Virus record (IMG/VR): IMGVR_UViG_2737471843_000006
Coordinates: 1-11,594 of that record
Strand: one strand, 5' to 3'
Length of the DNA stretch: 11,594 nt
Origin: a virus
Taxonomy: Duplodnaviria; Heunggongvirae; Uroviricota; Caudoviricetes
Below the pieces are notes generated by a model. That model had not been told where the DNA came from, did not search any database, and saw only the letters and a program-made list of their open reading frames with translations. The position numbers were made by a program, and so were the translations under genes. This document shows, piece after piece, positions 1 to 11,594 of this stretch. Within the stretch, counting starts at the first letter, position 1; the number at the start of each line of letters is the position of its first letter.

Positions 1-1020
1 CTACTTACTGACCACAAGCGGCAAATCCAGTGTTGGTGTGATTTTGGTTTTACGATCGTAAATCAACACCTGATTTTCTGTTTTATGTCCACTGAAAATT
101 TGTTTGTCGCGGCTGCTGCCTTCGTAATCTGAAATCCCTTTGGCTTTTATGTCATGGAAGTTGCACCCAAACGGAGTGCCGGCTTTTTGCTCGGCTGCAC
201 GTTTAGCCTGATTCCACCAGTTGTTCAGCGTCTTAGCTATGACCTTCCCGCCTTTGGTTGTGTTGATCACATACTCGCATGTACTGGAAGATACATTTCT
301 GGCTAACTGGATCGCCGTGCGTAATCGCGGAGACCATTCTTTGATTTGCTTAGTGCCGGTCTTGTTTTGCTCAATGTAGATCCCCTTATCCATAATATCC
401 TGCCATTTCAGTTCGAGCACATCACCAAGCCTTGCCGCACAAAGATAGGATATCTCCATTGCAATGCGTAACTGTGGAGTTGCTTCCGCATATATCGCAG
501 CATACTGTTCATCGGTGATGTAAACAGTACGGGCCTTAAGCGTGAATTTTCTGACTCCTTTGCATGGATTATTTTTCACATATCCACGTTCATATCCCCA
601 TCCGTATACACGGCTCAGGCTTGCCAGTTCATGGTTTGCCTGGGTCTTGCTCTCAAGTCCTCGCTTATCCATGAAAATTCTTACCTGTTCTATTTTTACA
701 TTATCAGCAAGCACTTTTCCGAATACTGCCAGTAATGCCCTTTGATGTTGCCGATAATCTTTTTGAGTTCGTGGTGCCAGTTCTGTAAATGCAGGGGAGT
801 CCATAAACATGTGCCATAATTTAGCGACAGTCATTATGTTGTGAAGTTTTGCTTTTTCCAGTTCATAATTTTGCCAGACTTTAGCCACGCTGGTTTCCCG
901 CACTTTTCCGAGCCCTATAGTTCTTGTGCTTCCTTCGGGTTTCCATACATAACTGTAACCATTCGATCTAACACGTGGCGGCAGTGCGTTATCTTTTTTG
1001 TTTTTTCTTGGTCTTCCCAT
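1..1020 (-). CDS. int: Phage integrase, lambda-family tyrosine recombinase (339 aa)
   Basis: Complete ORF with stop at 1-3 (window edge). N-terminus MGRPRK...LPP..R.NGY...GLG parallels the lambda Int arm-binding domain. C-terminal catalytic region has R (AARLGDV), K (EQNKTG), H (FHDIK), H (SGHK) and Y (IYDRK). Start overlaps xis by 32 nt, as in lambda. Confidence 0.9.
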   Translation of the reverse strand: MGRPRKNKKDNALPPRVRSNGYSYVWKPEGSTRTIGLGKVRETSVAKVWQNYELEKAKLHNIMTVAKLWHMFMDSPAFTELAPRTQKDYRQHQRALLAVFGKVLADNVKIEQVRIFMDKRGLESKTQANHELASLSRVYGWGYERGYVKNNPCKGVRKFTLKARTVYITDEQYAAIYAEATPQLRIAMEISYLCAARLGDVLELKWQDIMDKGIYIEQNKTGTKQIKEWSPRLRTAIQLARNVSSSTCEYVINTTKGGKVIAKTLNNWWNQAKRAAEQKAGTPFGCNFHDIKAKGISDYEGSSRDKQIFSGHKTENQVLIYDRKTKITPTLDLPLVVSK

Positions 1021-1240
1021 TGTTCAGCGCCTCAAAATCGGGTTCAGCAGAAACCAGTTCAGATACTTTCGACATCGCTTTCAGCCCGTGCGGAACATCC
1101 TGGCGAAGAACTATTGGTTCGTTTTTAGGTCCGACTACAAACGGGATGCCGTGCAGCCTTAGCTGGTGTTGCTGTCTTGTGTATCGCGTGTATCTTGTGA
1201 TCTCTTCAATCTCTGCTGGCGATAGAGTTAATTCGTACAT
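989..1240 (-). CDS. xis: Excisionase, lambda Xis-like (83 aa)
   Basis: Small ORF directly upstream of int and overlapping it. N-terminal MYELTL and C-terminal basic tail NNGKTKKKQKR resemble lambda Xis (MYLTL...NGKKAKS). Weak SD (AAGG) about 11 nt upstream of the ATG. Confidence 0.6.
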   Translation of the reverse strand: MYELTLSPAEIEEITRYTRYTRQQHQLRLHGIPFVVGPKNEPIVLRQDVPHGLKAMSKVSELVSAEPDFEALNNGKTKKKQKR

Positions 1241-1306
1241 GTGGTCACGTGCCTTACAGCATGACCGCCGCCAATATAATTCGGAGACGGCGATCAGGGT
1301 TGAACA

Positions 1307-3748
1307 TTAAAAATCAACCGGATTCGGGATCAGTTTTTGCCAGATAGCTGAAACGTATTTTGCCTGGTAACGAGCGTCATCAAGTGCATTATGGCGCTCA
1401 CCTTCGAATGGAATAGCCGTTCTGGCATCGAAGTCTATGGCTTTCCCCAGCTCAACGATTGTGCGTACATCGCGATCGTTGTAGTAACGCCACGGGCAGG
1501 GGATCCCCTGCCGTTCGTATGAACGGCGCAAAATCGTGTTGTCGAAGTTGGCTCCATTTCCCCAGACCTGAACAAAAAATTCACCGGAGTTTTCGTCGAT
1601 AAATTCCCGCAATTGTAACAGTGCATCATCTAACGGGATTTCATCGGTCATAATGGCAGATTGCGCTTCGCGTGATTGCTTAAGCCACCATTTAATGGTG
1701 TCCCGATCAATGACTCCGCCAGCAGTTTCCAGATCGATAGTCTTACTAAATTCCGGTCCCATATCTCCGGTTTGCGGATCGAAAAATATTGCACCTATTG
1801 AGATGATCGGGGCATCAGGATTTTTTCCCATGGTTTCAAGGTCGATCATTAGATGGTCACACGTCCTGCTGGTGGATGTGATTTCGTGATGACCGTTCAC
1901 CTTAATTGAGTGATCTGCCGTCTCGCCAGTTTTATTATCGCTGGCGTGATGCTGATTGCCGCCAGGGTTCTCCTTGTGTGGATGTTCAGCGCCTTCCATT
2001 TCCTCCGGATCATTTTCCTGAACTTCAACCTGATTCTCTTCATCGAATGTTTCCTGGTATGTTGCGTCGCCCATCACCGCGCCACAATCAGGGCAGTTGC
2101 CGCCACCGCTCTGACCGCAGGCGGTGCAGACTTTTTCCGGTTCCTGTTGCGCTACTGGTTCGGATTGTTTCGTTTCTGGCTCGTTTTGTAACGCATTTGG
2201 GCTGTTTTGTTCCGCTTTTTGGTCGTTCCGTTCCGATTCATGCTGGTTCTGGTTCACAGAATCGCGAGTCTGGATCCCCTTGACCCATTTCGGATCATTA
2301 GGGTCGCTAATCCCCTCAACAAATTCACCACGCGATACAGCAAGTAACTTATCGGCGTCAGGCTGGCTGATATTGGCTGCCTGCATAATTTTGTTTACTT
2401 CGTCAGCGGTGACTTTTACTTGGTTAGCGGAACTCACCTGCGACTGAGCATCCAGCGACTGCGCGTTCTGGCCATGTTCAGTTGTATCCGGTTCCATTGT
2501 TTCAGTTGTTGCCTGTTCACCTGCCATTGCGTCAGATGGTTGTGGTTTTTCTTCTTCTGTTTCACGCTCAGTAACCACCTCGCGGTTAATTTCTTCCAGG
2601 ATATCTTTTTCCGGCGTATGCCGGGCAGCTGTGAGAGTTTCCTTGCTGGGGTTCTCGTGATCAGTTTCCGTCAAATAGGCGTTGATATACCCCTGAAGGC
2701 GTCCCGGGTAGTGATAAAATTCAGGGTGTGCGCTTCGGATAAGTGCAAAAATAGCGGCGCGGGAATAGTCCAGAATACCCGGGGTTGCACGAAGTGCTGC
2801 GGACCATTCTTTGAACGGACTTTCTTTGTTCAGGACTACTTCTTTTGCGCGACGATAAACGCTGCCCGGAATTTCATAAATATTAAAATCCATCGGAAGT
2901 GTGGCTGCTGCAATCTCCACATCCAGTGTGTCGAGGGTGTGTACTAAATTCGGATTGCGATCGGTTTTGTTCCCACCGCCAGCATTAGCACCGGAAGCCG
3001 TGCGGGTGATGCGTGAAACACGATTTCCTTTCATCCACTCTTTTGTCAGCAGACCCCGATCAGTGTAGTCAGCGTCCAGGTATGCTTCGAAAAAAGCAGT
3101 TATTAGTCCCAGGTCTGAATTACCAGGATTAGGGAAAACTTTGTCAGTGTCACGAACCAGTTTGTGGAGGTCGCGAATCTCCAGCGAGTCGAGCAGACTG
3201 GTTTTATGCGAAATAGCCAGGGCAGTAACAGCCGGTAGTTCTTCAGCCCGTGCAATGTGTAATGCCTGGAGTTCGTCGCGTGAAACGTGCGTTACTGGTT
3301 TTTCGCTGCCGTGTTGAGCAAGCCAACGAATGGGCAGTTCCTGACCGGAGACAGGCAGAAGCATGCTCTCCTCAATCTCAGTCATGTCTTCGCCGTTGAT
3401 GTTGGTATTGTCAGTGCTGGCTGGTTTGTCCTGAACAGAGGGGGAAGGGCCGATAAATGTCATTGTGATGCCATCTTTCCCGCCTTTTTCATAGCGGTTG
3501 CAGAATTCAGTATCAAACACGCCTTCTGGCGGAAGGTCGTCAACAACGGGCAAATTGACGCGGACGGGTTTTTTAAAGTCGTCTTCATCATAATCGTTGT
3601 CATCCATTGCGGTAATGCAGCGGGAGATTGCAACAGATAATTTTTTTGCTGTAGTCCAGTAAAAACCACCTTTAATTCCCAGGCGTTTTCTTACTTTGTC
3701 ATTTTTTGCTTCGCAATATAGTGCAAATTCTTCTTTATCAGTGCTCAT
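1307..3748 (-). CDS. Large prophage nuclease (813 aa): unknown N-terminal domain, acidic/Q-rich linker with CxxC-x8-CxxC zinc ribbon, C-terminal DEDDh (DnaQ-like) 3'-5' exonuclease domain
   Basis: Long ORF with GAGG SD 10 nt upstream of the ATG at 3748. C-terminal motifs match Exo I ([10 protein letters not shown]), Exo II ([12 protein letters not shown]) and Exo III ([12 protein letters not shown]). Central region is low-complexity E/Q/D-rich and contains [16 protein letters not shown]. Proteins in this position are often annotated exodeoxyribonuclease VIII-like. Confidence 0.8.
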
Positions 3749-3841
3749 TATTGGTAAACCTCATCACAGATTTAAGGGTGAACAAATCTCTGCCATTGCT
3801 GACATATAAGAATGAAACTGGATATTTATTACGGTGCTGTT

Positions 3842-4033
3842 TTAAAATCCTGCCGGGATTTCGTTATTATCCTGGTGAATAACTTTATCGACCGGATAAC
3901 AGTTGCCTGGAATTTTCTGTTCGGTTGCTGCTGCCATACATTCCTGCATTGTTCTGTGAACACTGACTGCAATATCAACTGGCTCTCCGGAAACAAGAAA
4001 AACCGTCAGAATAAGTGCAAATACTGGATTCAT
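3842..4033 (-). CDS. Small exported or membrane protein (63 aa from ATG at 4033)
   Basis: ATG at 4033 preceded by AAGGA SD. Hydrophobic N-terminus MNPVFALILTVFLVSG looks like a signal peptide or TM helix with no lipobox Cys. Start overlaps the stop of the upstream gene (ATGA, 4030-4033). The track ORF begins at an earlier in-frame ATG (4087) with no SD. Confidence 0.45.
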   Translation of the reverse strand: MNPVFALILTVFLVSGEPVDIAVSVHRTMQECMAAATEQKIPGNCYPVDKVIHQDNNEIPAGF

Positions 4034-4218
4034 TGTGCACATCCTTTTGGCATCAGACGTAAACGGGCCAGCATTGAAACAATGCATACTTTATTTAATA
4101 ACTCCCGTTCGTGTTTTCTCTTGTTAATGGCATCTTCAGTAAATATAGGGTTACTGATAGTGACACCAATTTCAAAACAACCTTCAGACGTATTAACGTT
4201 TGGTAATAACGTTTTCAT
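4030..4218 (-). CDS. Hypothetical small protein (62 aa)
   Basis: ATG at 4218 with GAGGG SD 8 nt upstream. Sequence MKTLLPNVNTSEGCFEIGV...LMPKGCAQ. Translationally coupled to the downstream small exported protein. The track ORF extends to a GTG at 4323 with no SD. Confidence 0.45.
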   Translation of the reverse strand: MKTLLPNVNTSEGCFEIGVTISNPIFTEDAINKRKHERELLNKVCIVSMLARLRLMPKGCAQ

Positions 4219-4439
4219 TATCGCGCCCTCAACAATGAGTTTTGTGATGCGGTGCCTGGTGCCTCCAGGTGACGTTAACCAGTTAACAATTAACGCCGGA
4301 TACAGAGAATCCACCCATAACACTGTTTTTGGTTTTAACTGTTCCGCGTGCGCTCAGCCGCATTCACCACATCACAAAATTCACTTTAAAAAGGGCGGCA
4401 GAGCAGTCACGGAGTAAAACTGATACCGCCAAACGTCAC

Positions 4440-4786
4440 CAGAAAATTGATAACAGAGGGCGTTGCAGCGGGGTTGTCACTTAAGCGTATGGTCAACCTG
4501 ACAACCCGGTGTCCTCAACGGGGGAAGGAATAACCCCGCCATACTTACCGCCTCGCCATTTCGCGGATTGCCACAACCGGAAGCGCACGGTCGACGAAAA
4601 TTTAACGACAGGCTATCTATGAACCAGCTACCTCGCCGTGCGCTTTCGCGTTATGGTCTGACTTTTCAGGGAAATATCCTTTCAGTAAACTGTCAGTGCC
4701 GGATGCTCACCCGTGTCCGGCGCACGCACTCCACCTCACCCGTGGAGAACTCCTTAATTACCAACCTTAGCTTCGTTGGTTAGCTA
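4440..4786. other. Structured GC-rich non-coding region inside the early-left operon (candidate ncRNA, terminator or processing region)
   Basis: No ORF of 60 aa or more with an SD on either strand between 4219 and 4786. Perfect 9-bp inverted repeat GGGTTGTCA (4471-4479) / TGACAACCC (4499-4507). GC hairpins at 4519-4538, 4696-4723 and 4760-4780. Confidence 0.3.
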
Positions 4787-5005
4787 TTAACGCGGGTATG
4801 TAATCATTCTGGCAATGCTTAATGCCGCTGCTTTTTCCAGCCTGGTGATATCCTGTTCCAGAGCGGACAGATTTTCAGCCTGCTTAGCCCTGGCTTCATT
4901 GGCCCATTTCAGATCCTGCGCTGCATTAATTTTCTGGCGCATCCACTCATAAAGTTCATCATCGGTATAGTCTGGTGCGATGATGACGGGTTCTCGTTTC
5001 TGCAT
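4787..5005 (-). CDS. Hypothetical small protein (72 aa)
   Basis: ATG at 5005 with GAGGAA SD 7 nt upstream, stop TAA at 4787-4789. Part of the leftward chain of small genes downstream of the pL-like promoter. Confidence 0.5.
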   Translation of the reverse strand: MQKREPVIIAPDYTDDELYEWMRQKINAAQDLKWANEARAKQAENLSALEQDITRLEKAAALSIARMITYPR

Positions 5006-5034
5006 ACTGATTCCTCGCGGTGCTGTTTCGCTTA

Positions 5035-5163
5035 TCAGCCGTTAGATTTTGCCGAGCTGGAAAGCGCCTGTTTAAATTCGTTGAAGCTGAGAGCTTCTTC
5101 GCCGTCGGCAAGACCTTCGAAGTATTCTTCATAAGCCTTTTCCATGATTGTGTCGAAATCCAT
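5035..5163 (-). CDS. Hypothetical acidic mini-protein (42 aa; not in the ORF track)
   Basis: ATG at 5161-5163 preceded by AGGTGA SD, one nucleotide after the stop of the upstream gene (TGA 5165-5167). Translation MDFDTIMEKAYEEYFEGLADGEEALSFNEFKQALSSSAKSNG, stop TGA at 5035-5037. Confidence 0.35.
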   Translation of the reverse strand: MDFDTIMEKAYEEYFEGLADGEEALSFNEFKQALSSSAKSNG

Positions 5164-5164
5164 A

Positions 5165-5401
5165 TCACTCACCTGAGTTTCTTTCCAGCCAGCGACGGGC
5201 ACCATTTTCGGTTTTAAACGTTTTGCTTTTGGTATACGTCATCGCGGTGAACGTACCGTCCTGGTTGGGGAACACGCCACATACCAGAGATTCGCTGTTG
5301 CCAAGATCGATAGTATCCATGCTGACCTCATTTCCCCTTAACGCCGGGGTAGCGGAACAAAAACCTGCTGCATAGTTATTAAAGTTGAACCCTGCCGTCA
5401 T
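5165..5401 (-). CDS. Hypothetical small protein (78 aa from ATG 5401; alternative start at 5320 gives 51 aa)
   Basis: First gene downstream of the pL-like promoter. ATG 5401 has GAGG about 9 nt upstream; the internal ATG 5320 (MDTIDLG...) has a better-placed GAGG 6 nt upstream. Stop is tightly coupled to the next ORF. Confidence 0.4.
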   Translation of the reverse strand: MTAGFNFNNYAAGFCSATPALRGNEVSMDTIDLGNSESLVCGVFPNQDGTFTAMTYTKSKTFKTENGARRWLERNSGE

Positions 5402-5501
5402 GTTCTTACGCCTCGGGCTGGCTACTTAACCCCTGACCACTGCCTGGTAACTCGAGGTATTGCCCTGTATTGTGTGGGACGGGATGGGTTGGTATGGGAA
5501 A

Positions 5502-5546
5502 ACTATAGGAAATGCCTAATTACTTGTCAATAGGCTATGCCTAATA
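5502..5546 (-). promoter_or_regulatory. Left operator/promoter (OL/pL-like): -35 TTGACA (minus; plus 5524-5529), 16-bp spacer, -10 TATAGT (plus 5502-5507), overlapping operator palindromes
   Basis: Operator AATAGGCTATGCCTAAT at 5529-5545 and weaker site at 5504-5520, centres about 25 bp apart. 5524-5545 is the exact reverse complement of 6168-6189 on the other side of the repressor gene. Confidence 0.5.
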
Positions 5547-5638
5547 ATTTGGGCGCAACCTAATAGGTGATGGTTTGTGGGAGAGGTAGTAGGAGTTAAC
5601 TAACGGGAACTAGGAATTTCCCGTCGGACCATATAAGT

Positions 5639-6115
5639 TTAAGTTCCTGTCTTGGTGATGTTCTGGCTTTTCCGTTTTGATTCTTGATTTTTCAGATAGT
5701 TAGCTACCTTCATTTCCATTGCGGCAATGTAGGCGCGAACGTCATGATCAACCCAACTAGGCTCCGTAGCATTTCCAGATAAGATGAAAGCCACAATTGC
5801 TCTTTTTTCATCAGAGGCGGCTTGATAAAGGCTGTTTATGTCTAAAAGTTCACTTTTTGTATCTGAAGTGGATGGGGTTGGTATGGGGTATTCGTTAAGC
5901 CCCCAATGCTCTGGACCAACCACATCAGAAAAGAAACGCCATAGTTCTGGAAGTTTGTCTTTACTTATCGAACCTTTCTTAATCCAGTCATGGATTGATG
6001 GTGGTTGGACTTTGAAATGACGTGCGATTTCCGCCTTTGATTTGACGGCTCCTGATGCAATTTTTTTGTTAATGGCCTGCTCTATCGCTCGGCCTAAGTC
6101 TTTACCACTAAGCAT
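5639..6115 (-). CDS. racR: Prophage repressor, HTH (XRE/cI-like) DNA-binding protein, RacR-like (158 aa)
   Basis: N-terminal HTH AEIARHFKVQPPSIHDWIKKG. Transcribed divergently from a Cro-like gene, with operator palindromes on both sides. Size and arrangement fit the racR-ydaS-ydaT module of Rac-type prophages; the symbol rests on architecture and memory, not on a search. Confidence 0.8.
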   Translation of the reverse strand: MLSGKDLGRAIEQAINKKIASGAVKSKAEIARHFKVQPPSIHDWIKKGSISKDKLPELWRFFSDVVGPEHWGLNEYPIPTPSTSDTKSELLDINSLYQAASDEKRAIVAFILSGNATEPSWVDHDVRAYIAAMEMKVANYLKNQESKRKSQNITKTGT

Positions 6116-6142
6116 TGCTTAATAGTCTCCTATGCGCATCGC

Positions 6143-6212
6143 GTTAGGCAATCCCTACTCTCGATGTATTAGGCATAGCCTATTGACAATTTAATTAGGC
6201 TAAGCCTAATAT
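6143..6212 (+). promoter_or_regulatory. Right operator/promoter (OR/pR-like): three operator sites and -35 TTGACA (6183-6188) / -10 TAATAT (6207-6212)
   Basis: Perfect palindrome ATTAGGC-TAA-GCCTAAT at 6194-6210, near-palindrome ATTAGGCATAGCCTATT at 6168-6184 and a weaker site at 6143-6159, centres 25-26 bp apart. The -35 and -10 overlap the operators. Confidence 0.55.
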
Positions 6213-6239
6213 TGTTGCGTGTTTTTTGGAGTTCATTCG

Positions 6240-6563
6240 ATGAAAAAAGATAACTATTCATTCAAACGAGCTTGTGCTGTTGTCGGTGGGCAATCAGCAA
6301 TGGCTAGGCTTTTAGGTGTATCTCCTCCAAGCGTAAATCAATGGATCAAAGGTGTACGTCAGTTACCTGCTGAGAGATGTCCTGCGATTGAACGAGCAAC
6401 AAAAGGTGGTGTCCTGTGTGAAGAACTTCGTCCTGATGTTGATTGGACATACTTACGACGCTCGTCATGTTATTCGCAGAATATGTCGATGAAGCAACCA
6501 AATGACGAAAACGATCATACCCGAAGCATCAAGAGGCAAATGATTCATGAAAATCAAACATGA
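6240..6563 (+). CDS. ydaS: Cro-like HTH regulator, YdaS-like (107 aa from ATG 6240)
   Basis: GGAG SD 9 nt upstream of ATG 6240. HTH SAMARLLGVSPPSVNQWIKG, with a recognition helix similar to that of the repressor. First gene of the rightward operon from the pR-like promoter. The track ORF starts at 6219 with no SD. Confidence 0.75.
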   Translation: MKKDNYSFKRACAVVGGQSAMARLLGVSPPSVNQWIKGVRQLPAERCPAIERATKGGVLCEELRPDVDWTYLRRSSCYSQNMSMKQPNDENDHTRSIKRQMIHENQT

Positions 6564-6972
6564 GCACATCCGCATGGCGATGAATGCCTGGGCATACCCT
6601 GATGGTGAGAAAGTTCCTGCAGCTGAAATAGCCCGGACTTATTTCGAACTGGGGATGACGTTCCCTGAACTGTACGACGACAGCCATCCGGAAGCCCTGG
6701 CCCGTAATACCCAGAAAATTTTCCGTTGGCTGGATAAAGACACCCCTGATGCTGTTGAAAAAATGCAGGCTCTGTTACCGGCGATCGAAAAGGCGATGCC
6801 GCCTTTGCTGGTGGCCCGTATGCGCAGCCACAGTTCTGAATATTACCGTGAGATCGTCGAACGGAGGGATCGGCTGGTGAAGGATGTCGATGATTTTGTT
6901 GCGTCAGCGGTTGTTTTGTATGACCAGATGAATCGCGGCGGCCCGGCAGGGAATGCTGTGGTGATGCACTAA
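6547..6972 (+). CDS. ydaT: YdaT-like protein (141 aa), proposed CII-like regulator or toxin of Rac-type prophages
   Basis: Start overlaps the ydaS-like gene by 17 nt, with AAGAGG upstream. Size and position match ydaT. Sequence MKIKHEHIRMAMNAWAYPDGEK... Confidence 0.7.
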   Translation: MKIKHEHIRMAMNAWAYPDGEKVPAAEIARTYFELGMTFPELYDDSHPEALARNTQKIFRWLDKDTPDAVEKMQALLPAIEKAMPPLLVARMRSHSSEYYREIVERRDRLVKDVDDFVASAVVLYDQMNRGGPAGNAVVMH

Positions 6973-6994
6973 AAGCACGGTGTTCGGGGGTTTT

Positions 6995-7957
6995 ATGAGC
7001 AGCAAGCTTCATGGTCTTGTCTGGGAAGGGTGCGCCTTCACCGGCATGATCTTATCCAGGGTGGCGGTTATGGCCCGTCTTGCAGACTACAGCAATGACG
7101 AGGGCGTGTCATGGCCTGCCATTGAAACTATCCGGCGTCAGATCGGTGCAAGAAGTGAATCCACAGTGAAATCGGCTATTGCAGAACTGGCGAAAGAGGG
7201 CTGGCTGACGAAGGAAGAGCGTAAGGTCGGTGGGCGTAATGTAAGCAATATCTATCGGCTTAATGTGGAAAAACTCGAAGCAGCTGCGGCGGCGGCGCGT
7301 GAGTCATATAAACCGAAAAGAAAAATTAGCCCGGCAAAAAATGACCAGTTAACAGTTGACCCGTCAAATATTGACCCCTCAACGGTTGACCCGTCAAATT
7401 TTGATGGATCAACTGTTGATAAAAAACTGCCGATTAGGGGGGCGATGATTGACCCCGATCCGTCAGTATTAAAACCTGATCCGTCAGATAAAAGATCTTC
7501 TTGTCCGGACGCTTCGCAACCGGACCCGCAGACGGCTGAACAGGATTTTTTAACCCGACACCCTGACGCGGTTGTGTTCAGTGCGAAAAAACGCCAGTGG
7601 GGAAGTCAGGAAGATTTGGTGTGCGCACAGTGGATCTGGGGACGAATCGTGAGTCTTTACGAGCAGGCGGCCAGCGATGATGGCGAGATCACTAGACCGA
7701 AAGAACCCAACTGGACAGCATGGGCCAATGACGTTCGCACAATGCGGATGCTGGATGGCAGAACTCACAGACAAATTTGTGAAATGTTTGGGCGTCTCCA
7801 GCGGGATTCGTTCTGGGTAAAAAACATCATGAGTCCGGCAAAACTCCGGGAAAAATGGGATGAACTGGTTATCCGCCTGGGGCGTTCGCCTGCGCAGCGT
7901 TGCGTGAATCACATTTCTGAACCGGACACTGAAATTCCGCCGGGCTTCAGGGGGTAA
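6995..7957 (+). CDS. Replication initiation protein: N-terminal winged-helix domain, repeat-containing linker, DnaT-like C-terminal domain
   Basis: N-terminus LSRVAVMARLADYSNDEGVSWPAIETIRRQIGARSESTVKSAIAELAKEGWL is typical of phage/plasmid initiator wHTH domains. C-terminus ...VNHISEPDTEIPPGFRG resembles the C-terminus of E. coli primosomal protein DnaT. Start could instead be GTG 6980; ATG 6995 follows a G-rich stretch. Confidence 0.75.
   Translation: MSSKLHGLVWEGCAFTGMILSRVAVMARLADYSNDEGVSWPAIETIRRQIGARSESTVKSAIAELAKEGWLTKEERKVGGRNVSNIYRLNVEKLEAAAAAARESYKPKRKISPAKNDQLTVDPSNIDPSTVDPSNFDGSTVDKKLPIRGAMIDPDPSVLKPDPSDKRSSCPDASQPDPQTAEQDFLTRHPDAVVFSAKKRQWGSQEDLVCAQWIWGRIVSLYEQAASDDGEITRPKEPNWTAWANDVRTMRMLDGRTHRQICEMFGRLQRDSFWVKNIMSPAKLREKWDELVIRLGRSPAQRCVNHISEPDTEIPPGFRG
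7355..7420. repeat. Iteron array (putative replication origin) inside the initiator gene
   Basis: 15-bp perfect direct repeat GTTGACCCGTCAAAT at 7355-7369 and 7385-7399. Degenerate copies TTGACCCCTCAA (7371-7382) and TTGATGGATCAA (7401-7412) give a 15-16 bp period. Each unit has internal dyad symmetry TTGAC..GTCAA. A further repeat GATCCGTCAG lies at 7457-7466 and 7478-7487. Confidence 0.5.
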
Positions 7958-7997
7958 GTGTTAATTTCTGGTCATGAGGTAATTTTCAGGAGGGCTT

Positions 7998-8420
7998 GTG
8001 GCAAAAGTTTTTACACAAGAAGAGCGGGAAAAAATTAAAGGGCAGGTTGTTGAACTCGTACGCCAGAGTGGGCGCGAGACGTTACGACAACTGGAAACTA
8101 AAACTGGGGCAACAAGATATCTGATGAGCGTTCTCGCCAGAGAGCTGGTTGCCAGTGGCGACGTATATAACTCCGGCTACGGGTTATTACCGTCAGAACA
8201 GGCTCGTAAGGACTGGCAAAATGCCCGCAAAAAACTATCCAGGGCAAAGGTGAAGAAACCATCTGTGGTTGATCCTGACCTTATCTGGTCATTACCTGAC
8301 GGAGAAATACGTCGCTACGACAGGAGTATGAACATAATCTGTCACGAGTGCCGGAAGAGTGAGGTTATGCAGCGAGTGCTGGCGTTTTATCAGGGTAATT
8401 ATCAGGAGGTGATGCTGTGA
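7998..8420 (+). CDS. Hypothetical protein (140 aa), possible winged-helix DNA-binding protein, coupled to the downstream methyltransferase
   Basis: GTG start at 7998 with AGGAGG SD at 7988-7993. Segment RETLRQLETKTGATRYLMSVLARELVASGDV is HTH-like. Its stop TGA (8418-8420) overlaps the GTG start (8417) of the methyltransferase. Confidence 0.55.
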   Translation: MAKVFTQEEREKIKGQVVELVRQSGRETLRQLETKTGATRYLMSVLARELVASGDVYNSGYGLLPSEQARKDWQNARKKLSRAKVKKPSVVDPDLIWSLPDGEIRRYDRSMNIICHECRKSEVMQRVLAFYQGNYQEVML

Positions 8421-8890
8421 GTGCACCGGCAACCATTCTTGATATGTGCTGCGGCAGCCGCATGTTCTGGTTTGATAAGAATGACGACCGGGCGATATTT
8501 AGCGATATCAGAAAGGAAGAGCACACATTGTGTGATGGACGACGCCTGATTATCAGTCCTGATCTGATAGCTGATTTTCGTGCACTACCATTTGCAGACG
8601 CATCTTTTTCGATGGTTATATTCGATCCTCCGCATCTTGAGCGTGTTGGTGATAACGCCTGGATGGGAAAGAAATATGGACGGCTGAATAAAGATACCTG
8701 GCGTGATGATTTGCGGCAGGGATTTAAAGAAGCCTTTCGTGTGTTGCGTCCATACGGCGTTCTGATTTTTAAATGGAATGAAACGCAAATACCTGTTCGC
8801 CAGATATTGGTGCTGACCGACAGAAAACCTGTTATCGGTCAACGAACAGGAAAAAACGATAAAACCCACTGGATTATTTTTATGAAATAG
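8417..8890 (+). CDS. Minimal SAM-dependent methyltransferase (157 aa) with DPPH catalytic motif; likely orphan DNA (N6-A or N4-C) or nucleic-acid amino-methyltransferase
   Basis: Motif I-like ILDMCCGSRMFWF (G-x-G type SAM loop), acidic motif II (IFSDIRKEE) and motif IV VIFDPPH. No obvious target-recognition domain. AGGAGG SD 7 nt upstream of the GTG start. Confidence 0.7.
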   Translation: MSAPATILDMCCGSRMFWFDKNDDRAIFSDIRKEEHTLCDGRRLIISPDLIADFRALPFADASFSMVIFDPPHLERVGDNAWMGKKYGRLNKDTWRDDLRQGFKEAFRVLRPYGVLIFKWNETQIPVRQILVLTDRKPVIGQRTGKNDKTHWIIFMK

Positions 8891-9011
8891 GCATCCAGTG
8901 AGTAGGTTAGTAAGGTTACAGATACGTATATCTGAATAATTAAATTCAGTTCTGTAAATAAAATTTAATCCTTAACCGGAGGGATTTCTGCACCCTCAGA
9001 ACATCAGGAGG

Positions 9012-9027
9012 CCGCCCGAAAGGGCGG
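9012..9027 (+). promoter_or_regulatory. GC hairpin with GAAA tetraloop between an SD-like AGGAGG and the start codon of the downstream gene
   Basis: CCGCCC (9012-9017) / GGGCGG (9022-9027) stem, loop GAAA. AGGAGG at 9006-9011 and ATG at 9037. The hairpin leaves an effective 9-nt spacer. No U-tract follows, so it is not a classic terminator. Confidence 0.35.
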
Positions 9028-9036
9028 TAACAAATA

Positions 9037-9513
9037 ATGCAAGAAATCAAAGAAAATATCAGGCAACAGCTTTACGGGTTTTATATTGCTTATGATTTGT
9101 GGCTGAAGAACGGGGCAAAACCCGGCGGAGTGTTTTCTCAAAATTATGGTTTATGCGCCAATCTTTTCGATTATCTCACATTAATTGGTACCCCCTGTGA
9201 GGCAGCGCTGGAGCAATTACACGCTGATTTCAGAAGTGCCGGGCTGAATGAGGCGTTGCCGTTTAACGAGGGTAAAGAGCATTACCATGAAGAAAGAGGG
9301 CACAACATGTGCCATATGAATCCGGCACGAGTGGCGTGGGTCAGGGCGCAGACAGGGCAGCCAGCGCCGGAAGGACTGGTTAAAGCGGTGCGTTTTTATG
9401 AGCAGGTAAAACGTGAGAACCCGCCAGTCGAAACAGGAGCATGGAAAGACGCTGTTGACTGGGTGCTCAAAGAGGCTTGCCAGGCTGTAAACATTGGCAT
9501 CAAAGGAGAGTGA
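9037..9513 (+). CDS. Hypothetical protein (158 aa)
   Basis: ORF starts after the AT-rich intergenic region and SD-hairpin arrangement. No motif I can name. Stop TGA (9511-9513) lies 2 nt before the next ATG. Confidence 0.6.
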   Translation: MQEIKENIRQQLYGFYIAYDLWLKNGAKPGGVFSQNYGLCANLFDYLTLIGTPCEAALEQLHADFRSAGLNEALPFNEGKEHYHEERGHNMCHMNPARVAWVRAQTGQPAPEGLVKAVRFYEQVKRENPPVETGAWKDAVDWVLKEACQAVNIGIKGE

Positions 9514-9515
9514 GA

Positions 9516-10007
9516 ATGCAAATTTCACCGGTTACTCTTCGTGTTGCGAAGGCGTTTATATCCAGACATCACCGACACAATAAACCACCTGTTGGGCATA
9601 AATTCAGCATTGGTCTGATAAATGATGCCGGAGAATTGATAGGTGTGGCGACAGCTGGTCGACCTGTTGCACGACATTTGGACGATGGATTAACGCTTGA
9701 AGTAAATCGCACATGTACCACAGGAGAACGCAACGCTAACAGCGCGCTTTATGGTGCTGTCTGGCGAGCAGCAAAAGCTATGGGTTATCAACGTTGTATT
9801 ACGTACACCCAGGCAGATGAATCAGGAGCATCTCTTCGCGCAGCTGGTTTTGTTCGTGTGAAAGAGCTTCCTCCAAGAAAAAGCTGGGCGGAATCAAGCG
9901 TCGCCCTGCGGAGTAAACGCGATCCGGTCGGAAACGGTGGTGTTCCTCGTGTGCTCTGGGAAATCAGGAGAATGAGTACCACTGGCATTCGCATCAAAGG
10001 AGAGTGA
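9516..10007 (+). CDS. GNAT-fold-like protein (163 aa), possible N-acetyltransferase
   Basis: ATG 9516 with AGGAG SD 7 nt upstream. Segment LEVNRTCTTGERNANSALYGAVWRAAKAMGYQRCITYT fits the GNAT beta4-loop-alpha3-beta5 core, but the canonical Q/R-x-x-G-x-G/A motif is not clear. Confidence 0.5.
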   Translation: MQISPVTLRVAKAFISRHHRHNKPPVGHKFSIGLINDAGELIGVATAGRPVARHLDDGLTLEVNRTCTTGERNANSALYGAVWRAAKAMGYQRCITYTQADESGASLRAAGFVRVKELPPRKSWAESSVALRSKRDPVGNGGVPRVLWEIRRMSTTGIRIKGE

Positions 10008-10020
10008 TATGGCAACTTTG
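9991..10020 (+). repeat. Gene-boundary repeat, copy A (AAAGGAGAGTGATATGGCAACTTTG)
   Basis: 25 nt at 9996-10020 are identical to 10654-10678. GCATCAAAGGAGAGTGA (9991-10007) is also shared with 9497-9513. The repeat spans the last codons, stop, SD and first codons at gene junctions. Confidence 0.6.
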
Positions 10021-10296
10021 CAGGAATTAATCGACCTGACGCCAGAACAGGAAAAAGCGTGGAATCGCCTTGTGAAGGCTGTAAAGGATTTCAGGGCAGC
10101 CGGAGGAAAGTTTTATAGCGTCCTGGACACGCTGAGCGCATACAACGGCGAGCACGTTGCCAGCATTGATAACGATAAGGGCTACCACACTGCAAGCGTC
10201 TATATGCCTAGCATTGATGCGCCAGGGCTAACCAGTTGGGCTGATGATTGGCACGGCATCACGCTGAAAGATGGGGTTGAAGTGGATGAGGACTAA
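10009..10296 (+). CDS. Hypothetical protein (95 aa)
   Basis: ATG 10009 with AGGAG SD 8 nt upstream, inside the boundary repeat. Stop TAA at 10294-10296, 3 nt before the next ATG. Confidence 0.55.
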   Translation: MATLQELIDLTPEQEKAWNRLVKAVKDFRAAGGKFYSVLDTLSAYNGEHVASIDNDKGYHTASVYMPSIDAPGLTSWADDWHGITLKDGVEVDED

Positions 10297-10299
10297 CAC

Positions 10300-10665
10300 A
10301 TGACTACTTTTACCGACAAAGAAATGATTAAAGAAATCAAAGAGCGTATAGGCAGCCTGGACGTCCGAGACAATATTGAGCGTCGGGCTTATGAAATCGC
10401 ACTGGCATCGCTGGAGGCAGAACCAGTTGCTTATATTTTCAAACATCCGGCCGGGAAATTATTCTGGGCTTTAACGGATGAAAGCAATAAAGAGCAATCG
10501 GACGTTATTCCTGTTTATGCCGCCCCTCCAGTGCCAGTAGTACCTGAAGAAAAACCAATGCCTAACCCTCTTAAAATGTACGCGGTTGATGCTGTTGCCG
10601 CTATTGCAGAGGTGAGAGGCTGGAACGCCTGTCGTGCCGCTATGCTTCAGGGGAAAGGAGAGTGA
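10300..10665 (+). CDS. Hypothetical protein (121 aa), paralog of the truncated ORF at 10941
   Basis: GAGG SD 8 nt upstream. Shares motifs IALASLEAEPVA, PxPVVP and ACRAAMLQ with the ORF at 10941. Ends in KGE-stop inside a boundary repeat. Confidence 0.55.
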   Translation: MTTFTDKEMIKEIKERIGSLDVRDNIERRAYEIALASLEAEPVAYIFKHPAGKLFWALTDESNKEQSDVIPVYAAPPVPVVPEEKPMPNPLKMYAVDAVAAIAEVRGWNACRAAMLQGKGE

Positions 10666-10678
10666 TATGGCAACTTTG
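10654..10678 (+). repeat. Gene-boundary repeat, copy B (AAAGGAGAGTGATATGGCAACTTTG)
   Basis: Identical 25-mer to 9996-10020. It contains the stop of the 121-aa gene, the SD and the MATL start of the next gene. Confidence 0.6.
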
Positions 10679-10930
10679 ACAAAAAAAGAACAAGCATGGT
10701 TGAACGAATTACAGGACGTTCTTGATCGCTGCCCATCACCGAAAAAAATTGGTTTTTACACCATTGGCGATAAAAGCATTTACCTGTATGACCTGCGCCG
10801 CATGGATGAAATCATGGAGGCTCTTGATAATCGTTCGTCAATGGATTGGTGTGTTGCTGTCCATGATATGAATGCCGGATTTGAAGAAAAGATTTTGTTC
10901 CCCTCGTCAGTTGAAAGCACTGCGGGTTAA
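10667..10930 (+). CDS. Hypothetical protein (87 aa from ATG 10667)
   Basis: ATG 10667 with AGGAG SD 8 nt upstream. The track ORF starts at 10634 but that ATG lies inside the previous gene and has no SD. N-terminus MATLTKKEQAW resembles that of the 10009 gene. Confidence 0.5.
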   Translation: MATLTKKEQAWLNELQDVLDRCPSPKKIGFYTIGDKSIYLYDLRRMDEIMEALDNRSSMDWCVAVHDMNAGFEEKILFPSSVESTAG

Positions 10931-10940
10931 GGAGTAACAC

Positions 10941-11594
10941 ATGACCACTATTACCAAAGAGCGACTGCTGACAATCAAGCAGTGGCGCGAAACATACGGA
11001 CCTGGTAGCAACGTTGTACTGCCAGCAGAAGAAGCGGAAGAGCTGGCACGGATTGCTCTGGCATCGCTGGAAGCAGAACCGGTGGCATGGACTGATGAAG
11101 AGGAACTGCGCGATGTCAGGAAGTATGGTTTCGGTGAGATATTTCAGTGTCCGCCAGATAAATATGCGGACCCGCGTCGTGTAATCTCGCTGTATCGCGA
11201 GCTGCCAGCACCGGTAGTGCCAGATGATTGGCAACTCGTACCTAAGAAAATAACACTGGAAATGGAATGTGCTCTATCAAAAGCTGATAGCTATGAAATT
11301 GGTTGGCTATGGGCATTGGCAGCCGCACCTAAATACGAAGTACAGAACGCTAAACGCGTGCAAAACGCGCTTAACGCCTGCCGCGCCGCCATGCTTCAGT
11401 CCGGAAACTTTCGGGAAAACAAGAATTCGTCAACCAATAATTTTCGGGAAATCGCGGAAACGTCAACCAACTCTCCGGTAATTCCTGATGAGGTGTTGTC
11501 CGCAATCCGGGAGGTTGCCAGGATTCGCGCCGATTTCGATGATTTTGACGGTGACAGGCGAGGTATCGGTGATTGCCTGGATGAGGCCGAGCAA
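10941..11594 (+). CDS. Hypothetical protein, 3'-truncated by the window end (at least 218 codons), paralog of 10300-10665
   Basis: ATG 10941 with AAGGAG SD 6 nt upstream. Open frame runs to the window end with no stop, so it is absent from the ORF track. Shares IALASLEAEPVA, PAPVVP and ACRAAMLQ with the 121-aa protein. Contains a 33-bp tandem repeat at 11405-11470. Confidence 0.55.
   Translation, partial: MTTITKERLLTIKQWRETYGPGSNVVLPAEEAEELARIALASLEAEPVAWTDEEELRDVRKYGFGEIFQCPPDKYADPRRVISLYRELPAPVVPDDWQLVPKKITLEMECALSKADSYEIGWLWALAAAPKYEVQNAKRVQNALNACRAAMLQSGNFRENKNSSTNNFREIAETSTNSPVIPDEVLSAIREVARIRADFDDFDGDRRGIGDCLDEAEQ

Follow-up and report, generated by a model that had tools for sequence, protein, structure and literature searches.

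The gene at positions 1307–3748 on the minus strand of the window, the whole analyzed stretch of 11,594 nucleotides, encodes an 813-residue protein that is, as read from its sequence, an in-frame fusion of the N-terminal region of RecE (approximately 615 residues) to a DexA/Rv2179c-type DEDDh nuclease. In this fusion, the PD-(D/E)XK 5′–3′ nuclease of RecE is exchanged for the DEDDh nuclease at a domain boundary. The RecE N-terminal region was recognized by BLASTP: residues 58–615, which include the ISDPNDPKW motif and the zinc ribbon, are 59% identical to residues 50–591 of RecE (exonuclease VIII; K-12 b1350) of the Rac prophage. The gene is already annotated and is very common rather than rare, and a literature search on PF06630, PF16473, and Rv2179c in phages returned nothing on this 813-residue protein.

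Architecture of the Protein

The gene, called exo here, is an intact ORF with an ATG start. A 100% identical gene in E. coli 33F4 is annotated as "3′–5′ exonuclease," and a 99.3% identical prophage carries a RefSeq CDS at the same coordinates. The features of the gene and its product are as follows.

1307..3748, minus strand: complete CDS of the RecE-N::DEDDh exonuclease, 813 aa (ORF list; stop codon 1307–1309)
3449..3748, minus strand: N-terminal alpha/beta domain, aa 1–100, variable part (AF2 pLDDT 75–92; strands 6–14 and 27–34, helix 37–50)
3182..3580, minus strand: Exonuc_VIII (PF06630) match, aa 57–189 (Pfam E value, 1.7e-35; 123 bits vs cut-off 25)
3029..3391, minus strand: helical domain, aa 120–240 (AF2 pLDDT ~89–95; ~93% identical to Rac RecE)
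2663..2941, minus strand: conserved helical core domain, aa 270–362
1874..2662, minus strand: acidic, Q/N-rich low-complexity linker, aa 363–625, predicted disordered (composition, poor conservation, AF2)
2279..2329, minus strand: conserved short linker motif, aa 474–490, including ISDPNDPKW (common to RecE; conservation island)
2084..2128, minus strand: zinc ribbon CTAC-x7-CPDC, aa 541–555, common to RecE (regex match; weak Pfam DZR, E value, 0.096)
1901..1906, minus strand: domain-swap junction between aa 615 and 616 (RecE homology stops at RecE residue 591)
1340..1855, minus strand: DEDDh 3′–5′ exonuclease domain, Rv2179c-like/DexA family, aa 632–803 (Pfam PF16473)
1841–1843, 1835–1837, 1541–1543, 1391–1393, and 1376–1378, minus strand: catalytic codons D636, E638, D736, H786, and D791, respectively

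The RecE-derived part contains three folded domains followed by the long disordered acidic linker. The first 57 or so residues are unlike Rac RecE, the BLASTP alignment beginning at residue 58, and sliding identity to Rac RecE is 0.93 over residues 121–240, with 92% nucleotide identity to recE over gene nucleotides 339–792. All long variants, whether of the RecE type, the YdfE/Qin type, or another enterobacterial form, have the core domain at residues 270–362. The NCBIfam RecE model PRK09709 matched residues 1–615 with its positions 1–602 of 877; the score of 943 bits lies below the equivalog cut-off of 1269, and model positions 603–877 were unmatched. An earlier note on this DNA had described the N-terminal part as lacking any recognizable motif, a description overturned by the Exonuc_VIII and PRK09709 matches and by the identity to RecE. 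Because this part is the RecE N-terminal region, the protein is tied to a recombination nuclease family.

The linker is rich in acidic residues (D + E, 19%) and amides (Q + N, 18%) over residues 400–630, and AF2 pLDDT is below 50 across most of residues 424–640. Its short motif at residues 474–490 is nearly identical to Rac RecE 464–480 and may be a candidate partner-binding motif. The zinc ribbon is kept at residues 517–531 of Rac RecE, is nearly invariant among E. coli forms, and is present in about half of the more distant long forms; the ribbon that the earlier note had reported is real, but its two cysteine pairs are separated by seven residues and not by eight.

BLASTP against Rac RecE gave no alignment past RecE residue 591. 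The crystallized RecE nuclease domain comprises residues 606–866, and the junction residue lies just before it. The swap point is fixed by the protein P0122, which is 88% identical to RecE 1–592 and runs from there into a DEDDh domain. Structure prediction, which the earlier note had proposed together with Foldseek, returned folded N-terminal domains, and structure comparison found no informative relatives of them. The model of residues 424–813 was poor (mean pLDDT 48.8), and its Foldseek matches (Mad2, EAL domains, and others; all E values > 0.5) were discarded as meaningless.

The DEDDh Nuclease Domain

The C-terminal domain matched PF16473 with an E value of 7.1e-68 (228.2 bits vs cut-off 27; model positions 2–177 of 177). 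The three DEDDh motifs start at residues 636 (DLETMG), 731 (NGANFD), and 786 (HNALDDA), in agreement with the earlier note, which had placed all three in the C-terminal part and had assigned the domain to the DnaQ-like 3′–5′ type and not to PD-(D/E)XK. Among 131 family representatives, at least 98% retain the catalytic pentad (D636/E638/D736/H786/D791), which aligns with D7/E9/D119/H186/D191 of T4 DexA. The window protein has the family and the catalytic D-E-D-H-D residues in common with T4 DexA; however, T4 DexA, like most of the family, is a stand-alone protein of approximately 180–230 residues (96 of the 131 representatives have no more than 260 residues), whereas the domain here forms the C-terminus of 813 residues. 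The DEDDh domain is predicted to be opposite in polarity to the RecE 5′–3′ nuclease.

The protein is very probably an active 3′–5′ exonuclease, as judged from these conserved residues. By sequence, the nearest solved chain is 8KEL ("Exodeoxyribonuclease," 227 aa; E value, 1.9e-6), the only solved sequence relative found at an E value of 0.01 or below, and the printed alignment of 8KEL matches the T4 DexA sequence. T4 DexA is a 3′–5′ DNA exonuclease, which supports DNA as the somewhat more probable substrate; RNA is a less probable alternative, suggested by the Pfam description of Rv2179c, with which the family was founded, as an exoribonuclease. The Pfam RNase_T model scored 21.6 bits, below its cut-off of 24.

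Diverse homologues were obtained with a profile built from non-E. coli segments; the other searches were dominated by near-identical partial E. coli sequences. The DEDDh domain is 97–99% identical among otherwise mosaic genes, and selection on it within E. coli is not measurable because dS is only 0.008–0.05. Residues 1–229 gave a dN/dS of 0.12 at a dS of 0.54 in comparison with the O157 copy.

Operon Context and Regulation

The prophage is a lambdoid one of E. coli, of the Qin/DicB type, and exo lies in its repressed early-left operon, in the order pL-like promoter, ydfA-B-C, dicF, dicB, ydfD, exo, xis, int. The operon features are as follows.

5502..5530, minus strand: pL-like early-left promoter TTGACA-17-TATAGT (11/12 consensus matches; best site in 900–6400)
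3842..5320, minus strand: upstream gene block of the leftward operon, ydfA to ydfD
5165–5320, minus strand: ydfA (RefSeq annotation of the 99.3% identical prophage; Pfam DUF1391)
5035–5163, minus strand: ydfB (RefSeq annotation of the 99.3% identical prophage)
4787–5005, minus strand: ydfC (RefSeq annotation of the 99.3% identical prophage)
4393–4444, minus strand: DicF sRNA (Rfam DicF, 76.7 bits)
4030–4218, minus strand: dicB (RefSeq annotation; Pfam DicB)
3842–4033, minus strand: ydfD (RefSeq annotation; Pfam DUF1482)
989–1240, minus strand: excisionase xis, DUF4224 (Pfam, RefSeq annotation; downstream of exo)
1–1020, minus strand: tyrosine integrase int (Pfam, RefSeq annotation; left prophage end)

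The site at 5502..5530 is a putative promoter, proposed from its consensus match, and it adjoins a cI-like gene. Scans of the exo strand found no promoter-like site belonging to exo itself and no terminator-like site in the 93-bp gap between ydfD and exo; weak terminator-like sites on the minus strand lie within ydfD (4004–3981) and within exo (3536–3522). Because exo stands behind the pL-like promoter and has no promoter-like site of its own, it is predicted to be silent in the lysogen. The recET genes of Rac are silent in the lysogen.

Its place, between kil-like genes and xis-int, is the one that lambda exo or Rac recE occupies. The earlier note had int and xis abutting the nuclease gene, which the annotation bears out. 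According to RefSeq annotation, the 99.3% identical prophage adjoins yccA. The order dicB-ydfD-exo-xis-int is found again in other E. coli prophages and in the functional phage Tritos.

Search for an Annealase Partner

A six-frame Pfam scan of positions 1200–5500 detected only DUF1391 (ydfA), DUF1482 (ydfD), and DicB, and no RecT, Bet, Erf, or Rad52 family, so that the earlier claim of no annealase-like ORF nearby holds. Outside that interval, Pfam likewise detected no annealase family in ten of the larger ORFs of the window, eight of which lie to the right of 5500. In the 80 related viral loci, all clusters of neighboring ORFs of at least 120 aa were counted by Pfam family, and no annealase was found among the 25 commonest of 80 families or in ten fully scanned clusters. 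These ten candidates for a hidden annealase were repressors, a Rha-type regulator, IS transposases, an exo-internal ORF in another frame, phrog_35040, and phrog_2151; the last two are recurrent neighbor ORFs among the 80 loci with no assigned function. No annealase is annotated in the early-left operon of Tritos. The earlier note had named two observations in advance as telling against its reading, a placement of the domain in the PD-(D/E)XK family and an annealase in the flanks, and neither was made.

The nuclease type and the presence of RecT go together in the long forms. RecT followed in four of four loci in which the RecE N-terminal region is joined to a Rac-type PD-(D/E)XK domain, and in none of three intact loci in which it is joined to a DEDDh domain. 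Rac RecE resembles the window protein in its N-terminal region, and its gene likewise precedes xis-int in the early-left operon, but Rac RecE differs in that its PD-(D/E)XK domain (606–866) is absent here, a DEDDh domain being found instead, and in that no recT follows. The Exo-Bet pair of lambda (SynExo) also shares the slot in the lambdoid early-left operon and differs in fold, in predicted polarity, and in its annealase. The SynExo arrangement, with an annealase adjoining the nuclease, was found neither in the window nor in Tritos nor in the 80 viral loci within the listed families. We infer that the protein is not a resection enzyme of the lambda-Exo/RecE type.

The neighbors of stand-alone homologues, which the earlier note had suggested surveying, gave a different picture from the 80 viral loci. 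A stand-alone DnaQ-like nuclease of phage mEpX2 (mEpX2/epsilon34 type) is 59% identical to the DEDDh domain and also lies in an early-left operon close to xis-int; however, nucleases of this type are separate proteins of 182–190 residues flanked by a Rad52-like annealase, SSB, and Abc2 (in mEpX2 in the order Rad52-like annealase, SSB, exo, Abc2). The neighbors of the window gene are ydfD and xis, and no SSB, annealase, or anti-RecBCD gene is contiguous with it. About a quarter of stand-alone lambdoid loci (15–16 of 60) have the module seen in mEpX2, with the homologue lying inside it. In approximately 39 of the 60, nucleotide-metabolism genes and not annealases adjoin, near int; among the same-strand genes upstream are a dATP/dGTP pyrophosphohydrolase fusion, a sub-threshold match to a YfbR-like 5′-deoxynucleotidase, and DUF2303. 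The earlier note had leaned away from a role in homologous recombination; since close stand-alone homologues do adjoin annealases, a link to recombination is still plausible.

Zheng et al. (Genome Res 2025; PMC12315714) list DnaQ-like nucleases, the epsilon34 type among them, as members of lambdoid Rec modules, although they do not count DnaQ genes adjacent to int as members. They also note that, in E. coli, the usual effect of DnaQ-type 3′–5′ exonucleases on homologous recombination is inhibition. The window gene fits the second class of that study, sporadic DnaQ genes near int (PMC12315714).

A RecBCD inhibitor is also absent from this prophage class, as judged from the Pfam scan of 1200–5500 and the Tritos annotation. 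Chi sites were counted as a possible mark of reliance on RecBCD. The window contains two (expected, 0.34; 11 of 200 shuffles reach two). A related 39-kb prophage contains nine (six and three by strand) and its 25-kb flanks contain ten, a density of the same order.

Distribution and Variants

DNA of the DEDDh domain was found in 4054 of 5426 complete E. coli genomes, at up to seven places each and in 8104 copies altogether. The gene has viable phage carriers, among them Tritos, which has the long form, mEp460_ev081, and PhiR42_1. In 69 of the 80 viral loci (86%), the ORF was intact, with 750 aa or more; frameshifted or truncated copies were present in 10 of the 80 and also in Shigella L016 and Stx2a phages. 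At least two unrelated N-terminal types, as well as many enterobacterial variants, are found fused to the DEDDh module. The YdfE type was the commoner one, with 53 of the 80 viral loci vs 12 for the type of the window.

YdfE of the Qin prophage (pseudogene b1577; intact form, 823 aa) shares with the window protein the dicB-ydfD-exo-xis-int locus and the C-terminal approximately 370 residues (linker, zinc ribbon, and DEDDh domain), but its first 250 or so residues are unrelated. K-12 ydfE was considered as a remnant of exactly this gene and was rejected: BLASTP found no similarity, and ydfE is the N-terminus of the sister 823-residue variant, being 99% identical to the first 256 residues of the intact protein of strain NH-21.

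Possible Functions

We tentatively favor a role in the processing of DNA ends during recombination or replication. Upon induction or infection, transcription from the pL-like promoter would yield the protein along with DicF, DicB, and YdfD. It would then attack free 3′ ends as a metal-dependent 3′-to-5′ exonuclease, with DNA as the most probable substrate. The RecE N-terminal module may serve as a flexible tether or targeting platform that is independent of nuclease polarity and of RecT; the platform is proposed by inference, since the predicted N-terminal folds have no informative relatives. An accessory role in end processing would follow from joining a 3′ exonuclease to such a module, for example in trimming 3′ tails or flaps on linear phage or host DNA. 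Phages of this class, having no annealase or RecBCD inhibitor of their own, would have to use host RecBCD and RecA. This reading is supported by the domain architecture and conserved active site, the recurrent gene order, the pL-like promoter, the intact gene in 69 of 80 viral loci, the dN/dS of residues 1–229, the Rec modules around some stand-alone homologues, and the listing of DnaQ-like nucleases in such modules (PMC12315714). Full-length RecE, but not the RecE nuclease domain alone, enhances linear–linear recombination (PMC11611040), which also speaks for it. Against end processing stand the nucleotide-metabolism genes next to most stand-alone homologues, the exoribonuclease description of Rv2179c, the usual inhibition of recombination by DnaQ-type exonucleases, and the exclusion of int-adjacent DnaQ genes from Rec modules (PMC12315714).

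The same nucleotide-metabolism neighbors, lying upstream on the same strand, suggest instead that the enzyme could, during lytic growth, turn DNA or RNA fragments from their 3′ ends into mononucleotides for phage DNA synthesis, the RecE part being a carrier only. In keeping with this, host DNA degradation is the annotated role of T4 DexA, to which the closest solved chain belongs (PMC12153337). Such scavenging is rather unlikely: it leaves unexplained both a 615-residue RecE N-terminal module conserved under purifying selection and the quarter of stand-alone homologues that lie inside Rec modules. Temperate lambdoid phages are also not known to degrade the host chromosome. A prophage nuclease for defense or exclusion, destroying the genome of a superinfecting phage, be it modified DNA (as HREX/EcD) or RNA-phage 3′ ends (as TONDO/ISG20-like enzymes), is less probable still. 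EcD, a DexA-family DEDDh protein from E. coli mobile DNA, gives protection against T4 by selective cleavage of DNA that contains 5hmC (Kang et al., NAR 2025; PMC12153337), and prophage DEDDh exonucleases with auxiliary domains defend against MS2 and Qbeta (PMC13344964). An EcD-like protein of 189 aa, recovered via a published primer, is 37% identical to residues 634–806 over 183 residues; however, EcD is a stand-alone protein in another genomic context. The window protein also does not carry the HREX residue signature, in which DexA D90 is lost and W152 and D169 are kept. EcD has Ala at the position of D90 and Trp at W152, whereas the window protein keeps the tetramer residue D90 as D708 and has Y756 and A770 in place of the 5hmC residues W152 and D169, although the alignment at D169 falls in a loop and is less certain. 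The RNase_T score below its cut-off does not favor kinship to the ISG20-like TONDOs, and a gene behind the pL-like promoter is expected to be silent in the lysogen, like Rac recET.

An anti-defense nuclease, toward which the earlier note had leaned, would remove immune nucleic acid with a free 3′ end. Expression alongside early lytic genes would fit counter-defense, and prophages of this class, having no RecBCD inhibitor, might need to protect DNA ends in another way. We nevertheless regard this reading as improbable: no positive evidence for it emerged, no match was found in the anti-defense literature searched, and the association of relatives with Rec modules is more simply read as DNA metabolism. 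Cyclic oligonucleotide signals have no free 3′ end and are not substrates of DEDDh exonucleases; their degradation is unlikely because such an exonuclease needs a free 3′ end. Candidate targets of an anti-defense nuclease include retron msDNA, reverse-transcriptase cDNA, linear oligonucleotide signals, and host DNA or RNA ends. It is highly improbable that the gene is a functionless relic, formed when deletion of the RecE nuclease domain, recT, and neighboring genes fused recE to a downstream stand-alone exonuclease gene. A deletion could create such a fusion because stand-alone homologues of mEp460-type phages sit directly upstream of xis-int, and damaged copies do occur in viral loci, in Shigella L016, and in Stx2a phages. 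The abundance of the domain in complete E. coli genomes, the intact gene in most viral loci and in viable phages, the dN/dS of the N-terminal domain, and the joining of the DEDDh module to unrelated N-terminal types all stand against decay.

Beyond the end-processing role that we favor, it is conceivable, though unlikely, that the N-terminal region of RecE works as an autonomous platform, whichever nuclease it carries: in some phages a 5′–3′ PD-(D/E)XK enzyme accompanied by RecT, in others a 3′–5′ DEDDh enzyme without any annealase, the DEDDh version serving an undescribed early phage function. If so, this would be an annealase-free early function, such as the removal of 3′ tails, which would keep host RecA, RecBCD, or immune sensors off phage or host DNA ends, or, as another example, an unrecognized route to concatemer formation, and the DEDDh version would be the commonest "exonuclease VIII" of E. 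coli prophages.

Implications for Lambdoid Phages

About three of every four complete E. coli genomes contain the nuclease module, frequently more than once, as do viable temperate phages. Its frequent GenBank label, "exonuclease VIII, 5′–3′ dsDNA exonuclease," is probably wrong in both fold and polarity. The fusion is a natural swap in which the N-terminal region of RecE, approximately 600 residues, persists although the predicted polarity of its nuclease is reversed and RecT is missing, and this swap offers a direct way to test the role of that region. The finding bears on how DNA ends are handled in lambdoid phages that have no recombination module, and on whether prophage DexA-family nucleases serve recombination, scavenging, or defense.

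Domain Structure of the RecE–DEDDh Exonuclease

The gene is a single intact reading frame preceded by GAGG 10 nt upstream of its start codon:

1307-3748, minus strand: exonuclease CDS, 813 aa, ATG start

The DEDDh motifs pointed out in an earlier note were all present, with DLETMG at aa 636, NGANFD at aa 731, and HNALDDA at aa 786. According to Pfam analysis, aa 632-803 constitute a full-length match to the Rv2179c-like 3'-5' exonuclease family (PF16473; E value, 7.1e-68), and the generic RNase_T model scored under its threshold. A search of 1.84 billion cluster representatives returned 12,171 relatives at E ≤ 1e-3, and in 131 of the best of these, D636, E638, D736, H786, and D791 were at least 98% conserved. 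The same residues align with catalytic D7, E9, D119, H186, and D191 of T4 exonuclease DexA. The sole solved structure found by sequence was a 227-aa "Exodeoxyribonuclease" chain (8KEL/8KEN; E value, 1.9e-6), the aligned sequence of which is a match to DexA. The Pfam match, the conserved catalytic residues, and the DexA alignment and structure match put the DEDDh assignment, made from sequence, far beyond chance, and residue conservation shows a predicted active site that is intact.

The same note had found no recognisable motif in the N-terminal part, a view that does not hold. Exonuc_VIII (PF06630; Pfam E value, 1.7e-35) covers aa 57-189, and aa 1-615 align with positions 1-602 of 877 in the NCBIfam RecE equivalog PRK09709; because nothing in the protein matches the final third of the model, the score of 943 bits stays short of the cut-off of 1269 set for the full length. 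In BLASTP, aa 58-615 were 59% identical to residues 50-591 of RecE from the K-12 Rac prophage, with no alignment beyond. Identity reached approximately 93% over aa 121-240 and was high again near the zinc ribbon and the ISDPNDPKW motif. In the database protein P0122, an N-terminal stretch 88% identical to RecE 1-592 runs on into a DEDDh domain. The homology switches directly after "...TGE(T/V)AD(P/H)xI" (aa 615 here, 591 in RecE), just ahead of the crystallised RecE nuclease domain (606-866). The end of RecE homology at aa 615 and the P0122 junction show a non-catalytic RecE N-terminal region in which, at the domain boundary, a DEDDh nuclease has taken the place of the PD-(D/E)XK nuclease. In a review, the function of the RecE N-terminal domain is described as unknown and the nuclease domain alone as genetically sufficient.

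The fusion could stem from a deletion that joined recE to a downstream stand-alone exonuclease gene; the RecE nuclease domain and recT would have been lost in the same event. Stand-alone exonuclease genes adjoin xis-int in mEp460-type phages.

With 104 diverse enterobacterial sequences as input, AF2 modelled aa 1-400 at a mean pLDDT of 82.8 and predicted three folded parts, which are listed with the linker that follows:

aa 1-100: alpha/beta domain (AF2 model)
aa 120-240: helical domain (AF2 model)
aa 270-360: helical core (AF2 model)
aa 363-625: linker, acidic, Q/N-rich, poorly conserved, predicted disordered
aa 474-490: conserved island in the linker
aa 541-555: conserved island in the linker, zinc ribbon CTAC-x7-CPDC

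The zinc ribbon had been reported before with a spacing of x8; the ribbon is present and the spacing is x7.

Operon and Prophage Context

The window represents the left arm of a lambdoid prophage of the Qin/DicB type, with the minus-strand order cI-like gene, pL-like promoter, ydfA, ydfB, ydfC, DicF, dicB, ydfD, exonuclease, xis, and int. The elements relevant to expression are as follows:

5530-5502, minus strand: pL-like promoter, 11 of 12 consensus matches
4393-4444, minus strand: DicF sRNA (Rfam RF00039, 76.7 bits)
4030-4218, minus strand: dicB, in the same operon just upstream of the exonuclease

Scanning detected no promoter-like site dedicated to the exonuclease on its strand, nor any terminator-like site in the 93-bp ydfD-exonuclease gap. 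Given these two results and the pL-like promoter, the exonuclease should be expressed upon prophage induction, like Rac recET. Because DicF and dicB lie in the same operon, co-transcription with the cell-division-inhibition module is predicted.

The early-right region has genes for a DNA methyltransferase and a Mom-like DNA-modification protein (8417-8890 and 9477-10007, both plus strand). The methyltransferase matched phrog_954 (E value, 3e-86) and the Mom-like protein phrog_1384 (E value, 1e-42); "XF1762 family" is the RefSeq name for the counterpart of the latter in a related prophage. Both resemble DNA-modification functions directed against restriction. At the cI position, a 158-aa ORF (5639-6115, minus strand) had no match in Pfam (E ≤ 0.01) or among the PHROGs (E ≤ 0.001), and the genes at the Cro and CII positions matched "YdaS/YdaT toxin" families. 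Two Chi sites (GCTGGTGG) lie on the plus strand (1868-1875 and 6807-6814; 0.34 expected). A related 39-kb prophage (NZ_CM171611; loci L001 and L208) has six Chi sites on one strand and three on the other. The pattern resembles, not conclusively, that of Chi-containing lambdoid phages without a Rec module, the Chi density of the related prophage being of the same order as in its flanks.

Annealase Genes Near the Exonuclease and Its Homologues

The absence of an annealase partner, as claimed earlier, was borne out by a six-frame Pfam scan, which detected no annealase family in 1200-5500; none was found among ten of the larger ORFs in the rest of the window, of which eight lie right of 5500. The same annealase-free order occurs in other E. 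coli prophages, including one in O157:H7, in a 39-kb prophage that appears complete and has RusA and an HK97-type head, and in the early-left operon of phage Tritos, a complete genome. No annealase was among the 25 most frequent of the 80 families counted in neighbouring ORFs of at least 120 aa around the gene in 80 related IMG/VR loci. Where the RecE N-terminal region carries the Rac-type PD-(D/E)XK nuclease, RecT followed it in all four genome loci, versus none of three for the DEDDh version.

Homologues do occur beside annealases, as the survey proposed in that note established, but only in the stand-alone form. The 182-aa homologue of phage mEpX2 (59% identity) comes after a Rad52-like annealase (PF04098) and SSB and before the Abc2 anti-RecBCD protein, and modules of this type were found in 15-16 of 60 stand-alone IMG/VR loci. 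Approximately 39 of the 60 have DUF2303, a weak YfbR-like 5'-deoxynucleotidase match, and a dATP/dGTP-pyrophosphohydrolase fusion among their upstream neighbours, commonly with a PrtN-like excisionase and integrase downstream; RdgC was present in five of the 60.

Two other ORFs lie upstream of the exonuclease in related IMG/VR loci, one of 205 aa in nine loci (as at L057:2522-3139; phrog_35040) and one of 216 aa in four (as at L073:2215-2865; phrog_2151). Neither has a Pfam match, both PHROGs are of unknown function, and an unrecognised role in DNA transactions may be considered. A 435-aa Salmonella enterica protein, P0431, combines Exonuc_VIII (PF06630) and RecT (PF03837) and may be a recE-recT fusion by frameshift or deletion.

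Distribution and Variants

Of 5426 complete E. coli genomes, 4054 carry the 597-nt DEDDh-domain DNA at ≥80% coverage, at 8104 places in all (up to seven per genome, mostly 95-99% identity), and 1245 carry the whole gene at ≥80% coverage. Intact ORFs of at least 750 aa were present in 69 of the 80 viral loci. The C-terminal ~370 residues are common to two N-terminal types, the RecE type of the window (12 of 80) and an 823-aa YdfE type (53 of 80). In MG1655, ydfE of Qin (b1577; L004:5079-5999) is a pseudogene cut by IS2. Strain NH-21 has an intact 823-aa exonuclease at this locus (L020:4641-7112), and the pseudogene matches its first 256 aa at 99% identity, indicating that K-12 once carried the sister variant of the window gene.

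Compared with the O157 copy, aa 1-229 gave a dN/dS of 0.12 (dS, 0.54). Against six loci (L002, L008, L009, L010, L020, and L021), the DEDDh domain (1307-1903) was 97-99% identical with a dS of 0.008-0.05, too low for selection on it to be measurable within these genes, and the N-terminal halves were 15-88% identical. This pattern suggests recent spread or homogenisation of the xis-adjoining segment among E. coli prophages. More distant long forms (450-900 aa) have nuclease domains 55-73% identical, and a separate N-terminal-profile search returned the source names Salmonella, Klebsiella, Citrobacter, Hafnia, and Kluyvera. The distribution is very wide and includes viable phages.

Proposed Function

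We propose that the protein would be an active metal-dependent 3'-5' exonuclease, most probably acting on DNA 3' ends and made during lytic growth. The long flexible linker would tether the nuclease to a RecE-derived module that works irrespective of nuclease polarity or RecT. An accessory end-processing role in phage replication and recombination, in a phage class otherwise relying on host RecBCD/RecA, is tentatively favoured because the protein descends from RecE, its gene occupies this slot in the operon, and close homologues are placed within Rec modules. DnaQ-type nucleases usually inhibit recombination; sporadic DnaQ-type genes near int were not counted as Rec-module members, and 22% of lambdoid phages lack a Rec module (Zheng et al., 2025; PMC12315714).

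DexA, to which the catalytic residues align, offers the model for another reading, DexA-like scavenging, which we consider rather unlikely. The structure of DexA has been solved, and EcD, a homologue of DexA from E. coli, was shown to cleave T4 DNA modified with 5hmC and to protect cells; the system was named HREX (Kang et al., 2025; PMC12153337). DexA tetramer residue D90 is kept in the window protein, and the 5hmC-recognition residues described there, W152 and D169, are replaced by Y756 and A770. An EcD-like 189-aa protein, recovered through the primer published in that study and with Ala78 as described there, is only 37% identical to the window domain. Prophage ISG20-like DEDDh exonucleases defend against RNA phages (2026 preprint; PMC13344964). 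A role in defence or exclusion seems quite unlikely here, and anti-defence, which the earlier note had raised, is improbable. The interpretation in the earlier note was partly right: this is not a classical recombination exonuclease, but the protein derives from one and has recombination-linked relatives. A functionless relic, set beside the intact reading frames, is highly improbable.

The EcD-like protein (start MIDTET) is encoded on IMG/VR viral contigs (L205:6401-6970, minus strand), identically in L184, L189, L199, and L202 and with one substitution in L200; large same-strand ORFs lie near the gene.

No publication on the fused protein emerged from literature searches. In RefSeq it is called "3'-5' exonuclease" or "exonuclease," and in GenBank phage records ON470612, ON470619, OV696610 (Tritos), and LR597641 "exonuclease VIII, ds DNA exonuclease" or "exodeoxyribonuclease VIII." The "exonuclease VIII" label, carried over from RecE N-terminal similarity, is probably wrong on both fold and polarity. 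The window gene is a very common, already annotated, uncharacterised variant of known families, chiefly valuable as a natural experiment that bears on what the RecE N-terminal region does.

Follow-up and report, generated by a model that had tools for sequence, protein, structure and literature searches.

Positions 3842 to 4218 of the 11,594-nucleotide stretch of virus-derived DNA analysed here (hereafter the window) almost certainly hold dicB and ydfD, which encode the small proteins at the distal end of the early-left dicBF operon in a Qin-like lambdoid prophage of E. coli. We found nothing that contradicts this identification. Judged from its sequence, the stretch is a dicBF module with predicted functions in division inhibition and lambda exclusion and with a predicted lysis peptide, set within an early-left arm with a RacR-type immunity region. 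The genes, a small RNA (sRNA) named DicF and the operon have already been described and are named by standard annotation pipelines. A preliminary description of this DNA had suggested that the gene pair could be new; it is instead the dicB-ydfD pair annotated in E. coli K-12, and the region matches about 86% of complete E. coli genomes.

Two overlapping genes on the minus strand

The interval contains two open reading frames (ORFs), whose coordinates were checked on the minus strand of 3600-4500 and against a six-frame ORF list.

4030..4218, minus strand: ORF A, dicB, 62 codons for 62 aa; ATG at 4218-4216, TGA at 4032-4030
3842..4033, minus strand: ORF B, ydfD, 63 codons for 63 aa; ATG at 4033-4031, TAA at 3844-3842

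Both ORFs have SD sequences in minus-strand reading: GAGGG at 4230-4226 for dicB, with a 7-nt spacer to the ATG, and AAGGA at 4046-4042 for ydfD, with an 8-nt spacer. The two frames overlap in an ATGA at 4033-4030, where the TGA of dicB is shared with the ATG of ydfD. A gap of 93 nt separates ydfD from the next gene, an 813-aa exonuclease that starts at 3748. The preliminary description had reported two coupled small genes with these coordinates, SD sequences and ATGA overlap, and direct reading of the minus strand bore out every position. Its hydrophobic N-terminus on the second gene is likewise present: the sequence, as it quoted, is MNPVFALILTVFLVSG, in which the longest run without charged or strongly polar residues spans 14 aa (residues 3-16).

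The longest ORF in the interval lies on the opposite strand. This plus-strand frame of 201 aa (3812..4417) is antisense to both genes and to DicF, and its length could make it the real gene, with the minus-strand ORFs as its shadow. We regard that reading as having next to no chance of being right. The 201-aa ORF has no Pfam match at E<=1, and stops break it in 41 of 56 distinct related segments, whereas the minus-strand frames match curated families and show an excess of third-position variation. We therefore rejected the plus-strand frame as a shadow ORF.

A longer form of YdfD was also rejected. Many metagenome gene calls use an ATG at 4087, inside dicB, which would give a protein of 81 aa (3842-4087). 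The Pfam match begins only at residue 22 of that form, and the 63-aa form, which RefSeq and K-12 use, has an SD of its own.

The proteins match curated families and K-12 orthologues

DicB matches Pfam PF05358 over its full length (1-62/62) at 134.2 bits, against a cut-off of 27 (E=1.2e-39), and NCBIfam NF049927, 'cell division inhibition protein DicB', at 132.9 bits (cut-off 100). It is identical at 59 of 62 residues (95%) to DicB of the Qin (Kim) cryptic prophage of K-12, and the only changes, V25I, Q36H and I44V, are conservative substitutions. Residues 1-24 are those of K-12 DicB, so the N-terminal segment (about residues 1-14), which is essential for division inhibition (PMC4967827), is intact. 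The window gene resembles its Qin counterpart in length (62 aa), in its place between DicF and ydfD, and in the ATGA junction. It differs in lying within a prophage that has RacR/YdaS/YdaT-type immunity rather than DicA/DicC, and in having an intact exonuclease, xis and int downstream of dicB-ydfD.

YdfD matches Pfam PF07358 (DUF1482) across all profile positions (1-57/57) at 87.9 bits (cut-off 25; E=4e-25), and phrog_1092 over its full length (E=7e-37). It shares 56 of 63 residues (89%) with the K-12 protein that RefSeq names 'lysis protein YdfD', and some relatives carry the label YebW family. The best 19-residue Kyte-Doolittle mean is 1.89, and the C-terminal part is acidic, with 7 D/E and 3 K/R. 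Residue conservation was assessed over 43-76 homologues. G16 is invariant, and C32 and C45 vary hardly at all, even where identity falls to 47%; the window protein has all of the family residues, namely the hydrophobic N-terminus, G16, C32, C45 and the QKIPGNCYPVDK core. In common with K-12 YdfD it has 63 aa, the hydrophobic N-terminus, the G16-E-P motif, both cysteines and a position after dicB.

Four of the seven differences from K-12 YdfD fall in the hydrophobic N-terminus (S3P, A4V, V6A, V8I), two in the C-terminal part (T34A, I57N), and one, L63F, at the last residue. For the K-12 protein, PMC8835842 reports a loss of plate lethality with L63A, which weakens lysis, or with deletion of the last residue (deltaC1), so how strongly the window protein, with F63, would lyse cells is not certain. 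The F63 form is the commonest allele among the 88 loci that we collected, 29 of which have the exact window sequence; the C-terminal residue of YdfD therefore varies naturally.

Other annotated sequences agree with these assignments. A RefSeq record identical to the window at every base of 3700-4500 has both ORFs annotated as dicB and ydfD, and sequenced phages such as Tritos have DicF, dicB and ydfD annotated in the same order. A PDB sequence search (E<=1) returned no solved relative of either protein.

The pair lies at the end of a dicBF operon

The genes around the pair, and the elements that accompany them, are arranged as follows.

1307..3748, minus strand: exonuclease, 813 aa; Pfam Exonuc_VIII (residues 57-189) and an Rv2179c-like 3'-5' exonuclease domain (residues 632-803)
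4393..4444, minus strand: DicF sRNA; Rfam RF00039, 76.7 bits (gathering score 48), E=6.6e-16, full model 1-52
4787..5005, minus strand: ydfC, 72 aa; phrog_1744 (E=1.9e-39), colinear with ydfC of the annotated records L001 and L002
5035..5163, minus strand: ydfB, 42 aa (RefSeq); phrog_2061 (E=1.9e-36), maps onto the RefSeq ydfB of L002
5165..5320, minus strand: ydfA, DUF1391, 51 aa (RefSeq); Pfam PF07151 (E=2.9e-27) and the RefSeq annotation of L002
5502..5530, minus strand: promoter-like site, TTGACA-17 nt-TATAGT; 11 of 12 consensus positions, the best site in 3600-5700
5639-6115, minus strand: RacR-like repressor; NF049929, 246 bits
6219-6563, plus strand: YdaS-like Cro, divergent from the RacR-like repressor
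6547-6972, plus strand: YdaT-like gene, divergent from the RacR-like repressor

DicF lies 175 nt upstream of dicB on the same strand and carries its own terminator, a stem-loop followed by a T-run. The sRNA represses the ftsZ and manX mRNAs and is processed from the same operon transcript. With DicF directly upstream, the identification of dicB is immediate. The preliminary description had the gene pair right but missed this sRNA. DicF and about 270 nt of flank (4250-4525) are identical to K-12, against differences at 3-8% of bases in the coding sequences nearby, a pattern that suggests constraint on the processing structure.

In minus-strand order the arm reads RacR-like repressor, promoter-like site, ydfA, ydfB, ydfC, DicF, dicB, ydfD, exonuclease, xis and int. 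The open frames of two of the upstream genes are longer than their RefSeq forms: that of ydfB reaches ATG 5205, and that of ydfA extends to ATG 5401, with the PF07151 match covering residues 29-76 of the long ORF. The segment 3749-4786 is colinear with K-12 and 98% identical to it. In K-12 the operon is driven from one promoter, upstream of ydfA, and a transcript covering ydfABC-dicFB-ydfD has been detected (PMC10448788). The promoter-like site at 5530..5502 sits between the repressor gene and ydfA and, by this position, is a candidate equivalent of dicBp/pL. A terminator scan yielded no convincing terminator after ydfD; the same scan also overlooked the longer-looped terminator of DicF.

Downstream of ydfD the window has the intact exonuclease, a DUF4224 excisionase-like gene (xis) and a tyrosine integrase (int). 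At the position of the exonuclease K-12 has ydfE, a truncated 'exonuclease' pseudogene, and then IS2. The early-left arm of the window is apparently intact.

The immunity region (5639-6972) is of the Rac type, unlike that of K-12 Qin, where the DicA/DicC pair controls dicBF. Since the repressor is RacR-like and not DicA, the published DicA/Rem regulation is not directly transferable. From its gene content, we conclude that the window carries the early-left arm of a Qin-like lambdoid prophage, with the dicBF operon, and that this arm meets a RacR-type immunity region at a mosaic junction. Matches to complete E. coli genomes never cover more than 70% of the whole window in one place, as expected of lambdoid prophages, which are mosaics.

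Two plus-strand genes further along the window, at 8417-8890 and 9477-10007, were noted in passing for their apparent DNA-modification functions. One has weak methyltransferase-domain matches, and the other, of the XF1762 family, has a sub-threshold Mom-like match (23.8 bits against a cut-off of 27.1).

The pair is conserved and under purifying selection

Among 5426 complete E. coli genomes, 4648 have a match to the 801-nt stretch 3700-4500; in 3778 the match covers at least 80% of it, and the median is two places per genome. For a closer comparison we assembled 88 related loci (80 from IMG/VR, 6 from GTDB and two from RefSeq), chosen as carrying a ydfD relative. Every one of the 88 has dicB immediately upstream of ydfD, with two open frames that meet in an ATGA junction. 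The Nei-Gojobori estimate of pN/pS, pooled over 23 alleles of each gene, comes to 0.31 for dicB and 0.26 for ydfD, and variation in both genes is in excess at third positions. Both frames are under purifying selection. Conservation among related prophages had been named in the preliminary description as a check on the pair, and these counts and ratios support it. With matches to curated families, intact frames and the ATGA in every locus, and these pN/pS values, the pair is beyond chance.

The family is narrow. Among the best 120 database clusters, identity is at least 67%, and a GTDB scan placed dicB-ydfD in Escherichia and Shigella only, plus one contig of a Veillonella metagenome-assembled genome (MAG). 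That contig, JAGZPX010000007.1 ('Veillonella parvula'), carries a pair with 93-97% protein identity to that of the window; most likely it comes from an E. coli prophage and was misbinned. A divergent pair occurs in PPompW phages, as at 1783-2156 of phage PPompW_132418, with 61% (DicB) and 47% (YdfD) identity to the proteins of the window. By annotated coordinates the 4-base overlap persists there, and so do the hydrophobic N-terminus, G-E-P and both YdfD cysteines; the pair would be a useful outgroup for mapping essential residues.

We considered whether dicB and ydfD have lost their function and are decaying with a cryptic prophage, so that recent common descent alone has preserved them. The K-12 operon does sit in a defective prophage with a broken exonuclease and integrase downstream, and many dicB and ydfD alleles are more than 90% identical, which limits the depth of comparison. 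Against decay stand the frames intact at every locus with pN/pS of 0.26-0.31, the persistence of the pair with the same overlap at 47-61% protein identity, its presence in sequenced phage genomes such as Tritos and mEp460, the intact exonuclease, xis and int that flank it in the window, and the experimental activity of the K-12 copies of both genes. Taken together, these observations make a decaying relic very improbable.

Functions known from K-12 and a model for the operon

Work on the K-12 orthologues indicates what the window proteins may do. K-12 DicB binds MinC and brings it to midcell through ZipA, whereupon MinC depolymerises the Z ring and cells filament (PMC6832061). Its interaction with MinC also inhibits ManYZ, so that DNA of lambda and other ManYZ-dependent phages fails to enter and cells are about 100-fold resistant to them (PMC6832061). 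By analogy with this orthologue, the window DicB would likewise bind MinC, cause filamentation and inhibit ManYZ.

YdfD expressed alone causes rapid lysis of dividing cells and kills the host (PMC8835842, citing Masuda et al. 2016); the results of Masuda et al. 2016 (PMC5975272) are given here as relayed by PMC8835842 and PMC11430063. Lysis is prevented when division is stopped by co-expressed DicB or SulA (PMC8835842). YdfD is reported to bind and inhibit IspG in the MEP isoprenoid pathway; supplying additional ispG or HMBPP relieves lysis (PMC8835842). Carried over from a K-12 protein that differs at 7 residues, division-dependent lysis and IspG binding may also be properties of the window YdfD.

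These reports bear on the functional class that had been guessed from the letters alone, a division inhibitor, exclusion factor or host-killing factor. The guess was sound: DicB inhibits division and excludes lambda and ManYZ-dependent phages (PMC6832061), and YdfD lyses cells (PMC8835842). The assignment to a particular protein was not, since division inhibition and exclusion had been tied to the hydrophobic peptide and belong to the soluble DicB; deletion of ydfD has minimal effect on lambda exclusion (PMC6832061).

We propose a regulatory scheme on this basis. With the prophage repressor bound, the operon would be silent. The promoter at 5530..5502 would be under the RacR-like repressor, and derepression would give one polycistronic transcript. 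Ribosomes finishing dicB at the TGA within ATGA could then restart on ydfD. From the geometry of the junction we infer translational coupling of dicB and ydfD. The invariant 4-base overlap would couple YdfD to the synthesis of DicB, such that the lysis protein would never be made without the division block that restrains it.

Small genes with comparable activities are known from other phages. DicB resembles lambda Kil and Rac KilR, prophage-encoded division inhibitors directed at FtsZ, which are also small genes in a pL-type operon, between immunity and recombination/integration genes, and also cause filamentation. The resemblance comes without a sequence relationship, as Pfam, PHROG and NCBIfam profile searches gave no Kil family match. 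Kil acts on FtsZ/ZipA directly, whereas DicB acts via MinC. PADLOC defence models gave no match for DicB, YdfD, YdfA, YdfB or YdfC.

YdfD can also be set beside phiX174 E, Qbeta A2 and phage M LysM, since it is small and lyses growing or dividing cells through a block in envelope precursors rather than wall degradation (the framing of PMC8835842). It differs from these single-gene lysis proteins in lacking homology to them and in its origin: the tailed temperate phage that encodes it has holin-endolysin lysis as well. Another difference from that group is the reported target, since IspG acts upstream of the peptidoglycan pathway.

YdfD export or anchoring as an alternative

Some features of YdfD raise the prospect of a different location and target. 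YdfD could be exported, with a Sec signal peptide cleaved after V-S-G16, or held as an N-in/C-out anchor; its C-terminal part would then be periplasmic and act on a division-linked envelope target, and YdfD would not be an IspG inhibitor. The hydrophobic core, at only 14 residues, is short, and is shorter still in homologues with FLNTG. Signal peptidase I sites follow a -3/-1 rule with small residues. V14-S15-G16 fits this rule, and the invariant G16 has V, S or T nearby. The excess of acidic residues in the C-terminal part (7 D/E against 3 K/R) disfavours a cytoplasmic location under the positive-inside rule. C32 and C45 persist as near-invariant cysteines at 47% identity, and YdfD lysis depends on ongoing division (PMC8835842). 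The IspG model fits poorly with the short signal-peptide-like core, the acidic C-terminal part and the two nearly invariant cysteines.

The published evidence for IspG nevertheless comes from several assays, namely pull-down, ITC, FRET and rescue by ispG or HMBPP (PMC8835842), and IspG is cytoplasmic. The n-region of YdfD has neither K nor R, and position -3 is N in many homologues, which is odd for a cleavage site. An AlphaFold2 model built on a 43-sequence alignment (mean pLDDT 57, pTM 0.31) is uninformative and too poor to judge the fold or the proximity of the cysteines. On balance we consider export or anchoring unlikely. Whichever location holds, the identification of dicB and ydfD is unaffected.

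A broader proposal can be built on the same features. YdfD would be an exported or C-out peptide with a cysteine pair and an envelope target at the division site, and dicB-ydfD would be a brake and trigger used by functional lambdoid phages rather than a relic. This combination is more doubtful than export or anchoring by itself. If it were true, DicB would arrest division and hold YdfD lysis back until division resumes.

Implications

The value of the identification lies in giving the stretch its correct label; as a discovery it carries little weight. For specialists, the points of interest are the topology and true target of YdfD, and the ATGA overlap as a possible means of producing a lysis protein together with the DicB that neutralises it.

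Follow-up and report, generated by a model that had tools for sequence, protein, structure and literature searches.

Genes and features of the locus

The window analysed here is the whole stretch of 11,594 nucleotides, in which the spacer under study occupies positions 4219-4786 between two leftward genes, ydfC and dicB. Pfam further identified YdfD (DUF1482) and YdfA (DUF1391) among the other flanking ORFs and, farther out in the window, an integrase, an exonuclease VIII-like gene and a YdaS/YdaT-type immunity region. In the order of the minus-strand transcript, the locus contains the following features.

4787-5005, minus: ydfC; ORF, annotated as ydfC in records of 99.9% and 98% identity
4657-4786, minus: ydfC-proximal spacer with hairpins 4760-4780 and 4698-4721; no sign of selected structure
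4572-4656, minus: long irregular hairpin with core duplex 4578-4590/4636-4648; fold and inverted repeat I3
4462-4577, minus: structured 5' domain of the 190-nt precursor, here called module B, with hairpin 4551-4566, GUAUGG 4539-4544, a GC hairpin at 4519-4538 and, at 4471-4507, the 9-bp inverted repeat; 40-copy alignment, pair counts and RNAalifold
4393-4445, minus: DicF sRNA of 53 nt, with a single-stranded 5' seed and a terminator hairpin; Rfam, K-12 identity and fold
4388-4392, minus: U5 tract of the DicF rho-independent terminator (A5 on the plus strand); sequence
4234-4385, minus: conserved multi-hairpin RNA, STnc100/PasD-like, here called module D; fold, inverted repeat I1 and covariation
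4230-4226, minus: dicB Shine-Dalgarno sequence GAGGG, just 3' of the module D stem; sequence
4030-4230, minus: dicB including its Shine-Dalgarno sequence, 62 aa, start codon at 4218; Pfam DicB (PF05358), 134 bits

Alignment with the ydfC-dicF-dicB region of the K-12 Qin prophage revealed 98% identity over the spacer. The 53-nt dicF sequence (b1574 in K-12) is identical in the window and K-12, and the few point changes and the 1-nt indel that distinguish the two all lie outside DicF. As in K-12, dicF is located between ydfC and dicB in a lambdoid early-left operon with the same gene order, and its distances to ydfC and dicB (about 340 nt and 174 nt) are those of the K-12 annotation. Of 5426 complete E. 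coli genomes, 4663 have a match to positions 4150-4850, with ydfC and dicB as the annotated neighbours, and the record of phage Tritos carries a 'DicF antisense sRNA' at the homologous position. Judged by the identity to Qin and the equal distances, the window is a mosaic lambdoid prophage with the classical ydfABC-dicF-dicB-ydfD ('dicBF') operon. Its early-left operon is Qin-like and its immunity region (5639-6972) is Rac-like from the Pfam matches to YdaS and YdaT; a 158-aa ORF at the repressor position in this region gave no Pfam match. The prophage of the nearest genome is integrated beside yccA, and a relBE pair is carried by that genome.

DicF and its terminator

A scan of the window against Rfam returned DicF (RF00039) at 4444-4393 on the minus strand as the single match above threshold, with a score of 76.7 bits (GA 48), an E-value of 6.6e-16 and coverage of model positions 1-52 of 52. 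The embedded non-coding RNA that the original prediction had listed among its options is DicF, as indicated by this full-length match. Folding of 4445-4388 left the first 15 nt unpaired, followed by a hairpin and then U5, which is the seed-hairpin-U-tract arrangement of DicF, and the terminator hairpin folds like the Rfam consensus. The GGCGG/CCGCC stem next to an A5 run, for which a terminator role had been suggested, is the DicF rho-independent terminator; the stem has a free energy of -15.9 kcal/mol and directly precedes U5. A simple generic terminator scan missed it because the loop exceeds the 8-nt maximum of that scan. The 5' end of DicF falls between CAA and UUU in an unpaired AU-rich stretch. 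RNase E prefers a U two bases after the cut, and the sequence at the DicF 5' end fits this preference.

Termination of DicF at the homologous K-12 site has been published (PMC9438474, PMC5069750). In K-12, DicF acts with Hfq on the ftsZ, xylR, pykA and manX mRNAs, and DicB acts on FtsZ through MinC (PMC9438474, PMC5069750). In a naive comparison of duplex energies, pairing of DicF with the ftsZ leader was no better than that of shuffled sequences (50 of 500), and the assignment of targets therefore rests on the identity to K-12 DicF and on the literature.

Folding and composition of the spacer

The spacer had been described as a highly structured, GC-rich island. The first property was confirmed by folding of the minus-strand RNA from 4786 to 4219, which gave a minimum free energy of -215.8 kcal/mol compared with -186.6 ± 7.2 kcal/mol for shuffles (z -4.08, 0 of 100 as good). 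The second holds in a modest form: GC content is 0.512 in the spacer and 0.477 in the window (0.385 in the left flank and 0.481 in the right), but about 10% of 568-nt windows are equally GC-rich. All the stems previously listed were found in place, and the main ones were recovered by an independent repeat search.

4760-4780: ACCAAC/GTTGGT hairpin; sequence
4698-4721: GCCGGA/TCCGGC hairpin; sequence
4519-4538: GGGG/CCCC hairpin; sequence
4471-4479/4499-4507: perfect 9-bp inverted repeat with a 19-nt spacer; sequence and repeat search (I4)
4394-4398/4426-4430: GGCGG/CCGCC stem adjoining A5 at 4388-4392; sequence

The surplus of structure is local and is contributed by the long hairpin at 4656-4572 and the stretch 4392-4205, which holds the dicF-dicB spacer. 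The ydfC-proximal part (4660-4786) folds in an ordinary manner (z -0.57, 63 of 200 shuffles as good); substitutions in K-12 weaken its hairpin at 4760-4780, and some homologues have a 29-nt deletion in this part of the spacer.

A conserved structured RNA between dicF and dicB

The fold of the dicF-dicB spacer (4392-4205) had a z-score of -4.01. The RNA within it, module D, is closed by a 20-bp stem (4385-4365/4254-4234). A consensus built from 24 diverse homologues contains 44 pairs, with 98% of cells paired. Thirteen of these pairs show compensatory changes, compared with 2.2 ± 1.2 in shuffles (0 of 500 as high) and 1-2 in slid controls. Comparison across homologues thereby supports the module D stems and marks module D as a genuine RNA of conserved structure; it is related to the STnc100/PasD prophage family, the subject of discussion in a preprint by Zhu, Shabalina and Storz (2026). 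It has the closing stem around several hairpins and the compensatory changes characteristic of that family. The Rfam STnc100 model (RF02076) scored 38.4 bits, below its GA of 47, over model positions 21-154 of 206, and by the Rfam threshold module D is not an STnc100 member. Copies of module D are located upstream of kilR in K-12 Rac, of kil in Shigella phage 75/02 Stx and of terB in P7, terB being typical of the neighbourhood of PasA/PasC; an unannotated Klebsiella phage record contains a related copy. The covariation-supported RNA in the dicF-dicB spacer goes beyond existing annotation.

Processing of the operon transcript

In K-12, a polycistronic transcript is made from a repressor-controlled promoter upstream of ydfA. 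The 53-nt DicF has its 3' end formed by rho-independent termination and its 5' end by RNase E; RNase III generates the 5' end of a 190-nt species and, on read-through transcripts, the 3' end of a 72-nt species (PMC10448788, PMC9438474, PMC5069750). The RNA species, nucleases and targets described here are carried over from this work on a sequence of 98% identity, and on that basis would apply to the window. Transcript boundaries are published for K-12, and the hairpins of the window sit where the RNase III and RNase E products of its K-12 counterpart end, which bears out the RNA-processing site among the functions originally proposed.

Two duplexes in the window, the long hairpin at 4656-4572 and the closing stem of module D, have the roughly 20 bp or more of mostly continuous pairing expected of an RNase III substrate, and cleavage is predicted at both. 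The long hairpin is exceptionally stable (-37.4 kcal/mol, z -3.43, 0 of 200 shuffles as good), and phage cdtI and Salmonella phage F1055 have hairpins at the same position with differing stem sequence and loops. Arithmetic from the published K-12 RNA lengths, as distinct from mapped ends, puts the RNase III cuts at about 4583 and about 4374. The former falls midway along the long hairpin's 13-bp core duplex and the latter inside the 5' arm of the 20-bp stem; both predicted cuts thus lie within the two strongest duplexes, one of which is covariation-supported. We infer that the long hairpin is the RNase III site that forms the 5' end of the 190-nt precursor (~4583) and that the 20-bp stem is the site that forms the 3' end of the 72-nt DicF (~4374).

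According to the proposed mechanism, once the repressor is relieved the polycistronic ydfA-ydfB-ydfC transcript would run through the spacer, and part of the polymerases would terminate at the hairpin and U5 at 4430-4388. RNase III would cut the long hairpin at 4656-4572 and release the 190-nt species, from which RNase E cleavage in the single-stranded AU-rich stretch at about 4445 would yield the 53-nt DicF. On read-through transcripts, RNase III cleavage of the 20-bp closing stem would produce the 72-nt DicF as well as a 5' end for the dicB mRNA. DicF would then bind Hfq and pair with ftsZ mRNA, as well as with xylR, pykA and manX mRNAs, to block cell division, while DicB would hit FtsZ via MinC.

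The single-sequence fold also pairs the U tract after the DicF terminator (4386-4391) with the dicB Shine-Dalgarno region UUGAGG (4226-4232); these pairs are absent from the consensus fold. Because of this pairing, read-through transcripts might mask the dicB ribosome-binding site until RNase III has cut.

We are highly confident that the region, with the minus strand as its sense, is the ydfC-dicF-dicB spacer of a lambdoid E. coli prophage, that it belongs to the early-left (dicBF) operon and that it serves DicF and its processing. This confidence applies to the joint reading, namely locus identity, DicF, and termination and RNase processing within the spacer. Locus identity, DicF membership, the stems and the dicF-dicB spacer covariation are direct results of the present analysis, and no evidence contradicting identification as the DicF locus was found.

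The 5' domain of the DicF precursor

Module B, a conserved domain to which the 9-bp inverted repeat and the GC hairpin at 4519-4538 belong, likewise goes beyond existing annotation. Folded alone (4455-4582) it is ordinary (z -0.2). Its structure has weak support: across 40 distinct copies with a mean identity of 91%, the loops are invariant and the stems tolerate mismatches. The loop of the 9-bp inverted repeat, CCAUAC (4487-4492), is able to pair with GUAUGG (4539-4544), forming a candidate pseudoknot. All six of its pairs are kept, and they are nearly invariant and hence leave little to test; RNAalifold favours this helix over the 9-bp inverted repeat. In a possible outer helix (4570-4577/4462-4469), pairs change from C-G to U-A and from G-U to G-C, with equal counts in a control slid by +3. 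The Rfam scan of the window gave no match for module B.

A sensitive search of phage genomes revealed that separate segments of the spacer recur independently. Module B was found without DicF in phage cdtI, Stx2c phages, Salmonella phage F1055 and P7. Sufficient flanking sequence was available for 130 copies; in 129 of these a hairpin and T-run come within the next 125 nt, and the sequence between module B and the T-run falls into at least eight seed and terminator classes. The Rfam DicF model misses the variants tested, including the cdtI type, L108, L119, L079, L019 and P7. When one genome per species was scanned, module B was essentially restricted to Escherichia, apart from a few MAG contigs that are likely contaminants.

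P7 (AF503408, L005) has its module B copy at 4049-3875 on the minus strand, with the C1 operator Op(ban) about 50 nt upstream. Behind this copy come a 20-nt seed (GCGUUACGAGCUUCCAGUUU) and then a strong terminator (GCCCAUCUUCGGGUGGGC-U6). By sequence, the P7 copy would be an RNA of DicF architecture heading the ban/tRNA operon; no description of a leader RNA for the P1/P7 ban operon was found in the literature searched. In the same genome, ARAGORN calls a tRNA-Ser(tga) at 2726-2812 on the minus strand that is unannotated in the record, and long hairpins (CACAACAGGUAAGGGCA...UGCUCUUACCGUUGUG) that resemble the RNase III-type hairpin of the window recur between tRNA genes (for example at 3275-3195).

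A tentative possibility, which we hold to be the less probable view, is that DicF belongs to a modular family of phage RNAs that combine a conserved, possibly pseudoknotted 5' domain having its own function with exchangeable cassettes of seed and terminator. DicF and KilS would then share with several unnamed variants a functional 5' domain and a structured downstream leader, most of the classes being unnamed. If such a family is real, the 5' domain may guide RNase III/RNase E processing, stabilise the 190-nt species or help passage through the terminator.

The last of these functions relates to an improbable alternative, that module B (4462-4577) is a cis-acting RNA with an activity of its own, such as put-like read-through of the DicF terminator, possibly besides DicF production. 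Such read-through would let RNA polymerase reach dicB, exo, xis and int, and the operon does have an intrinsic terminator preceding essential early genes yet is without an N-like gene. The near-constant hairpin and T-run behind module B and the invariance of its loops are in line with this idea, as is P7, where module B follows the C1-controlled ban promoter and the terminator must be passed to reach the tRNAs and ban. The comparison with phage HK022 argues against it. In sequence, module B is not similar to the early region of that phage, in which the put sites lie; a blastn search of HK022 24.0-33.5 kb at word size 7 produced only chance matches of 11 nt. The published features of putL (the A3-G7/C15-U19 duplex, U28 and G35) have no visible counterpart in module B. 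HK022 has both putL and putR, whereas in the scan list module B is present in one copy per matching locus and in the leftward operon only, and it is promoter-proximal in P7 only; in the window it lies far from the promoter, downstream of ydfA, ydfB and ydfC. The ordinary fold energy and the outer-helix counts matched by the slid control point the same way, and partial factor-free read-through has already been described in K-12 (PMC10448788, PMC9438474). A put-like antiterminator was therefore largely rejected on HK022 similarity, copy number and position, and is kept as a low-probability rival. A search for boxA (GCUCUUWA, up to 1 mismatch) found none on the minus strand of 4219-4786, with a total for the window within chance, and the boxA-like UGCUCUUA of the P7, cdtI and F1055 copies was rejected as a nut element, being the 3' arm of their long hairpins. 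The antitermination site offered among the original options finds backing neither from HK022 nor from a boxA on the transcript.

Other readings of the spacer

Production of DicF or dicB mRNA from a promoter of its own inside the spacer, instead of by processing of the operon transcript, is very unlikely. An older study, as cited in PMC10448788, proposed a promoter upstream of dicB; the same RNA architecture lies directly behind a promoter in P7, and a start site of its own has been suggested for KilS, the Rac counterpart (PMC8175672). Against this, a promoter scan of the minus strand over 4000-5500 turned up no sigma-70-like site, no internal promoter was detected in K-12 by primer extension and RT-PCR, and the 190-nt 5' end is lost without RNase III in K-12 (PMC10448788). 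Processing of the operon transcript remains the preferred reading.

It is hardly credible that the inverted repeats work as a DNA site for protein binding, recombination or partition, another of the functions initially put forward. The perfect 9-bp repeat with its invariant spacer sequence could be read in this manner, but the repeats are within a transcribed operon spacer whose RNA products were mapped in K-12 (PMC10448788), and the compensatory changes in the neighbouring module D, G-U pairs among them, maintain pairing in the RNA. The adjacent genes include none for partition or a recombinase, int and xis being more than 3 kb away.

The original prediction saw no convincing ORF on either strand, and we came to the same view. 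The statement that minus-strand ORFs are of 21 codons or fewer applies to ATG starts only, since a 31-codon GTG ORF is present at 4493-4588 (minus); within it, a run of C differs by a 1-nt indel between the window (CCCCC) and K-12 (CCCC). The plus-strand ORF extends to 71 codons from a TTG start. It is open in most close homologues, and hypothetical proteins have been called across the spacer in some phage records. It is nonetheless antisense to the operon, some homologues have an in-frame stop and some a frameshifting 29-nt deletion, and its substitutions are even over codon positions (31/37/34; 76 non-synonymous and 26 synonymous), although this test has little power because the ydfC control is itself weakly skewed (15/16/21). 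K-12, RefSeq and Tritos have no gene annotated in the spacer, and homologues have no gene here of which it could be a decayed form. A present or former protein-coding region (the plus-strand ORF of 54-71 codons at 4568/4619-4783, or a decayed gene) is accordingly dismissed as extremely improbable, and both the plus-strand and the 31-codon minus-strand ORF were rejected on the indel, stop, deletion and even substitutions, the codon test being weak.

Annotation and significance

The element, DicF with its processing spacer, has been known since 1989-1990 and occurs in the majority of E. coli genomes; it is not new, and the novelty implied by the original prediction, in which the locus went unrecognised as DicF, is unsupported. 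DicF was among the first bacterial regulatory RNAs described, and how it is processed out of the spacer has been mapped in K-12. The RefSeq record NZ_CM171611 (L001, 6070-6637) leaves dicF unannotated, and phage records ON470619, ON470612 and others have hypothetical proteins annotated across the spacer. Readers working from sequence alone can be expected to go on rediscovering DicF because it is either unannotated or overlaid by such proteins. The module D RNA and the reuse of the 5' domain in lambdoid and P1-like phages are of modest interest for the evolution of prophage sRNAs.

Pieces of the spacer, up to 97.5% identical, also occur in MT713136 (Aeromonas phage AP1, 249906-250142), in PP818812 (an Actinobacillus phage) and in the MAG contigs L136 and L138. 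These records are assigned to the unrelated hosts Aeromonas, Actinobacillus, Veillonella and Collinsella, and the pieces in them are likely due to contamination or chimeric assembly.

Comparison with known systems

The closest known system is dicF of K-12 Qin, which shares with the window the 53-nt sequence, ydfA-ydfB-ydfC upstream, dicB-ydfD downstream and the spacings. Relative to Qin, the prophage of the window is seemingly a more complete mosaic, with int, xis and exoVIII, and it has a Rac-like YdaS/YdaT immunity region.

The KilS sRNA of K-12 Rac (Bar et al. 2021, PMC8175672) occupies the DicF slot and ends 176 nt upstream of kilR, which likewise encodes a cell-division inhibitor. The slot lies at 5406-5503 on the minus strand of L141 (K-12 Rac), corresponding to 4393-4445 of the window. 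KilS carries a GGCGG...CCGCC-U5 terminator like that of DicF, and module D comes next as it does in the window, while the KilS seed differs from that of DicF. K-12 Rac is without module B, whereas another Rac-like locus, L108, has it.

The closing stem and 3' hairpins of STnc100/PasD (Zhu, Shabalina and Storz 2026 preprint) are matched by the dicF-dicB spacer. Unlike STnc100/PasD, module D is an intra-operon spacer or dicB leader and not a separately described sRNA. Module B and the HK022 put RNA both comprise several stem-loops, and both precede terminators in lambdoid early operons that lack N; module B differs from the put RNA in being single-copy, away from the promoter in the window, dissimilar in sequence and of putative activity.

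RNase III processing hairpins are known from phage early transcripts, examples being the T7 early region and the lambda N leader. Those of the DicF locus are likewise long, imperfect intercistronic duplexes of at least 20 bp, and the ends mapped in K-12 are RNase III-dependent, as in the phage early-transcript hairpins. Unlike cleavage at hairpins of the T7 and lambda type, the cuts at the DicF locus also release a trans-acting sRNA.

Follow-up and report, generated by a model that had tools for sequence, protein, structure and literature searches.

A Probable Rac-Type Immunity Core with Predicted Left Operators and a Leftward Promoter Beyond racR

In the stretch of viral DNA analyzed here (11,594 nucleotides; IMG/VR record IMGVR_UViG_2737471843_000006; hereafter the window), a repressor gene is bracketed by two inverted copies of one sequence, each carrying a promoter element that points outward. 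Is this arrangement the two-sided operator and promoter system of a lambdoid immunity region, or does the repeat have some other explanation? We proposed, with a probability of roughly 0.85, that region 5502-6212 forms the immunity core of a lambdoid prophage of the Rac type. Its overall arrangement is textbook lambdoid and mostly known; the annotation of a left operator and promoter (OL/PL) is an incremental addition.

Gene Content of the Locus

The window is a Rac-type Escherichia coli prophage with racR, ydaS, and ydaT, and its locus shares 99.9% identity with many E. coli chromosomes on which it is annotated (RefSeq annotation included) as racR, HTH, and YdaT. The genes and the gene-associated site that define the locus are as follows.

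5165..5401, minus strand: DUF1391 / YdaF-YdaG-like protein, 78 aa, first open reading frame of the leftward (early-left) operon (Pfam DUF1391, 94.5 bits)
5639..6115, minus strand: racR, 158-aa repressor (NCBIfam RacR equivalog; RefSeq annotation of the 99.9% identical locus)
6240..6563, plus strand: ydaS, Cro-like HTH protein, 107 aa (Pfam YdaS_toxin, P22_Cro)
6540..6557, no strand: YdaT box ATGATTCATGAAAATCAA, covering the ydaT start and marking where the heteroimmune cassette ends on the right (agrees with the published ATGATT-N6-AATCAA; PMC11879457)
6547..6972, plus strand: ydaT, CII analogue (Pfam YdaT_toxin, PF06254, 40.9 bits; PMC11879457, PMC9986795)

RacR matched NCBIfam NF049929, an equivalog family, over its full length (246.3 bits, cut-off 200; E = 1.2e-73), which places it in that family. 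The ydaS product belongs to both PF15943 (YdaS_toxin; 103.9 bits, cut-off 30) and PF14549 (P22_Cro; 35.3 bits, cut-off 30.2), and its relatives of solved structure are the Cro proteins 3bd1 (the closest), 8co2, and 1rzs. No Pfam family, peptidase S24 included, matched RacR at E <= 0.01, and weak HTH matches alone appeared at E <= 10; the best Pfam match was the YdaS family, below threshold (E = 0.012). RacR acts like CI, yet by its domain content it stands outside the lambda CI / LexA-type family of autocleavable repressors.

The order of the genes is lambdoid. The divergent racR (minus strand) and ydaS (plus strand) are separated by 124 bp, with sites at 6108, 6144, 6169, and 6195, and the cro-like gene is followed by the CII-type gene ydaT, with the YdaT box at 6540-6557; the function of ydaT has been demonstrated (PMC11879457). 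On the other side, the leftward operon holds the DUF1391 reading frame, in the position that ydaF and ydaG hold in K-12, together with DicF/DicB-like genes, an exonuclease, xis, and int. An Rfam search of 5400-6300 returned no matches.

Operators, Promoters, and the Inverted Repeat

The window was searched for the operator motif TTAGGC-N3-GCCTAA. At <=3 mismatches we obtained 10 matches, compared with 3.9 +/- 1.8 expected, and 10 was reached in none of 200 shuffles; at <=2 mismatches, all six matches fell into two clusters, one on the left of racR (5505, 5530, and 5549) and one on the right (6144, 6169, and 6195). Both clusters together also held every exact ATTAGGC heptamer of the window (five of five). 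A promoter scan found two sigma-70-like promoters in 5300-6400, and these were a mirror pair, PL on the minus strand and PR on the plus strand. The features on the two sides of racR are listed from left to right.

5402..5495, minus strand: predicted PL leader, with +1 near 5495 as suggested by the -10 position
5502..5507, minus strand: PL -10 hexamer TATAGT (promoter scan, predicted)
5504..5520, no strand: OL1, TATAGGAAATGCCTAAT, overlapping the PL -10 by 4 nt (motif match; predicted operator)
5524..5546, no strand: left arm of the 23-nt perfect inverted repeat
5525..5530, minus strand: PL -35 hexamer TTGACA (promoter scan, predicted; TTGAC invariant in a six-genus alignment)
5529..5545, no strand: OL2, AATAGGCTATGCCTAAT, overlapping the PL -35 by 2 nt (motif match; predicted operator)
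5548..5564, no strand: OL3, TTTGGGCGCAACCTAAT, a weak site (2 mismatches; predicted operator)
5603..5624, minus strand: hairpin ACGGGAA-N8-TTCCCGT between the racR stop and OL, a possible terminator on weak evidence
6107..6123 (match 6108-6122), no strand: fourth right-hand site, ACTAAGCATTGCTTAAT, over the racR ATG (3 mismatches; the published "O3", PMC9638921)
6143..6159, no strand: OR3, GTTAGGCAATCCCTACT, in the racR promoter region (motif match; RacR footprint region, PMC9638921)
6167..6189, no strand: right arm of the 23-nt perfect inverted repeat
6168..6184, no strand: OR2, ATTAGGCATAGCCTATT, overlapping the PR -35 by 2 nt (motif match)
6183..6188, plus strand: PR (PydaST) -35 TTGACA (promoter scan; mapped by experiment in K-12, PMC9638921, PMC11879457)
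6194..6210, no strand: OR1, ATTAGGCTAAGCCTAAT, a perfect palindrome between -35 and -10, overlapping the -10 by 4 nt (0 mismatches)
6207..6212, plus strand: PR (PydaST) -10 TAATAT (promoter scan)

The first-pass annotation of this DNA had described a perfect 22-bp inverted repeat around racR. The repeat is perfect and its arms do bracket racR, but it measures 23 nt (5524-5546, TTGTCAATAGGCTATGCCTAATA, vs 6167-6189). No other inverted repeat in the window is as long; the maximum for exact inverted repeats ranged from 11 to 16 nt over 100 shuffles, and a 23-mer pair is expected analytically at ~1e-6. When a 1-nt indel is allowed, the symmetry extends outward into the next operator (GCCTAATTAC-TTGTCAA vs GCCTAATTAAATTGTCAA). 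The promoter scan also bore out the presence of a TTGACA -35 in each arm, facing away from racR. The operator spacing of 25-26 bp held on the right (25 and 26, start to start) and for the first step on the left (25), but the step to the weak third left-hand site is 19; likewise, the count of at least two sites on the left stood, whereas the three sites on the right became four with the weaker, previously unlisted one over the racR ATG.

The right half of this operator and promoter model has been published before, footprints and mapped starts included. As the annotation had suggested, we compared the locus with the published Rac immunity region, and the right cluster proved to have been mapped in K-12 (PMC5700373, PMC9638921). 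In that strain, three GCCTAA/TTAGGC repeats were reported together with RacR EMSA and ChIP on the intergenic region (PMC5700373), followed by the PydaS start, its -35 TTGACA and -10 TAATAT, a RacR DNase I footprint, and an ATTAGGC logo (PMC9638921). A substitution in the -10 of K-12 PydaST abolished activity, and OR1 corresponds to the published O1, which was protected at the lowest RacR concentration (PMC9638921). The window PR has TTGACA and TAATAT separated by 18 nt on the plus strand, with 10/12 consensus matches.

Conservation and Mosaic Boundaries of the Left Cluster

K-12 carries the same left cluster, and its OL2 and OR2 differ solely within the 3-nt spacer. By alignment, the TATAGT of K-12 lies at NC_000913 ~1,419,626-1,419,631, which would put the predicted leftward start of that strain ~7 nt past it. 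Among distant RacR homologues (57-64% identity), those of Mixta, a Pseudomonadota MAG, and Proteus keep ATTAGGCA.AGCCTATTGAC-N6-ATTAGGC-N3-.CCTA at ~100 bp downstream of the repressor stop, within flanks that are unalignable. OL1 is kept in K-12, E. ruysiae, Mixta, the MAG, and Proteus; OL3 is degenerate in K-12, missing at the equivalent position in Mixta, the MAG, and Proteus, and not conserved beyond Escherichia. The fourth right-hand site is better conserved in the distant homologues, as TTAGGCAATGCTTAG. In two Achromobacter loci, the RacR N-terminal domain is fused to a longer protein and the second operator pair is 1.9-2.6 kb downstream, reminiscent of lambda, where OL lies beyond rexAB. 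Within Escherichia (44 unique OR and 30 unique OL sequences), at most a few sequences had changes in the PL -35 or in the half-sites of OL1, OL2, or OR2, the OR1 half-sites and the PR -35 were slightly more variable, and spacers and linkers varied freely, including the 3-nt spacer of OL2 across the 30 unique sequences. All single-base differences between the repeat arms were in the spacer.

The boundaries of the region can be read from heteroimmune phages. Tritos and 640R1 are 96-97% identical to the window up to 5483-5489 and ~81% identical from 6541, and between these breakpoints they carry an unrelated repressor, cro, and operators. The immunity region is therefore swapped as a module between otherwise homologous phages, as in lambdoid phages generally, and since homology ends at 5483-5489 and resumes at 6541, PL/OL was swapped together with racR, OR/PR, and ydaS. 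The left break lies just past the predicted PL +1, and the PL leader, to which the homology with Tritos and 640R1 extends, is common to these heteroimmune phages; with 18 C and 6 G among its first 45 nt, the leader is rich in C and poor in G over its 5' half.

PL itself consists of TTGACA (5530-5525) and TATAGT (5507-5502) separated by 17 nt on the minus strand, with 11/12 consensus matches. Sequence and conservation thus place a second operator cluster with a leftward promoter beyond the repressor, and the left cluster is best read as the Rac OL/PL. This reading is supported by the quality of the promoter, the conservation of operator and -35 bases across genera, the position of the heteroimmune boundary, and the published leftward derepression: ydaG, ydaF, ydaE, racC, and kilR rose 40-70-fold or more when RacR was lowered (PMC6765115; bioRxiv 10.64898/2026.09.06.749655). 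The Rac recombination genes show zygotic induction, according to work cited in PMC5917428. We infer that PL is an active RacR-repressed promoter with its +1 near 5495. OL and PL are not described in the Rac papers searched, which treat the racR-ydaS intergenic region, and papers dealing with kilR and OxyS do not mention the promoter; older papers may contain them. Between racR and OL, a terminator scan found none. The hairpin at 5603-5624 folded no better than shuffles (z = -0.67, not significant) and shows one compensatory change, G-C to A-T, relative to K-12; it possibly insulates PL from racR read-through.

A Model of the Switch and the RacR Octamer

In the model that we propose, RacR dimers bind 17-bp pseudo-palindromes, ATTAGGC-N3-GCCTAAT. 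PL and PR share one design: the last bases of OL2 or OR2 are the TT of the -35 TTGACA, and OL1 or OR1 fills the promoter spacer and runs into the -10 as far as its fourth base. The 23-nt inverted repeat is then OL2 with the PL -35, mirrored by OR2 with the PR -35. In this model, RacR bound at PR (PydaST) blocks RNA polymerase and silences ydaS and ydaT along with the replication genes, racR is autoregulated through OR3 and the site over its ATG, and RacR at PL would silence the leftward operon from the DUF1391 gene through the DicF/DicB-like and exonuclease genes to xis and int. The earlier proposal of a lambdoid-type switch, with two outward operator/promoter sets flanking the repressor, is supported, by experiment in K-12 for the right set and, for the left, by sequence, conservation, the mosaic boundary, and the published leftward derepression.

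RacR forms an octamer (PMC11014345), and the centers of OL2 and OR2 are 639 bp apart. We tentatively suggest, as a proposal with somewhat less than an even chance of being correct, that the left cluster works as an OL and, bridged by the RacR octamer, acts cooperatively with OR in a ~640-bp loop enclosing racR alone. The authors of PMC11014345 explained the octamer by the four intergenic sites, with OL not needed; the published RacR EMSA, footprints, reporters, and in vitro transcription used intergenic-only templates, so that an OL layer would be missed. If the looping OL is true, RacR would directly control recET, xis-int, and the division inhibitors through PL, the octamer would have a physical rationale, and experiments on the racR-ydaS intergenic fragment alone would be incomplete. 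A real PL would offer a one-step account of the derepression of recE/recT, xis/int, kilR or dicB-type division inhibitors, and ydaFG upon a drop in RacR. The useful increment is an explicit, conservation-backed, predicted OL/PL for the RacR immunity group; in practice, the consensus ATTAGGC-N3-GCCTAAT and the cassette boundaries at ~5490-6540 could be used to classify Rac-type immunity groups in annotation.

Alternative Explanations for the Repeat and the Left Cluster

We weighed three other readings of these sequences. That the inverted repeat and the motif clusters arose by chance in AT-rich intergenic DNA has the shortness of individual half-sites in its favor and nothing further; 100 shuffles reached 16 nt at most compared with the 23 observed, the motif count was matched in 0 of 200, and the features are kept across genera, and this reading is refuted by the shuffles and the cross-genus conservation. 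It is also most improbable that racR sits in a small mobile cassette for which the arms serve as terminal inverted repeats or recombination sites. The arms do enclose a single gene, and the immunity region does move between phages as a cassette, but racR is all that lies between them, with no transposase or recombinase, the flanks GCCTAATTAC and TTTAATTAGG give no direct target duplication, and the mosaic breakpoints (5483-5489 and 6541) are well outside the arms, which coincide with footprinted RacR sites (PMC9638921) and vary in the 3-nt spacer only, as expected of a dimer operator. We rejected a transposable element with terminal inverted repeats on the same ground, as there is no transposase and the outer flanks differ.

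The third reading is that the left cluster binds RacR without a working promoter, either as an auxiliary anchor for looping or cooperativity with OR or as a decayed remnant of PL in a defective prophage. Rac is cryptic in K-12, OL3 is degenerate, and published transcription starts cover the right side, with none found for the left. Against it, the promoter has 11/12 consensus matches with a 17-nt spacer, and a -35 and a -10-like hexamer (TATAGT, TAATAT, or TAACAT) persist across genera. In addition, the heteroimmune break is located immediately past the predicted +1, where it should be if the repressor is exchanged together with its promoter and operators, and leftward genes were derepressed 40-70-fold when RacR fell (PMC6765115). 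We thus considered a left cluster without promoter activity improbable, and we retain the OL/PL reading.

YdaS and the RacR Operators

The recognition helices of RacR and YdaS had been called near-identical in the first-pass annotation. The peptides that it quoted for the two proteins are correct and the similarity is genuine (RacR 18-46 vs YdaS 9-37: 12/29 identities, pairwise E = 5e-6), but near-identity overstates it, as 6 of 10 residues agree in the helix-3 stretch (QPPSIHDWIK vs SPPSVNQWIK); at the sequence level, the resemblance is genuine but moderate. The placement of helix 3 was based on homology. AlphaFold2 single-sequence models were of low confidence (pLDDT 51 for RacR and 57 for YdaS), below what a fold search needs; these models agree loosely with each other in that PPS caps the helix after the turn.

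We also analyzed the covariation of helix 3 between Cro and repressor. Modules were taken from annotated phage records, a viral-contig scan with the YdaS alignment having given near-identical Rac loci only; Pseudomonas phage U5, whose annotated Cro frame is wrong, and Klebsiella YX3973, Xfas53, and CF63a, which have no clear divergent repressor, were left out. Across 13 YdaS-type modules, the own-repressor sum was 239, compared with 151 +/- 16 for permuted pairs, a value reached in 0 of 100,000 permutations (p ~1e-5). The Rac YdaS helix 3 ranked its own repressor first among the 13, and HK639, BTP1, UPF_BP1, and AsXd-1 likewise had partner-specific helix-3 matches.

From the helix-3 similarity, this covariation, the autorepression of PydaST, and the CP-933P precedent, we infer that YdaS, as the Cro analogue, binds the RacR operators. 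It is conceivable but rather unlikely that YdaS does not compete for them, so that the shared helix reflects common HTH descent and YdaS acts elsewhere or as an anti-repressor at the protein level. Consistent with that alternative, YdaS does not repress racR, unlike lambda Cro (PMC9638921), its orthologues change PPS to SPT, PPT, PVS, CPT, or PST with operators that are still TTAGGC, and the helix-3 pattern [IV]..W is common to the P22-Cro/YdaS family at large, as is the G[VI][ST] turn that precedes it in the majority of its members. Against it, helix 3 covaries between Cro and repressor across the 13 modules, and inactivation of ydaS raised PydaST 16-fold, a Cro-like autorepression (PMC11879457); in CP-933P, the YdaS footprints overlap the PaaR2 sites and PL933P is repressed (PMC8630535), and operator competition between RacR and YdaS is stated in PMC11014345. 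Because YdaS does not repress racR and PPS varies beside unchanged operators, the two proteins may not be identical in specificity.

Comparison with Known Systems

In lambda, cI is flanked by two operator clusters, each overlapping an early promoter that fires outward, and adjacent operators are ~24-26 bp apart, center to center. The cro gene diverges from the repressor gene and is followed by CII, and the repressor octamerises. Rac likewise has its repressor between operator clusters, a divergent Cro gene followed by a CII analogue, and an octameric repressor (RacR: PMC11014345). Unlike in lambda, the Cro analogue YdaS is reported not to repress racR (PMC9638921). The two systems also differ in that OL and OR are ~640 bp apart in Rac, with no rexAB between them, and ~2.3 kb apart in lambda, that RacR has no S24/LexA-type cleavage domain, and that Rac has four right-hand sites, one over the start codon, and 17-bp operators with a 3-bp spacer. 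In phages 434 and lambda, helix 3 begins with the same residues in a phage's repressor and in its Cro (Gln-Gln-Ser in 434 and Gln-Ser in lambda), since the two proteins recognize one set of operators. The Rac counterpart would be QPPS in RacR and SPPS in YdaS, given the proposed binding of YdaS to the Rac operators; prolines at these positions are unusual.

The window is a sequence variant of the K-12 Rac system (Krishnamurthi 2017, PMC5700373; Wisniewska/Mruk group, PMC9638921, PMC11014345, PMC11879457), ~90% identical over the region, with the same genes and ATTAGGC-N3-GCCTAAT at seven equivalent positions. Both have TTGACA-18-TAATAT at PR, and in both the racR ATG is covered by a site and the ydaT ATG by a YdaT box. 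In the window, OL2 and OR2 agree at all 23 nt, whereas one spacer base differs in K-12, and the leftward operon holds DicF and DicB-like genes in the window but kilR and sieB in K-12.

CP-933P / Sp12 of E. coli O157:H7 (paaR2-paaA2-parE2, ydaS, ydaT) resembles Rac in its YdaS-type Cro, YdaT-type CII, and octameric repressor. It differs in the family of its repressor and in its operator (consensus GTTTAGTAA), in the toxin-antitoxin pair between repressor and OL, and in its YdaS and YdaT, which are 26% and 31% identical to the Rac proteins. In CP-933P, PL has the same -35 and -10 as PR and is accompanied by three OL sites, this PL is repressed by PaaR2 and YdaS, and the footprints of the two proteins overlap (PMC8630535). 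The logic of the CP-933P PL is the same as that proposed here for Rac.

Locus Identity and Gene Content

Many E. coli chromosomes match the region 5400-6600 at 99.9% identity, with annotations of racR, a helix-turn-helix protein, and a YdaT-family protein; the Rac prophage of K-12 MG1655 matches it at approximately 90%. The genes of this locus are as follows.

5639-6115, minus strand: racR, repressor gene, 158 aa (NCBIfam RacR equivalog, 246 bits against a cut-off of 200)
6240-6563, plus strand: ydaS, YdaS/P22-Cro family protein
6547-6972, plus strand: ydaT, YdaT family

To the left lie a DUF1391 gene, a DicF RNA, a DUF1482 gene, and exonuclease, excisionase, and integrase genes, and to the right lie replication-type genes. 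The window is a lambdoid prophage from int to the replication region, and the inverted repeat and operators analyzed here fall on its immunity region. The DicF antisense RNA (4393-4444, minus strand; Rfam RF00039, 76.7 bits with the gathering score at 48) is located in the leftward operon and adjoins a DicB-like gene; thus, in this prophage a Qin-like dicBF division-inhibition module takes the place of the kilR and kilS of K-12 Rac. The predicted leftward promoter PL is followed by the DUF1391 (ydaF-like) gene, which the GenBank phage records ON470595.1, ON470583.1, and ON470580.1 label "head-DNA stabilization protein D"; judging by position and family, this looks like an annotation error.

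Operator Motifs and Promoter Matches on Both Sides of racR

The racR gene is bracketed by a perfect inverted repeat of 23 nt (5524-5546 and 6167-6189), put at 22 bp in the first-pass annotation and the longest within the window. In 100 shuffles, the longest exact inverted repeat measured 11-16 nt, and approximately 1e-6 pairs of 23-mers were expected. The motif TTAGGC-N3-GCCTAA, with at most three mismatches, was matched 10 times in the window against 3.9 expected, and none of 200 shuffles reached 10. The six matches with at most two mismatches were found at 5505, 5530, and 5549 on the left and at 6144, 6169, and 6195 on the right, and all five exact ATTAGGC heptamers in the window fell within these two clusters. 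The excess over shuffles and the clustering of the best matches bear out the earlier proposal of operator palindromes on both sides of racR. A promoter scan of 5300-6400 returned exactly two sites, the mirror pair PL and PR, in agreement with the proposed TTGACA −35 box in each arm facing outward from racR.

5530-5525, minus strand: PL −35, TTGACA; 17-nt spacer; −10, TATAGT, at 5507-5502
6183-6188, plus strand: PR −35, TTGACA; 18-nt spacer; −10, TAATAT, at 6207-6212
5504-5520: OL1, occupying the PL spacer, its end forming the first four bases of the −10
5529-5545: OL2, 17-bp operator, its end forming the first two bases of the PL −35
5548-5564: OL3, weak, only 19 bp from OL2
6107-6123: weaker right-hand site, overlapping the racR ATG
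6143-6159: OR3
6168-6184: OR2, 17-bp operator, its end forming the first two bases of the PR −35
6194-6210: OR1, occupying the PR spacer, its end forming the first four bases of the −10

On direct inspection of the sequence, PL and PR share one layout; thus, the inverted repeat is OL2 plus its −35 mirrored by OR2 plus its −35. With a 1-nt indel, the arm symmetry extends into OL1 and OR1, and this indel accounts for the spacers of 17 versus 18 nt. The center-to-center distance is 639 bp for OL2-OR2 and 690 bp for OL1-OR1.

Two other origins of the arrangement were considered. Chance was excluded for the repeat and the motif clusters by the shuffles, in repeat length and motif count. Terminal repeats of a mobile element were also excluded, as there was neither a transposase nor a target duplication, the breakpoints lay outside the arms, and the arms coincide with footprinted operators.

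The operators and PR of Rac are already known, with published experimental support. Three GCCTAA/TTAGGC repeats were described in the 123-bp racR-ydaS region, with RacR binding demonstrated by EMSA (three complexes), thermal shift, and ChIP-qPCR, and with repression of a reporter (Krishnamurthi et al. 2017; PMC5700373). A 2022 NAR study mapped a single ydaS start with −35 TTGACA and −10 TAATAT, replacement of this −10 abolishing promoter activity, together with three racR promoters; the ydaS promoter was the first to be protected in the RacR footprint, and an ATTAGGC logo was derived, the operators being defined as inverted repeats (T/A)TAGGC-N3-GCCTA(T/A), one over the racR ATG (PMC9638921).

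Conservation and Exchange of the Left Cluster

K-12 carries the same left cluster, with OL2 and OR2 identical outside the spacer. In Mixta, a Pseudomonadota MAG, and Proteus, which have distant RacR homologues (57-64% identity), only a single block of the DNA past the repressor stop could be aligned: ATTAGGCA.AGCCTATTGAC, then six variable bases, ATTAGGC-N3-.CCTA, and then a −10-like TAATAT or TAACAT. Two Achromobacter loci encode a RacR-like N-terminal domain within a longer protein and have a second operator pair 1.9-2.6 kb downstream. In these loci (L010, 2501-3601; L012, 2501-3589), the N-terminal HTH is 77-78% identical over 77 residues and is joined to a far longer C-terminal region (366 and 362 aa), and the TTAGGC operators are retained; the protein is a domain-swapped repressor of the same DNA specificity.

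In a set of 86 Escherichia-type loci, in which 44 right-hand and 30 left-hand sequences were unique, at most a few sequences had a change in the PL −35 or in a half-site of OL1, OL2, or OR2; the OR1 half-sites and the PR −35 were somewhat more variable, and the 3-nt operator spacers and linkers varied freely. Fixed half-sites with spacer variation are the signature expected of a dimer-binding operator. In the 46 strict-pattern loci, the arms were perfect in 38, differed by one base in seven, always in the spacer, and differed by four bases in one; this variation shows the perfection of the 23-mer in the window to be incidental. A contig labelled as a Candidatus Nanosynbacter MAG (L004, JARKOR010000130.1) has a 91%-identical racR locus of E. 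coli type with every operator present; this is almost certainly a binning contaminant.

The heteroimmune phages Tritos and vB_EcoS-640R1, whose repressor and cro genes are unrelated, matched the window at 96-97% identity as far as 5483-5489 and at approximately 81% again from 6541, with sharp boundaries. These breaks delimit an exchangeable immunity cassette (approximately 5490-6540) holding PL/OL, racR, OR/PR, and ydaS. On the left the cassette begins 6-12 nt past the predicted PL start (near 5495), and on the right it ends at the YdaT box; just inside the boundary, Tritos has its own TATAAT and different palindromes.

Published expression data concern the same arm. When RacR was lowered, ydaF, ydaG, ydaE, and racC rose approximately 40-fold and ydaC, kilR, and ralA more than 70-fold (PMC6765115); racR CRISPRi derepressed the whole left arm (bioRxiv 10.64898/2026.09.06.749655); and the classical zygotic induction of rac recombination functions is cited in PMC5917428. 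Taken together, the K-12, cross-genus, Escherichia, mosaic-boundary, and expression evidence indicates that the left cluster is most likely an OL/PL. That it is a binding site devoid of promoter activity is unlikely, given that both PL hexamers are conserved and given the position of the cassette boundary.

Several further features were observed around the putative PL. An exact 13-nt direct repeat, GGGTTGGTATGGG, has one copy in the predicted PL leader, where the left mosaic boundary falls (5486-5498), and another within racR (5875-5887; codons for YPIPTP). K-12 has a degenerate leader copy, and the repeat could be chance or a recombination footprint. The predicted leader (5402-5495, minus strand) is 91-97% conserved in several phages with other immunity regions, and its first 45 nt, rich in C and poor in G (18 C, 6 G), are rut-like. 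Rho-dependent silencing of Rac genes is known, and the leader may be related to it. Between the racR stop and OL3, a hairpin, ACGGGAA-N8-TTCCCGT (5603-5624, minus strand), shows one compensatory G-C to A-T change in K-12 and could insulate PL from racR read-through, but its predicted fold is no more stable than those of shuffled sequences (z = −0.67), and a U tract is absent.

Recognition Helices of RacR and YdaS

RacR 18-46 and YdaS 9-37 shared 12 of 29 residues (E = 5e-6), and the best Pfam match of RacR was the YdaS family, below threshold (E = 0.012). The helix-3 segments compared were QPPSIHDWIK in RacR and SPPSVNQWIK in YdaS. The PPS residues would cap the helix after the turn, judging by homology to solved P22-type Cro proteins and, loosely, by low-confidence models; their counterparts in 434 repressor are Gln28-Gln29-Ser30. 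The [IV]..W pattern and, in most members, the G[VI][ST] turn are generic to the YdaS/P22-Cro family, and YdaS orthologues beside unchanged TTAGGC operators carry SSPT, SPPT, TPVS, SCPT, or APST. Thus, the similarity of the recognition helices noted in the first-pass annotation stands, but the description "near-identical" does not.

Classically, the repressor and Cro of one phage share helix-3 residues. We compared 13 immunity modules with YdaS-type Cro proteins; the helix-3 heptamer of each Cro was scored against the first 100 residues of all the repressors. Own-partner scores summed to 239, against 151 +/- 16 when permuted (0 of 100,000 permutations reached 239), and the own repressor was the best match for seven of the 13 Cro proteins, including that of Rac; some of the top matches lay beyond the HTH and amount to noise. 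Partner pairs included SQPAIQK/SQPAVHK (HK639), AQPTIWR/KQPTVWR (BTP1), SQAAIQK/SQAAVQK (UPF_BP1), and SQGAIQK/TQGAVWK (AsXd-1). The rule thus holds among YdaS-type modules, which supports, short of proof, the suggestion that the RacR operators are also recognized by YdaS. The parallel with Cro is incomplete, because YdaS reportedly does not repress racR (PMC9638921).

Proposed Switch and Comparison with Known Systems

We propose that RacR dimers on OR1 plus OR2 and on OL1 plus OL2 would keep RNA polymerase off PR and PL, and that OR3 and the racR-ATG site would serve racR autoregulation. YdaS would probably act on the same operators, as Cro. RacR is octameric (PMC11014345), and analogy with lambda CI and with PaaR2, the repressor of the sibling prophage CP-933P (PMC8630535), suggests that such an octamer could link OL to OR. 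YdaT plays the CII role, as published: this CII analogue, working through an ATGATT-N6-AATCAA box that overlaps the ydaT ATG, switches on a PRE-like promoter, and ydaS inactivation raised PydaST (PR) 16-fold (PMC11879457). The window has the YdaT box ATGATTCATGAAAATCAA at 6540-6557, over the ydaT start codon, agreeing with the published K-12 and CP-933P box.

Sites downstream of racR are mentioned in none of PMC5700373, PMC9638921, PMC11014345, and PMC11879457, and full-text literature searches, whose reach covered older Rac work in part, returned no description of a Rac OL. The finding is correct, yet it is of a known system whose right half is in the literature. The increment is an explicit, predicted OL/PL for the RacR immunity group, supported by cross-genus conservation and mosaic boundaries; it is an incremental annotation, not found in the accessible literature. 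In CP-933P, a PL/OL following the same logic as the one predicted here has been published.

Follow-up and report, generated by a model that had tools for sequence, protein, structure and literature searches.

A Mom-like GNAT gene that probably stands alone, and its apparently unrelated upstream neighbour, in the early gene array of a temperate phage

Do two genes that almost touch each other form a functional unit, or does each belong to a cassette of its own? The question is raised by ORF A and ORF B (Table 1), two open reading frames with only 2 nt between the stop codon of the first and the start codon of the second, in an 11,594-nt stretch of DNA from a virus of the class Caudoviricetes (IMG/VR record IMGVR_UViG_2737471843_000006; hereafter, the window). 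A reading of the sequence alone had proposed that they make up a dedicated two-gene moron, perhaps of toxin-antitoxin or anti-defence type. The existence and spacing of the two frames are confirmed by their coordinates and by a 98%-identical Escherichia coli prophage in RefSeq, where both CDSs are annotated alike; past them, the array of genes runs on head-to-tail. The evidence set out below leads us to think it probable that the region holds no two-gene system, with ORF B being a stand-alone Mom-like nucleic-acid modifier and ORF A an unrelated neighbour.

Table 1 Features of the ORF A/ORF B region (positions refer to the window)
Feature	Position	Strand	Description
Spacer	8891-9036		AT-rich
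Conserved non-coding leader	8932-9029	+	AT-rich stretch, hairpin GAGGG-N9-CCCTC, Shine-Dalgarno sequence and G+C hairpin
Shine-Dalgarno sequence AGGAGG	9006-9011	+	Lies 25 nt before the start codon of ORF A; read from sequence
Hairpin CCGCCC-GAAA-GGGCGG	9012-9027	+	Between Shine-Dalgarno sequence and AUG; in both minimum-free-energy and centroid folds
ORF A	9037-9513	+	ATG 9037, TGA 9511-9513; 158 aa
ORF A N-terminal module	aa 1 to ~105		
ORF A C-terminal module, PEGLVKAVRFYEQVKRENPPVETGAWKDAVDWVLKEACQAVNIGIKGE	9358-9513 (aa ~108-158)	+	Tail common to Ead/Ea22-like and other prophage proteins
Linker copy 1, AAAGGAGAGTGA	9502-9513	+	End of ORF A; encodes ...KGE-stop and gives the Shine-Dalgarno sequence (GGAG) for ORF B
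ORF B	9516-10007	+	ATG 9516, TGA 10005-10007; 163 aa
H19-R20-H21 motif	9570-9578	+	Each residue 99% conserved
R65	9708-9710	+	Counterpart of Mom R101 (R111); EVNR versus ELNR; 99% conserved
N73-A-N-S76	9732-9743	+	Replaces the canonical Q/RxxGxG/A acetyl-CoA loop
beta6-beta7 insertion	9870-9947 (residues 119-144)	+	~26 aa, contains W124
Linker copy 2, AAAGGAGAGTGA	9996-10007	+	End of ORF B; yields the non-family tail ...IRIKGE
Linker copy 3	10654-10665	+	End of a 121-aa ORF

The suggestion that ORF B, a very basic protein (pI 10.7), has a GNAT fold is borne out by structure comparison, in which the top match is the Mom protein of phage Mu (PDB 8bv8) and generic GNATs fit almost as closely. In profile searches, residues 3-136 of ORF B match positions 2-130 of the 143-position NCBIfam model NF045478, the 'XF1762 family', with 204.4 bits (E 6.3e-61), far above the curated cut-off of 50 bits that the model sets for the whole-protein HMM score. 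ORF B also matches PHROG 1384, 'Mom-like DNA modification protein' (4.5e-42), and the identical RefSeq protein WP_021529587.1 already carries the name 'XF1762 family protein'. The function of both proteins had been called unknown from sequence; for ORF B this no longer stands, since profile searches place it beside Mu Mom. As a finding in this window, ORF B is an ordinary gene, its family identity being already catalogued by NCBIfam as XF1762 and by PHROG as 'Mom-like'. The sole difference from these families is an 11-aa C-terminal tail, MSTTGIRIKGE, which derives from a local linker sequence; most XF1762 homologues from other genera reach their C-terminus shortly after ...WEIRR.

The only Pfam match of ORF B is to Mom (PF25680; 23.5 bits, E 5e-5, model positions 3-124 of 202) and falls below the gathering score of 27.1 bits; relatives at 84-86% identity have a precomputed PF25680.2 match, and some distant relatives reach 27.3-32.5 bits against PF25680. 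With scores straddling 27.1 bits, the XF1762 family therefore lies at the edge of the Pfam Mom model. An hhalign comparison of the XF1762 profile with the Mom family gives an E-value of 1.4e-4 over 119 columns (residues 1-117), with a probability of only 53%. BLASTP and narrow-profile hhalign of ORF B against Mu Mom alone were insignificant, phmmer and a narrow ORF B family profile retrieved nothing useful from the sequences of the PDB, and a usable alignment of ORF B with Mom came only from broader profiles on both sides. In the searchable literature we found no experimentally characterised XF1762-family protein (a search for 'XF1762' was empty), and 'Mom-like DNA modification protein' appears there solely as an annotation label; XF1762 homologues with this PHROG-derived name belong to Pectobacterium phage ZF40, Burkholderia phage phi1026b (gp66), Microbacterium phage Min1 and Streptomyces phage Samy. 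Judged from profiles and fold, ORF B appears to represent a compact (about 150 aa), strongly conserved branch of Mom-like GNAT transferases.

Mom moves glycine from Gly-tRNA(Gly) onto N6 of adenine in duplex DNA, giving 6-NcmdA, a chemistry that was solved only recently, and its mutants (PMC13219725) allow the conserved residues of ORF B to be read against an active site. All elements of the XF1762 signature (HRH, GRP..R, E..R, RN..S, TYT, E.G.S, W and W) are found in ORF B, and the signature residues are 95-99% conserved over 150 representatives of clusters formed at 50% identity. In the hhalign alignment, where Mom residues are given with the numbers of the 2026 paper in brackets, H19 of ORF B corresponds to Mom H48 (H58), N73 (95% conserved) to N111 and S76 (97% conserved) to S114 (S124), and R65 completes the set of shared active-site positions. 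The arginine that R65 matches in Mom is kept among Mom homologues and not across GNATs, and both it and S114 are essential for activity according to mutant data (PMC13219725). N73 and S76 sit in the beta4-alpha3 loop, whose sequence in ORF B, TGERNANS, matches PRNSES of Mom and not the GNAT consensus.

Like Mom, ORF B is a basic protein of temperate phages, and its beta6-beta7 insertion, as in Mom, opens with a conserved Trp. This insertion occupies the position of the HTH-like element of Mom (roughly 35-46 aa) at about half its length; confidence in its model is low (pLDDT 64-73), and it is poorly conserved outside W124 (97%). When Mom lacks its own HTH-like insertion (paper residues about 175-209), activity is abolished (PMC13219725). 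ORF B and its XF1762 relatives, at about 150-163 aa, are also shorter than the 231-aa Mom, whose N-terminal extension is absent from ORF B. Four other Mom residues, Y49 (Y59), D139 (D149), R141 (R151) and Y149 (Y159), are likewise important for momylation (PMC13219725). In the hhalign alignment the two tyrosines are replaced by R20 and L107, respectively, and R141 by Q99, whereas D139 lies opposite a gap; nearby, E102 of ORF B, a near-invariant residue, could stand in for it. With these Mom residues missing and the insertion at half length, the acceptor or the chemistry of ORF B may therefore differ from momylation.

What, then, might ORF B do? By analogy with Mom, its most likely function would be that of a single-gene, nucleic-acid-modifying, anti-restriction enzyme, and an anti-defence role is our best guess. 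For donor, acceptor and anti-restriction role alike we infer from Mu Mom that, in lytic growth, ORF B would transfer an acyl or aminoacyl group to nucleic acid, with phage DNA as the most likely target, which would in this way be shielded from host restriction. Both the high pI of ORF B and fusions of the XF1762 domain to DNA methyltransferases point to nucleic acid as the substrate. More tentatively, Mom-like enzymes could include a second functional class, formed by the XF1762 family, which spans phages of many phyla and keeps 55-70% identity between E. coli and Actinobacteria. Such a class would be a minimal GNAT, devoid of the HTH-like element and of the tyrosines, that would draw on aminoacyl-tRNA or another acyl donor and produce a modification other than 6-NcmdA or act on another acceptor. 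Because XF1762 proteins keep the key Arg and Ser of Mom but are without other parts that it needs, they offer a cheap and well-defined test of how much of Mom is needed for DNA modification; the family, far more widespread than Mom, is also a pointer to possible other tRNA-dependent nucleic-acid modifications in temperate phages.

Of the readings that compete with a DNA-modifying ORF B, the one that survives best, although we hold it to be unlikely, is that of a Mom-fold transferase directed at something other than DNA, be it aminoacyl-tRNA, other RNA, protein or a small molecule, and serving lytic host takeover. Both Mom tyrosines are absent, D139 and R141 have no clear counterpart and the putative DNA-binding insertion is halved, but ORF B retains the RNxxS motif and the Arg that sets Mom apart from other GNATs. 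Similarly, whereas HRH, GRPxAR, E102 and S106 are near-invariant in the XF1762 family and none of them is found in Mom, and generic GNATs nearly equal Mom as fold matches, a search of Pfam with ORF B hit no GNAT family whose specificity for small molecules or proteins is known. Strong conservation across phyla would suit a universal substrate such as tRNA; set against this, XF1762 genes are located in phage DNA-metabolism and early regions, and the XF1762 domain is found fused to D12 N6-adenine and C5 DNA methyltransferases (as well as to YodL/LPD28 polyvalent-protein domains) in metagenomic gene calls, among which mis-calls are possible. DNA methyltransferases make up 3 of 113 immediate neighbours of XF1762 genes and are not clearly enriched.

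The genomic distribution of the family bears directly on whether ORF B, read as a Mom-like modifier, needs a partner. XF1762 proteins fall into 3,840 clusters at 50% identity and come from Proteobacteria, Actinobacteria, Clostridia, Acidobacteria, Planctomycetota and cyanophages; they share 55-70% of their residues with the E. coli protein. Across about 100 loci from many phyla, no neighbour recurs: among 79 diverse loci no neighbour family occurs in more than 6, no Pfam family is represented more than 3 times in 113 flanking proteins, and the genes directly upstream (99 loci) encode proteins of 43 to 526 aa from unrelated families. Within lambdoid, P2-like and P22-like phages, the ORF B gene itself (92-100% amino acid identity) lies behind differing genes. 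Of 5,426 E. coli genomes, 154 carry it, and just 7 of these have it directly beside ORF A. By these comparisons ORF B appears to be a single-gene accessory cassette of temperate phages, and the dedicated two-gene module proposed earlier finds no counterpart in a family whose neighbours differ at nearly all of the ~100 loci.

ORF A is of a different nature. Acidic (pI 5.75) and predicted to be all-alpha, it has no match in Pfam (including RHH and DUF1778), NCBIfam, PADLOC or the PDB, and its PHROG matches, all of 'unknown function', are split between its N- and C-terminal halves. Structure searches, recommended by the sequence-only reading for both proteins, were informative for ORF B, returning a Mom-like GNAT; the AlphaFold2 model of ORF A is poor (pLDDT 64.7) and gave no fold match in Foldseek, only noise (best E 1.7). 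Named homologues of ORF A are almost all from E. coli, and its modules recombine with other partners: the C-terminal tail of ~50 aa is also carried by Ead_Ea22 (PF13935) proteins, occurs without an XF1762 gene downstream and, in L028 and the P2-like phage PhiR44_2, is all that the upstream gene has in common with ORF A. ORF A thus looks like an E. coli-restricted mosaic of shuffled modules. Because ORF B is passed on singly among temperate phages, ORF A is best regarded as a chance mosaic neighbour, apparently unrelated to ORF B and upstream of it in this prophage by accident.

Two readings would nevertheless give ORF A a part to play. Mu mom is preceded immediately by the gene for Com, a small zinc-finger protein that activates its translation, and ORF A could in principle be a dedicated regulator or cofactor of the same kind, which we consider very unlikely. 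Gene order and close spacing do recall com-mom; however, a Pfam search reveals neither a zinc finger nor similarity to Com in ORF A, which at 158 aa, with no Pfam match and no conservation upstream of XF1762 genes, does not reproduce the com-mom organisation. In lambdoid and P2-like phages of E. coli the 50-aa C-terminal module does accompany the XF1762 gene, but simple linkage beside a recombination joint explains this, and the same tail also terminates Ea22-like proteins that precede other genes and is missing both upstream of the 92%-identical Kapi1 gene and throughout the non-enterobacterial loci. ORF B, moreover, has no com gene or Mom-type regulation and belongs to an early gene array, whereas mom is the last gene of a late operon.

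Least probable of all is the toxin-antitoxin pair of the earlier proposal, in which ORF B would be an AtaT/TacT/KacT-type GNAT toxin and its antitoxin would be ORF A: although ORF B shares GNAT fold, similar size and a close, tightly coupled upstream gene with type II GNAT toxins (AtaT, TacT, KacT, ItaT), the upstream protein is acidic and ORF B basic, and Gly-tRNA(Gly) is handled by both Mom and TacT (PMC13219725), ORF B belongs to a single-gene family and has no antitoxin-type domain upstream (neither RHH, DUF1778 nor any other Pfam, NCBIfam or PADLOC match in ORF A) and no conserved upstream partner in about 100 loci, 147 of the 154 E. coli genomes that carry ORF B do not have ORF A beside it, ORF A modules also occur without ORF B, the coupling motif AAAGGAGAGTGA is generic, no GNAT toxin is found among the top 50-60 fold matches of ORF B, and RNANS takes the place of the canonical acetyl-CoA loop motif.

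If ORF B is a stand-alone Mom-like modifier, the signals around the two genes, which had been taken as special traits of the pair, call for another explanation. The signals themselves are real. The AT-rich spacer before ORF A is there, with GC down to 0.31 in 8825-8974, as is the unusual succession of Shine-Dalgarno sequence, hairpin and AUG: AGGAGG runs straight into a 6-bp stem of G+C pairs capped by GAAA, the ATG lies 9 nt beyond the stem, and the fold of 8960-9060 is predicted at -29 kcal/mol (z = -3.8 versus shuffles). In all aligned copies of the leader, AGGAGG is the only Shine-Dalgarno-like motif 5' of the ATG. Should the hairpin form, the effective distance between Shine-Dalgarno sequence and AUG would be ~9 nt, a role that we infer from the arrangement of the elements. 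Split ribosome-binding sites of this kind are known for T4 genes 38 and 25, where, as here, a stable hairpin separates Shine-Dalgarno sequence and AUG and would restore normal spacing; the hairpin of the leader is a predicted one, and in 8 copies its stem shows two changes that keep a wobble pair, two that are disruptive and no compensatory double change. The G+C hairpin was also considered as an intrinsic terminator and rejected, as neither strand has a T-run after it.

The pair-specificity of these signals does not hold, since both the leader and the tight junction recur elsewhere. Of 5,426 complete E. coli genomes, 2,498 (46%) contain the leader, where it precedes unrelated genes; in the aligned copies the gene that follows encodes DUF7167, DUF551, DUF4014 or a hypothetical protein, and homology stops just past the hairpin. 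Rfam has no match to the leader or to the ORF A/ORF B region. On this comparison the leader is a portable element of the array start, placed before whichever gene comes first. Nor does the idea of a moron with its own transcription unit find support in a consensus scan, which detected neither a sigma-70-like promoter in the spacer nor a terminator-like site at the junction of ORF B with the downstream gene, all terminator-like matches of the scanned region lying within coding sequences.

The 2-nt junction, in turn, is an instance of a generic linker, AAAGGAGAGTGA-N1-2-ATG, that recurs at successive gene boundaries. The 12-mer AAAGGAGAGTGA has three exact copies in the window, at the ends of consecutive genes, against 0.04 expected by chance, and belongs to an extended 34-nt repeat family (D1). 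At each boundary the linker closes one cassette with ...KGE-stop and provides the Shine-Dalgarno sequence of the next; its probable roles there are to couple translation and to allow the homologous exchange of cassettes. Short conserved boundary sequences, or 'linkers', are known from mosaic lambdoid phages, where they mark the junctions of genes; the 12-34-nt repeat of the window resembles them in lying exactly at three cassette boundaries. Together, linker and leader give a concrete picture of single-gene cassette swapping in the early regions of E. coli prophages, where the XF1762 cassette is found present or absent between identical joints.

ORF B (163 aa), the downstream gene of the pair, encodes a Mom-like GNAT of the XF1762 family that moves as a single gene. 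It is matched by NCBIfam NF045478 'XF1762 family' (204.4 bits, cut-off 50) and by PHROG 1384 'Mom-like DNA modification protein' (4.5e-42), and its sole Pfam match, slightly below threshold (23.5 versus 27.1 bits), is the family of Mom, the DNA-modifying enzyme of phage Mu. The GNAT fold proposed by the sequence-only reading is seen in an AlphaFold2 model (pLDDT 85.6); because ordinary acetyltransferases come close behind among its fold matches, fold alone would not separate ORF B from these enzymes. The protein is also very basic (pI 10.7).

A profile–profile comparison of diverse XF1762 proteins with Mom homologues (E 1.4e-4, 53% probability, 119 columns) places ORF B H19, R65, N73 and S76 on the identical Mom residues H48, R101, N111 and S114 (H58, R111 and S124 in the paper's numbering for the first, second and fourth). 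These positions are 95–99% conserved among 150 representatives of 50%-identity clusters; in Mom, R101 and S114 are both essential (PMC13219725), R101 being conserved in Mom homologues but not across GNATs. Two tyrosines of Mom, Y49 and Y149, are lost (R20 and L107 in ORF B), R141 corresponds to Q99, and D139 faces an alignment gap. Moreover, the β6–β7 insertion, which in Mom is HTH-like and indispensable (PMC13219725), measures ~26 residues in ORF B as against ~35–46 in Mom. Residue mapping and shorter insertion together make ORF B a compact sister of Mom, not its orthologue.

By analogy with Mom, ORF B may transfer an acyl or aminoacyl group onto nucleic acid, with phage DNA as its most likely target, and such modification would allow escape from restriction; this proposal is tentative. 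That the target is something other than DNA is unlikely, yet it is a serious rival because several Mom-specific parts are missing from ORF B. The ORF B gene is already catalogued and hence of low novelty. The solution of Mom chemistry (PMC13219725) now makes the XF1762 family as a whole an attractive target; a literature search found no experimental work on it.

The family profile detects 3,840 clusters defined at 50% identity, of which 2,696 reach E≤1e-10. Its members come from Gamma-, Beta- and Alphaproteobacteria, Actinobacteria, Clostridia, Acidobacteria, Planctomycetota and Dehalococcoidia, as well as from temperate phages of E. coli, Pectobacterium, Burkholderia, Mycobacterium abscessus, Streptomyces, Microbacterium, Synechococcus and Pelagibacter. 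Across those groups members are still 55–70% identical to the E. coli protein. In metagenomic proteins P0266, P0315, P0314 and P0322 the domain is fused to D12 N6-adenine or C5 cytosine DNA methyltransferases, YodL+LPD28 polyvalent-protein domains or DUF6884. Plasmid records, possibly of phage-plasmids, hold 20 of the 169 E. coli gene copies (for example NZ_AP027413.1, 58 kb).

The XF1762 gene has no partner gene. No neighbour family recurs in 25 loci from different species; with 80 viral contigs added, the commonest is found at 6 of 79 loci whose XF1762 protein is <90% identical to ORF B, and each Pfam family appears at most three times in 113 immediately flanking proteins, the neighbours being a mix of helicases, nucleases, methylases, lysis genes and terminase genes. 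In E. coli, copies of 99–100% amino-acid identity lie behind a 158-, 119- or 104-aa protein (lambdoid prophages, P2-like phage PhiR44_2), and P22-like phage Kapi1 carries a 92% copy behind an Ead/Ea22-like protein. Among 5,426 complete E. coli genomes, the ORF B gene is present in 154 and the N-terminal module of ORF A, the 158-aa upstream gene, in 29, the two being contiguous in 7. The dedicated two-gene module suggested earlier is not upheld by these variable surroundings.

ORF A itself is a mosaic neighbour unrelated to ORF B. It has no match in Pfam, NCBIfam, PADLOC or PDB, and its homologues are nearly all from E. coli; by alignment it consists of a ~105-aa N-terminal module, elsewhere fused to other C-termini such as DUF551, and a ~50-aa C-terminal module that also terminates many Ead/Ea22-like proteins. 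Its low-confidence model is all-helical and has no fold match. The protein is mildly acidic (pI 5.75), and signatures of the RHH, DUF1778, zinc-finger and HTH type are all absent; the sequence-only reading had likewise seen no obvious DNA-binding motif. With neither RHH/DUF1778 nor a recurrent partner, a toxin–antitoxin pair is very improbable, and there is just as little to expect of ORF A as a regulator or cofactor of ORF B, after Com, the translational activator encoded just upstream of Mu mom.

The two ORFs with their 2-nt gap and the AT-rich spacer ahead of them (GC down to 0.31) are as first described, but a separate transcription unit, and hence a true moron, is not shown because a consensus scan gave no promoter-like sites in the spacer and no terminator-like sites at the junction of ORF B with the downstream gene. 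Coupling and leader, also attributed to the pair, are both generic. The 12-mer AAAGGAGAGTGA, with three exact copies in the window (0.04 expected), ends three consecutive ORFs, each copy being followed by 1–2 nt and an ATG; it encodes ...KGE-stop, holds the SD of the next gene and belongs to a repeat extending to 34 nt. ATGGCAACTTT opens the gene behind copy 2 as well as the one behind copy 3. The last 11 residues of ORF B (MSTTGIRIKGE) are missing in homologues from other genera. Elsewhere among prophages, the 95-aa gene that here follows ORF B comes directly after an Ea22-like protein sharing the ORF A tail, and in three other phages an 87-aa gene, here 660 nt further on, lies directly 3' of ORF B. 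Most simply, cassettes would be exchanged at these joints, presumably by recombination, and ORF B would be one such cassette.

The leader, whose SD–hairpin–AUG order is confirmed, belongs to the small-ORF array rather than to the pair. The ATG of ORF A lies 9 nt past the stem, and none of 200 shuffles folds as stably as the local sequence (z = −3.8); a similar layout is seen in the split ribosome-binding sites of T4 genes 38 and 25. The 108 nt ahead of ORF A (8932–9039) occur at 3,524 places in 2,498 of 5,426 E. coli genomes (46%), and the non-coding element therein, absent from Rfam, is 88–99% conserved with ≤5 copies per genome. In aligned copies homology stops just past the hairpin, the first gene varies (DUF7167, DUF551, DUF4014 or hypothetical) with its ATG 7–10 nt past the stem, and AGGAG(G/A) 5' of the stem is the sole SD-like motif. 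Stem changes (two wobble-keeping, two disruptive, no double compensatory) leave the structure plausible, covariation giving no proof, and the element may be a translational leader or other RNA element of lambdoid prophages.

Features of the window in map order
Feature	Position	Strand	Remarks
Integrase gene			
Large exonuclease-type ORF			
DicF sRNA gene	4393–4444	−	Rfam RF00039, 76.7 bits (gathering score 48)
cI/cro/cII-like genes	after DicF		
O-like replication initiator	6980–7957		
DUF977/Ren-like gene	7998–8420		
Small DNA methyltransferase	8417–8890	+	157 aa, DPPH motif; PHROG 954 at 3e-86; PADLOC type II/orphan MTase
Spacer	between methyltransferase gene and small-ORF array		146 nt
Non-coding element	8932–9029		~98 nt; AT-rich stretch, two hairpins, SD
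AGGAGG	9006–9011		
6-bp G+C stem, GAAA loop	9012–9027		directly after AGGAGG
Small ORFs	3' of spacer		head-to-tail array
ORF A	9037–9513	+	
Linker copy 1	9502–9513		end of ORF A
ORF B	9516–10007	+	
Linker copy 2	9996–10007		end of ORF B
Linker copy 3	10654–10665		end of 121-aa ORF

The window comes from a lambdoid E. coli prophage and makes up its early region, and the surroundings of DicF are a Qin/Rac-type dicB region; an STnc100-like sub-threshold match (4241–4381, minus strand) adjoins the DicF gene. E. coli QA-1986 630 carries a 98%-identical stretch in which RefSeq annotates the same two CDSs as 'hypothetical protein' and 'XF1762 family protein'. The methyltransferase gene, which begins before the DUF977 gene has ended, is located one spacer upstream of the Mom-like gene; its counterpart in an O157:H7 copy of the locus is a pseudogene. 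Successive small ORFs have paralogous N-terminal modules (MTTFT.../MTTIT..., IALASLEAEP), marked by two direct repeats ~650 nt apart (10284–10430 versus 10925–11086; 31 and 35 nt, 84–86% identical), which point further to modular shuffling in the array.
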